Positions 1 to 38,813 of a stretch of 38,813 nucleotides of DNA are shown in pieces. The stretch spans positions 1 through 38,813 of the forward strand of contig JAEDJP010000002.1 in NCBI GenBank assembly GCA_016296285.1, given 5' to 3'. The stretch's first letter is position 1. Every line of letters begins with the position of its first letter. Source of the stretch: Bacilli bacterium (lineage in GTDB: Bacteria; Bacillota_I; Bacilli_A; RFN20; CAG-826). The position numbers were made by a program, and so were the translations under genes. The notes beneath the pieces were generated by a model. The model was not told the origin of the DNA. It ran no database searches and was given only the letters and a program-made list of their open reading frames with translations.

Positions 1-965
<965 letters not shown>

Positions 966-1071
966 TTCACTAAATCCCATTATGGGAATGAGTAAGCTAA
1001 GTCAAGCGCAAGCAAAGCGTCAGAAAGATCAATGATCAACATCCGGTTGTCAAGGAGCGGGGGAAAAAAGA

Positions 1072-1185
1072 AGTCCGGTGGCGATGGCGCGGTGGTCACA
1101 CCTGTTCCCATCCCGAACACAGAAGTTAAGCACCGCAGTGGCGATTGTAGCCGGGGAACCGGCAAGAGTAGCGCGCTGCCGGGCT
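1072..1185 (+). rRNA. rrf: 5S rRNA (114 nt)
   Basis: Conserved core cctgttcccatcccgaacacagaagttaagc. The 5' agtccggtggcg pairs with the 3' cgctgccgggct (helix I). A T-run follows immediately. Confidence 0.9.
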
Positions 1186-1312
1186 TCTTTTTTTATGTCC
1201 GGGGGCGGATCGAGCAAAAAACGCGCAAATTCATCGAAATGATACGAAAACCGCGCAAAATCCCACTTTTTCGGGGACGGTATTTCGGGAATTTCCCCTT
1301 TTTGCGGCGTTA

Positions 1313-1321
1313 TGGTATACT
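1313..1321 (+). promoter_or_regulatory. Candidate extended -10 promoter (TGgTATACT) for asp23-yloV
   Basis: tggtatact at 1313-1321, ~60 nt upstream of ATG 1381. No good -35. Confidence 0.3.
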
Positions 1322-1380
1322 ACGTATACAAGCCTTTCTTTCGGCTGCTAGCGAACCTCGTCACCACTTAGGAATTCTTT

Positions 1381-1752
1381 ATGAATATCGATCAAAAAAC
1401 ACCTTATGGGGGCATTGGCATTTCTTTAGAAGCGATTGCCGCCGTGGCGGGGAAGGCTGCGAGCGAATGCTACGGCGTCGTCGGCCTTGCCTCCAAAAAC
1501 AAGAACCTCGTCGATAACGTGGCCATTCTCCTTAACACCGAGGAATTCTCGAAGGGCGTCACGATCCGTCGCACGACCAAGAAGGAATACGAAGTCGACG
1601 TCTATCTTTTCGGCGCTTCCGGAGTCAAGCTCTCCGAGGTCTTGTCCGAAGTCCAGAAAAAAGTGAAATATGACCTTGAACGCACGTTCGGCATCAAATT
1701 TCACGCGGTGAACGTTTACATCCAGGACGTTCGGGAGGTTGAGCAACAATGA
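1381..1752 (+). CDS. Asp23/Gls24-family (alkaline shock, YloU-like) protein
   Basis: 123 aa. GGIGISLEAIAAVAGKAASECYGVVGL N-terminus and size are typical of the family. ATGA overlap with the downstream DAK2 gene, as in yloU-yloV. Confidence 0.85.
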   Translation: MNIDQKTPYGGIGISLEAIAAVAGKAASECYGVVGLASKNKNLVDNVAILLNTEEFSKGVTIRRTTKKEYEVDVYLFGASGVKLSEVLSEVQKKVKYDLERTFGIKFHAVNVYIQDVREVEQQ

Positions 1753-3479
1753 AACGCCTCGATGCCAAAACCTTGAAGCGCATGTTGATCTCCGGCGCGA
1801 ACAACCTTTACAACCATTATCCCGAGATCGACCAGCTTAACGTCTTCCCGGTTCCTGACGGCGATACTGGCATGAACATGAACTTGACCGTCACTTCCGG
1901 CGTCAAGGAAATCCAAAACGCCCCGGAAGACGATGATCTCTTCCGTCTTGGCACCGGATCCAGCCGCGGCCTCCTCATGGGCGCCCGCGGGAATTCCGGC
2001 GTCATCACCTCCCAGATCTTCAAAGGCTTTTCCCTTGGCCTCAAGGACAAAAAACTCCTGAATGCGGTGGATTTCGCGAACGCCTGGCTTTCCGCGAAGG
2101 AAGTGGCCTATAAAGCGGTCATGAAGCCGGTCGAGGGCACGATCCTCACCGTCGTCCGCGAGGCGAGCGCCGCCCTGAGCGAAAAAGCGACCGCGACCAT
2201 GAGCATCGAGGACGCGATGGAATATTTCGTCGAGCAAGCGCGTATCTCCCTCGAGAACACCCCGAACCTTCTCCCTGTCCTCAAGGAAGTCGGCGTCGTC
2301 GATAGCGGCGGCGCGGGCCTCGTCCGCATCTTCGAGGGCATGCTTCTCGGCCTCCGCGGCAAAGTCGTGGAACGCAACCAGGACGTCGGCCAAGCCCCGA
2401 GCGAAGCCAACGAATCCCTCTATGCCGGCGCGAAGCTTTCCGAAGACGAAGAAGGCTATGGCTATTGCACCCAGTTCATCCTGCGCCTTGGCAAGCCTGG
2501 AGAAGACGGCAAGAAGCCTTTCGTCGAGAAGAATTTCAAGGGCTTCCTCGCGAAACACGGAAAATCCCTCGTCACGGTCCGGGACGAAGACATCATCAAG
2601 GTCCACGTCCACACCTTGACCCCGGGCAACATGCTCAACTACGCCCAGCAATTCGGCGAATTCCTGACCATCACGATCGAGAACATGTCCGAAGAGCACC
2701 ATAATATCGAAAACGGCAATGTCGCAACCGACATGGCCTCTAACATCGAGCGCGGCCGCCAAGAGAAGAAAGCCGAGCCCGAGGAAGAGGAAGCCATCTC
2801 CATCGAGAAGGAAATGGGCCTCGTCGCCGTCTCTTGCGGAGAAGGTCTCGACAACATGTTCAAAGGCCTCGGCGTCGACGTCATCGTCGGCGGCGGGCAG
2901 ACCATGAACCCCTCCACGGAGGATTTCGTCCGCGCGATCAAGAAAACCCACGCGCGCCAGGTCTTGCTCCTCCCGAACAATTCCAACATCGTCATGGCGG
3001 CATCCCAAGCGTGCGACGTCATGGAAGGCACCGAGGTTTCCGCCCGGGTCGTCCCGTCCAAGACCATCCCGCAAGGCCTTGTCTCCGCGATGTGCTTCAA
3101 TCCCGAATCTGAGGATGCCGACGCGACCTTCGAGGAAATGAAATCCGCACTCAAGACCGTCCGTTCCGGTTCCGTCACCTACGCGGTGCGCGACACGGAC
3201 ATCGACGGCGTCCACGTCACCAAGGATTATTACATGGCGATGCGCGACAAGAGCATCGTCTCCTGCGTCAAGGATCGCGAGCAGGCCTTCTTCGACCTCC
3301 TCGAGGATCTCGTCGACGAGGATAGCTACATGATCACCGTCCTCGTGGGTCAAGATGTCGACGCGGACACGATGACCGCGATCAAGGCCAAGATGAAAGA
3401 GAAATACGGCGACGACATCGAGTTTACCGTCGAGCAAGGCGGACAACCCGTTTACAGCTATTTGATCGGCGTTGAATAA
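1749..3479 (+). CDS. yloV: DAK2 domain fusion protein YloV
   Basis: 576 aa. DhaL/DAK2 motifs VFPVPDGDTGMNM and GARGNSGVI. Long C-terminal YloV-type domain. Sits downstream of asp23. Confidence 0.9.
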   Translation: MKRLDAKTLKRMLISGANNLYNHYPEIDQLNVFPVPDGDTGMNMNLTVTSGVKEIQNAPEDDDLFRLGTGSSRGLLMGARGNSGVITSQIFKGFSLGLKDKKLLNAVDFANAWLSAKEVAYKAVMKPVEGTILTVVREASAALSEKATATMSIEDAMEYFVEQARISLENTPNLLPVLKEVGVVDSGGAGLVRIFEGMLLGLRGKVVERNQDVGQAPSEANESLYAGAKLSEDEEGYGYCTQFILRLGKPGEDGKKPFVEKNFKGFLAKHGKSLVTVRDEDIIKVHVHTLTPGNMLNYAQQFGEFLTITIENMSEEHHNIENGNVATDMASNIERGRQEKKAEPEEEEAISIEKEMGLVAVSCGEGLDNMFKGLGVDVIVGGGQTMNPSTEDFVRAIKKTHARQVLLLPNNSNIVMAASQACDVMEGTEVSARVVPSKTIPQGLVSAMCFNPESEDADATFEEMKSALKTVRSGSVTYAVRDTDIDGVHVTKDYYMAMRDKSIVSCVKDREQAFFDLLEDLVDEDSYMITVLVGQDVDADTMTAIKAKMKEKYGDDIEFTVEQGGQPVYSYLIGVE

Positions 3480-3493
3480 GCATCTCTTGATAT

Positions 3494-3527
3494 GGGGCCC
3501 CTTCTTTTAGAAGGGTGCCCCTTTTTC
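3494..3527 (+). terminator. Rho-independent terminator after yloV
   Basis: ggggcccctt / aagggtgcccc stem (one mismatch) followed by ttttt. Confidence 0.6.
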
Positions 3528-3552
3528 GTCTTCTTAAAAAAGAGAAAGCCAC

Positions 3553-3558
3553 TATAAT
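3553..3558 (+). promoter_or_regulatory. -10 box TATAAT 6 nt upstream of ATG 3565 (leaderless-type)
   Basis: actataatggtaccATG with no SD in between. Weak -35. Confidence 0.4.
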
Positions 3559-3564
3559 GGTACC

Positions 3565-5655
3565 ATGCTGAACGCGATGCGTGACGACGGGCGCCCCATC
3601 CCTCGCCAAGAGAAGAAGATTTGGGACATCGTTTCAAGGATCCTCCCTTACGTCTTGCTTTTCGTCGCGTCCTTCATCCCGTTTGCCATCTTTTTCGAGA
3701 CCGGGGACGCCCTCCAAGGGGGCGATGACTCGCTTTGGCACCGCATCTGGCCCCTCGACCTGAGCATCGGCTTCCAAAACGGCTATTTCGGCCTCAATTC
3801 GCCCTCCCATACGTTGATGGGGAACCTCGGGCTCGGGACTTATCTTTTCTATGGCCCCCTCCCCCATTATTTCGTCGCGATCCTGCATACCGTCTTCCCG
3901 TTCATCTCCATCAACTGGGGTTTGAAGATTATGACCCTTGCGACGACGTTCGCGGGCGGGGTTTGGACGTATTCCTTTTGCCGGCGCATCTGCAAGGACG
4001 ATCTCTGCGCCTTGATGCTTGGCTTCTGCTTCATCTTCTCTCCTTATCGCATCAATTGCATCCTCTACCGCGCCGCCTATCCCGAGGCGGTCGCGATGTC
4101 GTTTGCCCCTCTCTTGTTTTTGGGCGTCCAAGGATTGATCGATCAAGAATTCAAGCCGAAGACGTTCACGTGCTGCGTCCTTGGGGTTTCTTGCCTCATC
4201 TTGTCCCATCCATTCACCGCCCTCGTGTTCATCCTCGCGGCCGCGGTCTATCTCTTGATCGCTTATCGCTGGATCGTTCCGTTCTTCCATGACAAGAAGG
4301 CGATCATCTATGGCGTTTCCTCGGTTTTGCTCGTCTTTGGGTTTGTCGGATGGTATTTCTTCCCGATGCTCCAATACCTTGGCAGCGGGCTTTACAACGT
4401 CTCCGATCCCATCCTCATGTGGACGAACGTCGCCCACCTGCAAGGCTCGATCGCCCATTCGTCCCAATTCTCCGGCTTCCTCCGTCCCGGCTGGCTCGAC
4501 CTTTACAATTTCCCGAACCCCGGGAACGAGACGTGGGGGTCTTGGGTGCAGGATTACGTCGCGTTTGGCTTTTTCGGGGCCCTCGGGGTCTTCCTCATGG
4601 CGTTCTTGTCCCGGAAGCATTACACGTATCTCGGCGCCGTGTTGGGGGCCATGGCGAGCTTGCTTAGCCTTTTGTTCTCATCCCGTCAGGAATGCTTCCT
4701 CGTCATCCCGTTGTTCGCGGTCAGCCTCTTGCTCATCGGCATCTCGAAAGAAGAGGCCATCGAGAAGCAGCAGGTATCCCTTGATTACAAAGAGATGAGC
4801 AAACGCCCCGAATTCTATTGGGCTATCGTTTTCTTCCTTTTCTCCTTCCTCTGCGTCTATGTCCCGGGCATCTGGGAAATCCTCCCGAAGATCTTCTTGA
4901 ATGCCCAATTCGCGTGGCGTTTCTGGAGCGCCGTGCTCTTCCTCGCGATCGTCATCGTCGCCTACCTCGTGCGCCCCGTCTCCCGTTCGAACATCACGCG
5001 CGGCGGTCTCGCCATCCTCATGACGATGTCCTTTCTTTCCTGCATGGGCCCGATCGACAAGCGCTTCGTGAATTACACCGGCTCCGTCCGTCCCGAACCG
5101 ACGATCGCCATGATCCAATCCCAAAAGACCATGGGTTGCCAAAACGAATACGTGCCCCGGGTTTTCAAGAAGGGATCCGGTTACAAAAGCGAGTACCCGA
5201 ATTCCCTCTATTCGGAAATCTACCGGGACATCAACGACGCGAAGGAATCCTATCAATTCACGATGGAAGATTACCTCGACCCCGCCTTCCTCGAGGGGTC
5301 CGGCACGTTCGTGATCACCTCCCTCAATTCCCCGCAGGCGACGTTCGACGTCGCGATTGAGACGGACGAGGCCTTGGTCCAGCTGCCCCAATTCTATTAC
5401 GACGGCTATGTCCTTGAGTTGCGTGGCGACCATTCCGCGAAAATCAAAGGCGAATACGTGGACGGGCTTGTCTCGTTCCGCTTGGAAAAAGGGAATTACG
5501 AAGCCGATCTCCGTTGGGTCGGCACGGTCTCCTATCAGGTTTTCTCCCCGATATTCCCCGTCGCAATCATCGGCCTCCTTGCCCTCAATATCGTTCCTTG
5601 GGCGCTTGAGAAACGCAAGGGAAAGTCGAAACCCGTCGAAGGAGAGAAGCGTTGA
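3565..5655 (+). CDS. Polytopic membrane protein with a ~200-aa C-terminal soluble domain; YfhO/GT-C glycosyltransferase-like (function uncertain)
   Basis: 696 aa with many hydrophobic helices up to ~aa 480. The first loop GDALQGGDDSLWH...GYFGLNS...GLGTYLFYGPLPHYF and ...WTYSFCRR resemble my recollection of the YfhO N-terminal pattern. Stop overlaps the recG start. Confidence 0.6.
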   Translation: MLNAMRDDGRPIPRQEKKIWDIVSRILPYVLLFVASFIPFAIFFETGDALQGGDDSLWHRIWPLDLSIGFQNGYFGLNSPSHTLMGNLGLGTYLFYGPLPHYFVAILHTVFPFISINWGLKIMTLATTFAGGVWTYSFCRRICKDDLCALMLGFCFIFSPYRINCILYRAAYPEAVAMSFAPLLFLGVQGLIDQEFKPKTFTCCVLGVSCLILSHPFTALVFILAAAVYLLIAYRWIVPFFHDKKAIIYGVSSVLLVFGFVGWYFFPMLQYLGSGLYNVSDPILMWTNVAHLQGSIAHSSQFSGFLRPGWLDLYNFPNPGNETWGSWVQDYVAFGFFGALGVFLMAFLSRKHYTYLGAVLGAMASLLSLLFSSRQECFLVIPLFAVSLLLIGISKEEAIEKQQVSLDYKEMSKRPEFYWAIVFFLFSFLCVYVPGIWEILPKIFLNAQFAWRFWSAVLFLAIVIVAYLVRPVSRSNITRGGLAILMTMSFLSCMGPIDKRFVNYTGSVRPEPTIAMIQSQKTMGCQNEYVPRVFKKGSGYKSEYPNSLYSEIYRDINDAKESYQFTMEDYLDPAFLEGSGTFVITSLNSPQATFDVAIETDEALVQLPQFYYDGYVLELRGDHSAKIKGEYVDGLVSFRLEKGNYEADLRWVGTVSYQVFSPIFPVAIIGLLALNIVPWALEKRKGKSKPVEGEKR

Positions 5656-7655
5656 AACTCACGAGTTCCGCCCGTTTGAACTTGCTGTTGCAGGAGATGG
5701 GGATCACCTCTCCCCTCGATGTCATTGCCCACCTCCCCCGGCGTTACGATTCCTTTTTGTACACCCCCGCCTCCGCTTTGCGGCACCTCCAAGACAAGGA
5801 GAAGGTGGTCCTTTTTGGCAAGGTCATCCTTCCCCCGGATTGCCACAAATTCGCGAAAGCGAGCCTCGTCCGCTTCCTCTTCCGCTCGTATGAGGGCAAC
5901 CAGGATTTCGAGATCGAGGCATGGAACCGCCACTGGCTCGCCAAGACGATCGATACGGAACAGGAATACACCATCAAAGGGGCCTACGACGCGGAAGGGC
6001 ATTGCCTGAACCTCATCAGCATGAAGCCTGGGCGCATTCCTCCCCAAGAAGCGATCGTCCCCGTCTATTCCCTCCCGACGGACTACCCGGAGCATTCCTG
6101 GCGCCAGCTCGTCAAACGGGCCCTTGAGGTCGAGAAAGGCAAGGTCCCCGACGTCGTCCCTGCTCCCCTCCGCGAGAAATATCGCCTTCTTTCCCATTAC
6201 GATGCCTTGGCCAAATGCCATTTCCCGACGTGTCCGGAAGACATCCATCAAGGGCAACGAGTCCTCAAATACGAAGAAGCCCTTTCCTTCAGCCTCAAGA
6301 ACCAACTCATCCGTTCCGCGAACAAAATCCAACGGACGTCCCCTCCAAAAATGATCGATTTCCATGAGGTCGGCGAGTTTGTGCGCTCGCTTCCTTACCC
6401 CCTGACGGGCGACCAGAAGAAGGCGGTGCGCGACGGCCTCACCGATATGAATGCCCCCGAGCTCATGTATCGTTTGCTGCAAGGGGATGTCGGAACGGGC
6501 AAAACCTTGGTCGCGGCCATTCTCCTTTATGGCAATTATTGCAGAGGCAAGCAAGGCGCGATCCTCGCCCCGACGGATGCCCTTGCAAGGCAGCATTACG
6601 AATCCTTGAAAAGCCTTTATGCCTCCACTCCCGTGAACGTCTCCCTCCTCGTCGGGGCGATGAGCGCCGCGGACCGCAAGGCAGTCCTAGAAGGTCTCAA
6701 GAACGGGACAATCGACATCGCCGTCGGGACGCACGCCCTCTTTTCCGAGGGGGTGGTGTACGCGGATCTCGGGTTTGCCGTCATCGACGAGCAGCATAAA
6801 TTCGGCGTCAACCAGCGTCGGCTTCTTTGCGAAAAAGGGGATGGTGCGGATGTCCTTTTGATGTCCGCGACTCCCATTCCCCGTACCCTGTCCCTCACGC
6901 TTTACGGGGATCTCGACGTTTCCGTGCTCGCGGAATTCCCCGCGAAGGAACGCCGCGTCGTCACGAAAATCGTCAAACCAAACGCCCGCGAGCTTTTTGC
7001 TGCTGTCTCGGCTTCGATTTCCTCGGGCCACCGCGCCTTCATCATCGCCCCTCAAATCGAGAATCGCGAGGAAGGCGAGCTATCCGCGGAAGGGGTATAC
7101 TCGGCCTATAAAGCCCTCTATCCAGGCCTCGTCGGCCTCCTTCACGGCAGGCTCTCACCCGAAGAAAAAGAACGCGTCATTTCCAAATTCAAGGAGGGCG
7201 TGTATCCGATTTTGGTGTCTACCTCCGTCGTCGAGGTAGGCATCGACGTCAAGGAAGCGAACCTCATGGTCATCTATGGGGCCACCCATTTCGGCCTTTC
7301 TTCCCTCCATCAGCTCCGAGGCAGAATCGGGCGCGGAGGGGACGAGGCGACTTGTTTACTCGTCAACGGCGGAACCGACGAGAAAGACAAGGCCAAGCTC
7401 GGCGTTTTGACGAGGACGAACGACGGATTCAAGATCGCCGAGGCGGACCTCAAGATGCGCGGCCCTGGCGAAGTCTCGGGCCTCCGACAATCGGGGATCC
7501 CTTCCTTCCGGTTCGTGAATCTTTACGAGGACCTCCGCCTCTTTGAATGCGCCCGAGAAGACGCCGCCTTCGTCCTCGCCCATCGAAACCTTCCCGCGTA
7601 CAAGGCCTTCGTCGAAGGCCTCGAAAAAGAGACGAGCATCTCCTCTTTGGCCTAA
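5652..7655 (+). CDS. recG: ATP-dependent DNA helicase RecG
   Basis: 667 aa. Walker A GDVGTGKT, VIDEQHKFGV, LLMSATPIPRTL, QLRGRIGRG. TTG start at 5652 overlaps the upstream TGA. Confidence 0.93.
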   Translation: MKLTSSARLNLLLQEMGITSPLDVIAHLPRRYDSFLYTPASALRHLQDKEKVVLFGKVILPPDCHKFAKASLVRFLFRSYEGNQDFEIEAWNRHWLAKTIDTEQEYTIKGAYDAEGHCLNLISMKPGRIPPQEAIVPVYSLPTDYPEHSWRQLVKRALEVEKGKVPDVVPAPLREKYRLLSHYDALAKCHFPTCPEDIHQGQRVLKYEEALSFSLKNQLIRSANKIQRTSPPKMIDFHEVGEFVRSLPYPLTGDQKKAVRDGLTDMNAPELMYRLLQGDVGTGKTLVAAILLYGNYCRGKQGAILAPTDALARQHYESLKSLYASTPVNVSLLVGAMSAADRKAVLEGLKNGTIDIAVGTHALFSEGVVYADLGFAVIDEQHKFGVNQRRLLCEKGDGADVLLMSATPIPRTLSLTLYGDLDVSVLAEFPAKERRVVTKIVKPNARELFAAVSASISSGHRAFIIAPQIENREEGELSAEGVYSAYKALYPGLVGLLHGRLSPEEKERVISKFKEGVYPILVSTSVVEVGIDVKEANLMVIYGATHFGLSSLHQLRGRIGRGGDEATCLLVNGGTDEKDKAKLGVLTRTNDGFKIAEADLKMRGPGEVSGLRQSGIPSFRFVNLYEDLRLFECAREDAAFVLAHRNLPAYKAFVEGLEKETSISSLA

Positions 7656-7671
7656 TCTTGTAAACAAGATT
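7654..7671. repeat. Perfect palindrome AATCTTGT-AA-ACAAGATT
   Basis: 8-bp arms read directly from the sequence. Overlaps the recG stop codon and the candidate -35 of rnc. Confidence 0.8.
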
Positions 7672-7688
7672 CGCCTATCCTGTATAAT
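7658..7688 (+). promoter_or_regulatory. Candidate rnc promoter TTGTAA-19 nt-TATAAT, ATG 7 nt downstream
   Basis: ttgtaa 7658-7663 and tataat 7683-7688. No SD before ATG 7696. Confidence 0.35.
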
Positions 7689-7695
7689 GGTTGAT

Positions 7696-8412
7696 ATGTC
7701 ATCCCCGTTCTCCCGCTTGTTCCGCACCTATGGAATCCTTCCCAAGGATGAAACCCTCTATGCCTTGGCGTTCACCCATCCTTCCTGCAATTCCGACGCC
7801 GACACGAAACACGTCGACTACGAACGGCTCGAGTTTTTGGGCGATTCCGTCGTCGGTATGGTTGTATCGGAGCTTTGCTATACCTTGCACCCCGAGATGC
7901 ACGAAGGCGGCCTGACCCAGATCAAGAACCAGATGGTCATGTCCGCTCATGAAGCCGCCCTCTGCAAGAAAATCGGCCTAGACGAATACATCCGCGTCGG
8001 CGGAAGCTTCGTCCTCGAGAAAGACCCGAATGACCCCACGGCGATGAGCAAGGCCGAACGCGCGTTGCTTGAAAACGTGTTCGAGGCCTTTGTCGGGGCC
8101 CTTTTCCTCGATCAAGGGTATACGTTCGTGCGGCATTTCCTCCATGGCTTGTACGAGAAGGACATCGCCGACGCGAAGATCGAACTCGACCCCAAATCCG
8201 CCCTTCAGCAGCATCTCCAAGCCGATGGGGCGGTTTCCATCGTCTATAAGCTCCTTCGCCGGGATGGCCCCGCGCAGGATAGCAATTTCGTGTCCGCCGT
8301 CTATTTCGACGGGCTCGAGCTCGGCAGGGGCGAAGGCAAGAACAAAAAGGCCGCGGAGATGGCCGCGGCGAAGAACGCTTTGGAGAAGCTAAGCGTCCTT
8401 CAGGAGGGCTGA
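7696..8412 (+). CDS. rnc: Ribonuclease III
   Basis: Signature ERLEFLGDSVVG and a C-terminal dsRBD (KSALQQ...GEGKNKKAAEMAAAKNAL). Start chosen at ATG 7696 (7687 also possible). The longer ORF from 7543 overlaps recG. Confidence 0.9.
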   Translation: MSSPFSRLFRTYGILPKDETLYALAFTHPSCNSDADTKHVDYERLEFLGDSVVGMVVSELCYTLHPEMHEGGLTQIKNQMVMSAHEAALCKKIGLDEYIRVGGSFVLEKDPNDPTAMSKAERALLENVFEAFVGALFLDQGYTFVRHFLHGLYEKDIADAKIELDPKSALQQHLQADGAVSIVYKLLRRDGPAQDSNFVSAVYFDGLELGRGEGKNKKAAEMAAAKNALEKLSVLQEG

Positions 8413-8414
8413 TC

Positions 8415-9422
8415 GTGGGCTTATTCGCGTTTTTGAAAAGCAAATTCGGCAAGAAAGGGACAAGCGCCCCTGCCGATGAAAAAGAATCCAGGGACATCTA
8501 TTCCAAAGGCCTCGAGAAGAGCCGCAAGAATTTCGCTTCCCGCCTCGACGCGCTCAGCAAGCGTTACGCGAAGATCGATTCCGACTATTTCGAGGAACTT
8601 GAGGAAATCCTGATCGAATCCGACGTCGGCGTCGACCTTTCCATCCGCCTGTGCGAGACGCTGCTCGACAAAGCGACCAAGGAAAAGATTTTCGAGCCGA
8701 AGCAAATCAACGAAATGCTCGTCGACGAGATGTTCGTCGGCTACGCGACCAAAGGCGACGTCATTCAAAACGAGATCTCGTTTGCCGAAAACGGACCCAC
8801 GGTCCTCCTCGTTTGCGGCGTCAACGGTGTTGGGAAGACGACGACGATCGCCAAGCTCGCCTACCGGTATCTCCATCAAGGGAAGTCCGTTTTGCTCGTC
8901 GCGGGCGACACGTTCCGCGCGGGTGCCGTCGAGCAACTCCGCGTCTGGGCGGAGCGCCTTGGCTGCCCCATCATCACGGGCAAGCCGGAAAGCGACCCAG
9001 CTTCTGTCGCCTATGACGGGGCGCGGTACGCAAGAGAGCACGGCGTCGACCTCGTGATCGTCGATACGGCCGGGCGTCTCCAGACGAAGGCGAACCTGAT
9101 GCAGGAACTCGCGAAAATCCGTCGCGTCCTCGGCAGGGAAATCGAGGGAGCCCCCCAAGAGACGTTCCTCGTCATCGATGGGACCACGGGGCAAAACGGG
9201 GTCTTGCAAGCCAAGGCCTTTAAAGAAGTCACGGACCTCACGGGCATCGTCATCACGAAGATGGACGGCACCTCGAAAGGCGGCATCATCCTTTCGATTC
9301 GCGACGAACTCGGCATCCCCGTCCGCTTCCTCGGCCTAGGGGAAAGGATGGAAGACCTGCAGGAATTCGACCTCGACAAATATTTGTATGGCCTCTTGCT
9401 TGGAGGGGACGCCAATGAATGA
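8415..9422 (+). CDS. ftsY: Signal recognition particle receptor FtsY
   Basis: 335 aa. GVNGVGKTTTIAKLA, DTAGRLQ, TKMDGTSKGG. GTG start. Confidence 0.93.
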   Translation: MGLFAFLKSKFGKKGTSAPADEKESRDIYSKGLEKSRKNFASRLDALSKRYAKIDSDYFEELEEILIESDVGVDLSIRLCETLLDKATKEKIFEPKQINEMLVDEMFVGYATKGDVIQNEISFAENGPTVLLVCGVNGVGKTTTIAKLAYRYLHQGKSVLLVAGDTFRAGAVEQLRVWAERLGCPIITGKPESDPASVAYDGARYAREHGVDLVIVDTAGRLQTKANLMQELAKIRRVLGREIEGAPQETFLVIDGTTGQNGVLQAKAFKEVTDLTGIVITKMDGTSKGGIILSIRDELGIPVRFLGLGERMEDLQEFDLDKYLYGLLLGGDANE

Positions 9423-9753
9423 GCCTTTCCTCGCGGAGCGGAATCGCGTCCTCGGCCTCCTCTCGATCTATGAGCCCTTGCTCACCGAAAAACAGCGTGA
9501 GGCGGTCGATGATTATTACCGGTTCGACCTTTCCCTCGGCGAGATTTCCGAGGAAACGGGAACGACGCGCGCTGCCGTGAGCGACGCCATCAAGAAAACC
9601 ATCGCGAAGCTAGAGGAGTTCGAGTCTCGCTTATTCCTGCTTGCCAAGAAAGAAGCTTGGGAGAAGCGGGCCAAAGAGGCATCCCTCCTCCCCGCGGATC
9701 AACAAGCGGATGCCTATCGCACGTTAACGGAGGATATGATTCATGGCCTTTGA
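9415..9753 (+). CDS. ylxM: YlxM/UPF0122 putative HTH protein of the SRP operon
   Basis: LLTEKQREAVDDYYRFDLSLGEISEETGTTRAAVSDAIKK is typical of YlxM. ATG 9415 overlaps the ftsY end. Sits immediately upstream of ffh. Confidence 0.85.
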   Translation: MNEPFLAERNRVLGLLSIYEPLLTEKQREAVDDYYRFDLSLGEISEETGTTRAAVSDAIKKTIAKLEEFESRLFLLAKKEAWEKRAKEASLLPADQQADAYRTLTEDMIHGL

Positions 9754-11089
9754 GTCTTTGGGTGATAAATTCGCCGGCATTTTCAAGAAGATGCGCGGCA
9801 ACGCGACGCTGACCGAGAAGAACATGGACGACATGCTGAAGGAAATTCGCGTCGCCTTGCTTGAGGCCGACGTCAATTTCAAGGTCGTCAAGGCTTTCGT
9901 CAACGACGTGAAAGAGAAAGCCATCGGTCAGGACGTCTATCACAAGGTCAATCCTTCCCAGATGGTCGTCAAGATCGTTCATGACGAGATCCAAAGCCTT
10001 TTGGGCGAGGAACAATGCGGCCTTACCGTCGAGTCAAGCGGGCTCACCTCCATCTTGCTCCTCGGCCTCCAAGGCACCGGCAAAACGACGACCGCCGGGA
10101 AGCTTTCCTATCAACTCGCGAACAAAGAAGGCAAAAAGGTCCTCGTGGCCGCGCTTGACGTCTACCGTCCCGGTGCGATCGAGCAACTCGAGGCCGTCAT
10201 CGGCAAGACGTCCGCGTCTTTCTTTTCCCTCGGGAAGGACAAAGACCCGGTCGATATCGCGAAAGAAGCCAAGAAGAAGGCTCTCGCGGAGGGATATGAC
10301 GTTCTCATCCTCGATACCGCAGGCCGTCTCCAAATCGATGAGGGGCTTATGGAAGAGCTTCGTCGCATCAACCACGAGATCCACCCGACCGAGGCCCTGC
10401 TTCTCGTGGACGCGGCTGCCGGCCAAGACGCGGTGAACGTCGCGAACGTCTTCAACAAAGAGCTTCGCTTGACCGGCATCATCATGTCGCGTCTCGACGG
10501 CGATGCCCGTGGTGGCGCGGCTTTGTCCATCAAATACCTGACGGGGCTCCCCATCAAATACGCGGGCGTCGGCGAGAAAGTGAGCGACATTGAGCCGTTC
10601 TATCCCGACCGCATGGCGGACCGCATTCTCGGCATGGGCGACGTCGTCACCCTCGTTGAGAAGGCCAAAGAAGCCGTCGACGAGAAGCAAGCGGAGAAAG
10701 ACGCGAAGAAATTCCTTGACGGGGATTTCACCTTGGAAGACATGCTTCGCCAGATGAAGCAAGTCCAGAAAATGGGGTCCATGAAATCGCTTTTGAAGCT
10801 GATTCCCGGCATGCCGAAAATCTCGGATGAAGACCAAGCGCGCGGGGAACGGGAGATGAAGACCTTCGAGGCCATCATCAATTCGATGACCCCGTACGAG
10901 AGAAGGCACCCGGAGACCCTCCGTTATTCGCAGAAGAACCGCATCGCGAAAGGCTCGGGCAAAACGAACGCGGACATCAACCGCGTCCTCAAGAAATACG
11001 AGCAATCCAAAGAGATGATGAGACAGATGAAGCAGTATTCCAAGACGGGGAGAATGCCACGCGGAGGAAATAACCCCTGGGGAAGATAA
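9743..11089 (+). CDS. ffh: Signal recognition particle protein Ffh
   Basis: 448 aa. GLQGTGKTTTAGKLS, DTAGRLQ, SRLDGDARGGAALS, Met-rich M domain. SD GGAGGA at 9729-9734. Confidence 0.95.
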   Translation: MAFESLGDKFAGIFKKMRGNATLTEKNMDDMLKEIRVALLEADVNFKVVKAFVNDVKEKAIGQDVYHKVNPSQMVVKIVHDEIQSLLGEEQCGLTVESSGLTSILLLGLQGTGKTTTAGKLSYQLANKEGKKVLVAALDVYRPGAIEQLEAVIGKTSASFFSLGKDKDPVDIAKEAKKKALAEGYDVLILDTAGRLQIDEGLMEELRRINHEIHPTEALLLVDAAAGQDAVNVANVFNKELRLTGIIMSRLDGDARGGAALSIKYLTGLPIKYAGVGEKVSDIEPFYPDRMADRILGMGDVVTLVEKAKEAVDEKQAEKDAKKFLDGDFTLEDMLRQMKQVQKMGSMKSLLKLIPGMPKISDEDQARGEREMKTFEAIINSMTPYERRHPETLRYSQKNRIAKGSGKTNADINRVLKKYEQSKEMMRQMKQYSKTGRMPRGGNNPWGR

Positions 11090-11092
11090 GCC

Positions 11093-12958
11093 ATGCCTGG
11101 CATCAAAGAGCCGATCTACGAGCCGCGCAAATTCTACGAGCAAAGCCTGAAGCAGCAATACCATGATGAGGCCTCGCGCTTTTTCGACGAGCTTGTCGCC
11201 TCTTCAAAGGTCGATGTCGAGGGGAACCGGACCCATGTCGCCGACTACCGGAAAACGGCCAGCCATTTGGACACCGAGAAGAAGAACGCATCCCATTTCA
11301 AGGGGTGGCGCACGTTCCTCGTCGTGTTGATCGTCTTGGCTTTCTTCATTGGGATCGTCCTCGCCATCGCGGGTTTCGCGAATCTCGAGAAGGGGTGGGT
11401 GAGCCCTGTTTGCGGCGTGTTTTTGGTGTGCCTCGGCGTCGGCTTGCTCGCGTATCTCGTCAAGGTGCTTAATCCCAAGATCAAGGATCTCGAGGGCAAG
11501 CTCCGGGAACTCGAGAAGACAGCCCAGACGCAAAAGGATCTTTGTTTCGAGGATTTGGCGGAGTTGAACCGCAATTACGATTGGAACATCCCGGGGGAAA
11601 TCATGAAGAAAACGACCCCCGTCCTCGATCTCGATCGCTATTTCCTCGTGGGACGGTTCGCCTATCTCGTCCAAAAATTCGGCCTCCCGAAAGACTTTGG
11701 CGAAGACACGACGATTCTCGGCGTCCTCTCCGGGAACATCCAAGGGAACCCCTTTGTCCTCGAACGCGACCTCTCTGAGCAAATCGTGGATATCCCTTAC
11801 ACGGGTTCCATCGTCATCACCTGGACGACGACGCATCATAACAAAGACGGAAGTTACACGGTGACCCACACGGAAACCCTGACCGCGACCGTTTTCCACC
11901 CCGGTCCCCGCTACGACACGCAGACGCGCCTCATCTACGGGAATCAAGCGGCCCCCAATCTTCACTTCACGCGTCGCCCGACTGGGGCAGACACCCAAGA
12001 CGAGAAGAAGGTTGCTCGCTTCGTGAAGAAAAGGAACAAGATCCTCGACAAAAAGGCGAAAGAAGATTTGATGGACGATGACCCGACTACGAATTTCACG
12101 AAGATCGGGAACGACAAATTCGACGCGCTATTCGGGGCGGACGACCGCGACAACGAAACGGAATTCCGCCTGCTCTATACCCCGCTTGCCCAGAAAAACA
12201 TTTTGGATTTGCTCACGAACCCATTGCCGTTTGGCGATGATTTCGCGCAGGTCAAGGACGGCATGCTCAATAGCATCGCTTCCAGGCACTCGCAACAATT
12301 CGAATACGACGCAAATCCCGCTCGTTTCATCGACTTTGACGTGGATTCTGCGAAAACCAAATTCGTTTCTTATTGCGATGCCTTCATCCAAAATCTCTAT
12401 TTCGATCTCGCGCCGCTCATCTCCATACCGCTCTATCAGACGCACATGCCGGACGAATACATCGCGGGGACCATGGACGAATTCTCCAACTTTTCCACCT
12501 ACGAGCACGAGGTCATGGCGAACTCCTTGAATCCTGCCGCGTTCCGCCCCGACGAAGCCGATCCGCGCCTTCCTTTGATCCTCAAGGTCTCGAAAGCGGA
12601 GAAAGATGGCAAAGACGACGTGGTCCGCATTCGCGCCTATTCCTTCAAAACCACCCCGAGGACCGATTTCGTACGGAAACTCGGCGGGGATGGGCATATG
12701 CATACGATTCCCGTCCATTGGGTTCAATATGACAAGGTCGAACGCGAAGAAGGCATGGTCGTCTCCGACATCGGGGGCACGAATCGTTCTTACGCGGAAA
12801 AGATCAACGATGCGATTCGCTCCTTCGTCAAAGATGGTGCCTCCCATTACGAAAGAGGCCTTCTCGCCTATCCTGCCGACGGGAAAGACCGAAATGATGA
12901 GATTCGGCAGGCAATCCTTTCCGTCTTCTCTAAAGAGAAGGAAGGGGTTAAGATATAA
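11093..12958 (+). CDS. Uncharacterised membrane protein (cytoplasmic N-terminus, two TM helices at ~aa 73-95 and 103-123, coiled-coil stretch, ~480-aa C-terminal domain)
   Basis: 621-aa ORF. ATG lies 3 nt after the ffh stop. Hydrophobic hairpin RTFLVVLIVLAFFIGIVLAIAGF / VSPVCGVFLVCLGVGLLAYLV. No family recognised with certainty. Confidence 0.75.
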   Translation: MPGIKEPIYEPRKFYEQSLKQQYHDEASRFFDELVASSKVDVEGNRTHVADYRKTASHLDTEKKNASHFKGWRTFLVVLIVLAFFIGIVLAIAGFANLEKGWVSPVCGVFLVCLGVGLLAYLVKVLNPKIKDLEGKLRELEKTAQTQKDLCFEDLAELNRNYDWNIPGEIMKKTTPVLDLDRYFLVGRFAYLVQKFGLPKDFGEDTTILGVLSGNIQGNPFVLERDLSEQIVDIPYTGSIVITWTTTHHNKDGSYTVTHTETLTATVFHPGPRYDTQTRLIYGNQAAPNLHFTRRPTGADTQDEKKVARFVKKRNKILDKKAKEDLMDDDPTTNFTKIGNDKFDALFGADDRDNETEFRLLYTPLAQKNILDLLTNPLPFGDDFAQVKDGMLNSIASRHSQQFEYDANPARFIDFDVDSAKTKFVSYCDAFIQNLYFDLAPLISIPLYQTHMPDEYIAGTMDEFSNFSTYEHEVMANSLNPAAFRPDEADPRLPLILKVSKAEKDGKDDVVRIRAYSFKTTPRTDFVRKLGGDGHMHTIPVHWVQYDKVEREEGMVVSDIGGTNRSYAEKINDAIRSFVKDGASHYERGLLAYPADGKDRNDEIRQAILSVFSKEKEGVKI

Positions 12959-12979
12959 ACGATCTAGGAGGTTGCTAAC

Positions 12980-13645
12980 ATGGGCAATGAATTAGACGAA
13001 ACAAAAGATCCCATCAACGAACAAGGCCGTGACATTCACGTCATCGAGAAATCCCTTCCGATCACGATCGACTGGAGAAGCAAGCTTTTCACGTTCTTCC
13101 TCTGGTTCCCTCTTATCATCCCCGGAATCGTTTTCGCGATCATGAAGATCAAAGCTCGTTCCCATCTTCAGAGCTTGCAGCAGAAGATTCAGCATCACGC
13201 TTCCACGGTCGACAATTACTTGGTCAACCGCGTGAACATCCTGCAGAACACCGCTTCCTTGCTCCAGAAATCCATCAAGTTGGACCAGGAGACCTTCGCG
13301 GATATCGCGAAATACCGTAGCGGCAATTTCTCGGATGCCGAGCGCAATGAGGTCGTGAACAAGCTCGATGCTGCCGAGCGCAACATCAACGTCGCTCTCG
13401 AGTCCTATCCTGAGCTTCGCGCGCACCAGGATATCCAGTCAGCGATGCAGCAGAACAACTACACTCAGCGCGAAATCACCGCGGCCCGCGAATCCTACAA
13501 CGACGCGGTTCTCGAATGGAATTCGCTCGTCTATCAGTGGCCGACCTATCGCATCGTCGCCGCGAAAGCCGGTTACACGACCCGCATCCCCTTCTCGACC
13601 AGCAAAGCCATGAAGGAAAAGGCGGAAAGCGATTTCTTCGCGTAA
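12980..13645 (+). CDS. lemA: LemA family protein
   Basis: 221 aa. One TM (LFTFFLWFPLIIPGIVFAIM), then a LemA-like helical region ending in YPELRAHQD...REITAARESYNDAVLEWNSLVYQWPTYRIVA. SD AGGAGG at 12966-12971. Confidence 0.75.
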   Translation: MGNELDETKDPINEQGRDIHVIEKSLPITIDWRSKLFTFFLWFPLIIPGIVFAIMKIKARSHLQSLQQKIQHHASTVDNYLVNRVNILQNTASLLQKSIKLDQETFADIAKYRSGNFSDAERNEVVNKLDAAERNINVALESYPELRAHQDIQSAMQQNNYTQREITAARESYNDAVLEWNSLVYQWPTYRIVAAKAGYTTRIPFSTSKAMKEKAESDFFA

Positions 13646-13646
13646 G

Positions 13647-13716
13647 AAAAAAGCCGATTTCGAATACCCCTCTCCCTTCTTTTTCAAGGATGAGGGGTTT
13701 TCTTTTCGGCTTTTTA
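13647..13716. terminator. Bidirectional terminator between convergent lemA and trmD
   Basis: Nested hairpin aaaaaagccga ... cccctc / gagggg ... tcggcttttt, with A-run and T-run flanks. Confidence 0.6.
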
Positions 13717-13720
13717 ATCC

Positions 13721-14494
13721 TTATCGATGCAGGAATTTCTTTCCTTTTTCGAGAGCGTCCTTCTCCCATTTCGGGGTCTCGCCGCTTTCGGCTTCCGCCA
13801 AGAGTTTTTTGTCTGCTTTGGTCAGTTCAAGCTTCGCGAAGAGGTCTGGGCGATGCTCCTTTGTCAGAAGAAGGCTTTGCTTCCTTCTCCACTTCTCGAT
13901 CGCCGCGTGATTCCCGGAATAGAGGATGTCCGGGACGGTCTTCCCGTCAAATTCATAGGGTTCCGTGTATTGGGGATATTCCAGGAGGTTCCCGTTGAAG
14001 GATTCGTCCGTCAACGACTCCGCGGTGATTGCTCCATCCAAGAGGCGGATGACGGAATCGGCGATCGCCATCGCGGGGATCTCTCCGCCCGTGAGGACGT
14101 AATCCCCGATGGAGACGAGTTCGTCGACATAATCGTTGACCCGTTCGTCGATGCCTTCGTAATGACCGCAGACGATGATGAGGTCTTGCTCTTTTGCAAA
14201 GGAAACTGCCATCGATTCGTCGTAGGTCTTTCCCCGCGGGGACATCAAGATGACGTGGGAGTTTTCCTTCCGGCAAGATGCGAGGGCGTCCACGATGGGC
14301 TGGGCCTTCTCGATGAGTCCTGCCCCTCCCCCGATCGGCGGGGTATCGGTCCTGCCGTATTTGTCCTTCGTGAAGTCGCGGATGTTGACCACGTTGATGG
14401 TTGCGACCCCTTTTCCAAGGGCGCGTTTCATGATTGAGTTCGTGGTAAAGCCCGTGAACATGTCGGGGAACAAGGTCAGGATCGTGATGTTCAT
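13721..14494 (-). CDS. trmD: tRNA (guanine37-N1)-methyltransferase TrmD
   Basis: 257 aa. MNITILTLFPDMF, CGHYEGIDERV, IGDYVLTGGE. ATGA overlap with rimM. Confidence 0.95.
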   Translation of the reverse strand: MNITILTLFPDMFTGFTTNSIMKRALGKGVATINVVNIRDFTKDKYGRTDTPPIGGGAGLIEKAQPIVDALASCRKENSHVILMSPRGKTYDESMAVSFAKEQDLIIVCGHYEGIDERVNDYVDELVSIGDYVLTGGEIPAMAIADSVIRLLDGAITAESLTDESFNGNLLEYPQYTEPYEFDGKTVPDILYSGNHAAIEKWRRKQSLLLTKEHRPDLFAKLELTKADKKLLAEAESGETPKWEKDALEKGKKFLHR

Positions 14495-15000
14495 AGCATG
14501 CCCTCGACGACGTGGATCTCGATTCGCTTCGCCTCGACATCGATCGTTTTCACAAAAGCCTCGATAAAGGGGACGTAGAATGGTTTTCCATTGTCCGCCC
14601 TCTTGATTTTGAGGTTCTTGGTCGGGGCGAATTCGGTGACGGAGAGGACTTCGCCGAGCAAATTCCCCTCTTCGTCATAAGCCTTGCATCCGATGAGGTC
14701 CGCGTAACGGAAATAGCCGTCCGGCAAAGAGGCCTCGTCCTTGTTCATGTTGAGGTCGGCCCCCTTTAGGGTTTCGGCTTCCTCGATGGAATGGATTTCC
14801 TCGAAGGAAAAGAGATAGGCATCTCCTTGCCCCCGGACGCTTTTCAGAGTGAGGGGGATGGGGGCCATCCCATCTTTGACCGCGTAAAAAGTGCGCCCTT
14901 TCTTGAAGCGATCTTTTGGAAACTCCGTGAGGGAAATCGCGTGGATTTCCCCGCGAAGGGCAAAGGGTTTGAGCAAGCGTGCGACCGTGATGGTTTCCAT
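14491..15000 (-). CDS. rimM: 16S rRNA processing protein RimM
   Basis: 169 aa. The KPFALRGE N-terminal barrel motif and the position between the KH gene and trmD fit RimM. Confidence 0.88.
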   Translation of the reverse strand: METITVARLLKPFALRGEIHAISLTEFPKDRFKKGRTFYAVKDGMAPIPLTLKSVRGQGDAYLFSFEEIHSIEEAETLKGADLNMNKDEASLPDGYFRYADLIGCKAYDEEGNLLGEVLSVTEFAPTKNLKIKRADNGKPFYVPFIEAFVKTIDVEAKRIEIHVVEGML

Positions 15001-15018
15001 AAAAAGAAACGGCGGGAA

Positions 15019-15309
15019 TTACTTCCCGTCGTCCTCGTTTTCCTCGCCTTCGCTGAAGCTTTCGAACTTCAGGTGGATGTGCTGATTCGTGTCATCGGCC
15101 TTGGTGGCGATGCCCACGACCTCGCGAAGGGCGTTGGCAACGGTGCCGCGCCGTCCGATCAAGCGGGCGGTGTCGTCATCGTTCGCGATGATGGCAATGG
15201 TGACATCTCTCTTGGTCGCGCCGGGAAGTTCGCGAATGAGGACAGCGTCCGGATTGTGAACGATGGGTTTGATCAAAGGGAGAAGAATGGCGGCGTAGTC
15301 GCGTTCCAT
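15019..15309 (-). CDS. ylqC: KH-domain RNA-binding protein (YlqC-like)
   Basis: 96 aa. LIGRRGTVANALREV is a KH GXXG-type motif. TAATG overlap with rpsP. Acidic C-terminal tail. Confidence 0.85.
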   Translation of the reverse strand: MERDYAAILLPLIKPIVHNPDAVLIRELPGATKRDVTIAIIANDDDTARLIGRRGTVANALREVVGIATKADDTNQHIHLKFESFSEGEENEDDGK

Positions 15310-15587
15310 TACTTCGAGGCCTTCTTTTTGCTTTCGGCGAAGCGCGTCATGATGCCTTTGCGGGCGAGCATGGTGCGGACCGAATCCGACGGGATGGCGC
15401 CGTTATTGAGCCACTTGATCGCGAGTTCTTCGTTGATCTGGGCGGCATCGATGCCCTTGGAGGGATCGTAGACGCCGATTTGCTCGATGATGCGGCCATC
15501 TCTCGCGAAATGGGAATCCGCGGCAACGATGCGATAGAACGGATCTTCGTGACGGCCAATGCGGGTAAGTCTGATTTTGACGGACAT
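15309..15587 (-). CDS. rpsP: 30S ribosomal protein S16
   Basis: MSVKIRLTRIGRHEDPFYRIVAADS. SD AGGAG upstream. Confidence 0.95.
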   Translation of the reverse strand: MSVKIRLTRIGRHEDPFYRIVAADSHFARDGRIIEQIGVYDPSKGIDAAQINEELAIKWLNNGAIPSDSVRTMLARKGIMTRFAESKKKASK

Positions 15588-15617
15588 GGTAGTGCTCCTT
15601 TTCTTTCAACGGGGAAT

Positions 15618-15646
15618 ACTTTATGCACCCCGAAGAGCGGTGTCAA
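15618..15646 (-). promoter_or_regulatory. Candidate rpsP promoter TTGACA-17 nt-TAAAGT (minus strand)
   Basis: Reverse complement of tgtcaa (15641-15646) and acttta (15618-15623), with exact 17-nt spacing. Confidence 0.45.
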
Positions 15647-15677
15647 GCAAAATTGCTTTACACTTGGAAAATTTTCC

Positions 15678-15706
15678 TTGCCAATCCCTTGGCCTATGGC
15701 TATGAT
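15678..15706 (+). promoter_or_regulatory. Candidate rplS promoter TTGCCA-17 nt-TATGAT
   Basis: ttgcca 15678-15683 and tatgat 15701-15706. Leaves a ~90-nt 5' UTR before ATG 15804. Confidence 0.4.
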
Positions 15707-15803
15707 AATCCACGCGTGGAAACACGCTACGCAGGCTCCGCTGGTCCACGTCACGGGCGAATGAACCTGAAGAGAACCCTAAATGCTGAAGGAGGAATGA
15801 CCC

Positions 15804-16151
15804 ATGAACAACAACCTTGTCAATGAGATCACTGCCCGTCAGCTTCGCCAAGACATTCCTGATTTCTCGAGCGGCGACACCGTCAAGGTCTACGTCCGTA
15901 TCATCGAGAACAAGAAGGAACGTAACCAGGTCTTCGAAGGCGTTGTCATGCAGCGCCGCGGTTCCGGTGTCTCTGCCACCTTCACCGTTCGCAAGATCTC
16001 CGCTGGGATCGGCGTTGAGCGCACCTTCCCCGTGAATGCCCCCTCGATCGCCAAGATCGAAGTGGTCAAGCACGGCAAAGTCCGCCGCAACAAGATCACC
16101 TACATGCGCAAACTCTCTGGCAAAGCTGCTCGCATCAAAGAAGCGAAGTAA
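15804..16151 (+). CDS. rplS: 50S ribosomal protein L19
   Basis: 115 aa. [18 protein letters not shown]...[10 protein letters not shown]...[17 protein letters not shown] at 15791-15795. Confidence 0.95.
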
Positions 16152-16173
16152 GAGAGAATCCCAATTCGTGACG

Positions 16174-16199
16174 AAGGCCCGCGGTGCGGGCCTTTTCTC
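16174..16199 (+). terminator. Rho-independent terminator after rplS
   Basis: aaggcccgc ggt gcgggcctt followed by ttttctct. Confidence 0.7.
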
Positions 16200-16221
16200 T
16201 TGCTCCCTACGCACGCGCGGA

Positions 16222-16250
16222 TTGCCGAAAAGGGCGGAGACACATATAAT
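16222..16250 (+). promoter_or_regulatory. Candidate lepB promoter TTGCCG-17 nt-TATAAT, ATG 9 nt downstream
   Basis: Exact 17-nt spacer. No SD between the -10 box and ATG 16260. Confidence 0.5.
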
Positions 16251-16259
16251 TTTTCCGAT

Positions 16260-17204
16260 ATGGCTGACGAAAAGGACGAGAAAGGGAAACCGACGGGTTC
16301 ACCCCTTCCCCCGAAACGAAAAAAATGGAAACCATGGCACATTGTCCTCGACGTTGTCGCGGGCATTGTCATTTTTTGCAGCTGCGCGGCCATCGTCAAC
16401 GTTACGTATCTCAACGTGAGTTTCAACGAGCCTTTCTTCGTGAACGGCATGTCGATGTACCCGACCCTCAACAAGGACGGGAAACGCCTTGAAAACGGCT
16501 CTTACCGTCCCTTGACTTGGGATGACCGGAGCAACCTCGTGGGCGATATCGTGGATTTTGGGTACGCGAAGACGGGGGACAAAGGCTCTTGGCGCGATTC
16601 CTTGGCTCGTTATGACGTGGTCGTGTCCTTTTATCCCGATGACTACGACGGGGAAGGATTGGTCCTCCCGGGTCGCGAAGCCAAGATCAAGCGCCTCATC
16701 GGCTTGCCGGGGGAAACCTTGACCTTCGAGACGGTGGCAAGGACGCCGAACGCAGATGGAACGGGCGGCATGGAAAGCGTCGCGGGAGCGGAGGCGGTCT
16801 ACGTCGAAACGTATTCCGAGGACTATAACCCTGCGTGGGGAAAGACGACCATCCTTCACGAAGATGGCACGGAAGAGGTCCTGAAGCCCCTCTATTCGGA
16901 GAAGGATTATCCTGCGATCAATGGGCGAAAATACCCAAACGCCGCGCTTCCGAGCAACTTGCAAAAGAAAACATGGGTTTTGGGCGAGGACGAATATTTC
17001 CTGATGGGCGACAATCGCGGCGGATTCCTCTATTCCCGCGATTCCCGCGATCGCGGCCCCGTCAAGGAAAACATGATCATCGGGAAGGCTTATCTCATCA
17101 CGGGGCAACGAAAGATCGTGAGTTCTTCGGATGGCCTGCAAGCGAAGTTCCAGCTTGGCTCGCTGCTCATGCCGTGGGACTATAAACATTTGGACATTCA
17201 CTGA
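16260..17204 (+). CDS. lepB: Signal peptidase I
   Basis: Catalytic boxes NGMSMYPTL, IKRLIGLPGE and GDNRGGFLYSRDSR, plus an N-terminal TM. Start set at ATG 16260 rather than the ORF-track start at 16200. Confidence 0.88.
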   Translation: MADEKDEKGKPTGSPLPPKRKKWKPWHIVLDVVAGIVIFCSCAAIVNVTYLNVSFNEPFFVNGMSMYPTLNKDGKRLENGSYRPLTWDDRSNLVGDIVDFGYAKTGDKGSWRDSLARYDVVVSFYPDDYDGEGLVLPGREAKIKRLIGLPGETLTFETVARTPNADGTGGMESVAGAEAVYVETYSEDYNPAWGKTTILHEDGTEEVLKPLYSEKDYPAINGRKYPNAALPSNLQKKTWVLGEDEYFLMGDNRGGFLYSRDSRDRGPVKENMIIGKAYLITGQRKIVSSSDGLQAKFQLGSLLMPWDYKHLDIH

Positions 17205-17206
17205 TT

Positions 17207-18064
17207 ATGGCACTGCAAAACGTACATTATTTCCCAGGACATATGTCGAAGGCTCTCGACAAGATGAAAGGGTTCGTGAAATCCGTGGACCTGATCGTCG
17301 AGGTCGTGGATGGACGCGCTCCGTTAAGCAGCAGGAACCCCTTGCTTCGCGAGCTCGCCGGAGCCAAGCCCATTCTCCTTTTGCTTTCCAAAAGCGACTA
17401 CGCCGATCCCAAAATAACGGGGGCGTGGATTCGTTATTTCGAGACAAATGGCATTCCGGCGGTCGCGGGGAACCTGCGTAAAGACCGGTTCGTCACCTTG
17501 CTTTCCTCCGCTGCGGAACCCTTGGTGAAGAAGAAACGCGAGAAGGAAGCCCGCTTCGGGATGATCCCCCAGCCCATCCGCGTCATGATCATCGGCATCC
17601 CCAACGTCGGCAAAAGCACCCTCATCAACAACCTGGCCGCAAAAAAGAAAGCCAAAGTCGGCAATAAAGCCGGCGTCACTCGAGCGGAGCAATGGATCAA
17701 GCTCAACGATGACTTTGTCGTCTTGGACACCCCGGGCATCCTGCCGATGAATTACCCAGATGCTGCCCAAGCGATCCGTCTCGCCTTGCTTGGTTCCATG
17801 AAAGAAGAGGTTCTGCCGACCCTCGATCTTTCGATTGCCTTGCTCGGCTATTTGAAGGAAAACTACCCCGATTCCCTTCGCGAACGATTTGGGATTGAGA
17901 ATATCGCGCCCTTGAGCTCTGCCGAGATCTTGGAACGCATCGCGCTCAGACGCGGCTTGCTCGAAGGATCGAAACCCTCGGAAGAAAAAGCCGCTTATGC
18001 GTTGATCAAAGAATTCAAAGACGGGATTCTTGGCCGTCTTTCCTTGGAAATCCCCGATGCTTGA
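17207..18064 (+). CDS. rbgA: Ribosome biogenesis GTPase A (YlqF/RbgA)
   Basis: 285 aa. HYFPGHMSKA. Circularly permuted GTPase order (LLSKSD before GIPNVGKSTLIN, DTPGIL). Confidence 0.92.
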   Translation: MALQNVHYFPGHMSKALDKMKGFVKSVDLIVEVVDGRAPLSSRNPLLRELAGAKPILLLLSKSDYADPKITGAWIRYFETNGIPAVAGNLRKDRFVTLLSSAAEPLVKKKREKEARFGMIPQPIRVMIIGIPNVGKSTLINNLAAKKKAKVGNKAGVTRAEQWIKLNDDFVVLDTPGILPMNYPDAAQAIRLALLGSMKEEVLPTLDLSIALLGYLKENYPDSLRERFGIENIAPLSSAEILERIALRRGLLEGSKPSEEKAAYALIKEFKDGILGRLSLEIPDA

Positions 18065-18683
18065 CCTCGAGAAATCCTATTATTCGGATAACGTCCTCGC
18101 GATCGTCGGCGTCGACGAAGCGGGACGCGGACCCCTCGCCGGCCCCGTCTGCGCCGCCGCGGCCATCTTGCCCGCGGATTATCAGAACGACTTGATCAAC
18201 GACTCGAAACAGCTGACCGCGAAGCAACGCGATGTCTTGTACGAGGAAATCAAGGCACATGCCCTTTCTTATGGCATCGCTTTTGCTTCCGCCGAGGAAA
18301 TCGACCGCCTGAACATCTACGCCGCGACCCAGAAGGCCATGAAGGAAGCGATTGCCCAGCTGAACGCGCCCTATCAGCTCATCTTGACGGACGCGATGCC
18401 TTTGAAGGGCCTTTCCGCGCCTGTCGTCCCCATCATCAAGGGAGATGCCAAGGCCATGTGCATCGCTGCGGCTTCGATCCTCGCCAAAGTCACGAGGGAC
18501 CGGTACATGGAAGAGCTCGAGGCGAAATACCCCCAGTTTTCGTTTGGCACCCACAAGGGATATGGGACGAAAAAACACATGGAAGAGCTCGAGAAATACG
18601 GGCCGATTGAGGGGGTTCACCGCAAAACGTTTGCCCCCGTCGCGAAATTCTACACAAAGCAACTGACTTTATTCGAAATTTGA
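18057..18683 (+). CDS. rnhB: Ribonuclease HII
   Basis: GVDEAGRGPLAGPV, DSKQL, AAASILAKV. ATG 18057 overlaps the rbgA end. Confidence 0.92.
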   Translation: MLDLEKSYYSDNVLAIVGVDEAGRGPLAGPVCAAAAILPADYQNDLINDSKQLTAKQRDVLYEEIKAHALSYGIAFASAEEIDRLNIYAATQKAMKEAIAQLNAPYQLILTDAMPLKGLSAPVVPIIKGDAKAMCIAAASILAKVTRDRYMEELEAKYPQFSFGTHKGYGTKKHMEELEKYGPIEGVHRKTFAPVAKFYTKQLTLFEI

Positions 18684-18700
18684 TAGTTCATAGAACTATC
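18682..18700. repeat. Perfect 19-bp palindrome GATAGTTC-ATA-GAACTATC
   Basis: Read directly from the sequence. Overlaps the rnhB stop codon and lies 84 nt upstream of dprA. Confidence 0.85.
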
Positions 18701-18783
18701 CTTCTCATTTTTCATCCAAAACGAAAACTCGTGGGGAATTTTCGCTTCTTTTTTGGCTCTAAGAATAGGGAAGGAGAATTCGA

Positions 18784-19587
18784 ATGCTACCAAGAGACAT
18801 CGTTGCTTACCTATCCGATTATTACCGGGGCGATTGGAAGAAGATCTACGCCCACATCCTAGAGAAGAGGCCGGTTCCCGACGGGGCGGTCGATCGTTTC
18901 ACCGAGCGTTACCCCTGTAAGATCGTGACGCTTTTGGACGACGATTACCCAAAGGTCCTTCTCCAATGCCCAAAACCTCCGCTAGCCTTGTTTTATCGGG
19001 GCAACCTTTCCTTGCTCGACGACGAATCCCATTGCGTCGCGATCGTGGGCAGCCGGGCGGCTTCCGATTACGGGAAAAAGATGGCGAAGACCCTTGGGGA
19101 GGGACTCGCGAAAAGCGGATGCGTCGTGGTATCTGGCATCGCGCGAGGAATCGACGGGACTGCCTTAGAAGCCGCTTTTCCCTATGGCAAAGCGGTCGCG
19201 GTTCTTGGGAACGGGGTGGACCGCTATTACCCGTCCGAAAACGCGGATTTGCAGAAACGCATCGAAAAGGATGGCCTCGTCATCTCGGAATACCCCTTGG
19301 GCGTTGAACCATCCGCGGAACGCTTCCCCGCCCGCAATCGCATCATCGCCCAGCTGAGCCGCATGGTGGTCGTGGCGGAAGCCAAGCCTCGCAGCGGCAC
19401 GATGATTACCGTCGCGTTTGCCGCTGAGGCAGGGAAGGACGTGGGCGCCGTTCCCTTCCCCGCCGACTCCGAGAGCGGGTGCAACCATTTGATCCAGGAT
19501 GGCGCGGCCCTCATCACGTCCGCGGATGACGTCCTTTTCCAGATGGGCAGAAGCACGGAAACCCCTCGTATCGACAAGGCTGAATGA
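18784..19587 (+). CDS. dprA: DNA processing protein DprA (Smf)
   Basis: 267 aa. IVGSRAASDYG, VVSGIARGIDG, RFPARNRIIA. SD AGGAG at 18772-18776. Confidence 0.9.
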   Translation: MLPRDIVAYLSDYYRGDWKKIYAHILEKRPVPDGAVDRFTERYPCKIVTLLDDDYPKVLLQCPKPPLALFYRGNLSLLDDESHCVAIVGSRAASDYGKKMAKTLGEGLAKSGCVVVSGIARGIDGTALEAAFPYGKAVAVLGNGVDRYYPSENADLQKRIEKDGLVISEYPLGVEPSAERFPARNRIIAQLSRMVVVAEAKPRSGTMITVAFAAEAGKDVGAVPFPADSESGCNHLIQDGAALITSADDVLFQMGRSTETPRIDKAE

Positions 19588-19657
19588 ACCCGAAAAATTT
19601 TCTAGAGGCCCTATAAATAATCCTTATTTATATATAGAAAAAGGCAGGGCATACCCT

Positions 19658-19686
19658 TTGACATTGCAAAAAAGTCTTCCTATCAT
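19658..19686 (+). promoter_or_regulatory. Candidate topA promoter TTGACA-17 nt-TATCAT
   Basis: Consensus -35, exact 17-nt spacer, ATG 12 nt after the -10 box, no SD. Confidence 0.55.
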
Positions 19687-19698
19687 TCGGACGTTTCT

Positions 19699-21837
19699 AT
19701 GAAGCTAGTTATCGTTGAGTCACCGAAAAAATGTGAGACCATTCGCCGCTACTTGGGCGCTGATTTCATGGTCATGGCATCCCAAGGACATATACGCGAT
19801 CTTTCGACCCGCGGCAAAGGCGGGCTCGGGATCGACGTCGAGAACGGTTTCAAGCCGGATTACGTCCTTTCCCCGCGGAAGAAAGAAATCGTCACGCGCC
19901 TTACCGATGCCGCCCACAAGGCGGATGAAGTCTATCTCGCGACCGACCCTGATCGCGAGGGAGAAGCCATCTCTTGGCATTTGGCGCAGATTTTGCGTCT
20001 GCCCGTGGAGTCCACGAAGCGCCTCCGCTTCCACGAAATCACGAAGCCGGCGATTCTTGATGCCCTCGATCACCCTTCGACCATTGACGAAAATCTCGTC
20101 AAGGCGCAAGAAGCCCGGAGAATGGAGGATCGCATCATCGGCTTTAAAGTGTCCTCCTTGCTTCAGCGCTATATCGGTGTGCAAAGTGCCGGTCGCGTGC
20201 AAAGCTCGACTCTCGGCATGATTGTCGAACGCCAAGAAAAAATAGACGCTTTCGTACCGGAAGAATATTGGACGATCGATATCGAAGTCCTCATCGACGG
20301 AAAGAAATACAAAGCGAGCCTCGTAAAGGTCGATGGCCAGCCTTTCGCCTGCAAAACGAAAGAAGAAGCCGATGCAATCGTCGCGAGAATCCCGCATGAA
20401 TTGACGATTTCTTCCATCGTCAAAACCCCGAAAACCATCTACCCGAAGTTGCCTTTCACGACTTCTTCGATGCAACAAGAAGCCTACACGAAATACCATT
20501 TCTCGAACGCGAGAACCCAGGCGGTCGCCCAACGCCTTTACGAAGGCATGGATATCGCCGGGGAGCATGTCGGTTTGATCACCTACATGCGTACCGACTC
20601 GACGCGCATCAGCCCCGAATTCTATTCTCGCCACGCGAAACCCTTCATCTTGGAAACCTGGGGCCCGGATTATGTTGGTCCCCTTCGCAACGCCAAGAAG
20701 AACGATAACGTCCAAGACGCCCACGAGGCGATCCGCCCGACCGGCACCCACCGCACCCCGGAAAAGGTTGCCCCCTATCTTTCCTCGGACGAAAGCAAGC
20801 TCTACCGCCTCATCTATTCCCGCGCCATGGCTTCCATGATGGCCCCGAAATCCATCGAGGCTACGACCGTCACCCTGGAGGGGAATGGCCTTTCCTTCTC
20901 TTTGAAAGGATCCCGGACCTTGTTCCCCGGCTTCTCGATTCTCTATCGCGACGCCGAGGAGGACGATTCCTCCACCTTGCCGACGATGGCAGAAGGCGCC
21001 TCGCTTTCGCTTGCGAACATCGATGCGCAACAGAAGTTCACGAAGCCCGAACCCGCCTATAACGAAGCTTCGATCGTCAAGGCGATGGAAGAGAAAGGCA
21101 TTGGCAGGCCATCGACTTACGCGAGCACGATCGAAACCCTTCTCAAACGGAAATACGTTTCCTCCAACAAAGGCGTTTTGACCCCGACCGAAGACGGGAA
21201 GAAAACGATCGTCGTCCTCAAGAAGTATTTCCCGGATGTCGTTTCCACTTCCTACACCGCGGAGATGGAATCCACGTTGGATAAAGTTGAGTTCGGCGAG
21301 GAATCGCTGCTTCAGACGATGCGCGAATTCTACGACCCGTTCATCAGTAATTTCGAGAAAGTCAAAACCGTCATCTATAAAGAACCCCCTCGTCTCACCG
21401 GGGAGAATTGCCCTCTCTGCGGACGCCCCTTGGTGATCAAGAGAAGCCGCAAAGGCGACGAGTTCGTCGGATGCAGCAACTATCCGACCTGCAAATACAT
21501 CAAGTCCGATCGCCCGCAAGACGAACCGACGGGCGAGCTTTGCCCCGAATGCGGCAAGCCCTTGCTTTTTAAGCATTCCAGAAAAGGCGAGAAATTCATC
21601 GGCTGCAGCAATTTCCCGACTTGCCGTTTCACGAAATCCCTCGATGGGAAAGTGAGCGAGCCGAAGCCGAAAGTCACCTATGCCGAAGCGGATTACGTGA
21701 AACCTTGCCCCAAGTGCGGCACCGGCCACTTGGTCGTCAAGCAGGGCAAGAAAGCCCAATTCCTCGGTTGCACGAATTTCCCTCGTTGCCGTTATCACGA
21801 GTGGATCGAAAACAAATCCAAAAAGACGGAGAAGTGA
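19699..21837 (+). CDS. topA: DNA topoisomerase I with three C-terminal C4 zinc ribbons
   Basis: 712 aa. TOPRIM LVIVESPKK and LATDPDREGEAISWH, catalytic ITYMRTDST. Three CPxCG...GCxNxPxCR repeats. Confidence 0.95.
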   Translation: MKLVIVESPKKCETIRRYLGADFMVMASQGHIRDLSTRGKGGLGIDVENGFKPDYVLSPRKKEIVTRLTDAAHKADEVYLATDPDREGEAISWHLAQILRLPVESTKRLRFHEITKPAILDALDHPSTIDENLVKAQEARRMEDRIIGFKVSSLLQRYIGVQSAGRVQSSTLGMIVERQEKIDAFVPEEYWTIDIEVLIDGKKYKASLVKVDGQPFACKTKEEADAIVARIPHELTISSIVKTPKTIYPKLPFTTSSMQQEAYTKYHFSNARTQAVAQRLYEGMDIAGEHVGLITYMRTDSTRISPEFYSRHAKPFILETWGPDYVGPLRNAKKNDNVQDAHEAIRPTGTHRTPEKVAPYLSSDESKLYRLIYSRAMASMMAPKSIEATTVTLEGNGLSFSLKGSRTLFPGFSILYRDAEEDDSSTLPTMAEGASLSLANIDAQQKFTKPEPAYNEASIVKAMEEKGIGRPSTYASTIETLLKRKYVSSNKGVLTPTEDGKKTIVVLKKYFPDVVSTSYTAEMESTLDKVEFGEESLLQTMREFYDPFISNFEKVKTVIYKEPPRLTGENCPLCGRPLVIKRSRKGDEFVGCSNYPTCKYIKSDRPQDEPTGELCPECGKPLLFKHSRKGEKFIGCSNFPTCRFTKSLDGKVSEPKPKVTYAEADYVKPCPKCGTGHLVVKQGKKAQFLGCTNFPRCRYHEWIENKSKKTEK

Positions 21838-21840
21838 ACC

Positions 21841-23130
21841 ATGATGCGGGTCGATATCATCGGTGGCGGACTCGCGGGTTCCGAAGCGGCTTATTTCCTC
21901 CTCAAACGAGGGTATGAGGTCCATCTTTTCGATGCGCGCCCCTCTTATCAAGACGGGGCACACGAGACGGAATTCCTCGGCGAACTCGTTTGCTCCAACT
22001 CCCTGAAATCGAAACGCCTTGATAACGCCTGCGGCCTTCTCAAAGAAGAGATGCGTCAGCTGGGGTCCCTCATGATGGAGGCTGCCGATTACGCGGAAAT
22101 TCCTTCCGGCAACGCCCTTGGGGTGGACCGGGAGCAATTCGCGAAATTCATCACGGAACGCCTCTTGGCCTTCCCTTCTTTCCATTTGCATCGAGAGGAA
22201 GTGCGCGCTTTGCCGGAAGATCATCTGGCGATTTTGGCGACGGGCCCTTTGACGAGCCCCGATTTGCTGAACGACCTTTCAAGCAAACTCGGTGTCAAGA
22301 ACCTGTCCTTTTTCGATGCGAGCGCCCCCATCGTCAAAAAGGATTCCGTCGATTTCTCGAAAGCCTACGTCAAATCCCGTTACGAGCAAGAGGACGGGGG
22401 CTACATCAATTGCCCGATGGACAAGAGCGAGTATTTTGCCTTCGTCAAGGAACTCATCGGGGCGAAGAAGGCTCTCGTCCACGAATTCGACACCCATTAT
22501 TTCGAAGGCTGCTTGCCCGTCGAAGTCATCGCGAGCAGAGGCCTCGAGACGTTGCGTCACGGCCCGCTTAAGCCTTTTGGGCTCGAGACCCCGGAACACC
22601 CAAAGCCGTATGCCGTCGTCCAGCTTCGCCAAGACACGAAGCTCGGGGATTACTACAACATCGTCGGTTTCCAGACGAATCTCACGTACCCGGAGCAGAA
22701 GCGCGTCTTCTCGATGATCCCGGGCTTGGAGCATGCAGAATTCCTTCGTTACGGCCTCATGCATCGCAATTCTTACATCAATGCCCCCCTTGTTTTGCAA
22801 AATGACCTATCGCTGAAGGTGCTTCCAAACGTCTTCGTCGCTGGCCAGCTTTCCGGGGTCGAAGGGTATGTCGAAAGCGCCGCGATGGGGATTCTCGCCG
22901 CCATCCACGTTGCCCGTCGCCTTGAAGGGAAAGGTTTCCTCAAGGTGCCCCGCGAAACGATCTATGGGGGTCTTGTTTCCTACATCTTGCACGCCTCCCC
23001 CTCTTCATTCTCCCCGATGAACGCGAACTGGGCCCTTTTGCCCATGGCAAAGAAAGAGAACCGCGACGCGACCATCAAGACATCGTTAGAGGCGATGCGC
23101 GCCTTCGCGGAGCAAGTGAAGAATGATTGA
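21841..23130 (+). CDS. trmFO: Methylenetetrahydrofolate-tRNA-(uracil54-C5)-methyltransferase TrmFO (Gid)
   Basis: 429 aa. IIGGGLAGSEAAYFL and ELVCSNSLKS. Position after topA. Confidence 0.92.
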   Translation: MMRVDIIGGGLAGSEAAYFLLKRGYEVHLFDARPSYQDGAHETEFLGELVCSNSLKSKRLDNACGLLKEEMRQLGSLMMEAADYAEIPSGNALGVDREQFAKFITERLLAFPSFHLHREEVRALPEDHLAILATGPLTSPDLLNDLSSKLGVKNLSFFDASAPIVKKDSVDFSKAYVKSRYEQEDGGYINCPMDKSEYFAFVKELIGAKKALVHEFDTHYFEGCLPVEVIASRGLETLRHGPLKPFGLETPEHPKPYAVVQLRQDTKLGDYYNIVGFQTNLTYPEQKRVFSMIPGLEHAEFLRYGLMHRNSYINAPLVLQNDLSLKVLPNVFVAGQLSGVEGYVESAAMGILAAIHVARRLEGKGFLKVPRETIYGGLVSYILHASPSSFSPMNANWALLPMAKKENRDATIKTSLEAMRAFAEQVKND

Positions 23131-24061
23131 CGAAGAATTCCTTCCTCTGCTTCAACCTTTCGTCCAAGAGTTGCTCTTTTCCCGCGGCTATTCCTCCAAA
23201 ACCGCGGATGCCTATGTGAATGACATTGAGATTTTCCTTCGCTTCCTCCAGAAGAAGGACGTCGCGCTCAACGAGGTCGATGAAGCGGTGATCACGGAAT
23301 TCCTTTCCGGTGAGATTCGGCGGGGAATCGGGAAGAGGACGCTTGGCAGAAGGTTGTCCGCCTTACGCCTTTTTTACCATCACCTGAGGAAGCGCTCGCC
23401 CGATGAATTCCACGACAACCCGTTTGAGGGTTTTTCTTCCCCGAAGGCCGAAATCAAGTACCCCACTGCCCTCTTTTTCGAACAAGTGAAGTCCTTGCTC
23501 GATGCGAATGCCAAAAGGGACGACCCCTTGATGACGCGCGATCAAGCCATTCTGGAACTCCTTTACGCCTCGGGAATGCGCGCTTCGGAACTCATCGCTT
23601 TCGAGCCACGCGCCATCGATTATCGAAGCCGGATGATTCGAGTCTATGGCAAGGGCAAGAAGGTGCGCATGGTGCCTTTCGGGCAAAACGCGGAGAGATG
23701 GATGCGTCGTTACCAAGAGGAACTCCGGCCTGGCCTTTTGGCCAAAAACAAGCAGGACATAGCATTGAAAAAGGCCAAACCATTCTTCCTAAACGCCCAA
23801 GGGAACGCTTTGACGGTACGCGGTCTTGAATACATTTTGGCCACGATCGAGAAAAAGATCGGCAGCCACCTTGACCTCCATCCCCATGAGCTGCGTCACA
23901 CGTTCGCGACCCACCTTCTCCAAAACGGCGCCGACTTGCGCCTCATTCAGGAACTGCTCGGACACGAGTCCATCAACACGACCCAGGTCTACACCCATTT
24001 GACCACGGAAGACATGCAGGAACAATACGCCCGCTGCTTCCCTCAGCGAACCAAAAAGTAG
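23123..24061 (+). CDS. xerC: Tyrosine recombinase XerC/CodV type
   Basis: 312 aa. ...GMRASEL..., HELRHTFATHLLQNGADLRLIQELLGHESINTTQVYTHL. Position after trmFO, as for B. subtilis codV. Confidence 0.88.
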   Translation: MIDEEFLPLLQPFVQELLFSRGYSSKTADAYVNDIEIFLRFLQKKDVALNEVDEAVITEFLSGEIRRGIGKRTLGRRLSALRLFYHHLRKRSPDEFHDNPFEGFSSPKAEIKYPTALFFEQVKSLLDANAKRDDPLMTRDQAILELLYASGMRASELIAFEPRAIDYRSRMIRVYGKGKKVRMVPFGQNAERWMRRYQEELRPGLLAKNKQDIALKKAKPFFLNAQGNALTVRGLEYILATIEKKIGSHLDLHPHELRHTFATHLLQNGADLRLIQELLGHESINTTQVYTHLTTEDMQEQYARCFPQRTKK

Positions 24062-24066
24062 GTTCC

Positions 24067-24097
24067 TCCCCATAAGGGGAATCGACGTTCGATTTTT
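24067..24097 (+). terminator. Possible terminator after xerC (two short hairpins + T-run)
   Basis: tcccc ataa gggga, then atcga cgt tcgat tttt. Confidence 0.4.
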
Positions 24098-24098
24098 C

Positions 24099-24127
24099 TT
24101 GCAGGCCCCCACGCGTATGTGTATACT
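24099..24127 (+). promoter_or_regulatory. Candidate rpsB promoter TTGCAG-17 nt-TATACT
   Basis: Exact 17-nt spacer. Predicts a ~130-nt 5' UTR. Confidence 0.5.
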
Positions 24128-24266
24128 TTCGTCGCTGCGTTTTCGCAGTAATACGCACCCCGTGGATTCCGCGCCGTGTTCCTCCTGGGCCGAAGCAGGC
24201 TTAAAAAGCAGTGAGGTGGTCAGCGGTTCGAAGCGAGGGAGGCATAAACAAATGGAGGTCACCTAC

Positions 24267-25271
24267 ATGAGTGACGAAATCAAGGAAACCGTCGCGGTCG
24301 AAGAAACCGCGGCCCCGGCTGCTAGCGCCGAGCCGACCATGGCTGAAGTCTTCCACGACCCCAACGCTCCCATCATCACGATGAAGAAGTGCTTGGAAGC
24401 CGGCGTCCACTTCGGACACCAAACCCACCGCTGGAACCCGAAGATGGGCAAGTACATCTACGGCGCCCGCAATGGCATCTACATCATCGATCTCAACAAG
24501 ACGGTTGAGCGCACCATCCTCGCTTACCAGGCCCTCAAGGCCATCGTCGAAGCGGGCGGAAAGGTCCTCTTCGTCGGCACCAAGGCCCAGGCCCAGCAAA
24601 TCGTCATCGACGAAGCGGTCCGCTCTGGCTCCTTCTACATCACCAACCGCTGGCTCGGTGGCACCCTCACCAACTGGCGCACCATCGCGAGCCGCATCAA
24701 GCGTCTCCGCGATCTCGACGCCGCCCAAACCGACGGCTCCTGGGACAAGCTTCCGAAGAAGGAAGTCGCCCTCCTCCGCAAGGAATACGCCAAACTCGAC
24801 AAGAACCTCGGCGGCTTGAAGGAAATGCGCCGCCTCCCGCAGGCCATCGTCCTCGCCGATCCGTCTCTCGAGAAGAATGCCGCTCTCGAAGCCCGCAAGC
24901 TCAACATCCCGGTCTTCGCCCTCTGCGACACCAACGACGATCCCGAAATCATCGACTTCCCCGTCCCGACCAACAACGATGCCACGAGCGCCATCAAGCT
25001 CATCGTCGGCGTTCTCGCTGACGCTGTCGTCGAAGCCCGCGCTGGCGTGACCGAATTCGCCTACACCAAAGACGAAGGCGAAGAAGCCACCATGGCCGAT
25101 GCCATCCGCGTCGCCGACATCGCCGCCGAACAGCATCGTCAAGCCGTCCGCGCCGCCCGCAAGGCCCGCGAAGAGCGCTATGCCAAGATGCGTGCCGAAC
25201 GCGAAGCTCGCTTCCAAGCCCGCCGCGCCGAAGCCGCCAAGAAGGCCGAAGCCGCTAAGGAGACCAAATAA
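24267..25271 (+). CDS. rpsB: 30S ribosomal protein S2 with N- and C-terminal extensions
   Basis: Core LEAGVHFGHQTHRWNPKM...LGGTLTNW. SD GGAGG at 24254-24258 supports ATG 24267. Ala/Glu/Arg/Lys-rich C-terminal tail. Confidence 0.92.
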   Translation: MSDEIKETVAVEETAAPAASAEPTMAEVFHDPNAPIITMKKCLEAGVHFGHQTHRWNPKMGKYIYGARNGIYIIDLNKTVERTILAYQALKAIVEAGGKVLFVGTKAQAQQIVIDEAVRSGSFYITNRWLGGTLTNWRTIASRIKRLRDLDAAQTDGSWDKLPKKEVALLRKEYAKLDKNLGGLKEMRRLPQAIVLADPSLEKNAALEARKLNIPVFALCDTNDDPEIIDFPVPTNNDATSAIKLIVGVLADAVVEARAGVTEFAYTKDEGEEATMADAIRVADIAAEQHRQAVRAARKAREERYAKMRAEREARFQARRAEAAKKAEAAKETK

Positions 25272-26116
25272 TGGCTACCCCGACCATTGACCAGATCAAA
25301 GCCCTCCGCGATCGCACCGGAGCCGGCATCATGGATTGCAAGAAGGCCCTCATCGAGGCCGATTGCGATATCGAGAAAGCGATCGACGTCCTTCGTGAGA
25401 AGGGCATCGCCAAGGCCGTCAAGAAATCCGGCCGCGTCGCCGCCGAAGGCCTCGCCCTCGTCAAGAGCGATGCCTCCAAAGCCATCATCCTCGAGCTCAA
25501 CTGCGAGACCGACTTCGTCTCTTCGAGCGACAAGTTCCAGAAACTCATCGCCGACTGCTTGGATGTCTGCTTCGAGAAAGAGGCCGCGACCGTTGAGGAA
25601 GCCCAGGCTGTCTGCGCCGACCTCATGGCCGAAGCCACCATCGCCATGGGCGAGAAGTTCCAGCTTCGTCGCTACACCATCCTCCATGCGAAGGATGGCG
25701 AGGCGTTTGGCTCCTACATCCACATGCACGGCAAGATCGCTGCCCTCGTCGTCGTCTCCAAGGATCTTGGGGAAGGCAACCGCGGCCTCGCGATGACCGT
25801 TGCCTCCGCCGCTCCGGAATACCTGACCCTCGCGGATGTCCCGGCCGCCGACCGCGCTCGCGAACTCGCGATCGCCGAGAAGGAAGTCGCCGAAGATCCG
25901 AAGCTCCAGGCCAAGCCCGAGAACGTCAAGGCGATGATCGCCCAGCGCAAAGTCGATTCCCGCCTCGGCGAGAATTGCCTCGAAGCCAAGCCTTACGCCT
26001 TGGATCCGGACGGAAAGCTCACCGTCGCCCAATACCTCAAGGAAAAGGGCGCCTCGGTCGTTACCTTCGTCCGCTACCTCGTCGGTGAAGGCGTTGACAC
26101 CTCCGCCAAGGAGTAA
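25271..26116 (+). CDS. tsf: Elongation factor Ts
   Basis: 281 aa. IKALRDRTGAGIMDCKKAL N-terminal domain. TAATG overlap with rpsB. Confidence 0.93.
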   Translation: MATPTIDQIKALRDRTGAGIMDCKKALIEADCDIEKAIDVLREKGIAKAVKKSGRVAAEGLALVKSDASKAIILELNCETDFVSSSDKFQKLIADCLDVCFEKEAATVEEAQAVCADLMAEATIAMGEKFQLRRYTILHAKDGEAFGSYIHMHGKIAALVVVSKDLGEGNRGLAMTVASAAPEYLTLADVPAADRARELAIAEKEVAEDPKLQAKPENVKAMIAQRKVDSRLGENCLEAKPYALDPDGKLTVAQYLKEKGASVVTFVRYLVGEGVDTSAKE

Positions 26117-26130
26117 CCATTCCTTGAATT

Positions 26131-26161
26131 CCCCCTTGCCTCTTCATGGCGAGGGGGTTTT
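26131..26161 (+). terminator. Strong rho-independent terminator after tsf
   Basis: 10-bp stem cccccttgcc / ggcgaggggg, 7-nt loop, tttt. Confidence 0.8.
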
Positions 26162-26485
26162 CATTTGGCGACGCGAACCGGCATCTTTCCGCGGGCATGA
26201 GAAAAAACCGCGAAAGGAAAGCAGCTAGTTCACAATGCTTTCTGCTGACGATATCAAGAAAGAACCTCAAAAGAGTCAATCAAAATAATTGGGAAAACCA
26301 GGCCAATGTCCGGGGAAAACTTGTGAATACGTGGAAAAGGATTTACGTATCAAAAGCCTTGTTTTTGACCCACATCAAGCAAATTAAAATGTGAGAGGCG
26401 CGATATAAACGATGGGAAACTTGAGCTTACCGTGGCGCGTGTAAGTCGGGAATTCAGCCAATTGCCGTTCCGAAGCCGATTCGCA

Positions 26486-26830
26486 TCAATAAATCAACGC
26501 ATCATATGCCTTCCGAGACGATTCGAGGAGGCCGTTCACTAGTTCGGGAATCGGACTAGATTTCAGCCATTCCAGAAACCCAACGTAAATTGCGGTGTAT
26601 TCTAGATGGTCGTTTGAACAGATGCATTCTTCAACAAACTCGCAGATTCTTTTGACCATCTCGGCGTTTTTATTCATTGCAGCCTCTTTGCAAAACGGAT
26701 TGAATACGTCTTCAACAATCAACGTTGATCCTGTTCGAATTCCGTCTTGCCAAGAAACATAGGTTTCAAAGCAATCATGAATCTCCGGGAATTTTTCGAG
26801 GAGCTTTCTGTTGAACAATTCATCTTCCAT
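26486..26830 (-). CDS. Small helical, Cys-rich hypothetical protein; immunity-protein-like (tentative)
   Basis: 114 aa. AAGGA SD 7 nt upstream. 11-nt overlap with the upstream 93-aa ORF. Low-GC codon usage. Layout FPEI...TLIVEDVFNPF...MVKRICEFVEECICSND...YTAIYVGFLEWL resembles small immunity-type proteins found next to polymorphic toxins, by my recollection only. Confidence 0.55.
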   Translation of the reverse strand: MEDELFNRKLLEKFPEIHDCFETYVSWQDGIRTGSTLIVEDVFNPFCKEAAMNKNAEMVKRICEFVEECICSNDHLEYTAIYVGFLEWLKSSPIPELVNGLLESSRKAYDALIY

Positions 26831-27101
26831 TTTCTAGTCCTTTCAATGCGTCAAGCAAATCGTTTAGCAATTCAATCAAGGCGTCTTTATCCTGATGGTT
26901 CGGGGTCTTTACTAGGATTTTTCTGATTTGGCGGACTCGATCTTGTGCCTTTTTCAAATGAGACCCAGGACGGCTCGCTATTCCCATCTCCTTTTCGTGT
27001 CTTAAGGCATCTGCAGTTCCGCCATCACCGATTATAGCGCCCGGCCGATACAATTCCTTTACGAGGTTTTTTCCTTCAGGAGTTTTCATCTTTTTGAGCA
27101 T
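26820..27101 (-). CDS. Small hypothetical protein with a polymorphic-toxin-like motif (tentative)
   Basis: 93 aa. Strong SD AGGAGA with a 4-nt spacer before the ATG (5 nt if the core is taken as AGGAG). Motif PGAIIGDGGTADALRHEKEMG...GSHLKKAQDRVRQIRKIL followed by a helical tail. Low GC. Confidence 0.55.
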   Translation of the reverse strand: MLKKMKTPEGKNLVKELYRPGAIIGDGGTADALRHEKEMGIASRPGSHLKKAQDRVRQIRKILVKTPNHQDKDALIELLNDLLDALKGLENGR

Positions 27102-27278
27102 TTACTCTCCTTTTGAACTCATCTTCCTTTCTGTGCTTTCGCTTTTTGGAGTTTCGTTGTGAAGAGAGGTATCTGTTTTCAAACCCGCACCCCCTTCTCT
27201 GCTTGATTTTTCGGAAAGAAGGGACGCTTGAATGACGGCCGGGGCCATATTATCAAACAACGGACTATTCCCTTTCAT
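27102..27278 (-). CDS. Small Ser/Glu/Lys-rich hypothetical protein (58 aa from the SD-supported ATG; the ORF track extends it to 87 aa from TTG 27365)
   Basis: GGGGGAGG SD 6 nt upstream of ATG 27278. In the same reading frame as the 93-aa ORF, separated by a single TAA. Low-complexity sequence, so coding status is uncertain. Confidence 0.35.
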   Translation of the reverse strand: MKGNSPLFDNMAPAVIQASLLSEKSSREGGAGLKTDTSLHNETPKSESTERKMSSKGE

Positions 27279-27393
27279 GGCTGGCCTCCCCCTTTGCTTT
27301 CCGCGACGAGGAAGCCCGTTTCTATCTGTGGGCTCGAAATCAGGATCTTGAACCGACGCGAACAACCTTTATTTTGAAGTGCCTTTGCCTTAA

Positions 27394-27399
27394 TATACT
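27394..27399 (+). promoter_or_regulatory. -10 box TATACT 6 nt upstream of pyrH ATG (leaderless-type)
   Basis: taatatactcgtgctATG with no SD. Poor -35. Confidence 0.35.
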
Positions 27400-27405
27400 C
27401 GTGCT

Positions 27406-28128
27406 ATGAAATCCATTTATCGAAGAGTGATTCTCAAGCTTTCCGGCGAGGCTTTGGCGGATGCCAAGGATGCCACGATCCTCGATCACGAAAAGCTTGC
27501 TTCCATCGCAAGCAGTGTCGCGATGATCCGCGAACTCGGCGTCGATGTCGGCATCGTCGTCGGGGCCGGCAACATCTGGCGAGGCCGCCTGGCCGACAAG
27601 ATCGGCATCGAGGCTTCCACCGCGGACTACATGGGCATGCTCGGCACGGTCATCAACGCCTTGGCCATCCAAAGCGCCATCGAGGAGAAGGGCCTCTCTT
27701 GCCGCGTCCTCTCCGCGATCAACGTCCCGCAGGTGTGCGAGCCTTATTACCGCAGAAAGGCGATTTCCCACCTCGAGAAAGGCCGGGTCGTCATCTTCGC
27801 CGGCGGAACGGGGAATCCTTATTGCACGACCGATTCCTGCGCCGCGCTCAGGGCGCTTGAAGTCAACGCGGACGCGATTCTCATGGCGAAAAACGGCGTC
27901 GACGGGGTCTATGATGCCGATCCTCGGACCCACAAAGACGCGAAGAAACTCACGCGCATCACCCTCAACGAGATGATCGAACGCCAACTCGCGGTCATGG
28001 ATCTCGGCGCCGCGGCGATGCTCACCGGAAAGAAAAAGACGATACGGGTCTTCTCAATGGACGATCCGGAAGCCTTCCGCAAAGTCCTTTGCGGCGAGGA
28101 TGTCGGCACCACGGTCGTGGATGAATAA
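27406..28128 (+). CDS. pyrH: UMP kinase
   Basis: 240 aa. RVILKLSGEAL, GAGNIWRG, DGVYDADP. Confidence 0.95.
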   Translation: MKSIYRRVILKLSGEALADAKDATILDHEKLASIASSVAMIRELGVDVGIVVGAGNIWRGRLADKIGIEASTADYMGMLGTVINALAIQSAIEEKGLSCRVLSAINVPQVCEPYYRRKAISHLEKGRVVIFAGGTGNPYCTTDSCAALRALEVNADAILMAKNGVDGVYDADPRTHKDAKKLTRITLNEMIERQLAVMDLGAAAMLTGKKKTIRVFSMDDPEAFRKVLCGEDVGTTVVDE

Positions 28129-28153
28129 AGGAATCGAAATAGGAGAAATAAAC

Positions 28154-28699
28154 ATGGACGAATACGTTATCGACGCGAAGCAATCCTTCGAAAACGCCAT
28201 CGGCAACCTCAAAGCCGGGATGGACAAGCTCCGGACGGGGCAAGCGAACCCCGCGATGCTTAGCGGCGTCACCTGCGACTATTACGGAGAAAAGATGCCC
28301 ATCGTGGATCTTTGCCAAATCAGCCGCCCCGAGCCGCGCCAGCTTTATGTGCGTCCCTACTCTCGCGAAGACATCAAGCCGATCGCCGCGGGCATCGTTG
28401 CCGCGAATCTCGGCGTGAATCCCCAAGTCGAGGCGGACGGCATCCGCATTATCGTCGCCGCCCTCACGGAAGACACCCGCAAGGAAATCGCGAAGAAGGC
28501 CAAGGCCCTCGGGGAAGAAGCCAAGGTCGCCATCCGCAACATCCGTCGCGACACCTTGTCCTTGCTCAAGGATGACGATTCCATGTCCGACGACTACAAA
28601 GAGCGCGTGGAAGAAGACCTCCAGAAGGAAGTCGACGCCTTCAACAAGCGCATCGAAGACCTCGTCAAAGCCAAGCAAGGCGAGATCATGTCGATCTAA
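28154..28699 (+). CDS. frr: Ribosome recycling factor
   Basis: 181 aa from ATG 28154 (SD AGGAG at 28141-28145). ...LRTGQANPAMLSGV...IRNIRRD... Confidence 0.93.
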   Translation: MDEYVIDAKQSFENAIGNLKAGMDKLRTGQANPAMLSGVTCDYYGEKMPIVDLCQISRPEPRQLYVRPYSREDIKPIAAGIVAANLGVNPQVEADGIRIIVAALTEDTRKEIAKKAKALGEEAKVAIRNIRRDTLSLLKDDDSMSDDYKERVEEDLQKEVDAFNKRIEDLVKAKQGEIMSI

Positions 28700-28714
28700 A
28701 GACAATGCATTCAC

Positions 28715-28740
28715 GGGACCCAATGGGTCCCTTTTTGTTT
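28715..28740 (+). terminator. Rho-independent terminator after frr
   Basis: gggaccc aat gggtccc followed by tttttgttttt. Confidence 0.65.
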
Positions 28741-28803
28741 TTCCCTGCGCGTTGCCTCGAAGGAAGAGCAGTCCTTTTTCGTGCACGCGTAATGCGAGTT
28801 CGT

Positions 28804-28809
28804 TATAAT
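28804..28809 (+). promoter_or_regulatory. -10 box TATAAT 9 nt upstream of uppS ATG
   Basis: gttataatcatctcatcATG with no SD. Confidence 0.35.
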
Positions 28810-28818
28810 CATCTCATC

Positions 28819-29550
28819 ATGGGTAATAAGGCTTTCGCGTTAACGAAAAACTGCCGTCATGTGGCCTTCATCATGGACGGGAACGGCCGTTGGGCGAAAG
28901 CCCGTGGCCTCGCGCGCCATTTTGGCCATCACGAAGCCTGCAACCGCATCATCGAGATTTTCGAAACGTGTCGCGAATTCAACATCCGCGTCATGAGCTT
29001 TTACGCGTTTTCCACCGAGAATTGGAATCGTCCCCAAGACGAGATCGACCACCTCATGGATTACCTCGAGGAATTCTTCGCGAGGGAAATCGATTACCTT
29101 GATTCCGTCGGGGCGAAACTCGTGATTTCCGGGGACCTCAGTCGCATTCGCGAACAAACGCGCCTTGTCTGCGAAGAAGCGGTGAAACGGACCGCGAACA
29201 ACCACGATTGGATCCTGAACGTCTGTTTGAATTACGGGGGAAGAAACGAGATCGTCCGCGCGGCCAAAGCCTTTGCCAAAGACGTGCAAAATGGCCAAAA
29301 AGACATAGATGCCCTCGATGAATTGTCCTTTGAGGACTATCTCTACACGAAGGGATTGCCCGATGTCGACCTCATGATCCGGACATCCGGGGAAGAGAGG
29401 CTCTCGAATTTTCTCCTATACCAAAACGCCTACGCGGAATTCGTGTTCACCGATGTGAAGTGGCCGGATTTCCGTCGCGAGGCATTCATCGATTGCCTGA
29501 AGGAATACGAAAAGAGAAATCGCAGATACGGGGGACTTGTCAATGAGTGA
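28819..29550 (+). CDS. uppS: Undecaprenyl diphosphate synthase
   Basis: HVAFIMDGNGRWA, FSTENWNRP, IRTSGEERLSNFLLYQ. Start set at ATG 28819. Confidence 0.93.
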   Translation: MGNKAFALTKNCRHVAFIMDGNGRWAKARGLARHFGHHEACNRIIEIFETCREFNIRVMSFYAFSTENWNRPQDEIDHLMDYLEEFFAREIDYLDSVGAKLVISGDLSRIREQTRLVCEEAVKRTANNHDWILNVCLNYGGRNEIVRAAKAFAKDVQNGQKDIDALDELSFEDYLYTKGLPDVDLMIRTSGEERLSNFLLYQNAYAEFVFTDVKWPDFRREAFIDCLKEYEKRNRRYGGLVNE

Positions 29551-30613
29551 AGAGATGCCGAACCGGAAGAACCATCCGCACATCGAGGTGAATAAGCTCG
29601 ATGAGAAGAAAAAGAAGAGCATGCTCAATCGCATCGTCGTCGCGATTGTCCTTTTGATCCTCGCCGTTCCTTGCATTGCCCTCGGGGGCTGGTTTTGGTT
29701 TGTTTTCATCACGGTTTTCTTGGGCTTTGCCTGCTACGAAATCATGAAAGCCCCGCAGAAGAAGTACCGCTGGTATATCTGGGTTTTCACGTATTTTCTG
29801 GTGTTCGTCTACGTTTATTGGTTCTTGCTGAAATTTAACGCCCAGCAATACATGCAGTATCTCATCGACCGGAAAACCGACATGAACGCGACCTTTCATT
29901 TCGAGCTTGAGCAGTATTTCTCCTATCTCGACATCTCGATTTATAGCCTTGCCGCTTCTTTTGGCATTTATTCCTTGTGCGCCGTCCTCCACGAGGATTT
30001 CGATTGGCACGACGTCATCTATTTCTTCGCCATGACGTTCATGGTCGGCCTCGGTTTCCAGGCCTTCATGTTCCTCCGTTATTATCCCTTGGCCCTTGAG
30101 TGGGGCCCGGCCTATGACGCTTCGAGCAACGTCTTCCGTTATTGGGGCTCCACCACGTTCCTCATCTACGTCGTCGCGGCGACTTTCCTCAACGACATCT
30201 TCGCCTATTTCGTCGGTATGCTCTTCGGGAAGCATCACATCAACCCGCGCATTTCCCCGAACAAGACGTGGGAAGGCTTCATCGGCGGCATCGTCTTGGC
30301 CGCGGGGGCTTCGTTTGGCATCGCCGCCTTGCTGGAAGGCTGTGGCTACCCGATTCTGCCCCACCTATCGATCTTTGCGAATTCCCAGGCTTGGTGGCAG
30401 TTGCTCCTCATGAGCATCGCCTTGCCGCTCATCGGGAACCTTGGGGATTTCACCTTCTCCATGATCAAGCGCTTCTACGGCTTCAAGGATTACAGCCACC
30501 TTCTTGGCGCCCACGGCGGGGTCCTCGACCGCGTGGATAGCCTCCTCTTCTCGAGCGTTGCCGCTTCCGTCTTCGTCGTCTTCTCCGGCATAGGGTGGAA
30601 CATCTTCCGATGA
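29543..30613 (+). CDS. cdsA: Phosphatidate cytidylyltransferase
   Basis: Polytopic protein. Signature TWEGFIGG and GDFTFSMIKRFYGFKDYSHLLGAHGGVLDRVDS. Unusually long N-terminal half. ATG 29543 (TTG 29537 also possible). Confidence 0.9.
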   Translation: MSEEMPNRKNHPHIEVNKLDEKKKKSMLNRIVVAIVLLILAVPCIALGGWFWFVFITVFLGFACYEIMKAPQKKYRWYIWVFTYFLVFVYVYWFLLKFNAQQYMQYLIDRKTDMNATFHFELEQYFSYLDISIYSLAASFGIYSLCAVLHEDFDWHDVIYFFAMTFMVGLGFQAFMFLRYYPLALEWGPAYDASSNVFRYWGSTTFLIYVVAATFLNDIFAYFVGMLFGKHHINPRISPNKTWEGFIGGIVLAAGASFGIAALLEGCGYPILPHLSIFANSQAWWQLLLMSIALPLIGNLGDFTFSMIKRFYGFKDYSHLLGAHGGVLDRVDSLLFSSVAASVFVVFSGIGWNIFR

Positions 30614-31764
30614 GAACGGTATGCCTTTTGGGGGCAAGCGGTTCCATCGGGACGCAAAGCCTCGACATTTTCCGTCGCGATCCGCGGTCCTTTTCTCTCG
30701 TCGCGGTTTCGGTGGGACGGAGAACGGAGGCCCTCGAAACCATCTTGAAGGAATTCCCTTCCGTCACATACGCCTGCGTCCTTGAAGAGGGAGATTACCA
30801 ACGGTTGCGTCGAAAATACCCCCACGTATCGTGGTATTTTGGCGATGAAGGCATCTTGGACATGATTCGGGATTGCCATGCCGAGCTCGTAGAAAACGCT
30901 TTGGTTGGGTTTGCCGGGCTTCGCCCATCTATCACTGCGTTAACAGAAAATCGCATCTTGGCCCTCGCGAACAAAGAGTCCCTCGTCGTCGGGGGAGACC
31001 TGATTCGCGGCCTTTTAGCCGAGGGGAAGGGAAAACTCTACCCGATCGATTCGGAGCACGTCGCGATTGCCAAACTCTTCTCGCGCGTCCCTCAAGACGA
31101 GATCGATTCCCTGTGGATCACCGCTTCCGGGGGCAGCTTCCGGGACAAGAAGAGGGAAGAACTCATCGCGGTCACACCCGAGGAAGCCTTGGCCCATCCC
31201 ACGTGGTCCATGGGCGCGAAAATCACGATCGATTCCGCGACGATGATGAACAAGGGCTTCGAGGTCATCGAGGCCAAGGTCCTCTTCGACTTCCCCCTCG
31301 AAAAGACCCATATCCTGATGCACCGGGAAAGCCACGTGCATTCCTTGGTCTGGAAAAAAGACGGGACCTATGTCGCGGATGTGTCCGCCCCCGACATGCA
31401 CGGGCCGATCGCCTACGCTCTTTACGAAGGCCATGTGTCTTTCGACCTCGTCGAGGCCAAAACGCTTTCGGACCTCGGGCCATTCCATTTCGCGCCCTTC
31501 GACGAAAAAAGGTATCTTGCCCCCGGCATCGCTTTGGAGGCTTTTGCAAAAGGAGGGACTTCTCGCGCGGTCCTCAACGGGGCAAATGAGGAGGCCGTGT
31601 ATGCGTTTTTGGAGGGAAAGATATCTTTCCTCCAAATTGATACCCTTGTAAAAGAGGCAATCGAAGGGTTACCCTCTATCCAGAATCCTTCCATCGAAGA
31701 GATTGTCCGGGCGGATTCCGCGGCACGACTCTTCGTCCGAGACGCCTTGAAAGGAGGACGATAA
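30610..31764 (+). CDS. dxr: 1-deoxy-D-xylulose 5-phosphate reductoisomerase
   Basis: LLGASGSIGTQSLD, ANKESLV, IDSEH, MNKGFEVIEA. ATGA overlap with cdsA. Confidence 0.93.
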   Translation: MRTVCLLGASGSIGTQSLDIFRRDPRSFSLVAVSVGRRTEALETILKEFPSVTYACVLEEGDYQRLRRKYPHVSWYFGDEGILDMIRDCHAELVENALVGFAGLRPSITALTENRILALANKESLVVGGDLIRGLLAEGKGKLYPIDSEHVAIAKLFSRVPQDEIDSLWITASGGSFRDKKREELIAVTPEEALAHPTWSMGAKITIDSATMMNKGFEVIEAKVLFDFPLEKTHILMHRESHVHSLVWKKDGTYVADVSAPDMHGPIAYALYEGHVSFDLVEAKTLSDLGPFHFAPFDEKRYLAPGIALEAFAKGGTSRAVLNGANEEAVYAFLEGKISFLQIDTLVKEAIEGLPSIQNPSIEEIVRADSAARLFVRDALKGGR

Positions 31765-31767
31765 ACA

Positions 31768-33144
31768 ATGCAATTCCTAACAACCCTGCTCTACATCCTC
31801 ATCATGCTCGTGATTTTGGGCGTTTTGATTTCCATCCACGAGGCCGGCCACCTCGCCGCCGCGAAGATGTTCAAGGTTTATTGCTTCGAATATTCGATCG
31901 GCTTCGGTCCCAAACTCCTGAAGGTGCGTCGCAAGGGAGGGGAAACCTATTTCTCCATCCGCGCCATTCCCCTTGGGGGCTACGTCTCGATGTACAACGA
32001 CGCGGAAGCCATCCCCGAAGGCATGGAAGCCCCGGCCCCGGAACGGTCCATCGGCAATATCCACAAAGCCAAGAAATGCACGATCCTCCTCGCGGGCGTC
32101 GTGATGAATTTCTTGCTTGGCCTCGTCCTCATTTTCATCTCGGACATCGCTTTCGCGAAATACTACATCGCCTATGGCGGATCGGTCCAACTCAACGAGA
32201 CGACCCAAGTCGAAGTCGACTGCGTCCCTCTTCTCTATGACGGGGAGGTTCTCGATTACGTGAACGCGAACAAGGCCCACGCTTTGGAAGTGACGGATTA
32301 TTTCCTGTCTCTCCCCGCGGCGGAAGCCGATGGGTCCTTCTACCGCATCGTGGACACGGATGCCAAGATCTATAACGCTTCCGGCGTCGCCTATGGAGGC
32401 GGCATTTCCTACGTCGCGATTTATTACCCCACCACCCTCACGAAGGAACGCGACATCACGGATACGATTGTCTTCTATCCCGCCAAGGCGGACGCCGTCA
32501 TCGAAGAGAAATACCAAGCCCTCGGGATCACGGCGCTTCCGGATCTTGGCTCGGACTCCTTCTCCTTCAAAGAAGAGGGGGCGTATGTTGATTTTCACCT
32601 TCGCCTTTTCCCCGCGGCCAAGGGACAACAAGAAGGGACCTATTCCGAGCAATTCTTGAATGAATCCCTCTCGTGCCCGGTGCGTGGCGTCGTAAAAGAC
32701 GGGGCCCTCGTCTCGAATGGGGCGGGCGTCCGCGTCATCTCGGAACGCAACGACTGGGCGGAAGCCTGGAAGCAATGGGCGGAAGACGTCCCTAATGCCT
32801 GCGGGGCAATCGTCCAAGGCTTCGCGAGCCTCTTCACCCCCGGTGGCTTCCAGAATCTTTCGGGAATCGTCGGCATGACAAGCGCCTTGCCGCAGATCGA
32901 GGCGCTGGGTGGCCCTGGATACATCTTCTATTTCGCTGGCCTCATCTCCATCAACCTCGCCTTCTTCAATTTGCTTCCGTTCCCTGGCCTTGATGGGTGG
33001 CAACTCCTTGTCACGGTGGTCGAAGCCATCACGCGGAAGAAGATGCCCGAAAAGGCGCAAGGCATCGCCTCGATCGTCGGGTTTGTCCTCCTCGGTATCC
33101 TCATGGTGGCCGTGACCATCAAGGACATCATCGGGCTGTTCTAA
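31768..33144 (+). CDS. rseP: Site-2 (M50) RIP metalloprotease RseP/RasP-like
   Basis: 458 aa. HEAGHLAAAK zinc motif in TM1 and NLLPFPGLDGW near the C-terminus. The central ~210-aa region has no recognisable PDZ motif. Confidence 0.88.
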   Translation: MQFLTTLLYILIMLVILGVLISIHEAGHLAAAKMFKVYCFEYSIGFGPKLLKVRRKGGETYFSIRAIPLGGYVSMYNDAEAIPEGMEAPAPERSIGNIHKAKKCTILLAGVVMNFLLGLVLIFISDIAFAKYYIAYGGSVQLNETTQVEVDCVPLLYDGEVLDYVNANKAHALEVTDYFLSLPAAEADGSFYRIVDTDAKIYNASGVAYGGGISYVAIYYPTTLTKERDITDTIVFYPAKADAVIEEKYQALGITALPDLGSDSFSFKEEGAYVDFHLRLFPAAKGQQEGTYSEQFLNESLSCPVRGVVKDGALVSNGAGVRVISERNDWAEAWKQWAEDVPNACGAIVQGFASLFTPGGFQNLSGIVGMTSALPQIEALGGPGYIFYFAGLISINLAFFNLLPFPGLDGWQLLVTVVEAITRKKMPEKAQGIASIVGFVLLGILMVAVTIKDIIGLF

Positions 33145-33162
33145 GGGGTTTGAAAGGGTCGT

Positions 33163-36100
33163 ATGCAGAAAAAGATGTATTCCTTCTTGCGCTCGGTCGG
33201 GATCGAGTCTCCCGAGCGTTTTGACTTGGATTTCACCTTGGTCGGTCGCAACCCGCATCGCGTGGAGCAGATCGACATGTTCGTCCAAAAGGAGACGCCT
33301 TGGGATTATGGCGCCCTCGAGGAATTCCTCGCGGCCCTCGGCACCATCCGTTATCCGTATTCCCTTCGGTTCAGCTATGTTTCCGAGATCGGGAACGAAG
33401 ACGTCTTGTCCCTCTACGAAGGGTATTCCCTTGCGCATATCGGGCAAGGAATCCTGCCGTCGATGCGACTCGACGGAAAGGTTTTGAAAGTCGCTTATTC
33501 CAAAGCCAATCGCCAAAAAGAAGAGAGAACGGTATCCGATTTCGCTTCCATGCTCTCGTTTATTAACTATCCATCCTCCTTTGTTTTTGAAGAAAAAGAG
33601 GAGAAGATTCTTTCCCCGAAAAAAGCGGAAGAACCCGCCTCTTCTTTAGAAGAGCAAGGCTTCGCCCCGGAAGAGATCAGCGCCCCAGAAACATCCGAAC
33701 AAGCGTCTTTGAAAGAAGGTCAGCAAGCGATTCTTGAAGACTTCAAAGCCATTCAGCAAATGGGGGAAGAAGAACTGCTTTCCTTGGAACAGAAGAACCT
33801 CGCCGTCATGATGGAAGAAAGGCGGAAACAACGCCTCTCAAAAAAAGGTGATTACCAAGTCGCGGAAAACATCGATGCGGTCTTCCACCTTGGTCTTTGC
33901 AACGTCGATTTCTGCGGCGAGGTTTTCGAGGCGGATCTCCGCAACACGCGGAAAGGCGGCAAGATGGGCGTCTTCGGCATCGGGGACAGCACGAACGCCA
34001 TCACGGTTCGCTGCTTCTCCAACGCCAAGGGCATGACGGAAGAAGTCCTTTCCTCGATCACCATCGGCACGCGGGTCCGCGTTCGCGGTGCCATCGACAT
34101 CGACAATTATTCGAAGCAAAAGACCATCCGCGGCCATTTCGTGGACCGTCTCCCGGCCGCCGAGCCGCGGGATGATGACCCGTCCCTTGAGAAGAAACGC
34201 GTTGAGCTTCACCTCCATACCAAGATGTCCACGATGGACGCCGTCGCGGATTTCTCGAGTTACTACAAACTCGCGAAACACATGGGGATGAAAGCAATCG
34301 CCGTCACGGACCATGGCGTTTTGCAATCGTTCCCCGCGGCCCAAACCGCCCGCGAAAAAGACAAGAAGGATCCGTTGAAGATCATCTATGGGTGCGAGCT
34401 TTACATGTTCGACCTGCACCAGACGATCGTCTTGAACCCCGCTCCCATCCCCCTTGCGAAGGGCCGTTATTGCGTCTTCGATACCGAAACCACCGGCCTC
34501 AGCGCCCGCTATGACCGCATCGTCGAATTCGGTGGCGTCATCGTCGAGAACGGCGTTGTCCAGAAGCGCTTCAACATGCTCATCAATCCGGAGATGCCGA
34601 TGCCCGCGGCCTCGACCCGTATCAACCACATCACGGACGAGATGCTCGCGGACAAGCCCACGATGAAGCAGGCGCTCCCGATGATCATGGATTTCCTCGG
34701 AGATCACGTTCTCGTCGCGCATAACGCGACGTTCGATATCGGTTTCGTGAACGCCGCCTTGGAAAGGGAAGGTTTGCCGCCTCTTAAGAACCCGGTTATC
34801 GATACCTTGCCCTTGTCCCACTACCTCTTCCCGAAAGCGGGCCGCCATAACGAAGGGGCGTTGCTCCGCAATTTGGGCCTTTCGATTTACGATGGGGCGG
34901 ACGCTCACCGCGCGGATTACGACGCGAACGCCTTGAGCGAAGGCTGGCAAGAGATCGTGCGCCGATTGAACCATGTCTATCCCGGCATCACGCATCAAGA
35001 CCTCGCGACCCTACAGATCGAGCTGCCGGATATCGAGGACGTCGAACGCGAAACCGCGGACGAAGGGAACTTCGCCCGTTTCACGACCGCGATGGGCTAT
35101 TTCGCGCGCTTCTGGCATATCCAGTACCCAAGCGACGACATCCGTCTCCAATTCGCTTCGTTCGAGGATGCCCACCAAGAATACCTTCGCTGGAAAGAAG
35201 ACCCGAACCCGGAAGAAACGGACCTCGCCAAGAAACCCAAACTCTACCGTCACCTTGAGGACCTCAAGTCTTCGTTCAACTCCTTCTGCCGAAACTTGAA
35301 GGAATATCACGCGATCGTTCTCGTCAAGAATCACCAAGGCCTCAAGGATCTCTACAAAATCGTCACCCAAGGGAACACGACCTACCTTTCGCGCGTCCCG
35401 AAGACCCCGCGCGTCCTCGTCGAAGCCTATCGCCAGAACATGATGGTCGGCAGCGCCTGCCTCAATTCGGAAATCATGGAAATCGCGTTGACGAGGAACC
35501 GCGACGTCCTCGTGGAAGCGATGCGTTTCTATGACTACATCGAGATCCAGCCCCTCGAGAATTACAGCTACCTCATCAACATGGGCCGCGTCCCGTCCAA
35601 AGAACATTTGATTTCCGTTCTCCGCGATATCGTGGAAGCCGCCCGCATCGCCGGAAAGAAGGTCGTCGCGACGGGCGATTGCCATTATCTCAATCCCGAG
35701 GACAAGATTCTCCGCGACGTTTATATCAACGCGAAAGCGATCGGCGGTGGCAGCCATCCGATGAACCCGCCCGCGCGTCGCGATTACCCCTTGTTTGAAA
35801 ACCCGGATCAGCATTTCCGCAGCACCCGGGAGATGCTCGATTGCTTCCAAGAATGGACGACCCCAGAAGAAGCGATGGAGTTCGTCGTGGATAACTCGAA
35901 CTGGGTGGCCGACCAAATCGACGAGAGCATCACCCCGGTTTTGCCCGGCTGCTTCCCGCCGGACAAGAATTTGCCCAACAGTGACAAGCAGCTTCGTGAC
36001 CTTTGCTATGGCAATTTCCATAGCATCTTCGATTATTCTTACGACGATGACCCCAAGGTGCAGGAAGCCATCCAATTCGTGAAAAACCGTCTCGACCGCG

Positions 36101-37950
36101 AGCTCGAGGGCATCATCGGCCACGGTTATGCCGTTACCTACTTCATCGCCCACAAGCTCATCAAGATGGCTAACGACGAGCCGGAGCATTACATCGTCGG
36201 CTCCCGTGGATCGGTTGGTTCCTCCATCGCCGCGACGATGGCGAACATCACCGAGGTCAACCCCTTGCCCCCGCATTATCATTGCCCCCACTGCCATTAC
36301 CTCACGTTCGAAGATGAAGATGGGGTCAATTTCCTCAAGAAAGGCTATAAATCCGGCTTCGATTTGCCGAATCGCGCCTGCCCAAAATGCGGCACCCCCC
36401 TGAGGCAAAACGGCCAGAACATTCCGTTCGAGACGTTCCTCGGCTTCTCCGCGAACAAGGTCCCGGACATCGACTTGAACTTCGAGGACCAAAGCCAGAA
36501 GAAGGCGCACAATTACACGCGTATCCTGCTTGGCGAACGGAACGTCTTCCGCGCGGGCACGATCGAAACGGTCGCCGAGAAGACCGCGTATGGCTATGTC
36601 CGCGGCTACTTTGAGGACATGCTGAAAGCGCAGCACAGCGCCAAAGGCGTCGATTCCATCAACCCCACCTATATCGCTTATCTCGCCTCGAAATGCCAAG
36701 GCGTCAAGCGCACGACCGGTCAGCATCCAGGCGGCATCGTCGTCGTCCCGGCCGACCGTTCCATCTATGACTTCACCGCCGTCCAGCACCCCGCGGATGA
36801 CCTCGAATCGAATTGGCTTACCACCCACTTCGACTATCGTTCCATGCACGACGAGTTGCTGAAATTCGATATCCTTGGCCACGTCGACCCGATGGCCATG
36901 CGTTATTACCGTGACCTGACCGGGGTCAAAATCGAGGATATTCCGATGAACGACCCCCGCGTTTTGTCCCTTTTCACCTCGCCGAAGGAGCTGCATCTCC
37001 ACCGGAACTACCTCAATTCCATCACGGGCGCTTCCGCCCTCCCGGAATTCGGGACCGACCTGGCACAGCGAATGCTTAGCGAGGCAAAGCCCAAGACGTT
37101 CAACGATCTCCTCATCATCTCTGGCTTGAGCCACGGCACCGACGTTTGGCAGGGCAACGCCGAAGATTTGATTCTGAACGGCGTGACCGACATCAACGGC
37201 GTCATCGGGTGCCGCGACGATATCATGTCCTACCTCATCCTCCAAGGCATTGATCCTCAGATGGCATTCAGCATCATGGAGGACGTCCGTCACGGCCATA
37301 ACGCCTTCCTCAAGAAAGCGGACGTCTACATCCCGGTCATGCAGGCCCATGGGGTTCCCGATTGGTATATCGAATCCTGCAAGAAGATCAAATACCTCTT
37401 CCCCCGCGGTCACGCGACGGCTTACGTCATGATGGCGGTCCGCGTCGCCTATTTCAAACTCTACTACCCCTTGCAGTTCTACGCGGTTTTCTTCTCCGTC
37501 CGCAGCGACGCCTACGACATCGAGACCATGATCCAAGGGGAAGACGCCATCATCGCGAAAATCGATGCTTTGCGCGCCCGTCGCGACGATCGGTCCAACC
37601 CGCTTTCGAACAAGGAAATCAACATCTTGAAAACGCTCCTGATCGCTCTTGAGATGTGCGAGCGCGGCTATCATTTCGCGAACCTCGACCTCTATCGAAG
37701 CGATAGCAAGATGTTCGTCGTCGATGAGAAGAACAAAGCCCTCATCCCCCCGTTCGTCGTCATCGATAACCTCGGCGAAAGCGCGGCGAACAGCGTCGTG
37801 GAAGCCCGCGAGAAACTCAAAGGCAAACCCTTCCTTTCGAAAGAGCAAGTCTTGCGTGACACAAAGCTCTCCTCGACGAATCTCGCGGAACTCGATCGCC
37901 TTGGGGTTCTATCCGATCTCAGCGAGTCCAACCAGCTCACGCTCTTCTAA
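33163..37950 (+). CDS. polC: DNA polymerase III PolC-type (alpha subunit with intrinsic 3'-5' exonuclease)
   Basis: 1595 aa. RVELHLHTKMS (PHP), VFDTETTGL / HNATFDIGF / HRADYD (exonuclease), GSRGSVGSS, CPHCHY...CPKCG zinc module, PDIDLNF, C-terminal NQLTLF. Confidence 0.96.
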   Translation: MQKKMYSFLRSVGIESPERFDLDFTLVGRNPHRVEQIDMFVQKETPWDYGALEEFLAALGTIRYPYSLRFSYVSEIGNEDVLSLYEGYSLAHIGQGILPSMRLDGKVLKVAYSKANRQKEERTVSDFASMLSFINYPSSFVFEEKEEKILSPKKAEEPASSLEEQGFAPEEISAPETSEQASLKEGQQAILEDFKAIQQMGEEELLSLEQKNLAVMMEERRKQRLSKKGDYQVAENIDAVFHLGLCNVDFCGEVFEADLRNTRKGGKMGVFGIGDSTNAITVRCFSNAKGMTEEVLSSITIGTRVRVRGAIDIDNYSKQKTIRGHFVDRLPAAEPRDDDPSLEKKRVELHLHTKMSTMDAVADFSSYYKLAKHMGMKAIAVTDHGVLQSFPAAQTAREKDKKDPLKIIYGCELYMFDLHQTIVLNPAPIPLAKGRYCVFDTETTGLSARYDRIVEFGGVIVENGVVQKRFNMLINPEMPMPAASTRINHITDEMLADKPTMKQALPMIMDFLGDHVLVAHNATFDIGFVNAALEREGLPPLKNPVIDTLPLSHYLFPKAGRHNEGALLRNLGLSIYDGADAHRADYDANALSEGWQEIVRRLNHVYPGITHQDLATLQIELPDIEDVERETADEGNFARFTTAMGYFARFWHIQYPSDDIRLQFASFEDAHQEYLRWKEDPNPEETDLAKKPKLYRHLEDLKSSFNSFCRNLKEYHAIVLVKNHQGLKDLYKIVTQGNTTYLSRVPKTPRVLVEAYRQNMMVGSACLNSEIMEIALTRNRDVLVEAMRFYDYIEIQPLENYSYLINMGRVPSKEHLISVLRDIVEAARIAGKKVVATGDCHYLNPEDKILRDVYINAKAIGGGSHPMNPPARRDYPLFENPDQHFRSTREMLDCFQEWTTPEEAMEFVVDNSNWVADQIDESITPVLPGCFPPDKNLPNSDKQLRDLCYGNFHSIFDYSYDDDPKVQEAIQFVKNRLDRELEGIIGHGYAVTYFIAHKLIKMANDEPEHYIVGSRGSVGSSIAATMANITEVNPLPPHYHCPHCHYLTFEDEDGVNFLKKGYKSGFDLPNRACPKCGTPLRQNGQNIPFETFLGFSANKVPDIDLNFEDQSQKKAHNYTRILLGERNVFRAGTIETVAEKTAYGYVRGYFEDMLKAQHSAKGVDSINPTYIAYLASKCQGVKRTTGQHPGGIVVVPADRSIYDFTAVQHPADDLESNWLTTHFDYRSMHDELLKFDILGHVDPMAMRYYRDLTGVKIEDIPMNDPRVLSLFTSPKELHLHRNYLNSITGASALPEFGTDLAQRMLSEAKPKTFNDLLIISGLSHGTDVWQGNAEDLILNGVTDINGVIGCRDDIMSYLILQGIDPQMAFSIMEDVRHGHNAFLKKADVYIPVMQAHGVPDWYIESCKKIKYLFPRGHATAYVMMAVRVAYFKLYYPLQFYAVFFSVRSDAYDIETMIQGEDAIIAKIDALRARRDDRSNPLSNKEINILKTLLIALEMCERGYHFANLDLYRSDSKMFVVDEKNKALIPPFVVIDNLGESAANSVVEAREKLKGKPFLSKEQVLRDTKLSSTNLAELDRLGVLSDLSESNQLTLF

Positions 37951-37960
37951 ACCGATACAC

Positions 37961-37998
37961 GCCCCTTCTCTTTCGCAAAAAAGGCAGGGGCATTTTCT
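37961..37998 (+). terminator. Possible terminator after polC
   Basis: gcccct ... aggggc stem with a large loop, followed by attttcttgttctttctt. Confidence 0.35.
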
Positions 37999-38039
37999 TG
38001 TTCTTTCTTCGCGGATTGACGCGTCGCATCAAGTCGGGT

Positions 38040-38068
38040 TTGAAATATCCGCGAATCCGTCTTATAAT
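38040..38068 (+). promoter_or_regulatory. Candidate tRNA promoter TTGAAA-17 nt-TATAAT
   Basis: Exact 17-nt spacer, ~32 nt upstream of tRNA-Pro. Confidence 0.5.
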
Positions 38069-38100
38069 CGTTCCCGCGCAAGTCGAAGGACTTGACACGT

Positions 38101-38177
38101 CGGGACGTAGCACAGCTTGGTAGTGCGCCTGGTTCGGGACCAGGAGGTCGCGGGTTCGAACCCCGCCGTTCCGACCA
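38101..38177 (+). tRNA. tRNA-Pro (anticodon CGG), CCA encoded
   Basis: Cloverleaf folded by hand. Acceptor cgggacg/cgttccg, D stem gcac/gtgc, anticodon stem cctgg/ccagg with loop ttCGGga, T arm gcggg ttcgaac cccgc, discriminator A, CCA. Confidence 0.9.
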
Positions 38178-38192
38178 TTTTTTCTAAGCGCT

Positions 38193-38269
38193 GTCTCCGT
38201 AGCTCAGCTGGATAGAGCACTTCCCTCCTAAGGAAGGGGTCAGGCGTTCGAATCGCCTCGGGGACGCCA
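38193..38269 (+). tRNA. tRNA-Arg (anticodon CCU), CCA encoded
   Basis: Acceptor gtctccg/cggggac, D arm gctc agctggata gagc, anticodon stem cttcc/ggaag with loop ctCCTaa, T arm aggcg ttcgaat cgcct, discriminator G, CCA. Confidence 0.9.
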
Positions 38270-38280
38270 TATGAAATCCG

Positions 38281-38307
38281 CAGGACCTATTCCGGGTCCT
38301 GTTTTTC
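38281..38307 (+). terminator. Terminator after the tRNA pair
   Basis: caggacc tattcc(g) ggtcctg followed by ttttt. Confidence 0.7.
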
Positions 38308-38320
38308 ATTGCGAATCACG

Positions 38321-38340
38321 AAAAAAGACCCCACGGGGTC
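38321..38340 (-). terminator. Terminator of the convergent PII-like gene
   Basis: On the minus strand: gaccc cgtg gggtc followed by tttttt. Confidence 0.55.
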
Positions 38341-38358
38341 CTTATTCTTGGTTTCTGA

Positions 38359-38688
38359 TCAGAAGATGCCTTCGACCGAGGAAAGCGGTAAAACGAACAT
38401 GCCGCCCGGAATGTCCTTGAAGGAACCGGTCAATTCCCGGATCCGCCCTTTTAGTTGCTCAAGATTCTCCTCGTCGATGATGATGAAAAGCGTCAGGTTC
38501 CCTTGAGGATAATCGTCCACCATCGAGGCGAGGCTGATGGCGGTCCCGTGTCCGTGGACATCGGGGAGCACGTGGTGCATCCCGGTCGTGTTCATGACGG
38601 TGCCGTTATAGCCTTCCTGAGAAAGGGTTCGAAGAAGGGTTTCCGCCTTTTGGTTGTTGTCGAGGATGCAGAAGAGGAGTTGTTTCAT
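38359..38688 (-). CDS. PII-like small signalling protein (DarA/PstA cyclic-di-AMP receptor-like; tentative)
   Basis: 109 aa. N-terminus MKQLLFCILDNNQKAETLLRTLSQEGYNGTVMNTTG and C-terminus GGMFVLPLSSVEGIF parallel my recollection of B. subtilis DarA ([35 protein letters not shown] ... GATVFVLPVDEFHQF). Confidence 0.45.
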   Translation of the reverse strand: MKQLLFCILDNNQKAETLLRTLSQEGYNGTVMNTTGMHHVLPDVHGHGTAISLASMVDDYPQGNLTLFIIIDEENLEQLKGRIRELTGSFKDIPGGMFVLPLSSVEGIF

Positions 38689-38813
38689 GGTAGGTTCTCG
38701 CTTGGGCGAACGTACTATAACACCGGGAAAAGAAAAAGAAACGCCTAAACTTTCTCACTGTAGTTATCCGCAAATTTGTTTCTAGGCAATTATCCGGTAA
38801 TTCGTTTCCACCT

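Follow-up and report, generated by a model that had tools for sequence, protein, structure and literature searches.

A probably decayed toxin-immunity islet between tsf and pyrH in a Bacilli bacterium, with a surviving DUF7674 gene as its putative immunity gene

The DNA that we analysed (the window, 38,813 nucleotides of contig JAEDJP010000002.1 from a Bacilli bacterium) carries an island of low G+C content between tsf and pyrH, at positions 26162-27363. The identities of the flanking genes (TIGR00116 for tsf, TIGR02075 for pyrH) are those claimed in an earlier account made from the letters of the DNA, hereafter the sequence-only reading. The GC content of the island is 0.452, the lowest of any 1.2-kb stretch in the window (median 0.554). 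The dip reported in that reading was borne out, with values of 0.41-0.47 over 26200-27400 against 0.55-0.64 within tsf and pyrH, and its four hand counts were exact on recount. It had also proposed to ask whether the spacer is short in relatives, and this is the case: the tsf-pyrH gap measures 1289 nt in the window, whereas across 121 other loci its median is 76 nt and in 118 of them it stays under about 330 nt. The closest relative found (L103) has a gap of 62 nt without the island, but this island-free site is seen only in a distant relative, with a Tsf 62% identical to that of the window. Scans for closer relatives gave a maximum Tsf identity of 45% in GTDB and 62% in JGI, and an exact look-up of the Tsf protein of the window returned no record. 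An island-free allele of the same species was not recovered; the three alleles available (the window, L001, and the L092 type) all carry the island.

On the tsf side, the island starts just 3' of the intrinsic terminator of this gene (26131-26167, forward strand), a 10-bp G+C-rich stem followed by a T-run. This terminator had been placed at 26131-26161, and our scan recovers 26131-26157 plus the T-run. The hairpin is kept in L001 and L093, and in L103, too, tsf is followed by a terminator. On the other side lies the native upstream region of pyrH (27364-27405, forward strand), with a TAATAT box at 27391-27396, 9 nt 5' of the ATG, and without a Shine-Dalgarno sequence (SD). This region is 94-95% conserved in L092-L099, and a consensus promoter scan made no call there; the one of L103 is unlike it, with TATAAT plus an SD. 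Flanking direct repeats had been reported as absent, wrongly, since CGACGCGAAC occurs as an exact 10-nt copy at both edges, at 26169-26178 (a copy kept in L001 and L093) and at 27354-27363. Random pairs of segments of matching size share a word of at least 10 nt in 0.34% of trials (p about 0.003), and the repeat is a candidate for an attachment-site core or a target duplication. Yet, the first six nucleotides of the right copy lie within a fragment of a metallopeptidase gene (see below), which suggests a deletion by microhomology, and as 6 of its 10 nt derive from that gene the repeat could be partly coincidental. No recombinase gene was found between tsf and pyrH in the window. The XerC-like gene at 23123-24061 was considered as the integrase of the island and rejected, because the order trmFO-xerC-rpsB is conserved.

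The part of the island next to tsf (26179-26485) is low-GC DNA in which no ORF is convincing as a gene. Its evolution is faster than that of the adjoining coding parts: identity to both L001 and L093 is 84% here and 90-92% there, and tblastx gave no match to the other loci. Rfam has no match at E<=1 in the island, nor any in the islet of L004, and the 82-aa forward-strand open reading frame (ORF) of the island belongs to no credible family in Pfam, NCBIfam, PADLOC, or PHROGs.

The genes of the island lie on the reverse strand, and our re-reading agrees with the previous ORF coordinates, SD sequences, and 11-nt overlap. The count of three ORFs does not hold: those at 27278-27102 and 27101-26820 share a frame and are parted only by the TAA at 27102-27104, so that there are two genes. 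The three-gene reading is rejected because both ORFs are in one frame and the homologues of the split gene are single proteins of 130-152 aa. At the position orthologous to this TAA, both L001 and L092 have GAA (Glu), and a protein 83% identical (P0002) has ...KGEEMLGK in place of the ...KGE*MLKK of the window. Upstream of the stop, the first 58 codons of the 152-codon gene (27105-27278), preceded by the SD GGGGGAGG, encode a variable N-terminal region predicted to be disordered, and the AF2 model of an orthologue has a pLDDT below 50 for residues 9-46. Downstream of it, the 93-codon ORF (26820-27101) has its own ATG, with AAGGAG 5-6 nt 5' of it, and retains the entire conserved toxin-type domain and every invariant residue. 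Given the whole domain, the strong SD, and the TAAATG stop-start junction, this product might still be made. We nevertheless infer a loss of toxin function in the window; the TAA, seen in one contig, could also reflect an assembly error. Reading TAA as a sense codon was rejected because tsf itself ends in TAA. An alternative ORF of 87 aa starting with TTG at 27365 was discarded as well: its extension is an out-of-frame piece of the metallopeptidase fragment, and the orthologues begin at the ATG at 27278.

The second gene (26486-26830, reverse strand) is intact and encodes an acidic protein of 114 aa (pI 4.6) that matches Pfam DUF7674 (PF24722, E 7e-12). The view that none of the proteins matches a known family thus fails for this protein and stands for the toxin ORF, which together with its N-terminal part gave nothing credible in Pfam, NCBIfam, PADLOC, or PHROGs. 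The 152-aa orthologue and its relatives show no Pfam domain at E<=5, and thus no N-terminal delivery domain. As the N-terminal 50 residues are also predicted to be disordered, the window copy is a stand-alone or orphan form and not a full polymorphic toxin.

The domain itself is widespread, with 454 proteins in its family or 2330 representative clusters in a profile search, where it occupies the C-terminal 95-110 residues of proteins that range from 300 to 2322 aa in length. Pfam analysis of the large proteins bearing it revealed RHS repeats in three and DUF637 (CdiA-like) in one, and it lies at the extreme C-terminus of both the RHS proteins (2322 and 1336 aa) and the CdiA-like one. The 93-aa ORF aligns to residues 2233-2321 of the 2322-aa RHS protein, i.e., its last 89 residues (39% identity, E 7e-17), and corresponds to profile positions 48-136, which is almost exactly the C-terminal domain of the RHS proteins. 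The AF2 model of the orthologue has a five-helix domain of about 95 aa (pLDDT about 90), and the toxin is basic (pI 9.8). Y77/R78, D85, E95, H107, K110, and R114 make up an invariant patch of the domain. Searches of the PDB with the sequence profiles of the toxin, DUF7674, and DUF4417 returned chance or designed-repeat matches only, and Foldseek found no match of the toxin model in the PDB or BFVD at E<=0.001. Its best-probability matches, to four-helix bundles of large clostridial toxins, have E>1 and were treated as not significant. No match was found by tblastn in 50,697 phage genomes with three toxin or immunity queries. We guess, with low confidence, that the toxin has an enzymatic activity on nucleic acid.

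The association between the two genes is constant. Each of the 13 contexts examined has a DUF7674 gene that starts between -11 and +4 nt after the toxin-domain gene, across delivery types that include RHS, CdiA-like, and phage-array loci, and the DUF7674 protein of the window is 27% identical (E 4e-10) to the product of the gene that follows an RHS toxin. The position of the domain at the end of RHS and CdiA-like proteins and the invariable presence of DUF7674 after it suggest that the pair consists of a toxin of the polymorphic type and its immunity protein. The latter is presumed to neutralise the toxin by direct binding; the AF2 model of DUF7674, built on an alignment of two sequences, had a pLDDT of 45 and was of no use. 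The proposal of the sequence-only reading that this is a horizontally acquired conflict module with a 93-aa toxin and a 114-aa partner is supported by these comparisons, as well as by the mobile copies described below and by the short spacer of the nearest relative.

Sister alleles point to a longer ancestral island. L001 is 92% identical to the window across tsf and the island, and its toxin ORF is uninterrupted (152 aa). It also keeps, upstream of the toxin gene and next to tsf, genes encoding DUF4417, an ImmA-like peptidase, and an Xre regulator. The window lacks L001 positions 1178-2406 (about 1.2 kb, DUF4417 included), and the deletion junction lies at 27298-27301. What remains beyond it is a 62-nt fragment of the ImmA/IrrE-like metallopeptidase gene (27298-27359, reverse strand), 90% identical to L001 positions 1116-1177. 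The full-length ImmA-like protein of L001 has 192 aa, an HEIKH motif, and a match to Peptidase_M78 that is weak (E 0.01) and below the family cut-off. L092-L099 have a different deletion, in which the 5' end of the toxin gene is gone and the domain is kept, and the homology of these contigs to the window on the pyrH side ends at 27364. These comparisons show the island of the window to be a deletion remnant of a larger one and not an intact module. The DUF7674 gene is intact in all related contigs. The three alleles offer a view of states of decay in which the loss of the toxin is visible while the immunity gene is kept.

Rates of evolution agree with this picture. The dN/dS ratio is lowest for tsf and pyrH (0.03-0.04), intermediate for DUF7674 (0.23-0.27), and about 0.7-1.0 for the toxin, the contrast between toxin and DUF7674 being based on few substitutions (Fisher p 0.08-0.09). 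Island and flanks have similar dS values. These values bear on the possibility that the cassette is a still-active pair of the toxin-antitoxin kind (addiction or stress), in which the 93-aa domain would be made by coupling at the TAAATG and DUF7674 would be needed against it. The 93-aa ORF does span the RHS-type domain, with its invariant residues and SD, the L092-type allele has independently lost the N-terminal region only, and DUF7674 is under constraint. Yet, the toxin ratio is the one given above, sister alleles encode Glu at the position of the stop, and the upstream Xre, ImmA, and DUF4417 genes present in L001 were deleted, presumably with the promoter, leaving on the reverse strand a single weak promoter-like match that lies inside the gene. 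We regard an active pair as unlikely.

Related modules show how such islands may move and what they usually contain. Small stand-alone toxins have a DUF4417 gene upstream, with an overlap of 8-17 nt, in 6 of 7 distinct loci. A Phage_integrase gene accompanies the related triad in L004 and L005, and in L004 the integrase and the DUF4417-toxin-DUF7674 genes lie between 41-nt repeats that include a terminator-like hairpin. Orphan toxin/DUF7674 copies are also found in arrays beside other toxin/immunity pairs, e.g., Ntox24/Imm53. L190 has a candidate counterpart of the Xre/ImmA pair of L001, made of HTH_31 and a 195-aa protein of similar size. DUF4417 is enriched in phages and is found fused to ParB-like domains. 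About a quarter of members match the cleavage motif of the Prp protease (ribosomal protein L27 / phage capsid), as do those of the 'LNIQLFA' type.

These associations raise the question of whether the triad serves inside the cell, as an anti-phage (abortive-infection) or inter-element defence, and not as an interbacterial weapon. DUF4417 would then recognise phage DNA, or act on it, and set the effector free, and the remnant in the window would be dead, with DUF7674 drifting or co-opted. Several arguments favour such a role. First, DUF4417 precedes nearly all the distinct stand-alone toxins, has the phage enrichment and ParB-like fusions just mentioned, and the toxins lack a recognisable secretion domain. 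Second, one triad locus lies among AAA_15/21, SLFN-like helicase, and MazG-like genes. Third, L001 has Xre/ImmA control, and L190 possibly a similar one. However, toxin and DUF7674 have only chance-level matches in PADLOC (E>=0.01), exported RHS and CdiA-like toxins use the same toxin/immunity pair, and DUF7674 is under purifying selection in alleles that lack DUF4417, which makes this explanation rather improbable to us. Equally speculative, in our opinion, is a broader scheme where DUF4417, small toxin, and DUF7674 constitute an undescribed three-component conflict system on very small integrative islets targeting terminator regions of housekeeping genes, having domesticated a polymorphic-toxin domain as an intracellular effector. 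In such a system the members with the Prp-type motif would be synthesised as pro-proteins, the phage-enriched DUF4417, often fused to ParB-like nucleases, might be the sensor or activator, and the window would record how the system died while its immunity gene was selectively spared. Finally, that the ORFs are chance frames in a non-functional or ancestral spacer, or ordinary housekeeping genes of the lineage, is hardly credible: the toxin domain lacks a functional annotation and the 320 nt adjoining tsf look unconstrained, but homology and context already contradict it, with homologues that number in the hundreds to thousands and share conserved motifs, the Pfam match of the 114-aa protein, a gene order kept in unrelated genomic contexts, a foreign composition, and a short, empty spacer in the nearest relative.

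We therefore favour, as the probable history of the locus, a decayed toxin-immunity islet whose immunity gene survives. A small integrative island would have entered just 3' of the tsf terminator, in the gap before the promoter of pyrH, and before the divergence of the sampled strains of this Bacillota lineage. Its cargo would have been a tightly coupled DUF4417-small toxin-DUF7674 module, with an ImmA-like peptidase and an Xre repressor to control it. The C-terminal part of the toxin, some 95 residues long, is the basic five-helix domain delivered elsewhere by RHS and CdiA-type toxins, and DUF7674 would be its acidic cognate immunity protein. Deletions would then have stripped the pyrH side of the toxin gene of all but the ImmA fragment, and a later change from GAA to TAA would have interrupted this gene after codon 58. 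The intact and constrained DUF7674 gene most likely persists as an orphan immunity function against the same toxin, whether this comes from neighbours or from island copies that are intact. The consequence for the window itself is probably small, i.e., one putatively working immunity gene and a pseudogene. The broader implications are that two families without annotation, the helical domain of about 95 aa and DUF7674, acquire a testable role; that DNA of foreign origin can settle and be maintained between tsf and pyrH, which are nearly always adjacent; and that the DUF4417-linked triad and the Prp-like motif are leads to a possibly new intracellular conflict system.

The locus shares features with four types of known systems. 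The succession in L001 of an HTH_3 Xre gene and the HEIKH protein resembles the ImmR/ImmA-type control modules of integrative elements and prophages, although the Peptidase_M78 match is weak and the window keeps a mere 62 nt of the gene. The integrase and long repeats of L004 recall small islands of tyrosine recombinases, where the attachment site is duplicated at the 3' end of a conserved gene. The island of the window is similar in its start after the tsf terminator, its foreign GC content, and its flanking repeat, but this repeat is short, and there is no integrase in the window or in the assembled part of L001. Type II toxin-antitoxin systems also consist of two small, overlapping, co-oriented genes on mobile DNA, with presumed harmful and neutralising products and retention of the protective gene. 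In contrast to them, here the toxin comes first and is in no toxin family of such systems in Pfam, NCBIfam, or PADLOC, DUF7674 matches nothing but its own family and shows no DNA-binding domain, the addition of DUF4417 usually makes this a unit of three genes, and regulation seems to come from the separate Xre/ImmA pair. The remaining comparison is with the polymorphic toxins (RHS/YD-repeat, CdiA/two-partner secretion, and phage-associated arrays). The local gene differs from these in standing alone, with 152 codons, a disordered N-terminus, no known delivery domain, and an interruption; it falls in the DUF4417-coupled subgroup, and neither its domain nor DUF7674 has a described function. Yet, its domain is homologous to their C-termini, which are followed 0-2 nt further on by DUF7674; they likewise pair a basic toxin with an acidic partner, and orphan toxin/immunity modules also occur in their arrays.

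The low-GC island between tsf and pyrH (26162-27363) encodes two genes that, judged by the defining genomic signatures, are a polymorphic-toxin C-terminal domain and its cognate immunity protein. The sequence-only reading had counted three ORFs on the minus strand. However, the '58-aa' ORF (27278-27102) and the '93-aa' ORF (27101-26820) share one frame, the only separator being a TAA at 27104-27102, and their homologues are single proteins of 130-152 aa. One of these, P0002 (152 aa, 83% identical), reads ...KMSPKGEEMLGKMKTPEGKN against ...KMSSKGE*MLKKMKTPEGKN in the window. The codon at the TAA is GAA in both related alleles of the island, L001 and L092, and the window therefore carries a single G-to-T nonsense change within a toxin gene of 152 codons (27278-26820). 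An 87-aa ORF starting at TTG 27365 was rejected as an artefact, its extension crossing an out-of-frame fragment of an ImmA-like gene. The same reading could name no family with confidence for any of the proteins. This remains true of the split gene, which has no match in Pfam, NCBIfam, PADLOC or PHROGs, but not of the 114-aa product of the second gene (26486-26830, minus strand), which belongs to Pfam DUF7674 (E 7e-12), a family of which we found no mention in the literature searched.

A profile search finds 454 members of the toxin family; an exhaustive one gives 2330 representative clusters at E<=0.001, of which 1475 reach E<=1e-10. Its conserved region is the last ~95 residues, with the motif ELYRPGAxIGDGGTADAxRxE…GGKSHxxKAxER…D…L. 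An AlphaFold2 model from an 88-sequence alignment has 50 disordered N-terminal residues and a C-terminal five-helix domain (pLDDT ~90), for which PDB and BFVD hold no significant fold match. Three arguments favour the toxin/immunity reading. First, and decisively, many long proteins in the exhaustive search carry the domain at their very C-terminus, including RHS-repeat proteins of 2322 and 1336 aa and a DUF637/CdiA-like protein of 695 aa (a third RHS candidate, of 811 aa, has only a marginal RHS_repeat match); an end-to-end alignment pairs the window's 93-aa ORF with residues 2233-2321 of the 2322-aa protein (39% identity, E 7e-17). Second, a DUF7674 gene comes next, 0-2 nt past the stop, in every long-protein locus fetched: an RHS locus (L100), a CdiA-like locus with a POTRA_2 protein close by (L101), that of a 534-aa protein ending in the domain (L102), and two viral-contig arrays (L184 and L186), in which the domain ends a 231-aa orphan and the DUF7674 protein after it has 123 aa. 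The window's DUF7674 protein is 27% identical to the product of the gene after the RHS toxin (E 4e-10). Third, the pI is 9.8 (basic) for the toxin domain but 4.6 (acidic) for DUF7674. Position, adjoining gene and opposite pI are the defining genomic signatures of such a pair, so that the toxin/immunity type proposed at first sight is upheld at the level of genomic context. Farther along L100, past the RHS toxin/DUF7674 pair, come an orphan Ntox24-like protein and an Imm53 gene (10656-12075), which is a typical polymorphic toxin array. From the mostly polar conserved residues of the domain (R78, D85, E95, H107, K110, R114), its lack of hydrophobic character and its acidic partner, we would guess, with low confidence, at an enzyme acting on nucleic acid.

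The island occupies an otherwise standard locus. The gene order, topA-trmFO-xerC-rpsB-tsf-[island]-pyrH-frr-uppS-cdsA-dxr-rseP-polC, is the usual one in PolC-bearing Bacillota. The flanking genes were correctly named as tsf (25271-26116; TIGR00116, E 2e-66) and pyrH (27406-28128; TIGR02075, E 3e-87), the strong terminator after tsf was found as a 10-bp G+C-rich hairpin with a T-run (26131-26167), and the four hand counts of GC behind the claim of foreign composition proved exact. GC passes from 0.60-0.65 in tsf to 0.41-0.47 over 26200-27400 and to 0.59-0.64 in pyrH, and the island's 0.452 is the minimum among 1.2-kb stretches of the 38.8-kb window (median 0.554, 5th percentile 0.511). The spacer is short in relatives: the gap is 1289 nt in the window vs a median of 76 nt in the 121 other loci with pyrH after tsf on the same strand, 118 of which have less than about 330 nt. 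The closest relative found, L103 (Tsf 62%, PyrH 69% identical), has 62 nt, made up of a terminator, then a TATAAT box and an SD; since such a terminator-promoter gap exists there, the islet could have inserted without disrupting an operon. The 'leaderless-type' start ascribed to pyrH agrees with what is seen, a TAATAT box 9 nt 5' of the ATG and no SD, although the consensus promoter scan did not call the box. Ribosomal protein S2 (24099-25271) has extensions of ~35 N-terminal and ~75 C-terminal residues, the latter rich in Ala/Arg/Glu/Lys, and an NCBIfam match, below cut-off, to the 'sunset domain variant' of S2. At its start the window has the last 970 nt (3' end) of a 23S rRNA gene, then a 5S rRNA gene (1-1184), and tRNA-Pro(CGG) and tRNA-Arg(CCT) lie towards its end (38101-38269).

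Flanking direct repeats, which the sequence-only reading did not see, are present as exact copies of CGACGCGAAC, one just past the terminator T-run (26169-26178) and one (27354-27363) exactly at the edge of the pyrH-side homology to L092-type contigs, which ends at 27364. A shared >=10-mer occurred in 0.34% of trials with random pairs of window segments of 43 and 41 nt. A 25-nt likeness (72%) between the region upstream of the toxin gene (27287-27311) and that of the tsf terminator stem (26130-26154) overlaps the ImmA fragment and is probably coincidental.

Close alleles show the island in three states. The fullest, L001, is 92% identical to window 24938-27301. Besides tsf and the non-coding stretch shared with the window, it has DUF7674, a toxin ORF of 152 aa without interruption, and DUF4417, ImmA-like and Xre genes. 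Its DUF4417 frame (1716-2444) is open for ~240 codons with no ATG/GTG/TTG before codon ~64, and may be partly decayed or have an unusual start. L001 1178-2406 is absent from the window, so that DUF4417 is wholly missing and the ImmA-like gene has lost its 3' two-thirds; all that is left of the latter is a 62-nt fragment (27298-27359, 90% identity), to which the pyrH upstream region is directly joined. Since six nucleotides of the right repeat coincide with the end of the ImmA homology, the junction fits, but cannot prove, a deletion at microhomology, with a CGACGC inside the ImmA-like gene as one end and the repeat at the right edge of the island as the other. In the third state (L092-L099, eight contigs, ~90% identical), the pyrH side joins 27364 straight to 27183, so that the right repeat is gone together with the ImmA fragment and ~32 leading toxin codons, and an A-run has lost a further nucleotide. 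DUF7674 has its 114 codons intact in all contigs covering it. Because its dS (0.26-0.33) is similar to the values for tsf (0.17) and pyrH (0.22-0.32), comparison of the alleles suggests one old insertion, vertically inherited and then independently decayed. The 320 nt beside tsf, 84% identical vs 90-92% for the genes, have no Rfam match and no coding similarity to other loci; we treat them as unconstrained island DNA. dN/dS is 0.7-1.0 in the toxin domain (relative to L001, 18 changes are non-synonymous and 5 synonymous), 0.23-0.27 in DUF7674, and 0.03-0.04 in tsf and pyrH; the contrast between toxin and immunity genes is suggestive only (Fisher p 0.08-0.09). The main rival to toxin decay is that the 93-aa ORF is still translated, for which speak its AAGGAG SD, the TAAATG junction and the complete domain; the pair would then remain an active addiction module.

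Apart from the window, small stand-alone toxins (129-159 aa) were examined at seven distinct loci: L001, L004, L006, L008, L188, L190 and L191. DUF7674 is downstream in all seven, and in six the gene immediately upstream is DUF4417 (~232-245 aa), with an 8-17 nt overlap at the toxin start. Further upstream, L001 has an Xre-type HTH gene and then a 192-aa HEIKH (ImmA/IrrE-like) protein; at the same position L190 has an HTH_31 gene, then a 195-aa protein. In L004, 41-nt direct repeats (7556-7596 and 11258-11298; 40/41 identical) with a terminator-like hairpin bracket a 3.7-kb unit of tyrosine recombinase, DUF4417, toxin and DUF7674, which is a minimal integrative islet. A second L004 repeat (31 nt, 87%; 9152-9182 and 10852-10882) brackets the three-gene module alone. 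After the sole stand-alone pair without DUF4417 (L191 3521-6325 and L192 1304-2894) comes a series of short genes lacking annotation (three encode ~101 aa), together with HEAT_2 proteins; this series may be an array of further immunity-like genes. DUF4417 is phage-enriched: it appears in 154 phage records, in which frequent annotations are nuclease, ParB-like (nuclease) and (DNA) methylase fusions; it is gene 1 of Mycobacterium phage Pharaoh (NC_054784.1) and lies just upstream of the terminase genes in Streptococcus phage A25 (NC_028697.1). The 154 DUF4417-bearing phage genomes have no detectable homologue of toxin or DUF7674. A second rival makes the triad an intracellular defence system rather than a weapon.

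The Prp protease trims L27, a ribosomal protein, as well as the capsid and scaffold proteins of staphylococcal phages. Among 172 small members of the toxin family, 42 (e.g., P0010, P0016, P0027 and P0048) carry (K)(L/I)(N/D)(I/L)Q(L/F)FA(S) 21-58 residues from the N-terminus, which matches the published cleavage motif MLxx(D/N)LQ(F/L)F'A(S/H)KK of L27 and phage capsid proteins (PMC9405229; PMC5744158). This match suggests that the motif-bearing toxins may be pro-proteins or associated with phage particles; the window's copy lacks the motif.

We propose a process that would have involved 1) integration of an islet into the terminator-promoter gap after tsf; 2) an original module of small toxin and immunity protein, probably under Xre/ImmA control, with DUF4417 as third component; 3) deletions and a nonsense mutation that would have disabled or orphaned the toxin in the window's lineage; and 4) retention of the immunity gene, most plausibly because the toxin domain is still delivered by competitors in RHS/CdiA forms or made by kin in which the islet is intact. 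At the level of annotation, what is new is a widespread unnamed toxin domain, DUF7674 as its putative immunity family, and a recurrent DUF4417-coupled triad that is sometimes integrase-borne. Orphan toxin/immunity remnants are common, and the window's feature is one of an ordinary kind in an unusual place.
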